Program-made: the position numbers and the translations under genes
NCBI GenBank assembly: GCA_951406725.2
Contig: OX597824.1
Coordinates: 58,404,001 to 58,468,000 of the forward strand
From: Octopus vulgaris
Taxonomy: Eukaryota
DNA: 64,000 bases
Direction of reading: 5' to 3'
Shown: in pieces, positions 1-64,000 of the stretch
How the letters are laid out: every line of letters begins with the position of its first letter
Numbering within the stretch: position 1 is the stretch's first letter
The notes under the pieces: model-generated
Told to the model about the DNA's origin: nothing
The model's input: the letters and a program-made list of their open reading frames with translations, nothing else
Database searches by the model: none

Positions 1-90
1 ACACATATATATATATATATATGTATATCTGTATGTGTGTGTATGTTTATATGGATATGCGTATATGTATGAGCGTATGTATGTGTTTAT

Positions 91-153
<63 letters not shown>

Positions 154-510
154 TTGTGTGTATATGTGACTATATCTGCCTTGCATGTTTATTGATATTT
201 ATATAATTTAATTTATTCCTCATGATATAAACTTATATGGTATGTGTTTCACAATATTACCTATACCCCTATAGAGAGAACGCTTTAATTTTTCATACTT
301 ATTATTTCTAAATATCCGTATGCTAAACCAGTTTTAGTTCATACACAACTAAACCCAACACTACATAACCATGCTTTTATATTTTATATTTCATCTTTCA
401 CATTCTTTTTATTAATATCCGAATGAGTTATCTGACACGGACTCAATGCAGTATCCTGTATCAACATATTTCTTCTTCTGTTACGACTTTTCTGATATTT
501 TCTTCTTTTT

Positions 511-626
511 TTTTGTCCTGACGAGAATGGTAATATGTAATTAAATTAATTATAATCAATCTAATCTCTTCCATGTTTCTTACTTGTTGGTGTTACCATT
601 TGAAACGATCGTATGCAAGGAATAAA
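511..626 (+). ncRNA. Type-I hammerhead ribozyme-like motif with canonical core, in a probable Penelope pseudo-LTR remnant
   Basis: CTGACGA at 518-524; stem II GAATGGTAATA (525-535) / TGTTACCATTT (591-601); GAAAC-GATC-GTA at 602-613 with palindromic stem III ACGATCGT and GUA triplet; stem I degenerate; AATAAA at 621-626. Confidence 0.65.
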
Positions 627-860
627 ATGTTATCAAAGTTTTAACATCTTCATTTCTCCATCTGTGATTTTTTGTTGAGTTGATATAGGACTGTTTTCTA
701 TAAATGCTCATAATATAACTTATACTTGTATAATTTTCATATTTTTAATAAAATAATTGCAATAACAAGCTACAAATTTAATATGAAAAATCTTTATTAG
801 AAATCTAACTTTGGACCCCGCGAAGTAAACTGTTCTAATTGAACTCAACCTTTCTCTTAA

Positions 861-953
<93 letters not shown>

Positions 954-954
<1 letters not shown>

Positions 955-1348
955 TAGCAGTATCGCCCGGCGTTGCTCGGGTTTGTAAGGGAAATAATTA
1001 TATAAGCATTTTTAGAGATGTAAAGTATAATAGCCATCTCAATATGGCTAACCACAAAGAGGGAGGGATGTTACTGTAGCTTTTTACGTTCTGAGATTTA
1101 ATAATACATTTTAGAGAGTTACTTCCCTTATATATGTCAAAAATGGATTAAAAATGGGAAAAATTGATGGTAAATTTTTTTTTAAATCGTAGACTCATCG
1201 TAGACGCGCGCTAATACCCAGACGGTCTCGATATGAATCACGACTATAAGATACCCGGTTTTGGTTAAACTGCACCGCAAAATGTGGGAGTAGTTAGGAA
1301 TCTAAATCGTAGGAGACAGACACACAACCTCACTTTTATATATAAAGA
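954..1348 (-). mobile_element. Non-autonomous Helitron
   Basis: Minus strand starts TC-TTTATATATAAAA and ends CCCGAGCAACGCCGGG hairpin ... CTAG; inserted between A and T with no TSD. Confidence 0.75.
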
Positions 1349-1448
1349 TTTCCTCTATTTACATAATATTGAGGTCTCTTTCTTTCTTTTGTTATCTTAC
1401 TGTTTTTACCAATATACATATATATATATATATATAAATATATATATA

Positions 1449-1770
1449 GTTACAGAGATGTACTTGCATAGCAAGTGACTTGATCTGAGATCGTGTGCTG
1501 GAACGAAAACAGTTGCAGCGTTGAAGGTGTTTATAAGCCATTTAAGAAACACACAAAAACCGTTAGATTCACTTCAACATTTAAATTAAATTTGTCAAAA
1601 TATTTTCGTCGCTTTGAGACCGCGACCTGTTAGCACGATATTTTTGTCAGTGAACAGGTCGCGGTCTCAAAGCGACGAAAATATTTTGGCAAATTAAATT
1701 TAAATGTTGAAGTGAATGTAACGGTTTTTGTGTGTTTCTTAAATGGCTTACAAACACCTTCCACGCTGCA
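1449..1770. mobile_element. Fold-back (long inverted repeat) element between (TA)n tracts, carrying a hammerhead-like motif
   Basis: Arms ~1513-1631 and ~1653-1770 are near-perfect reverse complements; (TA)n on both sides. Confidence 0.75.
1643..1693 (+). ncRNA. Type-I hammerhead-like motif, G3:C8 core variant
   Basis: Stem I TTTGTCA/TGGCAAA; core GTGAACA plus extra G; stem II GTCGC/GCGAC; GAAA; palindromic stem III AATATT; UUU triplet. Confidence 0.6.
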
Positions 1771-1849
1771 ATATATATATACACACATATATATATATGT
1801 ATGTATGTATGTATGTGTGTATATGTGTATGCATATATGTGTGTGTGTG

Positions 1850-2070
1850 TGCGTGTCTGTGCTTGTGATTGTCCTCCACCACTGCTTGACAACGAATGTT
1901 GGTTTGTTTACATCCCTGTCACCTAGTGGTTTGACAAAGGAATCAGATAGAATAAGTACAATGCTTACAAAAATAAAACTGGAGTTGATTCATTAAACTA
2001 CAATTCTTCAAGGCATTGCCCCAGCATGGCCACAGAGCAATGGCTGGAAAAAGCAGAAGAATAAAAGAAT
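1850..2070 (+). mobile_element. 3' half of a CORE-type tRNA SINE
   Basis: Matches the 3' part of the copy at 20352-20782 (gcttgacaac...ccagcatggccacag...aaaagaat). Confidence 0.7.
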
Positions 2071-2071
2071 T

Positions 2072-2259
2072 GAGGGGGACCTCTACATGGTAGCTAGACC
2101 TGGTAGAAATAGCAGCAAAATTTCCCCCAAATCACACCTTACTGTCTTATCTATGTATATATGTATGTATGAGCCTATGAGGGAGACCCCTACATGGCAG
2201 CTAGACATGGTAGAAATAGCAGCCAAATCTCCCTCAAATCACACCTTACTGTCTTATCT
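2072..2259. repeat. Direct tandem duplication of an ~80 bp repeat fragment
   Basis: gagggggacctctacatgg...cttactgtcttatct occurs at ~2072-2152 and ~2179-2259. Confidence 0.75.
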
Positions 2260-2559
2260 TTCTGCTACTTGGATATAGGTGTTATATTCGTCTAAAAAAA
2301 CTTTCCTGTCACACACTCACGCACACGCACACACACACACACACACACACACGCACCGTCACACACACACACACGCGCACACACACACACACACACTCAC
2401 ACACACGCACGTTAGCTTACAATTTTATTTATATATTTGCGTGTGTATGTGTGGAAAGAAGAAGTGGGAGGCAGAGTGAAAGAATCACTCACTACAGTAA
2501 GTGAATTACTTTCGTTTTATTCGTTGCCCACTGTGTGTGTGCGTTTGCGTGTGGTGTAA

Positions 2560-2776
2560 ACCAGACTAAGAAAAGCATTTGACACACACACCAGAATGTG
2601 AGTTTTCTGTAAATTTTGCTTAATTGGAGTTTAAATTTTAAAAACTGGACCTGGCATGACGCGATGCATTGTACTCTTAAAACTGCTAGGTAAATTGTAA
2701 TTGAAGAAATCCTATATTGTAGATTTGTATAACTCCCAAAGGGAGGCAGATAAAATCTGCCTTTTATAATAAGAGA
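2560..2776 (-). mobile_element. Helitron-like 5' end fragment
   Basis: Minus strand starts TCTCTTATTATAAAAGGCAG, like the other Helitron 5' ends here; no 3' CTAG found; left boundary uncertain. Confidence 0.4.
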
Positions 2777-2809
2777 TATCCATATCTATCTATATATACA
2801 TACATGCAT

Positions 2810-2845
<36 letters not shown>

Positions 2846-3009
2846 TTAACAGAAACAACAGAGTGAGACAAGTTGTGACAGTTTCGTGTATTGGCATTTA
2901 TGAATGCACGAAATTCTCAGCCCTTGAATTACTCTGTTGCTTCTGCTAAATATTAATACAAAATATTTATATACTCATATTTTCAGTTGTATTTTCCCTG
3001 TTTGCATCA

Positions 3010-3160
3010 CCGGGGTAAGAAGCTTGCTTCCCAACCACATGGTTCGGGGTTCAGTCCCATTGCGTAGCAACTTGAGTAAGTGTTTTCTACTGCAGTCTCA
3101 GGTCGACCAAAGACTTGTGAGTGGATTTGGTAGATGGAAACTGAAAGAAGCCCGTTGTAT
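3010..3160 (+). mobile_element. 5' part of a CORE-type SINE
   Basis: ggtaagaagcttgcttcccaaccacatggttcggggttcagtcccatt... matches the 20352 family. Confidence 0.7.
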
Positions 3161-3175
3161 ATATATATATATGTA

Positions 3176-3836
3176 CCGTGTTTTCCCGAAAATAAGACCT
3201 AGTGTTAAAAGCATCAGCTTGTTAGCAAGGCCATGTTTGCAAAATAAACCAGCTACTGCAGCTTGGTTAATGTCTGCTCTAAGCACATATGCACGGATTT
3301 GACTTCCTTGGCGTGACTCACTCGTCCCCGAGGCAAGATGAGTGCAAAAAGAAAAGAGTTATTCCGTGGAGTACAAGAAAGGAATTGTGGAAGAGTCACA
3401 TAACAAGAATCTTACGGCTTTCTGTAAGGAGGTATTGGATCTCCAAATGGTTCCAAAATGGCGAGCAGAGTGCGATACTCTCAGCAAACAGGTGGATGAG
3501 GGAAGTGCTAAGAAGCGCAATGTGGATCATGTCGACAACCGTTATTTTCGGAGCTGGAATATACCACCTCAGGATGGATTACTGACAGAAGAACAAAGGC
3601 TTTGGTTATACGCAGAGTTTATTCAAGAATTTGCTCATGCAAAGGCACTACAGTTGGATATACCCCCAGAGATATTCAAAGCATCACTTAATTGGTTCGA
3701 TAACTTCCTTCGGTGATATGGGCTTTCTCTAAGAAGATCAACAACACTGTTCAAGCTGGCGGATGCTGAAGTGATTCAACGTGCACTTGCATTGAAGTCC
3801 TTCGTTGATGGCATCAACTTTTCTAAATACAATCAC

Positions 3837-3840
<4 letters not shown>
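3176..3840 (+). mobile_element. pogo/Tc2-like DNA transposon, 5' fragment (transposase pseudogene)
   Basis: TA|CCGTGTTTTCCCGAAAATAAGAC terminus; frame KSYSVEYKKGIVEE...KWR (N-terminal HTH) and FKASLNWFDNFLR*YGLSLRRST (CENP-B-like HTH); truncated at (TA)n. Confidence 0.7.
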
Positions 3841-3889
<49 letters not shown>

Positions 3890-4432
3890 TGCATACATAA
3901 GTGGTTGAATGGTACAGAATGATATTTAGAGCTACAGGCTTTGTCGGATACACGCCAAATTCAGCTGGGCATCTCTGTTGTAATAATAAAAATAACAATA
4001 ATATGCATTGCCAAGCAATACCATATATTTGCTTGTCAGTTGCTTCATCTTCACCAGTTGAGCATGTCCCTTAGCGACTGACGATATGTGCATCTCTGAT
4101 CACGGGCAGAAGTCATGGACGATCATCAAAGCCCTGTGTGGAGAGAAATTCTTTGGGGTTTGAATAATTCACTTCTGCAAACATCGGTGTTTCGTTCAAC
4201 ATCCTTAAACAACCGTTATTCAGGGACCTTATGAGGGGAATGAACTACTCAACCCGAAGAAAATTCTAAGTGGGCCTCACCTACAAGATCATGCGCTGTT
4301 TATCTTGATATGAAATCATTATGTCATGCAAATATTGTTGTGATGCATTTTCTTGGTGTACCCTTTTCAGACGGGTAGTCATGATAGGTATATTGCCAGT
4401 GTCACTTTGATGGCATGCGCTGCTCTCTCACA

Positions 4433-5080
4433 CAATAATACAACAGTTTCAAATTTTGACACAAGGCCAACAATTTTGGGCAGGGTGCAAGTCGATTACA
4501 TCGACCCCCGAAAGAATGAAAGGCAATGTCGACCTCGGCGGAATTCGAGCTCAGAACGTAGCGGTAGACGAAACACTGCTAAGCATTTCACCCGGAGTGC
4601 TAAAGATTCTGCTTGTTCACCGCCTTGATAATGATAATAATAATCCTGTCTAATAAAGGCACAAGGCCTGAAATTTTGGGGGAGGGGACAAGTCGATTAT
4701 ATGACCCCAGTGCGTAAATGGTACTTAATTTATCGACCCCGAAAGGATGAAAGGCAAAGTCGACCTCAGTGGAATTTGAACTCAGAACGTAACGGCAGAC
4801 GAAATACCACTAAGCATTTCGCTCGGCGTGCTAACGATTCTGCCATCTCGACGCCTTAATGATAATAATAATCATTTCAATTATGGGCACTAGGCCTGAA
4901 GTTTGGGGGAAGGGTTCAAGTCACAGTACTGAACTGGTACTTAATTTATCGAACCCAAAAGGATGAAAGGCAAAGTTGACCTCGGCGGAATTTGAACTCA
5001 GAACGTAGCGACGGGCAAAATGCTGCTAAGCATTTTTCTAGTGTGCTAATAGTTCTGCCAGCTCACTGCCTTAATAATAA
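4433..5080 (-). mobile_element. Three head-to-tail tRNA-derived SINEs joined by (TAA)n
   Basis: Three ~210 bp copies of ggcgagctggcagaatcgttagc...gagttcaaattcc...gcctttcatcctttcggggtcgat...aggccttgtg on the minus strand, with a B-box-like GAGTTCAAATTCC. Confidence 0.85.
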
Positions 5081-7194
5081 TTATAGAAAAAAAAAAAATA
5101 ATAATAATGATAATGATGATAGTAGGTGACGATGATGGAAGTCATAATCGTTATGACAACAAGAATACGTGGAAGATATATTTTTCAAATATCGTTTGTT
5201 CAAAACAGAAAGCGCGCACACACACGCACACACACATCTACAATTACAGCCTACAATTGCCATACCACAGCTAATTAAAGAAATTTAAAGTTGTATATGT
5301 GTATATTTTTGCATGAAAATGTGTGTGTGCCTGTGTGAAGCGTTTGGGTGAATACCAAAAGCCAGACAATATATGTCTGGCTATTGATTAATATGTCCGC
5401 GTATTATGACACTTCCTTCTATGACTGAAGCATATGATACACATTTTTTTCCTATTTCTCGCTCCCTTTTTCTCCACATACTCACGTAGAAAGACATAAA
5501 TGCTTATAGTGCGCATGTGTCTGGAGTTAAGATATTTGTGCATGTATACAAGTATATAATTTTAGGTATCTTGAACACCTCTTCTTCTTGCGGGTAATAA
5601 ATAGATTTTGGTTTCTAATTCTGCAAAGAAAGACTTAAAATTATTTTTGTTGCCACAATAAACGCGAAAATTCTTGTTTTCGTTTATTGATCCGGTGTTA
5701 GCTTAGATTGAAGAAACACAGCTAGGTCGAAACATTGCAATGTCTCAAGTTCCATGCAGTTCAATGAATCAAGCGTGTTGTGAATATAGACTGCCTGAAT
5801 GTTGTGTTCGGCAGACAGAATACAACAACGATTAGCATATTCGCTTTCGAATCTGACGGAACGTAAGAAAAAATTGATGTGCGCGTCATTCTTCCAATCC
5901 TCGCTATTCTCTGTGCACATAACGATTTATGATTTATGCTGTCTTCTCTTGTTTATGCATACGATATGTTATAAATGGAAGTGAGATTGCGGTATTGTAA
6001 AGTAGTTCTTGATTATACACACTTGAGATATAATGAAATTCCACCCTCCAAATACTTTGCTGACACCCAGTATGGGGACAATGATAGAATCTTGATGGTT
6101 ACCAGTGAATTCTTCAATACATTACTCTGAGATAGCTTTCTCTTTATTGTCATGCGGAAGTGGTATAAGTATTCCCCATTCTGCGTCAAACTGTCTTCTA
6201 TGGTGTCTTCTATGGTGTATGGCGACCCTCTCAATAATTGGTATTTGATTTGTATGAATATCAGTAAATCATCTATTATTGTGGCTGAGTCCAACTTCGT
6301 TCCATTGCAAATCTAAGTTGATCTCGAGAGGACAGTAATAAAACCAACGACACCAAACACGAGTTGCTGTACCTTATCTACGTAATCATGGTCGAGAACA
6401 TGGAATTTTCCAAGTCATTAACTTCAATCAGCGATATTGACCGTCCTTGCTCTCTCTCCCCTTCTATTTCACTCTGTATCTCACCCGCCCCCACCTTTCA
6501 CCCATTCTCTAAAAGAAGTATTAATGACACGAATGGCTAGTGTCTTAAATAGCAAAACACAACTTCATTCTACCGTATACTCAAATCGGCCTACAAACTG
6601 CCAATCACCTCGGTGAATCGAAACCGAGGTTATTGACAGATATCAAATGTTAATTTAAATAATCTGAAATTTTCCTGTTTCACAACAATTATCTCTTCCC
6701 TTGTAACACCTGTAAGATTTCTATTTTGAAGGAATATCAACTGCGCGTTGGTGTCGGAAGTATAACGAATTTAGAATAGCATATCATTAGCCCTGGTTAT
6801 AATAAGAAGTTTTTGCCACAACTATCAGTATGCATGGTTTTGCAGCTCCAACGGCAAATGAGACATCACTCTCTCTTCTCATATTTAGTTCCATCAACAA
6901 AATCACTCCCAATATGTCTATCACGTCTCCCAGTCAAGATCAGACCACTGTAGGGATCAGAAGCAACACATTAGTAGAATGGCTGCGTTGTTTGATGGAG
7001 CAATTGACAACAATATCCGGAGTATTGAATCCAAGAAGATTACAAATTATAATCTATTTTAAATAAGGACTTCGAAACCAGCTAATTTTCATAAGTGATA
7101 ACAATAAATGCAATACAATATACAGCTTCCTCTATACCTTTGTACACTTACATATGTGTATATGTGTGTATATATGTGTACGTATGCATGTATG

Positions 7195-7242
<48 letters not shown>

Positions 7243-10200
7243 GTATATTTGCCACCTAAATGTGGCTAACCACTAAGGGTGGATGTTACGGTAGCTTGTA
7301 GCCCCAGAACATCTCTCGCTGGCTATTGACACACTTTCTGTGCCCGATCAGTATTTGCAAAGCGAAACCATCCTCTCTATCGTCGATCTAACGTGATACG
7401 CACGGACCCGGGTTTCTGGATATTTACCCGTCGTCATCGCACGACAATCACCGGTCTTCGATGCGAAAAGGTCCCAATGCAAATACATGTATCCTTTTTC
7501 CACTGACGAAAAGTCACTGATCTCGAAATATATATATATATATACTAAATATGACGTGGGTGTTAGAAACACCTACAATGCTAGAAATAAGAGCTAAAAT
7601 GCTCTAATGCTGTAGTCAAAACACATAATTGTATACATATAAACTGTAGGGACTCTTTTCGGACGACTATAGTCCTTACCAGTATATATGTATATAATTC
7701 TGTGCTTTGATTATTAAAAAAATAATAATTCCCAGGGTCGATTGTTTGATTAAAAACCCTTCAAGGCGGCACTCCACCATGGCCGCAGACAGATGACTGA
7801 AACAAGTTAAAGAGTAAAGGAATATGTACAAAAACTCACAAAGATAGAGAAAGAAGGGAGAGACAGAACAAGATGTGTTCTTGTGTGTAAACTGTATAGT
7901 CACGGTGCAAATATTAAGAAGTTGAAACCCTTCCAACACACCATCAGTTTAGTTGTATAAACATATAAAGGACTTGACGTACATAACTCCCCCATACATC
8001 CCACACATTTATTTCGCAATACACCGCATTTCTGCATATATTTATATACAGACTCATAAGCATTGATATATATATATATATATATATACATACACATATG
8101 TTGTGTGTTTGTGTGTGTGTGTGTATTCGGTTTGTATATGTCTAACTACATATGTTTCTGTGTGTATATATATAGTCATATACGCTCACGTATATATGAA
8201 TATATGAATATATATATATATGTATATGCCTATGCATATGTGTATGCATGTATATAAATATATGCATATATATGTAGATATTTATAGATGTGTAAATGTG
8301 TAGATGTATACACACAAATGTATTTATACACGCACACACACACACATGCACACATATGTATACATACATATATAATTATAATGATGTTGCCTTGTTTACA
8401 TAAAATTATAACAATATGTGCATACGTATACATACTTACTAACATACATGCATGCATGCGCACACACATGCATATATGCACATTTTAATGTATATATGAA
8501 TATATGTATATGAATACAGACACACGTATATATGAATATACACGTGCTGCACGCTGACGTATTACATATACATATGTGTATTTGTGATTGTGTGTGTATA
8601 AATTTATATATAAATGTTTGAGTGACTGTCTACATGTATGTGTATGCAACAGCCTAATGTGTGAATGTGTTGTATTTTAATTCTTCGTTGGAACCAAAGG
8701 GAATATGGGAGAGTTGGAATTGGTAAATTGATACAAAGTTTGGCTGGCCGGAAGCTTCATTCCTATCACAGCTGCCTTTCTATAGGGGCGTAGTCCCTTA
8801 CTACAGACAGGGTGTGTTCGTTGAAGAAACATCCCCAGGGGGAAAAATACCAATTCTTATATTAGCCGAATGCTATTGAAAAAAACTAGTCTCTTTCTTC
8901 AAGTGGTTGTGTAAATCATCATCACCATCGTCATCAACAGCACCACCACCACCACCACCGCCGTCGCCGCCACCGCCGGCACCATTATCATTATCATCAA
9001 CATCAACACATCCTCCACCGTCAACATCAGCAAGAAAACCACCACCATCATCACCACCACCCACCTCCATCATTATCATCATGATCATTATGAACATGAA
9101 CAAGCGATTTATTCAGGATTTGCTTGTGTGTTTGACTGTCTCACTCTCACATTTATATGTGTGTGTTAGTGGTCTTTAATTTAGTACTCCTCTTCTAGTA
9201 CTCTTCTTGTACTGTGATATGTTAATGCAGTATTTTTTGTTGTTGATACTGATATTGTTATTGCTAATGTTGCTGTAGTTGTTGTTATTGCTGCAACAAG
9301 CACTTTCATGTCATTTACATATATACATATCTTTGCTTTCCCTGTATGCTAAAGACCTTATATCTATATACCTTGCGTACTAATAGAAACGTTGTTGTAA
9401 TAAAGTTGGTACTATTGCTAGAATCATCGTCATTTTAAGTCACACGAAATTATAGAATTGACCAGAAACCATTTACCATTTATCTAACTGGAATCTTCAG
9501 ATATGTCACGCTGGGCAGTTTCCCGGAGCCTGACGTATCTAGCAGCCCAAAATTAATCTATGCATGCTCTGGTGGTCATGCATAAACCACGGTGTTTACT
9601 AAACAGTTCCACGAAATGACATAACGTTAGCACTTATTGAGTAAAATCGAAAGTTAGAGTCATATGCTGGTGTAAAGCCGATTAAACTTACTTCAATAGA
9701 TTTACTCCAATTGTATCTATTTTATTGATCGAATAGCAAGAGGGGGTTAAATTCCAGTAGAGTTTAAACATCTACAACTCTATGCGAGGGTATTCGCGAA
9801 TATTCCGAGAGGGGTTAGTCCATTTCCGATTTCGGTAAATACTAGCATTGATATTTAAGTTTAAAGGAACGATAAAATCAATAGCAAAGACTTGGAATCG
9901 ATGCATTCAATAATAACAGCGCCCCTCTGTGCCACATAGCCTTATACTTGAACCAGCACAGCCTTTGTACGTAAATCAACATTATTTCTAGATTTTAACA
10001 TTTTCAACTCCGAATTAATCTTATTTATATCCTCAGACCCAAAACAAGACCATCTATGTAGCTGTTTGATCCTCCTCCCCACCCCCCAAAAAAATCACAT
10101 GCTCTCTTAAAAATAGCAAAGCAAGAGTATCTTCGGTAATGTAATCTTAGATTTAAAAAAAGACGGGATAGTCACGGTAGGAACTCTTTTGATCATAGGT

Positions 10201-10459
10201 GTGGTCGATCACCGCTGACCTGTATCTAAACAGCAACCACATAAAAAGCCTGAACGCTATGATTGTTGGTGTACAAGGGAATAAGGAAATGTGTGATGGC
10301 GGAAATATATAAAAGAGAGATTAATGATGTTGACTTATGACCTGCTCCGTAATGAAATCTTTCATGAATGTCAACTTGCCAATAACACAGCAGATGTTTC
10401 ATCATGGAACACCATTATTTGAGCCCTGAAACAAACAAGTGTTTAAATATATATTTACG

Positions 10460-10558
<99 letters not shown>

Positions 10559-10894
10559 TGTGTGTGTGTGTATTGTGGTTTTAGATTCTATCTTTCGGAA
10601 CTGAACCGCGCCGCCGCCAACATGCTCATGTTCTTTACGCTGCCTCAAATTACAACACACACGTTCTTTTTGTGTGTGTCTCTCTCTGTTCTTCCTCTTT
10701 CTCTTTTTCTATTATTCCTTCTATCGTCTCCCTCTCTGCGTTTTTCTTTTGCTTTATATGTTATTAAACACACACACAAACAAGCACACACGCAAACACA
10801 CGCTCACACAAATTCATACATTCAAGCACAGACACGCACACGCTCCCTCTTACACACTTCCTCTTACACACACTCAAAGAAGGGTAGAGATATA

Positions 10895-10908
10895 TGGATG
10901 GATGGATG

Positions 10909-10982
<74 letters not shown>
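10895..10982. repeat. (TGGA)n(TAGA)n tetranucleotide microsatellite
   Basis: Direct inspection. Confidence 0.95.
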
Positions 10983-11795
10983 AAGATTATTATGGGTGGA
11001 GTATGTAAGTTGGTATTTATCCATATTCCATTGTGGTGTCTGTTGTTTTTATATATTCGTATATACGGTGGAATGTGTGTGCGTACTTGTGTTTGTGTGT
11101 GTGTATGTGTGTGTGAGTATGTATGTGTAAACAAAAGAGACTACATTTTAGAAGGAAAGATAGATAGAGAGGGTGAGAACTGTGTTTTCCTTTACACGTG
11201 CAGCCTTATTTCAAAACAGTTAATTGTCAATCACTGTAGGAGACGAAAGAAGTTCATACTTTTTTATCCTCTGGTGGTTTACCATTGAAACTGTTGTTGA
11301 CTCAAAGATTAGTGGAACATTCCGCCATCTTGTAATTTGTTTTTGTTTTGCCCTGTTTACCCCATGTTGATTTATATATTTATTTTTCTTTTATTTATAA
11401 TAATATAATTGCTGATTTTTACACAAGTGTGGTGGCATACTTGAAACTGTAATGTGTCATGTAACATTTAATTCGGATTTTTTTTTTTTTGCATTATGAG
11501 ATTAAACCATTTAGACTTTGACTTTCATTACGATCTTATATTAGTTTGCCTTTCATTAGCGTCTTAGATCACAGAATCTTCCATATAACATTCAAACCTT
11601 ATATTCCAGCTCACCTTTAATCTATTATTCTTTCTACTCTTACTGTTTTACTAAATATACATACTTATTTTGCGTTGCGTTGGAAGCAATTCTCATTAAT
11701 CTGACTGAGGTGTGAAGTGATGAATATCCGAAACGTTATTGTATTTTCTCCACTCTTCGGGGAAAATTAACTCACTGGTAGTCATATTTCATCCA

Positions 11796-11844
<49 letters not shown>

Positions 11845-11896
11845 ATAAATATATATATATATGCAGACATACATACATATGTACATACATACATAC

Positions 11897-11985
<89 letters not shown>

Positions 11986-12080
11986 CCAGGAAAAAATATA
12001 AAAAGGCAGAATGCTAAATTGAAGGTAAATTTTAATGAAAATGGGTGTATGGAAAATAAAGAAATTTTTTTTTAAATATT

Positions 12081-12122
12081 GGCTCTAACTGGTTTTCGTC
12101 GCAATGCGACTTTTCAAGAATT
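12081..12122 (-). ncRNA. Type-I hammerhead-like motif, U3:A8 core variant
   Basis: Minus strand: ttc-TTGAAAA-GTCGC att GCGAC-GAAA-ACCAG-TTA-gag; near-palindromic stem III AACCAGTT; stem I only ~3 bp. Confidence 0.5.
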
Positions 12123-12394
12123 GTAAGGTGAAAAGAACATTTTTTTATAATTGAGGAGGGGGAAAAAAGAAAATTACATTGTTTTTTGCAAAAAAATAAT
12201 AAACAAAGGCGGTGCTCCAGCATGGCCGCAATCAAATGACTGAAACAAGTAAAAGAGTATATACAAAAATTAAAAAATAGGTACACCGATACATTGTAAA
12301 GTCTTTGTGTATCTCGAGTTCAATGATAGTTCTTGGAAAAATTACCTTGGAGGATTAAGATCCATGTGATTAAATCCATATAGTGTTTATATAC

Positions 12395-12760
12395 TTTCTT
12401 TTACTTGTTTCAGCCATTTGACTGCGGCCATACTGGAGTACCGCCTTTAGTCAAACAAATCGACCTCAGGAACTATTCTTTGTAAGTCTAGTACTTATTC
12501 TATCGGTGTCTTTGCCGAAACGCTAAGTTACAGGGACGTAAACACACCAACATCGATTCTTAAACGATGGTAGGGGGACAAACACAAACACAGATATATA
12601 TATATCTATATATATATATATACGATGGCCTTTCAGCTTCAGTCTACCAAATCCACTCACAAAGCTCTGTGCGGCCCGATGCTATAGTAGAAAACAGTTG
12701 CACAAGGTATCACGCAGTAGGACTGAACCCAGAATCATGTGATTGGGAAGCAAGCTTCTT
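12395..12760 (-). mobile_element. CORE-type tRNA SINE
   Basis: Reverse complement of the 20352 family, with internal (TA)n. Confidence 0.8.
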
Positions 12761-12765
12761 AATGT

Positions 12766-12796
<31 letters not shown>

Positions 12797-12890
12797 CAAA
12801 AACATATGTACAATCATATGTGAATATGTAAGTATATATGCATATATATATATACATATATACATGCATATATGTATGTTGATATATGTT

Positions 12891-12929
<39 letters not shown>

Positions 12930-14440
12930 GCACACACACACAAACACACATATATATATACATGTATATGTATATGTACATACAGACGTATGTACACACA
13001 CACACGCACGCACATACACACACAAAGTTGGTATGTTGCAGAAATCAATCCCAAACGTTGGAACAGTTTTTTTTTACCAAATTTCTATTTTTGTCTTAAA
13101 GTATTCCTTTTCGTTGGTTTTTCTGTATGACTTGACGAAATGATTACCAAATGTGACCCGGTATGATGTGAGCTAATAAAACTAGCATTAACACTATAGA
13201 TTGCATTTCTAGGTAAACCTATCCGCCAACCAAGCCACACACAAACACACACATATACTATCAAATATGAAAGAATAGAATACGCACATATAGCTGCATG
13301 TTGCCGGAAGTTTGCACATGTGTGGGAAATCTTTATAACTAAACACAGACAGTACACATAGCAATAAATAGGGAAAGCTGTAAAGATGAAAATGTTTCCA
13401 CGAATTCTTTATGAATATTATTTGTTACACTTGGACGGTAGAATGTTAGAATGTTTTTAATTGATGGCCAATTTGGCGCAGAAATTCACTTCACAATCAT
13501 TGTTTGATCTTACTGCACGGTACCTTGGGAAAGTGTCTTCTGCTGTAATCTTGTGTTGACCAAATCCTTGTGAGTGGAAATCGGTAGAGGCAAAATGCGA
13601 GTATGACATTGAAGAGACTGATTCTGATTCATTGTGGTGAGAAGAGGCTAGGTTGACTTAATTGGTCGCTCGGGTAACTTAAGCGCAGTCTGGCCTTAGA
13701 TACCGTCCTCTTTCCTTTATACCTGTCTTTCAACCACAACAAAAAGCTATGGGTTATAAGCTGTCCCTAATCACTGAACCGTGTGGAAATACCTTTGTTT
13801 CTTATGTTATTTCAATTTTGTGGGGAAAAATTACCCTGTTTCACGTGACATTTCTTTCCTTAAGGGTTGTTACAATATGTTCCAGTGAATTAGAATGAAT
13901 GATGATGGTGACAAGTTAAATACAGAGATTAACCAATTGAGTTGATCAGTTGATTACGCGGGGTTGACTAGTCTAGTACATGAGTAGTACATGTGAGCAA
14001 TAAAGAAATAATCATTCACTAATGTTGGTATATTTAACTGTCCCACAAAATTGTTCTGTTGCAAATATGTTAGAAAACTACTAAGAAGGTAGTACGTCAC
14101 AATTCTGTGAACTAAATACTTTATATTGATTACTCACGTTATTTTATGTTTTATATTTAAATCAGGCCATATTCCAATTTAGCAATCATTCACATGATCA
14201 GTTTAATAAACCGAGCCTTAACCAAAAATTTGTAATCTCGCGCCAGTGTTACAAATTAATTCTGAATTGAGTGTAGTAGAGTGACGTGGTAGATGGCTCT
14301 CGGGATCTAGATCAGTATGAGCCCTTTGCTAAATTGATGCACGAAGAAATAGTTTCGTTATTCGTTATATCTATGAAATATATATACCTATCACAAAAAT
14401 TACAGATGCACATATATTCGCACATGTGTGTATGTATGCA

Positions 14441-14485
<45 letters not shown>

Positions 14486-15085
14486 CACACTCACACTCAC
14501 ACACACACATACACACACACATGCATTGTATATTATGTTTTCACCTCAATTGAAAAACAGCAAAAACATTAGCAATGATAACGAAAACAATTTAAAATAT
14601 GAAAATACAAACAAAAAAATAAAGAAAATTTGAAAAACACTAAGATGAAAAAATATAAAAGTAGAACATAACTAAACAGATTCGTGAATAAAAATAACAA
14701 TTTGTGAAGCGGGGGGAAACTTGATTACTGCAGACTGCTTTAAGTAAGCGTATATTCTTACGATGGAATGTCGAGTAATATAGAAATAAATAGACAAATT
14801 GATAGATAAATATAATTATAGAGAAATGAACAAGTAAAAAAAGAAATTAAGAAATGTTAATTCATTGCTATTGCACTGAGACGTGACACTTTAATATATG
14901 CATTATATCATAATTGCAGCGAGAGTTGCTTCTGCGTTTGCACATTACCTCGTCTCTCTGCTGGCAGACGTTTTCAGATGAATTCCATTTCAATATTTGT
15001 TTCATCATTTTTCTTGGTGTTGTTGTTCTTATGTATCTCTAATTACGTTCATGCATCATTTTTCATATATACATTATACATACAT

Positions 15086-15185
<100 letters not shown>

Positions 15186-15195
15186 CACACACGAC

Positions 15196-15336
15196 TTTCT
15201 GATCTAGACGTCTGTTAGTTTTGAGTTTCTCGACGTCTAGCCGTTTCCTCAGAAAAGAAAAACTGCTATTTTTCTATTCAGGAACCGCTAGACGTCAGAG
15301 AATGTCCAGAATAACAGACAAGTTGGTCAACAGAAA
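15196..15336. repeat. ~140 bp imperfect hairpin (MITE-like)
   Basis: GTCTGTTA...GACGTCTAGCCGTTTCCT..GAAAAGAAAAA pairs with TTTTTCTATTC AGGAACCGCTAGACGTC...TAACAGAC around a short loop. Confidence 0.7.
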
Positions 15337-15895
15337 TAAATTATTGTACAATACTATGGAATCCAATATCTTTTCTTCCGTTAATATAAGCACACATACA
15401 TATACAAGCACTCTCTCTCTCTCTCTCTCGTCTCTCTCTAAGAATATTTATATATGTATGTATAATTGTATATATAATTACATATAGATAGTTATATATA
15501 TGTGCATGTGATTGTCTAGGTGTATGCATGTATATTTGCATGCAAACATGCCATTGCGTATGTGGATTCCTGTTTTGTTTCATATATGTTTTTACATATA
15601 AATATGTTTGCGTGTCTTTGCTTCTACAAATCTGTACATGGCAACAAGTAAAAATATATGAAATGTTTTGTCAAAGTTCCATTGTTAGACCATTAATGGC
15701 TTGTAATTATTATATCTTAATTAGCCGTGTCGATGCCAATTTTTTATAATCGATGGTGAGGCAGTTATTTGCTTAGCAAAACACCCCGGAAATTACACAC
15801 AGACGCACACACACACACATGCATTTTCCTTATATATATTCTTTGATTCTTTTATTTGTTTCAGTAATTTGACTGCGACCACGCTGGAGCACCGC

Positions 15896-15948
<53 letters not shown>

Positions 15949-15949
<1 letters not shown>

Positions 15950-16385
15950 TAGCAGTATAGCCCGGCGTTGTTCGGGTTTGTTTTCTAGTTACGCTTAAAA
16001 CGGCAGACTTTGATGTCGCGTTAACAAAGTTTTGACATAGCTTCTATCTTTTTTGAAAAGTAAAAATTTTTCATTATGTAGCTTGTTATTCTCTTTAAGT
16101 GAACATTTTTCAGGTTGAAATACACCGAAAAATGGCGACACAGCAGTAAAAAAATCGTAAAAAATATGGATTTTCATAGAAAAAAAGCAACTTTTTGTTG
16201 TAAATAAGTTTTGGTCTTAACATGGTCCGACTGGAATTTTTTCGTCTACGGAATGAGGAGCAAGCCTTCGTCTGTCATACTCTCAATTTTGGTCAACTTG
16301 CACCGCAGGGTCTCGGAGGAGATAGTGTAAGTTGAAGGCTACACACACACACACACACACAACTTCAGCTTTATATGTATATATA
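15949..16385 (-). mobile_element. Non-autonomous Helitron (same terminus family as 954-1348)
   Basis: Plus strand CTAGCAGTATAGCCCGGCGTTGTTCGGG is the 3' CTAG plus hairpin on the minus strand; the other end (acacaacttcagctttatat) resembles the first copy; the interiors are largely different. Confidence 0.7.
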
Positions 16386-16518
16386 TATATACATTTAAGA
16401 ATAGGATAAAATCTTTGTAAGACTTTGTCAAATAATCAGCGTGAAAAACCTCATAAAGAAAACATTCATAATTATTCCCTTTAAATATATTTATTTATAT
16501 TAAGGGCTATACTACATG

Positions 16519-16559
<41 letters not shown>

Positions 16560-16879
16560 CAAGTGGAGAAAAAAATTAGTACTTTTTTCATGTCTGGCAT
16601 AGAGGTTTTCTTTTCTTTTATTCTTCCATTAACAGCTTAACAACCTCCCAACATGTGCTTTGCTGAACAACCGGTCCTCACAACCGTGCTCACTTCCCGT
16701 TCTCTCTCTCATATCATCAACATTTGATTTGTTATGTCTAAATTTGTTTAGAGATCTTGACGGGAATATTTCCTGAGTATTTCTCCATCTTTTGAGAGCC
16801 TATGTACGATCGTATAGTATTATTTTTACAATTTCTTTCAAAGGATTTTATTGTCCAATGTTTTGGCTAAATGGTTAAA

Positions 16880-17075
16880 CATTGGCGTAAGCTAAGGAAG
16901 TATGAGGGGAGAAGGAAAGTCGGTTACATCGGCACCAGTCCTCGACTGGTGGATATTTATTGACTTTGAAAGGGTCGCCTCTGACTGGCATTTAGAGTCA
17001 GAACGTAAAGATGGGTGAAATGCTGCTAAGCCTTTTGTCCGTTATGCTAAAGACTCTGCCAGGTGACCGCCTTAT
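16880..17075 (-). mobile_element. Diverged tRNA SINE (4433 family)
   Basis: cagaacgtaaag...gaaatgctgctaag...tctgccag...ccgcctta. Confidence 0.65.
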
Positions 17076-18030
17076 ATCATGGTTAAATATTAAAATGATA
17101 TTTTCAAACAGCTACTTATATCTTCAGTATTAATTCGTCCACATAGTCCACAACCCGTGATACATCTAGGTAATTTGTCTTCATAGCTATCCATTTTGCG
17201 CGTCAGGTATATTGTTGCTATTTTCTGCTCCTAAATTATAAAAATATGCTATCGAAACTGAGGGTTAATAATATTGTTGATAAAAGATAGAACACTTTGG
17301 ATATTTCTCTTATTGTCACTCATTTATCAATATTATGTATATTATTATCTATATTAATTTGGTTATTTATTAGTATTAGATCCCTTTGTTATCTTTATTA
17401 TCTATATTATAATCTGTGTCATTATCTGGTAATCTCTGATATTCTCACTTTGAAACCTTTAATAACAAAGCGATGAATGGTTTCCTAATGATAAGCAGAA
17501 AACATTTTTTTTTAATATTTTTCTGATGCTCCGGGAAATCCCGAGAAACTTTAGCCACCAAATTCCAGGAGTAACATATAAATTTACATCTACAAATATT
17601 TGTGATGGTATGTAAGTATGCATATATGTATGTGTGTGTGCACGCGCACACATGTTCACATAATTCATAATTGAAATGCATACGTCACTGACCTTTTTCT
17701 CTTGAACGCTACTTTTTGACTGTCATAAATCTAATATATCCAACATGTTCTGCTCCAAATTGAGAGTTAACTTACTCGTTCATTTATCATCGAAACTAAT
17801 TTGGTTTCAAGGTTAAATGGGTTTTATTTGGGTATCTTTACGTTGCTTAGTTTTTCAATCATTTTCCATGTTTCCATAAAGATATGAACAGAGTTCTACG
17901 GTTTAATGGCAGTGTCATGACATTTATGGAACTAACAACATGTCCCGCCTTCGTCACAATCACCTCCCAATAGGCACAGAAAAAAATGTCCGAATATTGG
18001 AATAAATATTCTGCTGTGCCATCTTTATCC

Positions 18031-18087
<57 letters not shown>

Positions 18088-18091
<4 letters not shown>

Positions 18092-18590
18092 GCATAGCTG
18101 TGGCTGCGTGGTAAGGAGTTTGCTTTCCAACCATATGGTTCCGGGTTCAGTCTCACTGTGCGGCATCTTGGGCAAGTGTCTTCTCCTATGGTCTCAAATT
18201 GACATTTTGAGTGGATTTGGTAGATGGCTTCTGGAAGAAGTCTTTCGTGCATGTGTGTGCGTGTCTCTCTGTCTGCGTTTATCTTTGTGTGTCTATGTGT
18301 ATCTTTGTGTCTGTGTTTTGTCCCTCACCACCGCTTGACAACCGGCGTTGGTATGTTTATATCCCTGTAACATAGTGGTTCCGCAAAAGACTCCGATAAA
18401 AGAAGTAGCGGGTTTTAAAAAATAAATACTGGGGCAGATCTGTTTCACGAAAACTTCTAATGGCTGAAACAAGTAGTTATTCGGTTTCTTGCGTCGGAGT
18501 AAACTATAGCAAATGTTTTCTTTGAAGTAGAGCACCCTGGCATGGTTACAATCTGATTACTGACGGCAGTAATAGAGCAAGAAAAAAGAA
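18088..18590 (+). mobile_element. CORE-type tRNA SINE
   Basis: tRNA-like head, CORE-like cttgggcaagtgtc segment and the family's 3' part. Confidence 0.75.
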
Positions 18591-19329
18591 CATAGAACAT
18601 CTTTCAAGAAATAGCAGCCGAGTAGCACTCGAATATATTGGATAAGGTAGTCCTAGATTAACGATGGCCGTTGGAATATCCTCGTTTTGGATCTTCTGAT
18701 TGAACATACCTGTGAAAGTAAAGAGAAAAATTAAACGTGGCTAATTTGGCTGTGAGATTACGTGTTAAATGTCACTGCTATGGATACATTATAGATGCCA
18801 ATATACGGATATGGACCGCTGAGCCCTGGGCTACAATGATTGTGGGACGAGACTCAGTCCTCTCGGCCACCTGCAGCCATCGTTCATTTTATTTCCTCAC
18901 ATTTATGTGTTCAAAGCTCCTGGGAAACGCCGACATTTCCTAAATGGCCACGTTTTAGATTTGCTCACACACGCACACGCGCACACACGCACACACACAC
19001 ACACACACATAGACACACATGCATACACACACACACAAATACAAGCACACATGCCTACGCACAGTCACACACCAGCATACACACTCACTCAAACACATGC
19101 ACACCCTTACGCACTTACAGAACGCAAACATACACACACAAGCACGCAGACATACACATACAGTAAGCATGTCATTAAAATGACGAAGTAGGTCTCTTTT
19201 AGAGAATTTTCGTCCCACTTCACTTAGGCTTCGAGTCTTTAAACTCCACTAATAATATGAGAACATTTTTAGTTCCGAAAACATTTCATTTTCGCAGTAA
19301 TTTCCTCGTTGTATGGCGTTCCTTCCTTC

Positions 19330-19860
19330 TTTTCTATCGTGGTGGTAGGGGTAGTAGCGACGGTTGGGTGGGGGTGTGAAATCGGTAGTGATGGTAGTGG
19401 GAGTGGAGGTTTGTGAAGATGGGGTTGGAGGAAGATTGTGATGATGGTCGTAGTGGTGATGGTGGTGGTGGTGATGAATTATGGTGTAGATGGCTTTGAT
19501 CACGACTGCGCAGACGACAATGGTGGTGTTAGTGGTGGTGGTGATGATGATGATGATGATGATGGTGATGAAACTTGTGGTTCCGAAGAACTATGGTGAA
19601 AGCTGAAGTAATGATGATGATGTTGTTGTTCTTCCTCTTAGTAGTGGTGGTGGTGTTGGAAATGGCGGCGGTGGTGGTGGGGCAACAACGGTAGTACTGG
19701 TTTTGCCACTCGTAATGACGATGGCGTACAGCGGAGAGAGTGTTAATCACGGTGAATGGCATTGATGACGGTAGTGACGGTGTCTGTGGTATTGTTGGTG
19801 GTAGACGTAGGGTATTGTGGGTGATGCTGGTGGTGAATGACACTAGTATAAGGAGGGGGG
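19330..19860. repeat. Degenerate (GGT/GAT)n low-complexity tract
   Basis: Direct inspection. Confidence 0.8.
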
Positions 19861-20140
19861 GAAGTAAAATTAAATAAACATTCTTTTGCTTATGTTTTAC
19901 ATATCAATTTTGTGTTCCTCTCCTAATAATTCTTTCTTTTCTGTTAGATTTGCGATTTACTTTGTTTATTATGTTTGTTTGTTGTTTTTGTTTTTCCAGA
20001 TTGTAGCTTGGGTAAGAGAAGGAGCAAGAGAGAGAGGACGAGGAGGATGCGGTTTGTTTGTTTCGTTTCTTTCTTTGTTTCACTCGTTAGTAAACCAGGT
20101 GTTCTTTCTCCTTCTTTTAGTATACATACATACATTCATG

Positions 20141-20201
<61 letters not shown>

Positions 20202-20351
20202 ATATTCATACATACATTCATGTATGCATATGTGTGTGTATGTAGATATGCGTGTGTGTGTGTGTCCATATACACACCCAGATGTATACACATATGCGTA
20301 CATGCATGCTTATACTTACGTACATATATATATATATATATATATGTATAT

Positions 20352-20519
20352 AGACGTAGGAGTGGCTGTGTGGTAAGTAGCTTGCTTACCAACTACATGG
20401 TTCCGGGTTTCGTCCCACAGCGTGGCTACCTGGGCAAGTGTCTTCTACTTTAGCACCGGGCCGACGAAAGCCTTGTGAGAGGACTTGGTAGACGGAAACC
20501 TAAAGAAGCCCGTCGTATG

Positions 20520-20583
<64 letters not shown>

Positions 20584-20782
20584 TGTGTCTGTGTTTGTTC
20601 CTCCCACCATCGCTTGAAAACCGATGCTGGTGTGTTTACGTCCCCGTAACTTAACGGTCCGGCAAAACGACCGCTAGAATAAGTACTAGGATTACAAAGT
20701 ACAAGTCCTGGGGTCGATTTGTTCGACTAAGGGCGGTGCTCCAGCATGAATGCAGTCAAATGACTGAAGCAAATAAAAGAAT
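20352..20782 (+). mobile_element. Full-length CORE-type tRNA SINE (similar to octopus OR-type SINEs, from memory)
   Basis: A-box-like TGGCTGTGTGG, B-box-like GGTTTCGTCCC, CORE-like cctgggcaagtgtc, internal (TG)n, 3' ...cagtcaaatgactgaagcaaataaaaga; many related copies in the window. Confidence 0.85.
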
Positions 20783-21407
20783 ATATGAACTTACATAAAC
20801 ATACATACATATGTGTATGTATGTGGGTATTATATGGTTACTCACACATATATAAGAGAACTCAATAGCACAATAGGGCGTAAAGAAAACTTACGATAAA
20901 GTTAAGAGTTCTAAGTTTGTTGCAAAATAAAAAGTGGATTTGACTGTAACAGGGAATTTGCATATCATGTGCTGTTAATGTAGCATGGTACGTATGTAAG
21001 TTGATGTGACTGTAACAAGGTCTGTCAGTAACACGGTATGATTGTAACGTGGTATAACATACTGTGACTGTAGCACGATATGTGTATGCAACATGATAGC
21101 TCTTTAACATTGAATAGCTGTAACAAACCATGGTTGTAACACGGTGCAAAACAATGGTAGACGGAAGTTGAAAATAAAACAAATCAATGGAAATAAAAAA
21201 GGAAAAGCGAAAAAAAATTAATAGATAAAAGAAACAAAAAGAAAGTCAAAAGAATTGTAATGACAAATCTTTGCTTAAAATGTTAAATGGTTTAGGGAAA
21301 TGTAGAAATGTTGGCATTTTGGTTTTGGCGCAGCTGGTCATTCTAAAATGTATAGTACTGCGACAACTGATAGTGAAAGAGAGAGAGAAAAGGCGAGCGG
21401 GTGGAAG

Positions 21408-21474
<67 letters not shown>

Positions 21475-22165
21475 GACAGAGACAGAGATAGGGAAAATGT
21501 GGAGTACAAATGGAAAAGCAAAAACGAAGGAAGATCAGAACAAAGCCACCAAAGAAATAATAATAAGAGAAATTATATGAAGAAAATAGTAGCAAGAGGA
21601 GAGAGAAAGACAAAGAGAAAGAGTGAGAGAGAGAGAGAGAAAGAAAGAAAGAGATTGGGTGGCGGTGAGAGGATAAAAATGTAAAGCAATTAAGGAAGGA
21701 AAATAGAAAGAGAAGAATATAGAAGGATAGAAAGTAGCGAGTAGAGTAAGAAAATTTTACTGAAAGGAATGAAGAGGTGGAAGTTAGGAAGGAAAAATAT
21801 ACAAGGAATAAGAAGGAAATACAGAAACAGAGTAAATAAGATTAGCGTGATATGTATATGATTCTCAGATAAATTCGTTCGTTTCTTTCTAATGATATAA
21901 TGAATTAACATGAAAAATATTTTTATTATATAAATAGGTTATGACCAATTCAGATATGCTTGGGGCATATTCGAACCCCTAAGAAGACCATTCAGTGTGG
22001 TTTGTCAAGGAGAACATTTTTCGCTGAAGACAAATGATGTACATACACCAAAATCATCTCGCAGCATCACCTACTCGGACTGAGATGGCAAGCTTTCGCA
22101 GTGTATGCTTTATTGTAAATTTCTTTGTTCTTCTTTTATAACTTTCGTTTATCGTTTTTGAGTGA

Positions 22166-22483
22166 AGGCGCATGGCTTAGTGGTTAGGGTATTCGGCTCA
22201 CGGCCTGACGGTCGTGAGTTCAATTCCTGGTGACTTGTGTCCTTGAGCAAGATACTTTATTTCGCGTTGTTCCAGTTCACTCAGCTGGCAAAAATGAGTA
22301 GTACCGGTATTTCAAAAGACCAGCTTTGTTACACTCTGTGTTACACTGAATCTCCTTGAGAACTACGTTAAAGGTACACATGTCTGTGGAGTGCTTAGCT
22401 ACTTACACATCAATTTCACGAGTGGGCTGTTCCGTTGATCGGATCAACTGGAACCCTCGTCGTCGTAACCGACGGAGTGCCAG
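22166..22483 (+). mobile_element. tRNA-derived SINE, third family
   Basis: A box TGGCTTAGTGG, B box GAGTTCAATTCC, then tgtgtccttgagcaag...cactcagctg..aaaatgagta central domain. Confidence 0.8.
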
Positions 22484-23014
22484 TTATCATTTTTGAAATA
22501 GGACGATAGAGTGCCAAGTAGAAAAATAGGGGTCCAAAGCTGTCAAAACCATTTGTGCTGTGTTGTTAAAAACAAAAACAAAACAAAACAAAAACAAACA
22601 AAATAAAACAATAAAACACGGAAATGGTGATTTTCACGCTTCAAGGAAAAAAAAAGCTTATAACGAATACCAGCAGAATCTAACCTCAAATCACTCCTAG
22701 CTGTCTTAAATAAAACGCTTAATTTATTGTGTAGAAATGATATCACTTATTAATCTGTGGGCGCTGTAACTTTCTTTCCTAAAAGATTTCCTTTCGTTAA
22801 TTAATTATTATTGAGACTTCAGATATATAATCAATAACATTACATTTATCTTCTCGGTTGCTACAGTTGCTGTTATTGCTATGTGTATATGCGTGTATGT
22901 ATCTATACACGAGAACGCAGCAGGTATCTCTATATGAGGACCCAACAGATCATGTATGCTACTCATTCCCTAATTTAAGTTTGAGTAAATGTATTTTCAC
23001 AGTATATTTAAATA

Positions 23015-23235
23015 ATGATAATGGTTTCAAATTTTGGTACAATGCCAGCGTTTTTTGAGGGGAGGGGCTAGTCGATTACAATGACCCCAGTGTTCAACTG
23101 ATACTTATTTTATCGATTCCAAAAGGATGAAAGGCAAAGTCCACCTCGGCGGAATTTGAACTTAGAGCGTAAAGACGGATGAAATGCCACTAAGCATATT
23201 GTCCGGAGTTCCAATGATTCTGCGGACTCGCCGAA
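23015..23235 (-). mobile_element. tRNA SINE (4433 family)
   Basis: Same sequence as the 4433-5080 copies; TAA/TGA repeats on the flanks. Confidence 0.8.
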
Positions 23236-23779
23236 TAAAAATGATGATAATGATGATAATACTAATAATAATATTGATATCAGGAAGCAATGTTGGACCT
23301 TGAAGACGTAACAACCACACACAAACACACACACACACTCCACATCCAAGCATACATACATACATGCGCAAAAAGAAACAACACAGAAATAACGAATTTT
23401 TTTATGAAATTCAAAATTAAATATACATACATTTCTCATGCATAAAGTCAGTCCAAGCAATTTTTTAATGTGGCATTGCATCACTCAGTCAACACTTGCT
23501 CAACGGTAAAGAAAGAAATGAGTGCAATTTATGCATATTTCAAAAGTGAGAGCAGTAACTTCTTGAGAGCTGAAGAAGAATTACTGAACCGGTATTATGA
23601 GAATAAATTGTCTCAAATTACCTAAAGGAAGTTTGCCTGGCTAACCTAAATAGAAGATTGGAGAATTAGCCATCATACCAGCAAAAAAAAAAGAAAAAGA
23701 AAAAAAAAATGCATGGGTGCATATCCCGTAAGCTAGAGGATAATAGGTGTAGCATCTTCTGTACCTGTGATAGAACCAT

Positions 23780-24260
23780 TACATCACACTTAGAAGGAAG
23801 TATACATCTTTGCTATCCAGGAAAAAGAGATAGCTGCTAAATACCAAAACAAGTGAGACAAAGATACCACGAAACCTCTACGCTGTGATAGGAAATGTCG
23901 TGCTATATCAGTGTGGAAGATATCACAAATATAATCAGCAGCTGCCCCCAAATGTCCCACGAGATACAACCTACCCCTAAAGCAAGACATAATTGTAAAG
24001 AGTATCCGCAGGAAGGATTGCCCTGACCTATACATCAAAGGTAAGAACTAGCATATATTCTCACCTTTAAAAAGAAAGAATACTAGTTGAACACTCCAAC
24101 AAAAGCAGCAATTCGGTGCAAACGTAACAGACCTGATATTGCTCTGTGGAATAGGGAACAAAATTTATGCTCTGTTGTAGAGGATGTGAATGTACCATCA
24201 AAAGTCCAGACAAGACAGAACATTTATATATGCTTTTAACAGGAAATCTTTTTACCAGAC
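23780..24260 (+). mobile_element. Degenerate RLE non-LTR retrotransposon, 3' fragment
   Basis: Frame RCKRNRPDIALWNREQNLCSVVE (RLE PD..E motif), related to the 41100 fragment. Confidence 0.55.
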
Positions 24261-24927
24261 AAATATCTGAAAATCCATAAATATCCTACGACCCTATGTA
24301 ATAATTTATGCTACAATTGATAAGTTTCCATGTGCTATTCAGTCTCCTTCATAACACACGCTGAGTAAGTGTCATGAAGGATACTCTGTAAATACTTACG
24401 TAAATTGAAATATGATTTGCTCAATTCATGCTTTATTTGTCATTGCATTTATATATATATATTGTAATGTTATATATGTACGGATGCATGTACACACACA
24501 CACACACAGTTAAAAGTTTAAAAATTCAAAGGAAACGAGAATACATACATAGAATTTCTATTTTTAATTATAGTCGGTCAAATTAATTTTACTGAATTAT
24601 TAATTAAGCGTCTTATTAATAAATTTTACTATAATTCAAAATTGATTATTCTATGTATGTATTTTCTGTTTCTTTTGAATTTTTAAACTTTTGATTATTT
24701 CTCCAATATCGAAAATGATGGAACTCTCCATAGCAGCAAGTGGAATTTCAAAGGTGTAAAGCATCAATATGGGAGAACCAACGATAAACACAAGTACATA
24801 TACACAGGAAAAATTTCCAGTATCGTTAATCGATAATAGTGCAAAACTGGTGTATACTTGGATAATATATCCCTAAGAAAGAACAACTTTCTATACAGAT
24901 ATATACATACATACATACATACATACA

Positions 24928-24960
<33 letters not shown>

Positions 24961-24972
24961 GCATACATACAT

Positions 24973-25049
<77 letters not shown>

Positions 25050-25749
25050 ACACACACACATACATGCGTACACATATATTGCATTACAATCGGAGTAGTT
25101 CAATGTGTATGATTTCAAAAGAAATTTGTGGGTGGTTATATAAAATAATTTGAAGGAAATTTCACTTGAAGAAATAAAACAAAGTATATATATATGAAAA
25201 TATATACATATTCTATATATTTTCATGGTGCAATTTTGAAGCTTTTATTTCTATTACTCTTATGAATAATTTCTGTTTTATTCCTTTTCTGGTTTATTAC
25301 TTTTATTCCCATTACTATTATAAATAATTTCTGAATTTCATATTTTAATTTTTATTCCGATAGCTGAGGATATGTTAACGCCATGATTTAAGGAAACTGG
25401 GATTTTACGACGTTTGGTCCAGACTCTGTACATTCTGGTTCAAATCTGTGACATAAGAATATAAGAAAGCAGTGAATCTTTCTTGCATTCTGTATGCCTG
25501 TTGATGACAGCTAGGATTGTATATATAATTTGTCTACACATTTACGTTAGAAATATGGATGCAAGTCTAGGTAAATATATAAACATTTTTTTATTTATTT
25601 TAATCTATACACGTTGTGTATGCTTTCACATGCCTTAGCCCTGGCATGGTATACAGTTGTCTTCTTATTCAAAAACAAAGTAAACATTGGGCATTATCTA
25701 CTTTTGCTATTTAAATGCTCATAAATTGTCATTCATTAGCATATATAGG

Positions 25750-26750
25750 CAGCACATAAGTAATTGTTCCTATAATATTCTCATTGATTCGACACACACT
25801 TGAAGCTTCACCTAGAAATTCTACATCGAATGTCACATCATGTCTTGAGCTATTTCTAATGAATAACAGCCTTCAGTTCATCTGATGTAATGGTTTATTG
25901 AAAAACACCTTCTCTTTCAGTATTTCCAAAAGGAATATTAACAAACTGAAAGGTCACGGTCAGGTAATAGGGCAGAGTATAGCGCAGCACTCCTGGAAAT
26001 TGATATGGGTAGTAAACAACCCTTTATTAATGTACTTAGCAGGTCTTGTCGTATCGGCTGTGTATCCCTTATGTAGAAATCACACCTTTCGTAAATTAAT
26101 TTCCCGTCAGTTGAATTCTGGAAAAAGAAAACTGCATAATAAAAACACTTAATTCTCAGAATCCATTCTTACTGTATATTCGCTCATTTCAAGGAAATAT
26201 GGTTTTATTACACCATAGTTTATCACACAACACCACGTTCTTACATGATCAAGAAGTTGTCGTGGGCTAATGTTCAATCAATAGCAGGAATGTTGGTTAT
26301 TTATGCAACCAAACATTTCAAGATGTCTTTCGTCACTCATCGAAAAGTCTATATCATCTGAACAATTTACGAGAATGTTTTTAATTTGAAAACGTATCAA
26401 TTTCTTTTCTTATGCAGACATAATTTTATAGGATGGAAATTTCAATCATAGCCACATATCTTTCACGTGCTACTATCTGGAACAATTTGTGCGGAAGGAC
26501 ATGCTCCGATACAGACACATATCGACTGTTCGCTACAGTTCACTAATTTCCATAGTATTCTTTGCTGTTTGGTTCCCACTTAATAGTTTTTTTTCAATCA
26601 ATCTGAACATTTCTACGAAGAATGTCGTAATAATATTTAGAGTGTACCGTCATGATAATTTTCCGTAGCAGCCCATATGAAAAGGCAAATAAATATTTCG
26701 TTGTATTTATGTTACCGAGTCCACCTCTTAGAAAAGCTAAATTTATTTAG
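25750..26750 (-). mobile_element. Highly decayed Tc1/mariner-superfamily transposase
   Basis: Minus-strand remnants MSDERHLEMFGCINNQHSCY (SDE..F...G.VN.QN.RYW type) and DLSVC*YSFWKY..KVF.NKP..DELK (DL...D.FLWG.LK..V type). Confidence 0.5.
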
Positions 26751-28519
26751 CAATAAAACTCAAATGCTGTTCGTATATTTTCCCCGGTCATTTGATCAAA
26801 CTACGCATTTTCTAGACAAATACCGGATCTATGTACTCTTATGCTAAAGCACTTGTGTTTCAAATATTTTGAAAGGAAGTTTGTTCATTATTTTACCAAC
26901 ATATTTCAAAATAACTGCCGCCATTTCTAAGTCAAAGAAAATTAAAAGAGCGTGCAGAACCTCCCTCTCTCTCCTTCTCTCTACTCTCCTCTCTTTGTAT
27001 ATCTCTATTTCTTTCTTCTTCTCACTTTCTCTTTCTCTCTCACTCTCTCTCTCTCACACACACAGACACACATCTATACAAATCTTAGACTCAAAGAAAA
27101 GTCATTACAACACATGCTCATGAACATACACAAACACACACAAACTCACATAAGGTGACATTCGCATAGACTAATATATCTGCACGTGGTAGCATACAAA
27201 CACAAGCATGAACTCGAACACGTACACAAGCATATACGGAGTTCTACTGTTGACAGTGGGTGAACGAACTGTCCCACAATGCCAGCTTCATGCGTATGCG
27301 TGTATGCAGGTGCATGTCTATATATATCTGCAAAAAATATATATATACATATGGGTGTGTTTATGCATATTCTTATATATGTATATCTTATGAACTTCAT
27401 TACGTGTCAGCTGTTTCTGCTATAAGATGCAAAGACTCATAGGTGAGTGTTCGAATAACACCTTATAGCATTATCGGAGTCTTAAATATGAAGCGCACTC
27501 CATATTTACTGAACTACGTGTCCACTGCATCTTATAGCAGAAACAGTTGTAAGCTAATGAAGTTCATAAGATAATCATTCATTCTTTTTTCATACCCTTT
27601 CTTATGTACGTGTATATATATATATATGTATATATGTATATATGTATATATGTATATATGTATATGTATATGTATGTATATATCTGTGTATATATGCATG
27701 TATATATATATATATGTGTATGCGTGTATACAAATATATATGTGTGTGTGTGTGCATACATATATATATATAATATAATATATATATACATATATGAATA
27801 TTTGTGTATGTATATGTATGTGCAATATATACGTGCGTGTGTATGTCTATACATTTGATCATAATGGTTCGCATATGCATATATTACGTGTGTGTGTGTG
27901 TGTATGTATGTATGTTTGTGCGTGTCTATATGTAGATATATATTTGCATGTATACAGATATGCATGTATATGCATACATATGTGTGTGTGTGTGTGTATG
28001 TTGTGTTTGTGCCTGTGTGTATTGTGTATATTCACAGGATGGCGCCATGCCAACTAGACCTGTTACAACCGCTTCGTTGAAAACAAGCGTAGACTGCTTG
28101 TTTTCAATGTGAAAATGTGTTCCTCTAAATCAGTGTAACATCATTGCTTGAAGAACATAACATCTAAGTGTTTGCACCACTGCATAGCCCAACAGACAGC
28201 AGGATGTAAGCAATTCATGCAAGAAAACATGTGAACAAAAATAATGGGGCATAGGGGGCGGGTATGAACCATGCTAAAATGCAATACACATGCAATAGCC
28301 TGCCATACAAAAGAGATGGTAGTATCAGTAAAGCAGTAGGCACTTTGTCATGCCGTATTAAGTTGCGTTTATTTAGATTGTGAGTTCGAATCCTATCCAA
28401 TTTGATATTGCGTTTCATTTTTGTCTGGGTAAACAAAGTAAAACAGCAGTCATGTATTTGTGGAGAACGTCGACCATGCATAAAATATCTAGATTTTTGC
28501 CTGTAATAATAATTCTTTC

Positions 28520-28720
28520 TACTATACATATAAAACCTGAATTTTTGTGGGAGGAGCTAGTCAATTATAACGGCCACAGTCAGTGCTCAAATGGTACTTA
28601 TTTCATCGGTCCTAAAAGAATGAAAGACAAAGTTGGCTTCGGTGACATTTGAACGCAGAATGTTAAAGACAGAAGAAATGCAGTTAAGCATTTTGTCCGG
28701 CATGCTAACGATTCTCCCCG
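28520..28720 (-). mobile_element. tRNA SINE (4433 family), diverged
   Basis: atggtacttatttcatcg...atgaaagacaaagt...catgctaacgattct. Confidence 0.65.
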
Positions 28721-29399
28721 ATCAGATATTGCGGTATAAAAAGTTGACGTTACTCCTCATCAGATAGGTAGTTTTAGGTTATGACCATAGCACTGAACCT
28801 CAGGAAAAATCCTACACCTTCTACATCAGTCCAATGCGCGTTGACAATATAAAGAAAATACCAAAATCCAAATGAAATGCGAGAAACATCACAAAAGCAA
28901 TCATCCTGAGAAGAGTAACTCTATTAAAGTATGAGGCAGGAATAACTGAATACAGAATGACATCAACAAAGATAAAAGTTAAATAAATAAATACAAAACT
29001 AGGAAACATTCACTTGAAATTAGATGGGGATCGGCTATACTGGAAAAGAGTAGAACAAGATATTATTTGTGTGATATAAAAGACCTCTTCAGTGCTTTTT
29101 GCTCTCAACAAAAAGCAGGGGAGAGAAGGTTCTCACTACTATCGATATCAAAAAACTAATAACAGAAACAGCAGCAGCAGCAGCTGCTGGTGCAGTTGTG
29201 AAGGGAACATGAAGAATAGCTGCAGCACCAACACAAACAACAGTAGCAACAAGAAGACCAACAAAAGTGACACCCACAACAATAGCTCACTTCATTTTCG
29301 AGATCTTGCATTTCTACCCTCTCAACATGGTTATACCTTTCTGCGCATCCAAAACCAATATTACAATAATTTTATCATGTTTACACTGTTTGTAACCAT

Positions 29400-30060
29400 T
29401 CTTAGCTGTGGATATTCCGATACCATGTGAACTATAGTCTCATAAGAATCATTCCACATTCTTCATTTGAGTGAAAAGCCCTGCCGATCTATTGTACTCC
29501 TGATCTAATTTTTACCATTAAATCCCGTTCCCATGCCACTAAAATATTATTTTCTGACTCCTTCAGCCTTCCTTTCTTTAACCATAACCACGTGCCCTTA
29601 TTATCCTTTATCTTGTATTTTGGGAAAATCACTGAGTAAATTGTCTTTTCTTCAAAGATAGATTTCATCTTTCCCATATTTTTCACTTTCTCTTTACGGG
29701 TTCTGCGCATTCTGCAAATTGTCTTCTCTGTATATGCTATCCTTTCAACATTCATTAACCCTTTTCCTCATTCTCCTCATTTCCAGTATAATCGATCCCC
29801 ATTTGATTTCAGATGAATGTTTCTATTATCGTGAGCAGCTTCCTAGTTTTGTATTTATTTATTTAAATTTTATTTTTGTTGATGTCATTCTCCCCATTCA
29901 TTCTGTATTCAGTAATTCCGGCTCCGTACTTTATTAGAGTACTCTTCTCAGGATGATTGCTTTTATATTTCACGCATTTTATTTGAATTTTGGTATTTTT
30001 CTTCATTTTGTGAAAATATTTTTCCTGCGTTTCTCCTTCATATCTATACTTTTGATTTGC
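29400..30060 (-). mobile_element. Decayed R4/Dong-like LINE fragment
   Basis: GTWLWLKKGRLKESENNILVAWE, matching the W.WL..G.LK.ETE..I.AAQ motif of the other copies. Confidence 0.6.
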
Positions 30061-30083
30061 TTTCATTCTTCTTATTATTATTA

Positions 30084-30295
30084 AGTCGGCGAGCTGGCAG
30101 AATCGTTAGCACGCCGGACAAAATACACAGCGGAAGTTCGGATGCCACTACATTCTGAGTTCAAATTGCACCGAGGTCGACTTTGCCTTTTATCCTTTCA
30201 AGGTCAATAAATTAAGTACCAGCTGAGTACTGTAGTCGATGTGATCGATGTCCCTCTCCCCACAAAATCCAGGCGTTATGCCTATATTAGAAAGG

Positions 30296-30337
<42 letters not shown>
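30084..30337 (+). mobile_element. tRNA SINE (4433 family) with (ATT)n tail
   Basis: ggcgagctggcagaatcgttagcacgcc...agaaaggatt(att)n. Confidence 0.85.
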
Positions 30338-32855
<2,518 letters not shown>

Positions 32856-32869
32856 TATAATAATTTTTT

Positions 32870-35800
32870 TAAATCTCAGGCCTTGTTGGAACTCCTGGAG
32901 TCTTGCATGCATAGAGGGCTTGCTACCTGCTGCCTACGGTACCATGATATCCGTTCTTTTCAGCTATCTAATACTTTCCTGGTTATTCTGGCCGTACCAA
33001 GAAGGGAAACCTTTTGTAACAGTTCTATTGGGCACTCCATTCCAATTACTTTTATATTTCTCTTGATGCCTTCTGATGCTGTCCCCAAGTACCGAACAAT
33101 AATTGGCACTATCTTCACCCACTTCATTTTCCATAACCGGGCTATTTCGTACATAAGAAGGTTGTATTTGTCTATATTTTCGCCTTCCCTCTTGACTATT
33201 CGTGGGTCAAAGGGGCATACAACGTCAACTATATAGCACAGGTGGTGCATCTTGTCCACCACTACTAGGTCCGCTCTGTTATGCTCTAGCACTTGATCTG
33301 TTTGGATTGTACTGATCTGTAGTTTGTACTCATATCACGTCTTGACTCTCTCTGGTCCCTACTTTTCGCAGTTTCCAGAGTAGCACTTTCGTTACCTGAT
33401 GATGTCGCCACAACTTGTAATGGTTTTGGGCAAGTCTAGGGCATTCGTTTGTGATATGGACAATAGTTTCATCCACTCTATTACAGATGCGGCACAGCGG
33501 AGACACTTGCTCAGTCCTAAGGTTGGCCCTCCATTTTGTAGCCAAAGCTTGGGCTTGCGCTGCCATTATAGTGCTCTTAGTCTCTTTTATTAGTGTTCCT
33601 TTCTTCAGCATCTTCTGTTGTGGCTACATGGAATTGATTGTGTAGTCCCTTGTGTAATTCTTCTTCGTGTCCTTTTTGTACTTCTTCCTTTGTTTTTCTT
33701 TTTCCTCTGCTTTCAATACTTCCTCATACCTGACACTAGCAAGGTTTCCTTACTTTGGGCTAGGTATCTCATTAAACTCCCGAGTTCGATGCGCACGCAG
33801 TCTTCCACACTTATCAGTCCCCTTCCTCCGTTTGCTCTCTTCGTGTAAAGGCGACCAGTGTCTGCACGTGGATGAGGGGCTCCATGCATCGTTAGAAGAT
33901 TTCTTGCTGTTCATCTCCTTTAGCTCCTCCTCCGTCCACTTCAGGATTCCAGCGCCATACCGAACTACTGTGACTATGTGCGAGTTCATTGCCAAAATTA
34001 TGTTTCTGACACGTGGTCTTGCGTCGAATCCTGCTGTGCGAGAGCTTGGGTATTTTTTACTATAGACCCGAGCCGACCAAAGAATTGTGAGTGAATATGG
34101 TAGATGGAAACTGAAAGAAGCCCGTCTATATGTGTGAGCCTTTGGCTTGACAACTTGGTTTGTTTACGTCCACGTAACATAGATGATCGACAAAGAATTT
34201 CCATGCTTAAAAAATGAATACTGGGGTCGGTTAGCATGGCTCCAGTCTATTGCCTGAAACAAAGAAAAGATATAAAAACATAAAAGGTACTCTCTTTTTG
34301 TCTTTTCTTTCATGCCGTTGTGCTTAATTCCATCTGCTTCAAGCATTCCCAGGTATTTATAGCTGGATTGAGGTTAAATTGCCTTCATCATTTCACCACT
34401 TGGCCACCATATACCTTCTGTCCTGACAGGCTTTCCTCGTCTCATCATCATCGTAACACAAATTGAGAGTCGAAACTCCATCTTAATATCACTGGAGAAA
34501 ATCTACACAGACTTGTATAGACTGTCCAGTTCTGCGTCCCATTTTGTGAATAACTTCAAGCTAGGTGCTGCTCGTTCCTTCAACCACTCATCTAGCTGTT
34601 TCGCTATCCTTTCATGGAGCCCTCTCAGCTTCTTCATCCAATAATCCTGGACCCCATCTGGTCCAGGCCTTCTCCAATTTGGGTATTTTAACTTCTTTTT
34701 TATCATTTCTCTAGTTATTTAGATGTGTTCTTAGCCTTCTCTGTTTCTTAACCTATCTTGTATTTCATGCAGCCACTACGCTTCATCATTATGTTCAACA
34801 GGTTGGTCCCAGATCCCTCTCCGGAATGCCTTGCCCATCTAGTTCCTGAAACTGTTTATTCTGATTTGTTTCAAACCATCTGCTTTGCCTAAATTGTTTT
34901 ATTCTATTGTCATATCTTTCCAATTTTGCTTTGATTACTACTGCTCTTTGTTTCATTTCATTTCTTCCTTCATCGCTTATTCTATATGTTCTTTCCAGCA
35001 TTATTCTTATATTTTCGTTCTGTACTTCCCCTCTACTCATCTATCAACTTGTCCTAAATGTCTTTTTAACGTTGTTTCTAACAAATTCGTCTACGTTCTG
35101 TTTGTTCTCTTTTTTTGTATCCAACTCTGTCTACAGCAGCCATAGCTGCAGCCCAAATATTCTTGTTAGTTTCAGTTGTATTTCTCGTCTGGATTAGCCC
35201 AAGGACCGAATCTTTTTGGCTTCAACTTTGAGCTAGCATTGATCAATGTACCTCAGATTGGTGGGTGCTTGATCCTGGTCTTCTCTAATATATCGGTACA
35301 GCATCCTCTCTGTCTTGTTCATCATCACCGTGTACTTGTGATATACCTCTTCCCATTACTTCTGCTTCATTTACTGAGAATGAGTTTACATTTACCCATT
35401 GCTTTACGTCTTCCCTGCCGCCATTCATTTCCCTGTCCTCGTGGGTTCGTTACCTGTTAGCGAAGTATTATTTCTATTTTCTACTTTCCTGTTTATCTCT
35501 GCAGTTTCGATGTCTGTTAACCACCTTTTTGATCTTATTTATCTTGCCTGGTCGGCTAGCCGTTGCTCAGTTATTTCGACGAGTCCTATTTCATTCAATT
35601 TTGCTTTCATGCATTGTCGGAATCCCTTTCTACTGGGTTCATCCCTGATCCAGCATTCAATTACCGTTCCGTTTGCCTCCTTATCCCACCTTCTTCTCTG
35701 CCTTTGACTTTGTGTGTAAGCAGTCTCTGGATGACGACCGGGCCTGCGCTTCTCAACCATAGGGCACCTGCCGGGCGAAAGGCTTTCACTTTTGGTTCCA

Positions 35801-35900
35801 GCCTCATTAACACTATTATTTGATACATTTGTATTAAACATTTTCACTCAACATTGAGGTATGTGTTTTAAGGTTAGCCACCAACTGGTATTTTTATCGA
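32870..35900 (-). mobile_element. Degenerate near-full-length R4/Dong-like LINE with internal deletions
   Basis: N-terminal RRRWDKEAN..IEC..ITEQRLADQAR; NWRRPGPDGVQDYWMKK; CRIC..ETIVHITNEC; LQKVSLLGTARITRKVL; interrupted at 34010-34286. Confidence 0.85.
34010..34286 (+). repeat. 277 bp copy of the SINE segment 40166-40442, inside the LINE
   Basis: Same length and the same private substitutions and deletions as 40166-40442. Confidence 0.8.
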
Positions 35901-36659
35901 GACACCATCTCTAGTAAAATTGTCAACCAAGACTGCAGAGCTCTTCCTACCCATGAGTTGGGCCTGTTCCCTTCGCATTTCTCTGTGTTGGGGAACATGA
36001 TCATGATTCTCACTAGGAGAAAGGTGAACGTCAGTTGGTCCCGTATCGTCATTGCTCTGGGACTAAGTTCCGATTCCCGGTTCATTCGACTTCATTCCAA
36101 GCATGGAGCCACTGGACACTGACAAGTTATCATCACTGTGAGTAAGGAGTGCTCTCTACCCCACTTTTAAATCAGAATGTTCCTTCTCCTAGACAAACTG
36201 CAAACCAAGGCTCACAAGTTCTGTGTACCTGTTTTCGAAATGGCCATTGACTCTTCTGAGTTCCTCTGCCCTTCGCCGGGTTTTGTCTTTATTCCCGCAG
36301 GGTGTCGAAAATCCACCCTCTTCACCAAGCAAGCTTAGTGGGGTTGCCGGTTTAGTTGTCGGTTGCGCACCATCACATGTTAATCGTTCTAAGTTATTAT
36401 TTACTTGTTCCCTATTATATCACCATTACTACTATAATCCCTACCTTATAATTCACTTGTTCACTACTATAGTTTCACTATTGTTACTTAAAGGCCTGAA
36501 GACCCTAATATTTTCTCTCCTGATTTCTTTAGACAAATGATGGTTTAGATACTGGTGTTGCTGTGGCGCTAAATAGAAGAGCGGAAGTGTTATTTTTATT
36601 ATTATTGTTGTCGTTGTTATTGTTATTGTTGTTGTTGATGTTGTTGTTGTTATTATTAT

Positions 36660-38297
36660 TTAAGACGTCCCACAGTATCCAATATCTTGACGTTGTTGAT
36701 TGAAGATATTGTATCTAGTGGGGGTTTGTATTATCTGTCAAATCACAAGGACCTCAGACAGACAGCAATTTACGCAATATGTGTGCATTTCCGAGTAATA
36801 CCGATATTTGCAATACACCTGGATTGTAGGGTATTTCTAAAGTTTTCAGATGCTTTCTTTTTTCGGGTTGGGTGGTACTGAACCCAATGCTCAGACGACA
36901 ATAGGGACAACCTTTATGATTGACTCTCGTAGCTGCCACATCTTGGCGATCTCAATTCTCAGGTCTCCGTATTTATGAATGTTTTCTCTTTCTTTCCTGG
37001 TAATATATTGATCTCCTAGCACGCCACGTCTATTATTAGGCACTCATGTTTGTCACTCCTAAAGGTTACTATATCTGGCCTTCGGTGTTCTAACACCTTG
37101 TCTGTCTGGAAGTCAAAGTCCCAGAGGATGTTTGCCTTCCTCCTATCGTCCATTACCTATACCGGTGTATGTTGGTACCAATCACCTGTTTCCTCGTATC
37201 CATACTTCCGGCATAGTAGCCAATGAAGGTTTTGGGTTACCTTGTCGTGTCTGCGCTTGTTCACTTTCTGCGCAAGAGAGTCATAAGCACAAAGAATGTG
37301 AGTCATGCTTTCGACCCCCTTCCCATACATTCTACAGAGGTTCGCTGCACTTGTGTGGTATATATCCCTTTACACTGAGTTGGTATTCAATGCCTGATCC
37401 TGGGCAGCAGGGATTAGGCTTTCAGTCTTCTTTTTTAGGTCACCCTTGCTGAGCAATTTCCATGATGCTTCCTGGTGTTTTAATTTGTTAGCTTCACGGT
37501 GGAAGTGACCATGTAATTCCATGCGGGTTCCGTATCGTCATTGCTCTGGGACTAATTTCCGATTCCCGGTTCATTCGACTTCATTCCAAGCATGGAGCCA
37601 TTCGTAATTGGAATTCATGAGCACTCTCTGGTCCATTTTTGGCAAATTTTTCTGTATTAGCAGCAAACTGTTGCAGATCTTGTTTGCTGTTTACCAAATA
37701 TTCTGCCATGTTTCTTCTTTCATGTTGATGCACGTTAATCAGTCCACGTCCACTTTTACACCTCTTCATGTAAAGCCTGGGCATGTTCGTATTAGGGTGG
37801 CGGGCACCATTTATTGTCATTGTAATTCGGGTAGTGCGCTCGAGTTGGTTAATCTCCGCTGGTGACTATTTCAGGATGGGTGCACTCTAGCGGACTATAG
37901 CAACAGTTACAAAGTTCCTTGAGTTGAGTTTTGATTTCAAGAGAAGTTTGAGGCACTTGAAATATGCAGTGATGACCTTGTCTTTCATTTCTCTGTGCAA
38001 GATATTGTCCAGCTCCAGAATTCTAAGGTACTTGTAACCATCATCATCCGAGTCTTCTATTCTCTCTCTCCGTTTGGCAATTATATGGCTCAACAATTTG
38101 CTCTTTTCTCCCGTTTCAAAGTGAGCTCCGCCCACTTCGAGATACCGAATTCCATCCATATACCCTTGCTGCACATCTGTAGCAGCCTCTCACTTTCAGG
38201 CTCTGTTTTCCGTAACATATTTAAATAATCCATGAAAGGAAGGTGGTTGAAGCGAGGTCCATTCATTCTCAACTGATAGTGCGCGTTGACTTTGTGT
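36660..38297 (-). mobile_element. Degenerate 5'-truncated R4/Dong-like LINE
   Basis: FNHLPFMDYL, GYKYLRILELD, HPNTNMPRLYMKR..GRGL, WDFDFQTDKVLEHRRPDI, LQISVLLGNAHILRKLL; TAA/CAA tail. Confidence 0.85.
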
Positions 38298-38690
38298 AAG
38301 GCGGTGAGCTGGCAGAATCGTTAGCACGCCGGGCGAAATGCTTAGCAGTATTTCGTCCGTCTTCGCGTTCTGAGTTCAAATTCCGTCGAGGTCGATTTTA
38401 CCTTTCATCCTTTTGGGGTCGATAATTAAGTACCAGTTACGCACTGGGGTCAATGTAATTGACTTGTAGCCTCCCCCAAAATTTCAGGCCTTGTGCCTAT
38501 TGTAGAAAAGATAATTGTTATTGTTGTTGCGGCAACGAGCTGGCAGAATCGTTATCACGCCTTACTTTCTGAGTGCAAATTCCGTTGAATTCGACTCTTC
38601 CTTTCTTCCTTTCATAGTCCGATAAAATAAATACCAGCTGAGCACTGGTGTCGATATAATCGATTTTTCTCTCCCCACTCCAAACTGGAA
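38298..38690 (+). mobile_element. Two tandem tRNA SINEs (4433 family)
   Basis: Family sequence repeated twice; the second copy is internally deleted. Confidence 0.8.
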
Positions 38691-38787
38691 AACTGTCATG
38701 TTCTTAATATACAATGCCTACGAGAAAAGTTGTTCCTTTTAAATACATATTTATTGGCATATATATTATACAGTGCATGTATATCTA

Positions 38788-38847
<60 letters not shown>

Positions 38848-38954
38848 CATACTCATTTACTCTTTTACTTGTTTCAGTCATTTAACTGTGGCCACGCTGG
38901 AGCACCGCTTTAAAATTATGTATGTATATGTATGTATACATATATGCACACGGC

Positions 38955-39006
<52 letters not shown>

Positions 39007-39639
39007 GTGTATGTGTATCAAAGCAGCTTCTCCCACCGTGATTTCGCTCCTCAATCACCAACACCTTTCATCATCATCCAGATATACGACTACGTGGTGC
39101 ATACACAATTCAAGCATTGACACGTGATCAATTACATCACAGTATAAGCGGTGCTGTATAGATGACGTGCATAATTTCCGCTCTGTATAGCCGTCATTTC
39201 TATAAACATTGATGGTTTCTTTCAAGGATGACTGATATGGTAGATAAACACACGGCGTCTACTGTCAATCAAGCAGCTGATCATTAACAGACTAAACAAC
39301 TTAAAACAGAGACACACAACTACAGCCATGACTAAGAAAACACTTCTAAGAAAATGTACAATTTTCTTTCTGCTAAAATTGCTGAAATCAGTGTCACGTG
39401 GTCTCGACTGGATGCTGAAGACGGTAGTTTCGTTAAATGATGTTGGGTTCGTCAAGCGATGACGTCATGGCTCGTTTGGCAATTTTATAAATGCGTATTT
39501 ATCGCAAATCCTTCAGTAAAAGCATAATGCATATACATATATACATACACGCATACATATACAGGCACACATATATACATACATACAAACATACATACAT
39601 CCATATTTCGGTGTGTATTTGTCCCCTTCTCATGGTCGT

Positions 39640-39920
39640 TCCTTGTTGCGGTGGGAGGTATTGCGTGGTTCAATGACTCCGAGAGCGATGTTGTCGGGAA
39701 TCAAGTACTCCTGCTGGGATCACCCATGGCGGTATCGTCGAAGAAGAATCCCAGACTGAACGCAAACAGCCACCCTTCAAGAACGTAACGGCAGAGTAAG
39801 CGGATGTAGACACCAACCAAGGTTGACATGAATGATGTTTCCAGTGACGGAAGTGGGCAACGCTAGATAGACGAGCTAATAAGGTAGCTCTTGAGATTAG
39901 AACTGGGTCAGCGACAGCTA
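39640..39920 (+). mobile_element. Probable RTE-clade LINE 5' leader remnant
   Basis: ccttgttgcggtgggagg..tgcgtg..caatgactccgagagcgatgttgtcggg..gggatcacccatggc..ccagac resembles Expander/Rex3/BovB-type 5' UTRs as I recall them; not aligned. Confidence 0.5.
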
Positions 39921-40121
39921 ATTGCAATTTTATCATCTGATATCTCATTCCACATGTACCTCAGGGGAAGGTTCTGGAGCCCAAGTAGATGAGGGCCTCT
40001 CTGGCAAGTTGGTATACACTGTAGGCAAGTCCAAGCAATTGTCATTGTTCCCCAATAGGGAGAAATAGAAATTGTGGGAAACGAGAAACAGTCGATGACA
40101 ATGTTTGTTTCTTCTACATAT

Positions 40122-40448
40122 ATAGGGGCATGCATGGCTGTTTGGTAAAAAGCTTGCTTCCCAGCCACGTGGTCTTGCGTCCAGTCCTTCTGTGCGAGAG
40201 CTTGAGTATTTTTTACTATAGACCCGAGCCGACCAAAGAATTGTGAGTGAATATGGTAGATGGAAACTTAAATAAGCCCATCTATATGTGTATGTCCTTG
40301 GTTTGACAACTTGGTTTGTTTACGTGCACGTAACATAGAGGATCGACAAAGAATTTCCATGCTTAAAAAATAAATACTGGGGTCGGTTAGCATGGCTCCA
40401 GTCTATTGCCTGAAACAAAGAAAAGATATAAAAACATAAAAGATAAAA
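40122..40448 (+). mobile_element. Diverged CORE-type SINE
   Basis: tRNA-like head ggggcatgcatggctgtttggtaaaaagcttgcttcc plus family body. Confidence 0.8.
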
Positions 40449-40669
40449 TGGATATATATGCGTGTGCACATGTGTGTATATGTATATGCATAAACATACA
40501 TTTAATAAAACACGAGAGAATAACTACCCGGTGGTTCGACAATAGAAACCGCTAAAATAAATACCAAGCTTTAATAAAATAAGTACTGGAGCCGATTTCT
40601 TCGACTAAAACATTCCTCGAAGGCAGTGACCCAGCTTACCGCCATCTAATGACTGTATCAAGTACAAGA

Positions 40670-40726
<57 letters not shown>

Positions 40727-41074
40727 CATATATATATATTAAAATTTATCATAGGACATACTAAGTATGTTTACCTGCTAGAAATAACAATCAAAACTCT
40801 TATTTAAATCCCTAAAATACACTGATAATAACTACAGAAATCAACCGGGCTAAAAGCAAACGGGCTAAAACAGTCTCTTAGCATACATTCAAGTATTTGG
40901 ACTCATGTGGACCGGTTTCTGAACTGGCATAATAGTCTCACCTTCCTCAGTACGCGTTACCATGATCGAGAGCCCCAACCCATGTTGAAGTCTGCGCTGC
41001 AACTGATTAGTTTTGCGCCGAAATCATGGCAGCCACCAGTGAGAGAATAATTTCAATACGGAGCAAATAATTCA

Positions 41075-41580
41075 CCTCAATAAAATGCACGCATATAATG
41101 ATTTGGGATAGAGAAGAGAAACTGTGCAGTTGTGAAAATTAGTTGCCCAGCGGATGTTAACATAAAGCTGAAGATCAGTGAAAAAGAGAACACCTATGCT
41201 GAACTACTATTAAGAAATCTGCTGTTTATACTTGTAATTATTGGGCCACACTACCTAAATACCAATCTTGAGAAATTAGGCTTCTCAAAACCACAAAGAA
41301 GAAAGCTAATTCAAAGACTACAGATCCAATCCATCATTGGAACTGTAACAATCTGTAAAACTTTCCAGAAGTTAATACTTTAAATATATATATGAATATG
41401 TCAAGATATGCAACTATATGCATGAGAATACATACATAAAACATACAAATCTGCACATACATACAAACAAAAATACCCGGTTATTGATGCTGAAATTCCA
41501 ATGAAGGAACCCTGGATCTAGGTTAGAAACCGGTTCTTTCTCTATTAGCAAGAAATCTTGAAATAATCTGAATATTGACA
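41075..41580 (+). mobile_element. RLE non-LTR retrotransposon 3' end and UTR
   Basis: IMIWDREEKLC..ISCPADVNI..EKENTY..LQIQSIIGTVTICKTF followed by a UTR. Confidence 0.65.
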
Positions 41581-42911
41581 TACATATACACACACACTCA
41601 CATATATCAACAAGAAGATTAAGTTCTTTGCTGTTAATATGTTACATATAGGATATCCTACCGTCTGTGTATTTAATGCCTTAATAGGTCTCCTAGCTAC
41701 TTCAGCCATATCGCTGCTATTCATAATCAGCGTTACTGTTTGGTTTGAAAGGAGGGACTTATGGTCCTCAAAGGACAGATTGAATTGGATTGATCAGCGT
41801 TGAACTGAGACTACATGATTATGAAGCTTAGAATCTTCGAAAGCTGACTTAATAGGCGCAAAGGTAGCTGCGCGCGCGCGCGCGCGTGTGTGTGCGTGCG
41901 TGTGTCTATCTTTGTGTCTGTGTTTGACCCCCCACCACTGCTTGACAAGCGCTTTTGATATGTTTACGTCCCCAAAAGTTAGCGGTTCGACAAAAGAAAC
42001 CGATATAAAATAAGTACCAAACTTAAAAGGAAAAGTAGTGGGGTCGACTAGTTTTACTAAAATTCCTCAAGAGGATGCCCTAGCATGGCCGTAGTCTAAT
42101 TACTGAATCAAGTAAAATGATAACCAAACAGTTCTAGCATGTAACACCAACTCACTAGTTTCGATTACGGTGAAATATCTGCATAAGGGGTGCGGGGAGA
42201 AGACCAAAATCCCTGCCTTATTGTTTGAAAGCTTTCTATTCAACCAAATTCATTAATCATTTCGCGATTGGCTTATATATGATCCGTGTGTGGCTGAAAA
42301 CACCTACGCACTCCTACAACTAAACACAATGAGCCAAGGGATTTCTTCAGTTGATTAAAATGACACATTTATTGATGACAAATTATCATTGTCTGATTGG
42401 CCAATTATAACAAAATTACTACGTAGGAGACAATGGGTTGGATTTACGATAGGGATGTTACGATATGTTCCCGTCGTACAAAGCCTCATCGAGCAAATAC
42501 TGTCTAAACGTTGCTGCTAGATATTAAACGACAGAGCTCTTTAAGAAAGCTATAGGTGATACAGGAATTTAGTGAAAGAAGCATGAATGGTGTTATAGCT
42601 TAAAAGAAGAGTTGGGGAAAGACACGGTGACATTATGTATTGAATGTAAACAGTAAAATAGATGCTAGCATTGTAATTTTCGCTGACTACATACAAACTG
42701 TGTATTAGCGTCTTGTTTACTGTTTTGATATATCTAAATGTAACTGAGACAGTTGGCAAAGTTCTAATTGTACTGGGGCAAAACTCTCACCTTCCACCGT
42801 TAGATCATATTTTCAGTAGGAGTTGTAAAACATAGCAATCTAGAAACGCTACTTTATGCAGCATATACATACATAGATACATATATAAATACACACACAG
42901 ATACACACACA

Positions 42912-42960
<49 letters not shown>

Positions 42961-43403
42961 ACTCACACACACACATTTATATATGATATAGATGAGGTTT
43001 TTTTGAAGTCGTTTACAGAATTTGCACTTCGGTTATTAAATTTTGGTCCTTTGAGGATATAAAAGATATTGTAAATGAAAGAAAACTAAACCGAATTAAT
43101 CATTTTCTAATACAAACTAACTTCGTCTGAAGTAACATCGAATGAAAGTGGCAACAAAATATTTCAGAAAGTAAGGTAGGAGAAAGAAAGAGGGATAGAG
43201 AGATAGATAGACAGAGAGAGACAGAGGGACAGAGAGAAATATATATATACAGAGAGAGAAAGGGAGAGAGAGAAAACAGAGAAATTGAGATTTTAAAAGA
43301 CATTGATACCTACGCGGGGTAGCAAGCAGTAAGAAATAGAAATTAAAGACTATTTGAGTAAATAATTGATATATACTACACACACACACACACACACACA
43401 CAT

Positions 43404-43458
<55 letters not shown>

Positions 43459-43604
43459 CATATATACATTTATATATATACATATACACACATATACACA
43501 CATATATACATATATACACACATATATATACATATATATATATACACATACACACACACATATATATATACATACATATATACATATGTATATACACATA
43601 TGTA

Positions 43605-45786
<2,182 letters not shown>

Positions 45787-45949
45787 TGTATGTATGTATG
45801 TATGTATGTATGTATGTATGCATGTATGTATGTAACATAACATCAATTTTTACATTCTAATGATTTTTTCCTTTCTTTGCAGTTTACTTTATGCCATAAT
45901 GGTTAAAATCATATCGATTTTCTCCTTTCAAAATGAATTCAGATCAAAT

Positions 45950-46660
45950 CTAGATCAGACACTGCATGCTGCATGAATTCAAAGGAAAAATCCCAGAGGA
46001 TAGTAACATTTTCACTTTCAACGAGTGACTCTGATGTTCGTACCAGTGAGCAGGACTGTTGACTTTGTAGTGTTTATATATTTTCCAATGTAAATACTGT
46101 CCTATTCTATTGTGGTGATCTTTATATTCGTCTAGTATCAATACAGGACATCCCGAGACAAGATGGTCTACTGTTTTGTCAAATGTATCGCAGAATCTGC
46201 ATTTAGGGTCAGAACCATTTTGAAGAACGTTAGCCTGATAGTTTTGGTAAGCAAGCTTTGGTCTTATGCCGCCAATATGAAACCTTCAATCTCTGCTTTC
46301 AGTCCTGAGCTTCTCAGCCACTGATGGATTGTTGCTTGGTCCACATCAGCATTTCGGCTTCGAAGTAGATATTGTCCATGTAGAGGCTTCCGACTCCACT
46401 GCTCCTCAATATGTTTCTGCCCGTTCAGTTTGCATTCTGCTGGATCCGTTTTGCTTGTTTGGTGGCAGTGGTTTCAGGTTCTTCATCTAATTCAGAGTTA
46501 ATGCCAAGTTTCTTTGCGAATTTGCTAGCTTCCTTGACAATAGAATGTGAATTTTGGCTGCTTTCGTGTTTGCACTCATTCCTGTGCGACAAGGAGTCAA
46601 AAGAGGCCTCATATCCTTTGGGTCAGCAGAGGTCAAATGTGTTTACTACTACTAACGATC
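45950..46660 (-). mobile_element. R4/Dong-like LINE fragment
   Basis: PLHGQY, QWLRSSGLKAEIEGFILAA, CRFC...VDHLVSGCP, IGQYLHW. Confidence 0.8.
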
Positions 46661-46724
46661 AATGAGAGCGCTGACCTTGGCCTTGAAAAGGAGCAATTCA
46701 CCTTGTTCTATTTTCAATTTTTAT

Positions 46725-46980
46725 TTATTTATGCACCCTTTTCAAGCCTAACCAGGCTCATGGGCCCGGTTTCCCGGTTTCTGTGGCGTATGTGTTCCCC
46801 CAGCTGGACGGGACGCCAGTCCATCGCAGCGTTACTCAAGAAACAGGAAGAGAGAGTGAGAGAAAGTTGGGGCGAAAGAGTACAACAGGGTTCACCACCA
46901 CCCCCTGCCGGTGTCTCGTGGAGCTTTAAGTGTTTTCGCTCAATAAACACACACAACGCCCGGTCTGGGAATCGAAACGG
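46725..46980 (-). mobile_element. tRNA-derived SINE, fourth family (V-domain-like)
   Basis: Minus strand: B box GTTTCGATTCCC, then CTGCGATGGACTGGCGTCCCGTCCAG, ending in (TAAA)n. Confidence 0.7.
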
Positions 46981-47877
46981 CTCAATTGCTACTTATTGTA
47001 TCGACTGCGAAAGGATAAAAGGCAAAGGCGACCACAGCTGCATTTGAATTCAGAATGCAAAGATGGACGAAATTTTGCCCGGCGTGCTAACGATTCTGCC
47101 AGTTAACAACAATAATAATATCGACAGCAACAACAAACCGACATGAATTACCGATTACGTTTGTCTATTATTTCTTTGAACTTGTCACAGACAGTCACAA
47201 TTATTGAACAGTAGAAAAGGATTTAATGTTGACATAAAAATACTCTGAGTAATTGCACTAGAATGACTGTCTTTAATAGTTGCATGTCTCTTCATCTGTT
47301 AACTGCAATAGGGGACATTTCTATTCAGAGGCCTGATCCTAACACTCTGGCACACAACAATTTATGACCCATGCAAAGTATCGACACATTTCCCTTCCAC
47401 CGAATTAGCTTTTTATACGAGTTTACTGATTTGACTGTACGATATCGATTTCTGGTAATGACGGAAGGTCAAACGTGGTTTTTATTGTAGTAGTTGTTAT
47501 TTAAGCCACTTATCAACCTTGTTATCATAAAAAATATTACAGCTATCAGCAACATATATTTTTGGGATGGAAGGTGTTTTCCCTAGAACAAATTATCTAA
47601 TCTATCCTTCCGTTCACAAGGCAACGATGAAGTGACCCGAGGGAGATTTTGCAGTCATATCTAGCTTGAAGACTGCATATATTCAAGTAAGTATTATAGT
47701 TGATTAATCTTCTTCTACATTAGTATGTAACTGGGACTTAATCTATAACTCTAGAAAAGAAAAAAATGCAGAATGGACCTAGTTGGATTTGAAATCAGAA
47801 TAGGAAAGTATATAGCTATTCTCTCTTATTTAAGGCACTCACCCATTTAAGGCTCCTTGAATTGGTTTTAAATCATA

Positions 47878-48085
47878 CTGGTTTTAAGTTTGACATAAGG
47901 CCAGCAATTTCGGGGTAGGGGATAAGTCGATTACATCGACCCCAATACTCAACTGGAGCTTATTTCACCGACAGCGAAAGGATGAAAGACAAAGTCGACC
48001 TCAGCGGAATTTGGATGTAAAGATGGACAAAATACTGCTAAGCATTTTGCCTGGCGTGCTAACGATTCTACCAGCTCACTGCTCT
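47878..48085 (-). mobile_element. tRNA SINE (4433 family)
   Basis: Family sequence. Confidence 0.8.
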
Positions 48086-48867
48086 ATTTAGTTCTATCAT
48101 ATTGACTGATCCTATTGAAAAAATTCCAAAACATGTCGACGTAAATTTCTCTCCAGAACAAATTTACGTCACAACTAGTGGAATAAAAAGATTTCATATG
48201 ACCACTCGACTTGCAACAATCTTGTAAAAATCGAAGGATATATCAGATAATGTTGTCCTAGATATACTGTGAATTGGTCATGTCTGGAACATATTGGTGA
48301 TGAGCCTTCTCAATTAGATCTAGCCTGAGTTTAATACAAACCGCCATCGACATAAACTTCAGTTTAATCATTATGAACTTATTTGCTGCTTCATCATGTG
48401 TCTTATTTTGACTCCTGTGACTGGTCTTTCATTATTCACTAACTGGTTTCACTAATCAATATGTGACCAAGATGGGGCGATATTTACTAATTCATCATTC
48501 AAATTACCCGCATTGAGTTAATGAAGGAAATGTTATGCGAGGGAAATATTATCCTTTATCTAAATCATTACATACGCTTTTAAAATTGATCTTATATTTA
48601 GGGAAAAGTCGTTGACTATTATCCCTTACTTACATGTTGGCTTTCTCATTGGTAATGCTTTTTTCTGTATATATACATATATACATAAATGTTATTCTAT
48701 TCCCAAGTAAAATGCACCTCATATTCGTGGATCTGATGAAGCTATGTGTCACGTCACTCAAGCACTCATCTACAAGTTCATTGCATCTTACAGCAGAAAC
48801 TAATAAATTTGTAAGCTAATAAATTTCAAACGGTAATCGTTTATTCCTTTGTCATATTATATATGTA

Positions 48868-48899
<32 letters not shown>

Positions 48900-48915
48900 A
48901 CATATATGTATATTA

Positions 48916-48956
<41 letters not shown>

Positions 48957-48959
48957 TAT

Positions 48960-48997
<38 letters not shown>

Positions 48998-48998
<1 letters not shown>

Positions 48999-49220
48999 GC
49001 TCCCGCATTGCCGTATTAGATATTTTTTACAACTGATCTTACCAATCAGTTTTGCACTAAGGGTTTAAATGATTGTTAGATAGCAGTCCGATTATGTAAC
49101 ACTGCGAGCTTCAGAGATGGCAGTTATGAAAGCGTGCAAGGTTATATAATCGGACTGTTACCTAACACTCCGTTGAACCCAAAGAACGAAACCGATTGTC
49201 TGAATCGGCCGCAATGGATA
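48998..49220. repeat. Imperfect fold-back element next to (TA)n
   Basis: GTTAGATAGCAGTCCGATTATGTAAC (49075-49100) pairs with GTTATATAATCGGACTGTTACCTAAC-like sequence (49141-49166); outer pairings gggtttaa/ttgaaccc and caatcagtttt/gaaaccgattg. Confidence 0.65.
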
Positions 49221-49882
49221 TATAATACTGTACACGCTGATTAAAATCCCCATTCTTTTGACAAATACGCGAGTGCATATATTTTTCTGATTTATGGATT
49301 CTTAGACAGGTGTATATATATATACAAATCCAAACACATATACACACATATTTACATATAAACACATCACACCCAGACAGTCATAACTTCGTATAAACTG
49401 ATTTTATAATTCTGCTTCTCACTGTGCAATATATAATTTAAATACCTTATTTTTGATTTAGCTTTAGTATTGTATATTTATTTAACAAAATATATATATA
49501 AATAAATTATATCGCCAAACATAAAGTTACGTATTTATGTGAGTTCAGAACCTCTCAAGGCAAACATGTAACAAAACACTAAATGTCAACGAATAAAATA
49601 GTTTCTCAAAAATAATTGTAAGAAACACTTTTCTAAAAATAAAGTCAATAAAAAAAGAATTTAAATGAATCTCTGCCATAAACTTTTAGTTTATTGTCGC
49701 CCCGAAAACCCTATGCTACCCAATCACTACAAAGGACCAAGGATTTCACTACTCAGCGAAAATCATTTACACATAGTAAAACTGTGGCTTAACTAATTCT
49801 AGCGAGGTGAAAGGAGGCAACATCCGAAATATTTTATAGGTTGCTATGGGACATGTACGTATACGAATGTGTTAATATATTA

Positions 49883-49937
<55 letters not shown>

Positions 49938-50135
49938 TTTCCATTTTACCTATATATATATATAGGTAAAATGGGAATAAGAGAGAGTGAGAGACTAGTA
50001 TGATAGGTGCAGCAAAGTGTTAAGGATCAGAGAGAGGGGGCTGACGGAGTGATAGCATGGAAGGGTAAGAAGGTGGTGGTGTTTGTACTGCTGTTGCTGT
50101 TGAGTGGAGGTGATGGTGGCGCCGGAGGTGGTGCT

Positions 50136-50137
50136 GC

Positions 50138-50211
<74 letters not shown>

Positions 50212-50344
50212 AATAGAAAGAAGAAGAAGAAGAAGAAGAAGAAGAAGAAAAAGAAAAAGAAGAAGAAGAAGAAGAAGAAGAAGAAGAAGAAGAAGAAGAA
50301 GAAGAAGAAGAAGAAGAAGAAGAAGAAGAAGAAGAAGAAGAAGA
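50136..50344. repeat. Compound (GTA)n(GAA)n microsatellite
   Basis: Direct inspection. Confidence 0.95.
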
Positions 50345-50530
50345 GCGAGAGTAGAGCTTCTATTTTATTTAACATTTTAAAAGAGCCGCTGACAACACTT
50401 CACGATTTATGTATGCGAGTGTTTGTATGAATTTGTGTGTATGTGCATGCATGCATCTGAGTATGTGGGGACGAATATATGTAAGCATGTATGTACGCGT
50501 ACACATGTTGATATATACACGCATACATGC

Positions 50531-50597
<67 letters not shown>

Positions 50598-50774
50598 CAT
50601 ACATACATACATAAGAACATGCACGCACACAGGCGCACACAAGCACACACACATTACATGTATAAGTATATACACACTTATACATGTGTGTGTGCGCGCG
50701 CGCATTTCCTATGATTGTATGCATGTGCGTATGTAAGTATGTATGTATATATGTATCTATATATCTGTCTATCT

Positions 50775-50838
<64 letters not shown>

Positions 50839-51411
50839 GGCTAGTATATTTTGCATACGTCAGAAATTGTTGAGTAGGTGTGTCAGTGTAGTAGGGTAGA
50901 CAAGAAATGGTGTGACTGTTCGAACAAAAGGCCCTTATATTAGATTAAGAGAATCATTGAGTAGCAACAACAGAAGTTGATTGAAGGCAGATGTGTGCGA
51001 GAAGCAAATTGCTTCTGGTTTAGTGGAGAAGTCACAGGACCATATGTTGAAGTCTACAACATTTTTGCATGTTTCAGTCCCTATGAAATACTTGTGAAAG
51101 ATGGCTTGGAAGAGAATAAGAACTTGCATATAAAGCAAATACACACACACACACACACACGCACACAGAAACTGACACATACACACATGTGTGTGTGTGT
51201 ATGTATATATATATATATATATATATACATATATACACACACATATATATGTGTCTGAGTATACGTATGCAAACATATATATATGTATTTGTGTATGTGT
51301 GTGTGTGCACATATATGCAAATTTATATTTGCACACATATACATATATATTCACAGACACACACATATGTGTATATATATATGCATGTGTGTGTGTATAT
51401 ATATGTATATA

Positions 51412-51478
<67 letters not shown>

Positions 51479-53182
51479 GTAAATATATACATATATATAA
51501 AATATATATTTGTATCTATCTATCTATCTATCTATCTATGCATATATAGAATTGTACATACCTCACACAAGTTGAGGCATATACAATTTCCAGGGATTTT
51601 CTTTGGAGCCCCTGCGTTGCATCTCATTTTATTATTACAGACCTCACAACTAGCCACATGCCTACATTCACTTAGTCATATGCCTACAGTGTTGATAGCT
51701 GACATTCTGTAAGGGATTGTCCGCCCTGGACAAAAGTTGACAAATATATTTGCCTATATATGCATGGATAAATGATGTAAATTTCGCTTGTTATCAGAAC
51801 AGAGTTGTTTATCGGAATAATGGGTTGTTGGAATGAAAGTGCGTTTCAAAATTCTTCGTAAGTTTTGCTTACATATACATACACACATACATACATGCGC
51901 ACATACATACATGCATAGATACATACATATGTGTGTATGTATGTATGTACGTATGTATGTATGTATGTATGTATGTATGAAAATAAAACGATTAATCGCG
52001 AATGTAACACCAAAAAAAGTAGTCCTCAATATCATTGTAGTCCTCAATATCATTGAAACTGAAATAGAGATAATATCTAATACAGACAAGGAATCCTCAT
52101 GCGCACTAATTGGACTATTCCGGCAAGCCACAGGTATTAATTGTCTTATATCCAATCGGTAACCAATGTGCGTGCCACTGTTCATCAGCCGGTGTGTGAA
52201 CCTGTTGCTGGGTGGTGGACCGGTGGCTTGTGCCTCGATTACCGTTCGGAAAGCAAATAACATAACACACGTAGCTTGCCGGGTTACTCCGATTAATGTA
52301 TGTCAATGTTACATGTTGTATAACATATATGTTTATGAGCTCTTTATGTGTGTATGTGTGTGTTTTCTCTCCATCTTTCCCTCCCTCTTATTCCTTAGTC
52401 CCTCTGATTTCTTTCCCCCTCTCTCCTATTCCTTAAGTCTCCCTGCCTTCTTCAACTCTTTCCCTCTCCCACCACGTGATCACTGTCCGGCTAAGGCATT
52501 GTCGTCCTTTTCCGACCAGCCATCTTTCAGGCTGATCACGTTTGTCTGTCCTGCCACCCGGTCTGTTAAGAGTTTTCATTTTTCCTTTGCGCCAGCTTAC
52601 TACTTTTTGTTATTTATTCGTTGTAATTGTACAATTATTTACCTTTGCTGTGTAGCCGAAAGGCGCTTGTCCATTATATATGTATAATTCTTTTTCTGTT
52701 GCATTTGCATTATTATTTCATAACGTTACGTTCGTCCGATATTCGAAAGACCCTTTCTGTTGTTTATTTATTTGAATTCGTATATGTACAATTGTTTTCC
52801 CTCTCTTGTATAGCCGAAAGGCGTTGTTGTACGTGTTTAATTCTAGCTTCCCCGTTTTTGTATCCGTTTTTGCTTTCGTTCTTGTAAACATTCGTTTTCC
52901 TCTCCCAGAGGCTTAAGTCCCTGGCACTCGCCGGATTCGAGTAGTCTAAGAGATAAATGAGTGCGAAACTACAAGAACTTTCCGGAGACCGACTGAGAAG
53001 GAAATCGGCTGCGAATGATTCCTGTATCTTATTTTTGTTCTGCTTGCCGTTTGTTATGTTACCGCCTGCTTTTTCGCATGTTGTGTTTTGTTGATTTCCG
53101 CTTCTTTGATTTATTCATGCAGTGCTCCGTACAACCTGTTGTTTGCTTTGTTAGCATATAAAATCACACACATACACATACA

Positions 53183-53249
<67 letters not shown>

Positions 53250-53285
53250 GCACACACACACACACACGCACAAACACACACACAC

Positions 53286-54060
53286 AGAGTGCGTCTAGTG
53301 AAGCATGAGAAGTGCTTGAGACTGTCTCCAAAATAGACCAAACAGAGAAATCCAACGGCTTGAGATCGGGGCTTCTTGAGGGCTATACATTCTTGCCTAT
53401 GAACGACAGAATGTTTTTCTGAATCCAGAGATGTGTCAGTGTGGAGCTGTGAGATGGTGCCGACACTTGCGCCTTGAAAGTGCTCATTTGGTCATGAAAG
53501 CAGTTCAGCTTCCAGAATGTCGCTAATTCATTGCTGGGTGTTAATTTTAACAGCCGAGAGCGCAAAAATGTGGGGAGACCTTCCATTGGATTTTGACGTC
53601 GATTTACGAGTCTACACTCGACGGAGCCAGATATACTCCAAAGTCGGTCATTCTGATAGTTTACTGTCCGTTGTTCGTTCTTTTCATCAGTGGACAACGG
53701 GTCGGGCAACGTGTCTTTAGCAATCTGACGCAGGTTAAGACGACTTTTTTCCTGTCTCATGGCCTTATAAACTTGCAATAGTTCATGATTGTGGATTATC
53801 TTGCTGGGTTGACTCCCGAGACGCTCCTGCAGCACTCGACACATTGATCCTCGGTTTATTTTTGCTGTCACGGCCAGTTTTCTGACAGAACAATGAGGAT
53901 TCCGCTGTATCTTTTCTCTGGTAGTTTTGATAAGCTGAGGGGGTCGGCACACTTTTTTTCCAACCACGTCCAGGTCGACCAGCATTGGAGCTAGTCTTTT
54001 AAAATTTCTTGACAATTTTCCAGACTGGCATTCGATTAATTCTAAGCATTTTTCCTATAG
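53286..54060 (-). mobile_element. Decayed DD37D/maT-like transposase
   Basis: REKIQRNP..SVRKLA HTH; STDEK; NYQNDRLWS; APSHSS; PSRSPDLKPLDFSVWSILE. Confidence 0.75.
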
Positions 54061-55730
54061 CTGTGTTACTTTCGCCTCCTCTGTGGAGGGTTATGATTGT
54101 ATTTTGGTCTATAACCATTATCTAATATATAAATCTGAATGGAATTTATATCAGAGAATAATGTGAGAGTACTAAACTCATTGATATTTTTAATGTAGAT
54201 AACTGAGGTAAACGGAATTTGAATTGTGCGAAAAGGAAGGAGAGTATTCGTCATAGTTAAATCGTGGTGAAAAAAAGGAATGGATTTATAATTAAATACT
54301 GTGGATGTGTATGTGTGTGTGTGTGTAGATGTGAAATAGTGAAGATACTTGGGAGTATTTGAATACTCCCTGATATCTTAATCTGTATAATTTCATTTCG
54401 GCTTTTGTTCCATTCAGAGTGTCATAAATTATGTGCCATACAACATTTTTTTATTTGATATAAACGGTTAAAGCCCTTCAGGATGGTTTTGTAGCATGGC
54501 CACAGTATCATGAGTGAAGCGCCAGAGCAAAACATGGCTTCTAATTCAGCCGGATGATCAGCAATTTTGAGTGGGAGGAGTGCTTGACCAGTACTTTGTT
54601 TTATCAAAGCCAGAATGATGAAGGATGAAGTTGACCTCAATGTGATTTGAACTCAGTTCGTAAGGAACCGAAACAAATGCCCCCAAATATTTTCTTCCGA
54701 TGCTCTAACAACTCTACTAACTCGTCCCTCCCATTGGACTTAAACATAATAATATAATATAATATAATATAAGCGGGTTTGCATTTTTGAAATTATAAAG
54801 TGATTCTCGAAAACTTAAAAAGACACAGAAGAGAGGTAAAATTTAAAGCAAAAGTTCCCTGCCTCACACACACACACACGCACCGCGCGCGCACGTGCAC
54901 ACATACACACACTAACAAAAAAGAAAAAAAAACACTAGCTTCGTCGTCAACAAGTAACCAATATCTGTAATCCTCTTTCCTTTCACTGGATTCGCTAATG
55001 TGAACCGCCCGTTTTAGCAACTGGTAATTCATTGCAAATTCTTTTAATGTCTACTCAAATAAAAATTTTAAAATGTCTGCGTGTGGTTTTATTTATTTTT
55101 TATTTATAATTTATTTCACTTCTTCTTTTTAGTTCTTCTCGTAGATAATCATAGAAATATTATTTAGAAACGTTTTACTTTTTGCTTTATCTTATATCCA
55201 AGTTCTACGACAAAATATATTGGAATTAATTTCTGCTTATTTAGCGTATGTCCTTCAACGCCATATTGAACAAAAAGTTATAAAGAAAACTCAGAAAAAC
55301 TATGACAACTTTTTGAGAGCTGATTTCAACATAGAATAGGTGTGTCCATTTTATTAAATTATATATTTGTTTGTTTATGTAACAGCTAGGTTTATTGAAA
55401 CAACGTGTAAGTATTAGAAACAAGGGACTAGACGTAGCAGAGTTATCTGAAATAAGTTATGAGATTTAAAAATAAATAAAGGAATTTCACCCCATTATTA
55501 TATACTCGTATATTGTTCACCATATTTTTTCTTAACGCATATACAAATAAATAAACACCCACGCACACGTGTATATGTATATACGAATATGCGTGAGTGT
55601 GTGATTATATGGGTATGTGTACATGTATATATGTGTATGTATGTTTGTGTGTCTCTGTGCGTGTATATGTGTATGCACATACATACATGCATATACTGCA
55701 TATATACACATATATATAGCCTCATACATA

Positions 55731-55786
<56 letters not shown>

Positions 55787-56241
55787 TGTATGTATGCATG
55801 TAGTTTCTGCTAAGATTGCAGGTAGAAATGTGGACAATGGAGGGGAAAGAAAAGAAGATTGCTTTGAGTATGATAGAGTGGAAAATTGCTTTGAGTAACA
55901 ATGATGTGGTTTTTGCTATGTGATGTGGTTTGGTCATGCGACAAAACTCTTGGACAACCTGTTTGTAGTGAATATAGTTATTATTCATAGACAAGGCTCC
56001 CCAGTAAAAGCGGAATAAGGTAGTTGTGTAACATCAAAAATGGAAAAGCAATCGATGGTGGAAAAGATAGGTTTAGCTGGTGACCTTTGAGCATGAAGGG
56101 CAGAGAGACCATGTTGTGTTCCTTGTATGGTAGACACAACATGTATTGGTTATCAATTAAGATTGACTGAATTTGCTGCATATTTATGAAGCATCATGTC
56201 GTTACTATTGTTTTTACTTTTGCTGCTATGCTCACTGTTGC

Positions 56242-56281
<40 letters not shown>

Positions 56282-56493
56282 GCTGCTGCTGTTGTTGTTG
56301 TTACTGCTGCAGCTGGTGCTGATAGTGTCAGATGTTATAGGGCGTGAAAAGTTTTCATCGTACATAAATATTAACGCACACATTTGCACTTTTGACCATG
56401 CTAACTCCAAAGGAGTTACATCATCAAAAAATTAGAGCTCATTAGAAATGCAGAGTAATACTCACGCACACACAGATGCATATGCATATGTAG

Positions 56494-56529
<36 letters not shown>

Positions 56530-57667
56530 ATACACACACACACACACAATACAAATGAACGCATCATTTAATATCTCAGCATTAACTGAGACAAATTTTC
56601 AGATAATTAGATTAGCGCCTTATGTGAAACGAAGTATATGTATTATATAGAATTGCCTTTCAGGCACAATGCTTCTGCCATGATGTAAAGAGAATAACAC
56701 TTCCAAAATCCTTTCGACAGTATGGATTACTTTGCTCCAGTTATCATTGGTTTAACAGTTCAAGCACAAAAGAAAATCCTAAAAGAGAAAAAGGATGTAG
56801 ATATAGGCAGAATGATTTAAATGATTAAATGTGTTTAGAAAGATATGAAGTGCTGTAAGTAGTGAAAATGTTAGAAGAAATAATAGTTATGGGTTAGCAT
56901 AAAAATATCATGTATTATAACCAAATATAAAGTAAACTGAAAAACAAATTATTTAATGATATTAATATCAGGTGCAGGCGTGGCTCTATGGTGAGATACT
57001 TGCTACCCAACTACAAGGTTCCGGGTTCAGTCACACTGCGTGGCACCTTCACCAAATATCTTCAACTAAAGCCTCGAGCCGACCAAAGCTTTGTGAGTGG
57101 ATTTGGTAGACAGAAACTGAAAGAAACCAGTCTCTCTTTCTCTCTCTCTCTCTTACACACACACACGCACACACACACGTACGTACACACCTGTGTGTGT
57201 ATGTGTATTTGCCTCCATTACCACTTGACAGCTGGTGTTGGTGTGTTTATGTCCCTTAACTGCCTTTAGCAAGGTTCACTCTATGGAAAGCATTGAGAAT
57301 ACGTCCCAGATATCAAGATAACTCAATAGCTTGATGTGCACCGTCCTATTGCAGTCAACCAAAACTTTTAGACCCTCCCACCACCACTCAGAACTCATCT
57401 AGTATAATAAAGGCTAACTCTCAACTTATTACTAAGGCATCGTAAGTCATACTGTTGACTAAGTAAGTAAATACGCCAATATAATGTATTTGTTTATTTA
57501 GTATAGGCACAGTTGTGGGCGTGTGGTAAGAAGCTTGCTTGCCAACCACATAGTTCGGGGTTCAGTCACGCTGTGTGATACCTTGGGCTAGTGTTTTCTA
57601 TTGTAGCCTAAGACCGGCCAAAACTTTGTAAGTAGATTTTGTAGACTGAAACTGAAAAAAGCCCGTC

Positions 57668-57702
<35 letters not shown>

Positions 57703-57706
<4 letters not shown>

Positions 57707-57907
57707 TAATCCAAACAAGAAAGCACAAAAAAACACAACAACGCGAGGACGTGCAACAAATATAGTATTATTGGACGCTCAAAAAAGAAGGAAAGAAGGA
57801 GGGTTTAACGTTTCGAGCGGAGCTCTTCGTCGGAAACATAGGAGAAAGAAAGATCCAGAGAAGGGAAGACAAAGGAAAAAAATCGCCAACGGTACACACG
57901 AGGTCAC
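57703..57907 (-). mobile_element. ~205 bp (TA)n-embedded element carrying a minimal hammerhead-like motif
   Basis: Sharp (TA)n boundaries; pyrimidine-rich minus strand; motif at 57803-57837. Confidence 0.7.
57803..57837 (-). ncRNA. Minimal type-I hammerhead-like motif, U4C variant
   Basis: GTTT-CCGACGA-A-GAGC tcc GCTC-GAAA-CG-TT-AAAC; stems I and II pair perfectly; stem III is the palindrome ACGT. Confidence 0.65.
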
Positions 57908-58970
57908 ATATATATATATATATATATTCTTTTACTTGTTTCACTCATTTGACTGCGGTCATGCTTGAGCTCCGCCTTTAGTCGAACAAATCGACCCCAG
58001 GAATTATTCTATCGCTCACTATTCCTAAGTTATGGGACAAAAACACACCAACGTCGGTTGTCAAGCGATCGTGGGGGACAAACACAGACTCATAAACACA
58101 CACAGATATAGACATACACACACACAGACATACACACACACACACACACACATATACGACGGGCTTCTTCCAATTTCCGTCTACCAAATCCACTCACACT
58201 TGCCCAAGGTGCCATACAGTGGGTCTGAGTTTACGTCTTTGTAAACTAGCAGTTCGGCAAATATACTAGTAGTATAAATTCCAGGTTTTAAAAAGTTAAG
58301 TTCTGAGGTCGATACATTCATCTAAAAATCTATTAAACGGTGCCCCAGCATGGCCACAGTTTAATGACTAAATCAAGTAAAAGATAAAAGGTAAAAGATA
58401 TAGCTTTATTCCTTTCGATTTTCCATTGTGATCTCCTTATCTTCGAATCTTTGTCGTTGAGAGGAAATGAGGAGTAGAAGAAGAGAAAGAGGAAGAAGAA
58501 GAAGAAAAAAGAAGGAAAATGCACTCTCTAAATAAATAAATGGTAACAACAGTCATCGAGCTATACAACTTAAAGTTATTATTTATAAAATATTTAATGA
58601 CAGAACAGTGGAGAAACTCCCTTTATAATCACACAGTCTCGGATTAGTACCTTCGGCCTAGTCTTGTGGATTAAAGTGGCAATAGGAATGTGTGCGGAAG
58701 CTCATCAGATGGACCATAGTAGTGATTAAAAGATACTATAACCGTGTCACACTGACTGTGGCTGAGGGTTACATTAAGTAAACAAATATCTGTGTGATAC
58801 TCAACCATTTTGCGTTAATCGAATATGCATTCATCAGTGAAACTGATCCACGATCTTGTTTATATATATTTGGCTATGATCCAAGGAAAAGAAACCACTA
58901 AAATAATTATCTCGTGGTTTTATTCTTTTCGTCTTTTATTCTTCTTCACTGTTTAATTGCATAATTTACA

Positions 58971-59011
<41 letters not shown>

Positions 59012-59121
59012 AAAATAGGATAAAATCTTCATTGGAATTTATCAAGTAGTTAGCGTGAAAAACATCATAAGAGAAAAAAACCATCAACTTTTTCTTTTAA
59101 ATTTATTTATTTATATTATAT

Positions 59122-59455
59122 AGAGGGTATTATGACACATAGATGCTTCACGCTAGGAGGGACTCTTAAAGTAAAAACTACTAAAATAAATAAACACATC
59201 ATACCGAAACCAACTCTCGAAGCAGGTAATTTAAAAACAAAATTTGGCCACATATCACACTGTGATTTCGTAATCGGTGCAGTAATAAACACTCTTTACT
59301 CTGCACCGATTACGAAATCACAGTGTGATATGTGGCTAAATTCTGTTTTTAAATGACCTGCTTCGAGAATTGGTTTCGTTACGACGTGTTTATTTATTTT
59401 AGTAGTTTTTACTTTAAGAGTCCTTCCTAGCGTGAGGCATCTATGTGTAATAGTG

Positions 59456-59461
<6 letters not shown>
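59122..59461. mobile_element. 340 bp fold-back palindrome between microsatellites
   Basis: Arms 59122-59282 and 59301-59461 are reverse complements with scattered mismatches; 18 nt spacer. Confidence 0.85.
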
Positions 59462-59524
<63 letters not shown>

Positions 59525-59552
59525 AACAAGGTAAAATACACTCATCTATTTA

Positions 59553-59609
<57 letters not shown>

Positions 59610-60251
59610 TGTTTTCAGTAATTTATCGTTGTATTCACCGTTTCTTCCTTGCTTGTTCAATAATATTTAGCTCAGTATTTAATTCTTAATTCTTCTCTTT
59701 AAATATAAATTACATCAACATTTCAACCAGCGAAATTTAGTGTCTTATCGAATTTTACACTTCTTCCTCAATTAGTAATTTTCAGTCTTCTAGTCTTGAT
59801 ATTGTAGTAGACGCTGCTCTCATTGACGCTGGTGTTGTTGTAGCGTTGTTCGTGTTCTTTATATTGTTTTTGATGCTGGCGTTATTCTTATTGCGTTATT
59901 GTTGCTGCTGTTGTTGACGTTATTACCGATAATGTCATTGGTATTGTTATTATTTCTAACGTTGCGCTATTTTTGTTGTATTGTTCTTATTGCTGTTGAC
60001 GTTAGTCCTGTTGATGTTATTCTTCTACATCTTCTTCTTGTTGTCGTTTAACCACTGGGCAATCCTAATCAAGCAAACTTGTTCTTAAAAAGATGTCACG
60101 GGAAAACACTAGTTTCAATTTTATTTTAACCTCAGTCTATTATCCTTCTTTTTGAAGGCAGTAGGATCTAATTTAAGAAATTTGATTCCCATTTCTAGGA
60201 GGTCGTCAAACAATATATACTTGTTGTAATCATTATGTTCTTACTGTGTTC

Positions 60252-60445
60252 AAGGCAGCGTGCTGGCGGAATCATTTTCACGCCAGGCAGAATGCTTGGT
60301 AGAATTTCGTCCGTCTTTACATTCTGAGTTCAAATGCTGTCGAGGTCGACTTTGCCTTTCATCCTTACCAGTTGAGTATTGGGGTCGATTTATCCCCACC
60401 CCGCGAAATTGTTGGCCTTGTTCCAAAATTTGAAACCATTATTAT
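60252..60445 (+). mobile_element. tRNA SINE (4433 family)
   Basis: Family sequence with an ATT tail. Confidence 0.75.
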
Positions 60446-60612
60446 TGTTTTGTTTTCACCGTGGTCCACTAAGCCTTTCATCTTTTCGGATCAATAAAAT
60501 AAATAACAAAAGATACCCTAAGGTGCACTAGTGGATCCAGCACACGCTAGTAATATGTATTTCACAGAATATTTTAAATAATAATAATAATAATAACAAC
60601 AACAACAACAAC

Positions 60613-62410
60613 AACAACAATAATAATAATAATGAGTAAACGTTGTAAAAGGAGAACCCATAACAAAGTCAACTAAAAAAGAGAAAGAACGGCGGATAGA
60701 TAATCATAAATAATATGAAATAGTTGATCTATGATTCACACATACTACTATGCAACTTTCAGATGTCGAAAAATAATAGTGGTGATGACGATGGTGACGA
60801 ACGTTACCTTACCTCAGTTAATGAGAGACAAGAGTTTCCTAACAAACTCTGGTTGTAACAGTGAAAATAAGGCTGGACCATTAAGGGAAGGCCTCTCGCT
60901 CGGCAGTGGTTCAGTAAAGATACAGGCTGACCACAGCTGTTATCCTAATACAGCACCAGCAGACAATAGAACAAAGAGGAGGAAATGGACCAGCGAAGAA
61001 AACAGGATAGTGATGCAGTGCTACTTAGAAAGAGAATCTAAAAGATGGGGCTATAAAAAACAGATATTAACACTTTGAGTAGAGAAGGGTATGTTTAAAG
61101 TCCTAAGCAGAGATTAGTTGATCAAGCTAATACTATTAGGAGAAAAAAAGTGAATGACAGAACTGGAAGCAGAAGAGAACACAAGAAAACTGGAAAAGAA
61201 AGACCATGCAGTAGGAAGGACAGTTATAGAAGAGCTGAAACAACATATCATAGCAGTAGCAGGCAAGCTCTCCATATAGCAGAAAAGAATAGATGAGTCT
61301 CAACAGAAAAGATTATTTAAGACAGACCAGAGAAGATTTTATAACCAACTAAATAGTGGAGAACGAGGTACTGAAGATGAGAAACCTAATGCAGAAGAAG
61401 CTAGAAAGTTCTGGAGTAATATTTGGGATAAGCCAGTCAATCACGATGGAGATGCAGAATGGTTAAGTAAGTGAGGGAAGAAGTGAGAAGCAACCAGCTC
61501 TATTAACTTTCCTTCATTAAAAGCTGCTAGAGTCACAGCAAGACAATATGGAAACCAAAGATCCAAACGAACTTAAAAACCAGAATAAAAAACAGAAATT
61601 ATATGGCTGGCAGGAGAAAGGCGTTGCATGATAGATTCCCAAAGATAGTTGCAGCAAATAGTAGTAGAGATACATGGTTATGGTTCCAGAAGGGAAAGCT
61701 GAAGAGGGAGACAGAAAGTTTGTTAGTAGCTGCACTATATCAAGCATTAAGGTCTAATTGGATAAAAGCCAAGATAGACAAAAATCAAGAAAAGTCCCAA
61801 GTTGATTATGCAAATCAAAAGAGGAAAGCGTTATTCACATAGTAAGTGAATGTAGAATGCTTGCACAGGAAGAATACAAGAAAAGACATGACAATCTAGG
61901 GAAAGTAATCCACTGGGAGCTATGCAGAGAGCTAGGATTTGAACATACTGATAAATTGTATGAACATGAACCTAGTAAAATAGTAGAAATAAGAAATGCA
62001 AGATGTTGTGGGACTTCAACATTCGGGCTGACAGAGTATTAAAAGCTAGAAGGCCTGATTTGGTGCTAGTAGTAGTAGTAGTCCCAAATGATGAAAACAT
62101 TAATAGGAGAGGTATAGAAAAAATAGCAAAGTACGAGGACCTAGCTATTCAATTACAGAGACTATGGAAATTGCGAGTAAAATGTATCCCAGTAGTTATA
62201 GATGCATTGGGAACTATCCTTAAAGATTTGATAGAGGGAATAGACATAAAACCCAGTTTAATACAGCTGCAAAAAACAGTATTAATAGGGACAACTAGGA
62301 TACTTAAGAGGGTTCTTGGCATTTAAGATTATTTATTGTAGCCCGATATTAGGATTTTTTTCTTTTCCAATAGTCTAATCTGTTGAATGAGTATGAAAAT
62401 AATGATAATA
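60613..62410 (+). mobile_element. Internally deleted R4/Dong-like LINE (RT core missing)
   Basis: RRKWTSEENRIVMQCY, QRLVDQANTIR, EEARKFWSNIW, then directly TWLWFQKGKLKRETE, RHDNLGKVIHW, LWDFNIRAD..RRPDL, LQKTVLIGT; (TAA)-type repeats at both ends. Confidence 0.8.
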
Positions 62411-62499
62411 TCCGAAGTCAAAAGACTGATGCAGACCAAGCAACAATCCTTCAGTGGCTAAGACGTTCAGGATTGAAAGCAGAGACTGAAGGCTTCATA

Positions 62500-63788
62500 C
62501 GAGGGGCGTTCAATAAGTAATGCCTCTGACCCACTTGCAGTTGTTTGATCTAGCTGAAATTTTGCATGTGCAATTATTTATATCTCTATAGATTAAGTGG
62601 CAAATTACAGCTCTGAACTAATTGTGGTTTCCGATTTACAGGTGTTTGAACTGAGTCAAGTGTGAAATGGAGCATGTTGAGTGTCGAACAGTGATCCGGT
62701 TTTTGTATTTGAAAGGACGCACACCACGGGAGGCTTTTGATGAAATGAAAGTAACTTATGGTGATGATGCCCCATCATATGACCTTGTAAAACGCTGGCA
62801 TCGTGAATTCAAACATGGTCGGAACTCTGTGGAAACAGCTCCCAGATCTGGTCGCCCTCTTCTGCCATTGATGAGGCATCTGTCTGTCAAGTTGAGGCTG
62901 CCATTTTGGAAGATCGATGCATAACTATTCGCCAAATAGCCCATGAGGTCAAGATTAGTACCGGGTCTGTGGAAACTATCATTCATGACCATTTGCATAT
63001 GCAAAAGGTGTCTGCCAGATGGATTCCCAGGCTGCTCACACCTTTTCAGAAGCAAGAACGCATCGATTGCTCGAGGATGAATTTGGAGATGTGCCAAGAT
63101 GAGTCAAAATTTTTCAAAAGACTGATTGCATAGGATAAAACCTGGGTCCATCACTATGATCCAGAGACCAAAGCCCAATCAATGCAGTGGAAGCACCGTG
63201 ACTTACCTCCTCCAAAGAAGGCAAGGGTGCAGCCCTCCGCTGGCAAGGTCATGCTTACAGTCTTCTGGGACCAGGAGGGGGTAGTGAAGACAGATTTCCT
63301 GGCAAAGGGTGCCACAATTATAGGAGTCTATTATGCTTCACTTTTGAGGAAATTAAGAGAAGCTATCAAAATCAAGAAGCGGGGCAAGATCAGCAAAGGC
63401 ATCCTCCTCCTGCAGGACAACGCTCCGGTCCACAACTCGCGTGTCGCCAGATCAGAAGCACAGGCGTGCGGCTATGAACTCATCTCCCATCCCCCCTACT
63501 CTCTTGACCTTGCACCCTCTGATTTTCACCTCTCCCCAGCCATGAAGTTGTTTTTGAAAGGAAAGCGTTTCCCAGATGATGCAGCCTTGATTTCTGAAGT
63601 CACGTCGTGGTTGGAGGACCAAGCTGGGGTCTTCTACAAAAACGGTCTTCAGAGCTGCATCAAACGATGGGAGAAATGCGTAACTCTGGGTGGTTCCTAT
63701 GTAGAAAAAGACTAATAACTGTTCCAAGTTTCGTTGCTCTACTGCTATGGGAAGTGGGTCAGGGGCATTACTTATTGAACGCCCCTCG
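62500..63788 (+). mobile_element. Full-length mariner (DD34D) transposon, 1289 bp
   Basis: 37 bp TIRs CGAGGGGCGTTCAATAAGTAATGCC(T/C)CTGACCCACTT with 1 mismatch; TA duplication at 62498-62499 and 63789-63790. Confidence 0.95.
62667..63715 (+). pseudogene. Mariner transposase pseudogene
   Basis: RSGRP, WIPRLL, DKTWVHHYDP, LQDNAPVH, HPPYSLDLAPSDF; one frameshift near 62860 and a TAG at 63131-63133. Confidence 0.92.
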
Positions 63789-64000
63789 TACTGGCGACAC
63801 AAGATCAAAACTTGCTAACCAGAAATTGCTAGGCTAACGTTCTTCAAAACGGTACTGACCCAAAATGCAAATTCTTCGACACATTTGACGAAACAATAGA
63901 TGTCTTGGGATGTCTTTTTATGACAGCAAATGAATACAAAAATCACCATTATAGGGTCGTTCAGTATTTACATCGGTACTCCTGCTTACTGGTATGAACA

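Follow-up and report, generated by a model that had tools for sequence, protein, structure and literature searches.

Penelope-like elements (PLEs) carry minimal hammerhead ribozymes in their pLTRs, with an additional nucleotide that separates position 9 from 10.1, and pairs of such motifs on opposite strands lie 100–700 bp apart (PMC4209133). Insertions of EN+ PLEs have been described that are tailed on one side and accompanied by an inverted copy truncated at its 5' end, and a Cys linker is present in two of their groups, Neptune and Nematis (Craig et al. 2021, PMC8557442). The only natural covariant of the hammerhead 3:8 pair named in the accessible text of PMC3088659 and PMC4209133 is U3-A8, and in that of PMC3884650 G3-C8 is mentioned only as an engineered pair.

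The locus described here lies in a window of 64,000 nucleotides (the whole stretch of Octopus vulgaris DNA that was analysed). Its hammerhead motif resembles the minimal hammerheads of PLEs in being of type I, with an extra nucleotide at 9/10.1, a G10.1-C11.1 pair and a short palindromic helix III, and also in its pLTR site, beside a putative intron end in longer copies, and its occurrence mostly as solo or opposite-strand remnants (PMC4209133). It differs from the published consensus (CUGANGAH) in having the core GUGAACA, that is G3:C8, and in its longer stem I (7 bp). The same swapped 3:8 pair has been engineered into hammerheads as C3G/G8C (Frangieh et al. 2024, PMC11167929; PMC8495972), but in the octopus it occurs naturally, as the fixed state of a family that has more than 6,000 genomic matches. 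The source family is like the EN+ PLEs of PMC8557442 in its RT followed by a C-terminal GIY-YIG, its CX3CxxC linker, inverted copies set head to head, insertion into (TA)n and two alternative 3' ends, although these ends are ~63 nt apart rather than 30–40, and the octopus stub has no ORF and has been amplified secondarily by a DNA transposon. That transposon shares with the composite Helitrons of PMC6431247 an autonomous 5' end, captured cargo, the 3' signal of a downstream Helitron and tandem arrays, while its cargo is a ribozyme-bearing PLE fold-back with old repeats instead of host exons. Metazoan non-LTR retrozymes (bioRxiv 10.64898/2026.07.22.740005) are likewise non-coding, PLE-derived and equipped with type I hammerheads, but they are built of head-to-tail tandem units, in contrast to a head-to-head stub spread by a Helitron. 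A retrozyme assignment was rejected for this locus, where a lone head-to-head stub has just one complete motif and head-to-tail units are absent.

With a probability of about 0.88, the locus is a head-to-head pair of truncated PLE pLTRs with a G3:C8 motif, lying within a young non-autonomous Helitron of at least 628 copies, in which it is likely to be inert cargo. The one element that may be new is the family-wide G3:C8 core; the rest consists of known parts.

The palindrome and the hammerhead motif

The features of the locus are collected in Table 1. The palindrome of ~260 bp in the original prediction was confirmed by measurement: two arms of 119 nt (1513–1631 and 1653–1771), with 5 mismatches, flank a spacer of 21 nt, for a total of 259 bp. 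The wider stretch 1449–1770 has a predicted folding energy of -204.9 kcal/mol (z -26.8), and none of 100 shuffled sequences folded equally well. Of this stretch, the palindrome takes in only 1513–1770 (it ends at 1771), and 1450–1512 is the unpaired, longer 3' end of the left copy, which extends to the long 3' end of the PLE family. A TA run shorter than the tract at 1417–1448 follows at 1772–1779. The left arm does hold an antisense hammerhead copy, as proposed, but its core was not disrupted by mutation. This copy begins at A6 (1631) and is without the 5' strand of stem I and N3–G5, so that these parts were never present there. The right copy begins past an intron-like 3' splice site.

Table 1. 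Coordinates of the features of the palindrome and its carrier within the window.
Feature	Position	Strand	Basis
Fold-back palindrome, 119-bp arms, 21-nt spacer	1513..1771		Inverted-repeat comparison, folding, descriptor scan
Left, inverted pLTR copy of PLE, 5'-truncated at A6 of hammerhead	1450..1631	-	182-nt match to family unit
Right pLTR copy	1632..1771	+	From ~18 nt upstream of core to short family 3' end
(TA)n tract, PLE target	1417..1448		Sequence; TA-rich flanks common around family copies
Minimal type I hammerhead (candidate), G3:C8 core, palindromic stem III	1643..1693	+	Descriptor, isolated fold, same motif after PLE ORF
Young composite non-autonomous Helitron, 1,823 bp, carrying the palindrome	954..2776	-	Common to 30/30 loci
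Stand-alone-type mini-Helitron, 395 bp, source of 3' hairpin and CTAG terminator	954..1348	-	13 matches end at its own inner 5' end
Helitron 5' end common to autonomous RepHel elements	2507..2776	-	96–98% identity
Old dispersed repeat captured in Helitron	1851..2070		7 other matches, 67–80%, in window
107-bp tandem repeat	2071..2259		Copy number varies between Helitron copies, unit ~1.8–2.3 kb

A hammerhead descriptor finds a single match on the two strands of the 64-kb window, at 1643–1693 (+). Stem I (1643–1649/1687–1693) has 7 bp including one G-U, and the core from G3 to A9 (1650–1656) is followed by an extra G1657 before G10.1. Stem II (1658–1662/1672–1676) has 5 bp, G12–A14 occupy 1677–1679, and stem III is the palindromic AAUAUU (1680–1685), with H17 at U1686 and the predicted cut 3' of this nucleotide. 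All required positions are present (U4, G5, A6, N7, A9, G12, A13, A14, A15.1-U16.1 and H17), and so is a Watson-Crick pair at 3:8, as G3:C8 and not with the canonical C3:G8 identity. The complete right-arm fold that had been predicted, with its three stems, GUGAACA core, extra G and G3:C8 pair, was therefore recovered in full by the descriptor. Folded alone, 1640–1695 is predicted to form stems I and II with pair probabilities of 0.70–1.0, and a two-molecule MFE fold, a result of low information, returned no dimer hammerhead. A search against Rfam gave no family at the gathering score and no hammerhead among 73 weak matches; the best match, a miRNA hairpin with a score below the cut-off, was discarded as spurious. 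Judged by its sequence, 1643–1693 is a hammerhead motif.

For 99 of the 151 candidate frames in the window and the 10 kb before it, the only domains recovered were those of LINE RT and transposases, and no host gene appeared among them. The window holds a fragmented LINE at 30939–33623 (-; RVT_1, E 2.6e-25, plus two zf-RVT pieces), a mariner-type Transposase_1 fragment at 63134–63712 (+; E 6.3e-23) and three diverged direct repeats, ~220–230 bp apart, at 4449–5091. A broken frame at 3283–3800 has no Pfam match; inspected by eye, it looks like a pogo/Tigger-type DNA-binding region.

The Penelope-like family that carries the motif

A 44-mer with the stem I allele of the other arm has 515 exact copies in the genome, and none of the 30 that were examined is located in the Helitron. 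From these copies a unit of ~210 nt can be defined, which has two preferred 3' ends and often sits within TA tracts. From 141 scored RT matches, 13 close loci and 7 sister-family loci (~55% identity) were examined. The unit lies ~1 kb downstream of an ORF with RT and EN, on the same strand, in 12 of the 13 close loci and in none of the 7 sister loci. The G3:C8 motif was recognized by the descriptor at 11 of the 13, as well as at loci L118 and L127. Since it stands downstream of an RT and GIY-YIG ORF on the same strand, the motif is taken to be the pLTR hammerhead of an EN+ PLE family in the Octopus vulgaris genome.

The family has long open ORFs. Pfam identifies GIY-YIG (E 1.8e-5) and no other family on the full ORF; it gave no family on separate RT and EN fragments and none on the sister-family ORF. 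The RT assignment comes from motifs and homolog labels, as RVT_1 has no match on the query ORF, and among named homologs the best one carries the label Octopus vulgaris. The ORF of one locus (L164) has a CX3CxxC linker that fits the CX2-5CxxC before the endonuclease by which Neptune is recognized (PMC8557442), and the family is probably Neptune-like, a placement made by this motif and not by a tree. Longer copies have a branch-point-like, a pyrimidine-rich and a YAG sequence just upstream of the motif, all absent from the window copy.

Fold-backs are common in the family. BLAST comparisons reveal them in 26 of 57 distinct stub loci, or 23 of 55 independent ones once two double-counted insertions and one distant 20-nt match are set aside, and inverted EN or pLTR copies adjoin several ORF-bearing PLEs. 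The palindrome is best read as a head-to-head PLE insertion of the usual kind, with a 5'-truncated left copy. From its anatomy, a single insertion into (TA)n would have left the short copy and an inverted, 5'-truncated one, forming the fold-back.

Three further loci or groups of loci are of separate interest. A direct tandem of four G3:C8 hammerheads, ~100 bp apart and retrozyme-like, occurs at L129:4759-5110 (G000:C2), and such an array could allow dimer cleavage in cis. At L110 (G000:C2:10486500-10496499) two hammerhead units lie 4.27 kb apart with similar upstream flanks; it was considered as a full PLE and rejected as a local duplication, having no ORF of 200 aa or more. In a very young sister PLE family (L174, L175, L176; ORFs up to 1,312 aa) the commonest hammerhead is CUGAUGC, where position 9 is C and not A, and stem III is less self-complementary.

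The G3:C8 core

When positions N3, N7 and N8 were left open, the first 100 listed of 1,472 matches included 96 with G3:C8 and none with C3:G8. GTGAACA is thus conserved across copies, as the original prediction would have it, and represents the state of the family. At the matching place after the ORF, the sister family has C3:G8 in all three loci inspected. On a stem II scaffold shared by these families, the genome as a whole has 6,269 matches with G3:C8, 5,129 with C3:G8, 279 with G3:G8 and 70 with C3:C8, so that 97% of the 11,747 are G:C or C:G and 349 are mismatched; a reversed-pattern control gave no match for any of the four combinations. Between PLE families, G-C changes to A-U in stem II, and the sequence of stem I differs with pairing kept, while the young and old subfamilies differ only in loop II. 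We read G3:C8 as a family state, in which the 3:8 pair covaries with sister families. This covariation goes back to a single ancestral event or a small number of them, passed on to many copies, and not to thousands of independent ones, so the counts demonstrate a compensated swap and not its frequency.

The mismatches are unequal, G3:G8 being about four times as frequent as C3:C8. Twenty of the 279 G3:G8 copies were compared, and they are mixed across subfamilies and form no single clade, which bears on the idea of an ancestral intermediate. The excess could stem from a mutational hot spot or from an amplified lineage with a broken core, and together with the scatter it might mean that the PLE family is able to spread with a broken core.

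It is possible, at somewhat less than even odds, that the PLE family has fixed a natural G3:C8 in an active, dimer-dependent hammerhead, present at more than 6,000 sites beside its C3:G8 sisters. The swapped pair would retain the tertiary 3:8 contact, which places the 2'-OH at residue 8, probably the general acid (PMC6155905), and the motif in full-length tandem PLE transcripts would cleave slowly as a dimer, by way of the palindromic stem III. Engineered C3G/G8C swaps restore cleavage in part, including that of a PLE hammerhead (PMC11167929; PMC8495972). This partial rescue may also be cited for a motif that is catalytically dead even in the parent PLE and kept by descent or for another role, such as a promoter, splice context or protein binding. 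Consistent with a dead motif are the low activity of minimal motifs (PMC4209133), the insertion of PLEs in vitro unimpaired by hammerhead mutants (PMC11167929), the excess of G3:G8 copies and the UUU cut triplet. We nevertheless consider it unlikely, because selection on an active fold is suggested by a compensated double change that falls exactly on the tertiary pair, while the stems are maintained and loop II alone varies freely between subfamilies.

The literature covered contained neither a natural G3:C8 hammerhead nor a PLE hammerhead carried by a Helitron, although specialist work on PLE hammerhead variants, among others, may already report G3:C8.

The Helitron carrier

Helitrons have a 5' TC and a 3' CTRR terminus, and insert between A and T. 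A genome search with 1636–1771 gave 864 candidates, and the 40 that were scored were all 100% identical. All 30 loci examined also share the flanks, from ~950 to ~2790, and outside the search probe this flanking DNA is 97.8–100% identical in the 30 copies. In eight 20-kb comparisons, the DNA beyond the unit is unrelated, except for further copies and other dispersed repeats. Read on the minus strand, the 5' end (2776) falls between A and TC in 26 of the 29 loci with both ends, the other three abutting the CTAG of an upstream Helitron, and the 3' end (954) falls between CTAG and T in 28 of the 29. A GC-rich subterminal hairpin folds ~12 nt before the 3' end. The 5' ends of three elements (L233, L234 and L246), which have Helitron_like_N ORFs of 959–1351 aa, are 96–98% identical to the 270 nt at 2507–2776; these are the 3 of 20 examined RepHel loci in which the 5' 150 nt match at 96–98%, and a similar 3' hairpin with CTAG is present at most of the 20. 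By its termini, its 3' hairpin and the 5' end shared with RepHel, the unit 954–2776 is a Helitron. Neither this carrier nor the PLE origin formed part of the original prediction. The captured repeat at 1851–2070 we take to be SINE-like.

The 3' part of the unit is a mini-Helitron that also occurs alone, with 13 matches, 80–94% identical, in the examined loci. A 5' end shared with RepHel and a 3' end from a downstream mini-Helitron fit the origin by terminator bypass described for composite non-autonomous Helitrons (PMC6431247). In the proposed sequence of events, a Helitron 5' end would have skipped the terminator that belonged to it, continued across ~1.1 kb of flanking DNA with the PLE stub in it, and ended at the hairpin and CTAG of the downstream mini-Helitron; the composite element would then have been amplified in trans by RepHel. 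A donor locus from before the capture was not found.

The fold-back junction itself has 628 exact copies in the genome. Long inverted arms, many copies and TA flanks would suit a palindrome that forms a DNA transposon in its own right, MITE-like or of the fold-back type, its arms being the terminal inverted repeats. We give this almost no credence, since the palindrome arms are unequal pieces of a PLE pLTR and Helitron-internal flanks surround all 40 copies chosen by the junction, as well as the 30 top copies, which means that the palindrome does not move alone. The composite Helitron also forms head-to-tail tandems and local clusters (L040/L041, L044/L045, L018/L019). A change of C11.1 to G at 1676 is shared by 11 of the 40 copies (L290–L329; a subclade) and a loop II change by 8 of the 40; both could serve as markers for dating the Helitron burst.

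Ribozyme, hairpin and double-stranded RNA

A transcript that toggles between active hammerhead and long dsRNA had also been proposed, as a built-in switch. Each of the two folds can be drawn, this copy has kept an intact core, and 1640–1695 alone folds as a hammerhead. An RNA switch has two folds of comparable energy and a conserved function, and the locus has neither. The best fold that keeps the hammerhead reaches -129.6 kcal/mol and the hairpin -191.5, a predicted difference of 61.9 kcal/mol (all energies being nearest-neighbour predictions for RNA free of proteins and tertiary contacts). When transcription is followed from 1513, the predicted hairpin has closed once 1660 is reached, at which point stem II has yet to be made, and the probability of stem II is 0.0 at every length; as few as 10 nt of the left arm are enough to remove the ribozyme fold. 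For stem III a dimer partner is required, and the truncation of the window copy has removed the splice site through which a transcript free of the arm could arise. The G10.1-C11.1 pair is broken by the shared change in 11 of the 40 cargo copies, and 12 of the 40 are changed at an essential ribozyme position. Counting only positions outside the search pattern, and including shared changes, the 40 junction-selected copies have 19/1120 changes in the ribozyme (1.7%) against 37/3045 in the rest of the arm (1.2%; Fisher p 0.23). All 86 arm changes in these copies are one-sided, none of them being mirrored in the opposite arm. The pattern suggests that nothing points to selection on ribozyme or hairpin, with low power among copies that are 98–99% identical. 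On these predictions and comparisons, we regard a conformational switch as very improbable and do not uphold that part of the original prediction.

A read-through transcript is predicted to snap into the 119-bp hairpin before the ribozyme folds, which would make it a possible ADAR substrate and not an active ribozyme or a switch. The octopus lineage is known for heavy RNA editing. Four runs presumed to be RNA, with contigs from other individuals that are without information on starts, ends, strand or level, were compared with the palindrome. Ten A>G/T>C sites are represented by 208, 188 and 120 contigs in the group of X17, X18 and X20 against 15 in X15, while 13 C>T/G>A sites are even, with 202, 158 and 113 contigs against 228 in X15, the fourth run; the A>G/T>C sites were chosen after the fact, among the rows listed, and four sites that are genomically variable, or apparently so, were left out. 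The seven mirrored positions behind the ten sites are changed in no more than 3 of ~140 PLE copies of the genome and in none of ~76 Helitron arms, and across 227 genomic arm copies the sites selected hardly vary. This is a hint of A-to-I editing of pLTR transcripts of the PLE family (window 1449–1771). Helitron-specific alleles lie at 1522, 1718 and 1751; G at 1718 makes up ~0.5–7% of the depth, and depth over the junction is low. With such a small share of Helitron-specific alleles, the signal cannot be assigned to this Helitron and more likely comes from ordinary PLE copies. The proposed ADAR substrate thus stays plausible, with a weak hint at the level of the family.

A wider role can be envisaged, in which the hairpin spread by the Helitron is a functional source of dsRNA, as a substrate of ADAR or a precursor of endo-siRNA, by which the parent PLE is silenced in trans. 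Near-perfect hairpins of 119 bp, at least 628 in number, share homology with the pLTR, in a family whose ORFs are long and open, and A>G/T>C sites are enriched in three of the four RNA-like runs where C>T/G>A sites are even. We consider such a role improbable: the runs are RNA by guess, their contigs are from other individuals and the sites were picked afterwards, Helitron-specific alleles are minor in depth, and the arms decay without compensation. The same hairpin carried as probably inert cargo of the Helitron is the reading that we retain.

Significance

The locus itself is ordinary repeat debris. As a whole, it provides a clean case in which one class of transposon amplifies the fold-back of another, seeding at least 628 long hairpins. 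The wider interest lies in the natural covariation at the catalytic 3:8 pair, where PLE sister families offer a matched comparison of G3:C8 and C3:G8 that bears on whether hammerhead cleavage in PLEs is under selection. The G3:C8 motif is missed by standard descriptors and by Rfam. If an active G3:C8 hammerhead is true of this family, such ribozymes would have been missed by searches based on CUGANGA, and the number of hammerheads in animals would be underestimated.
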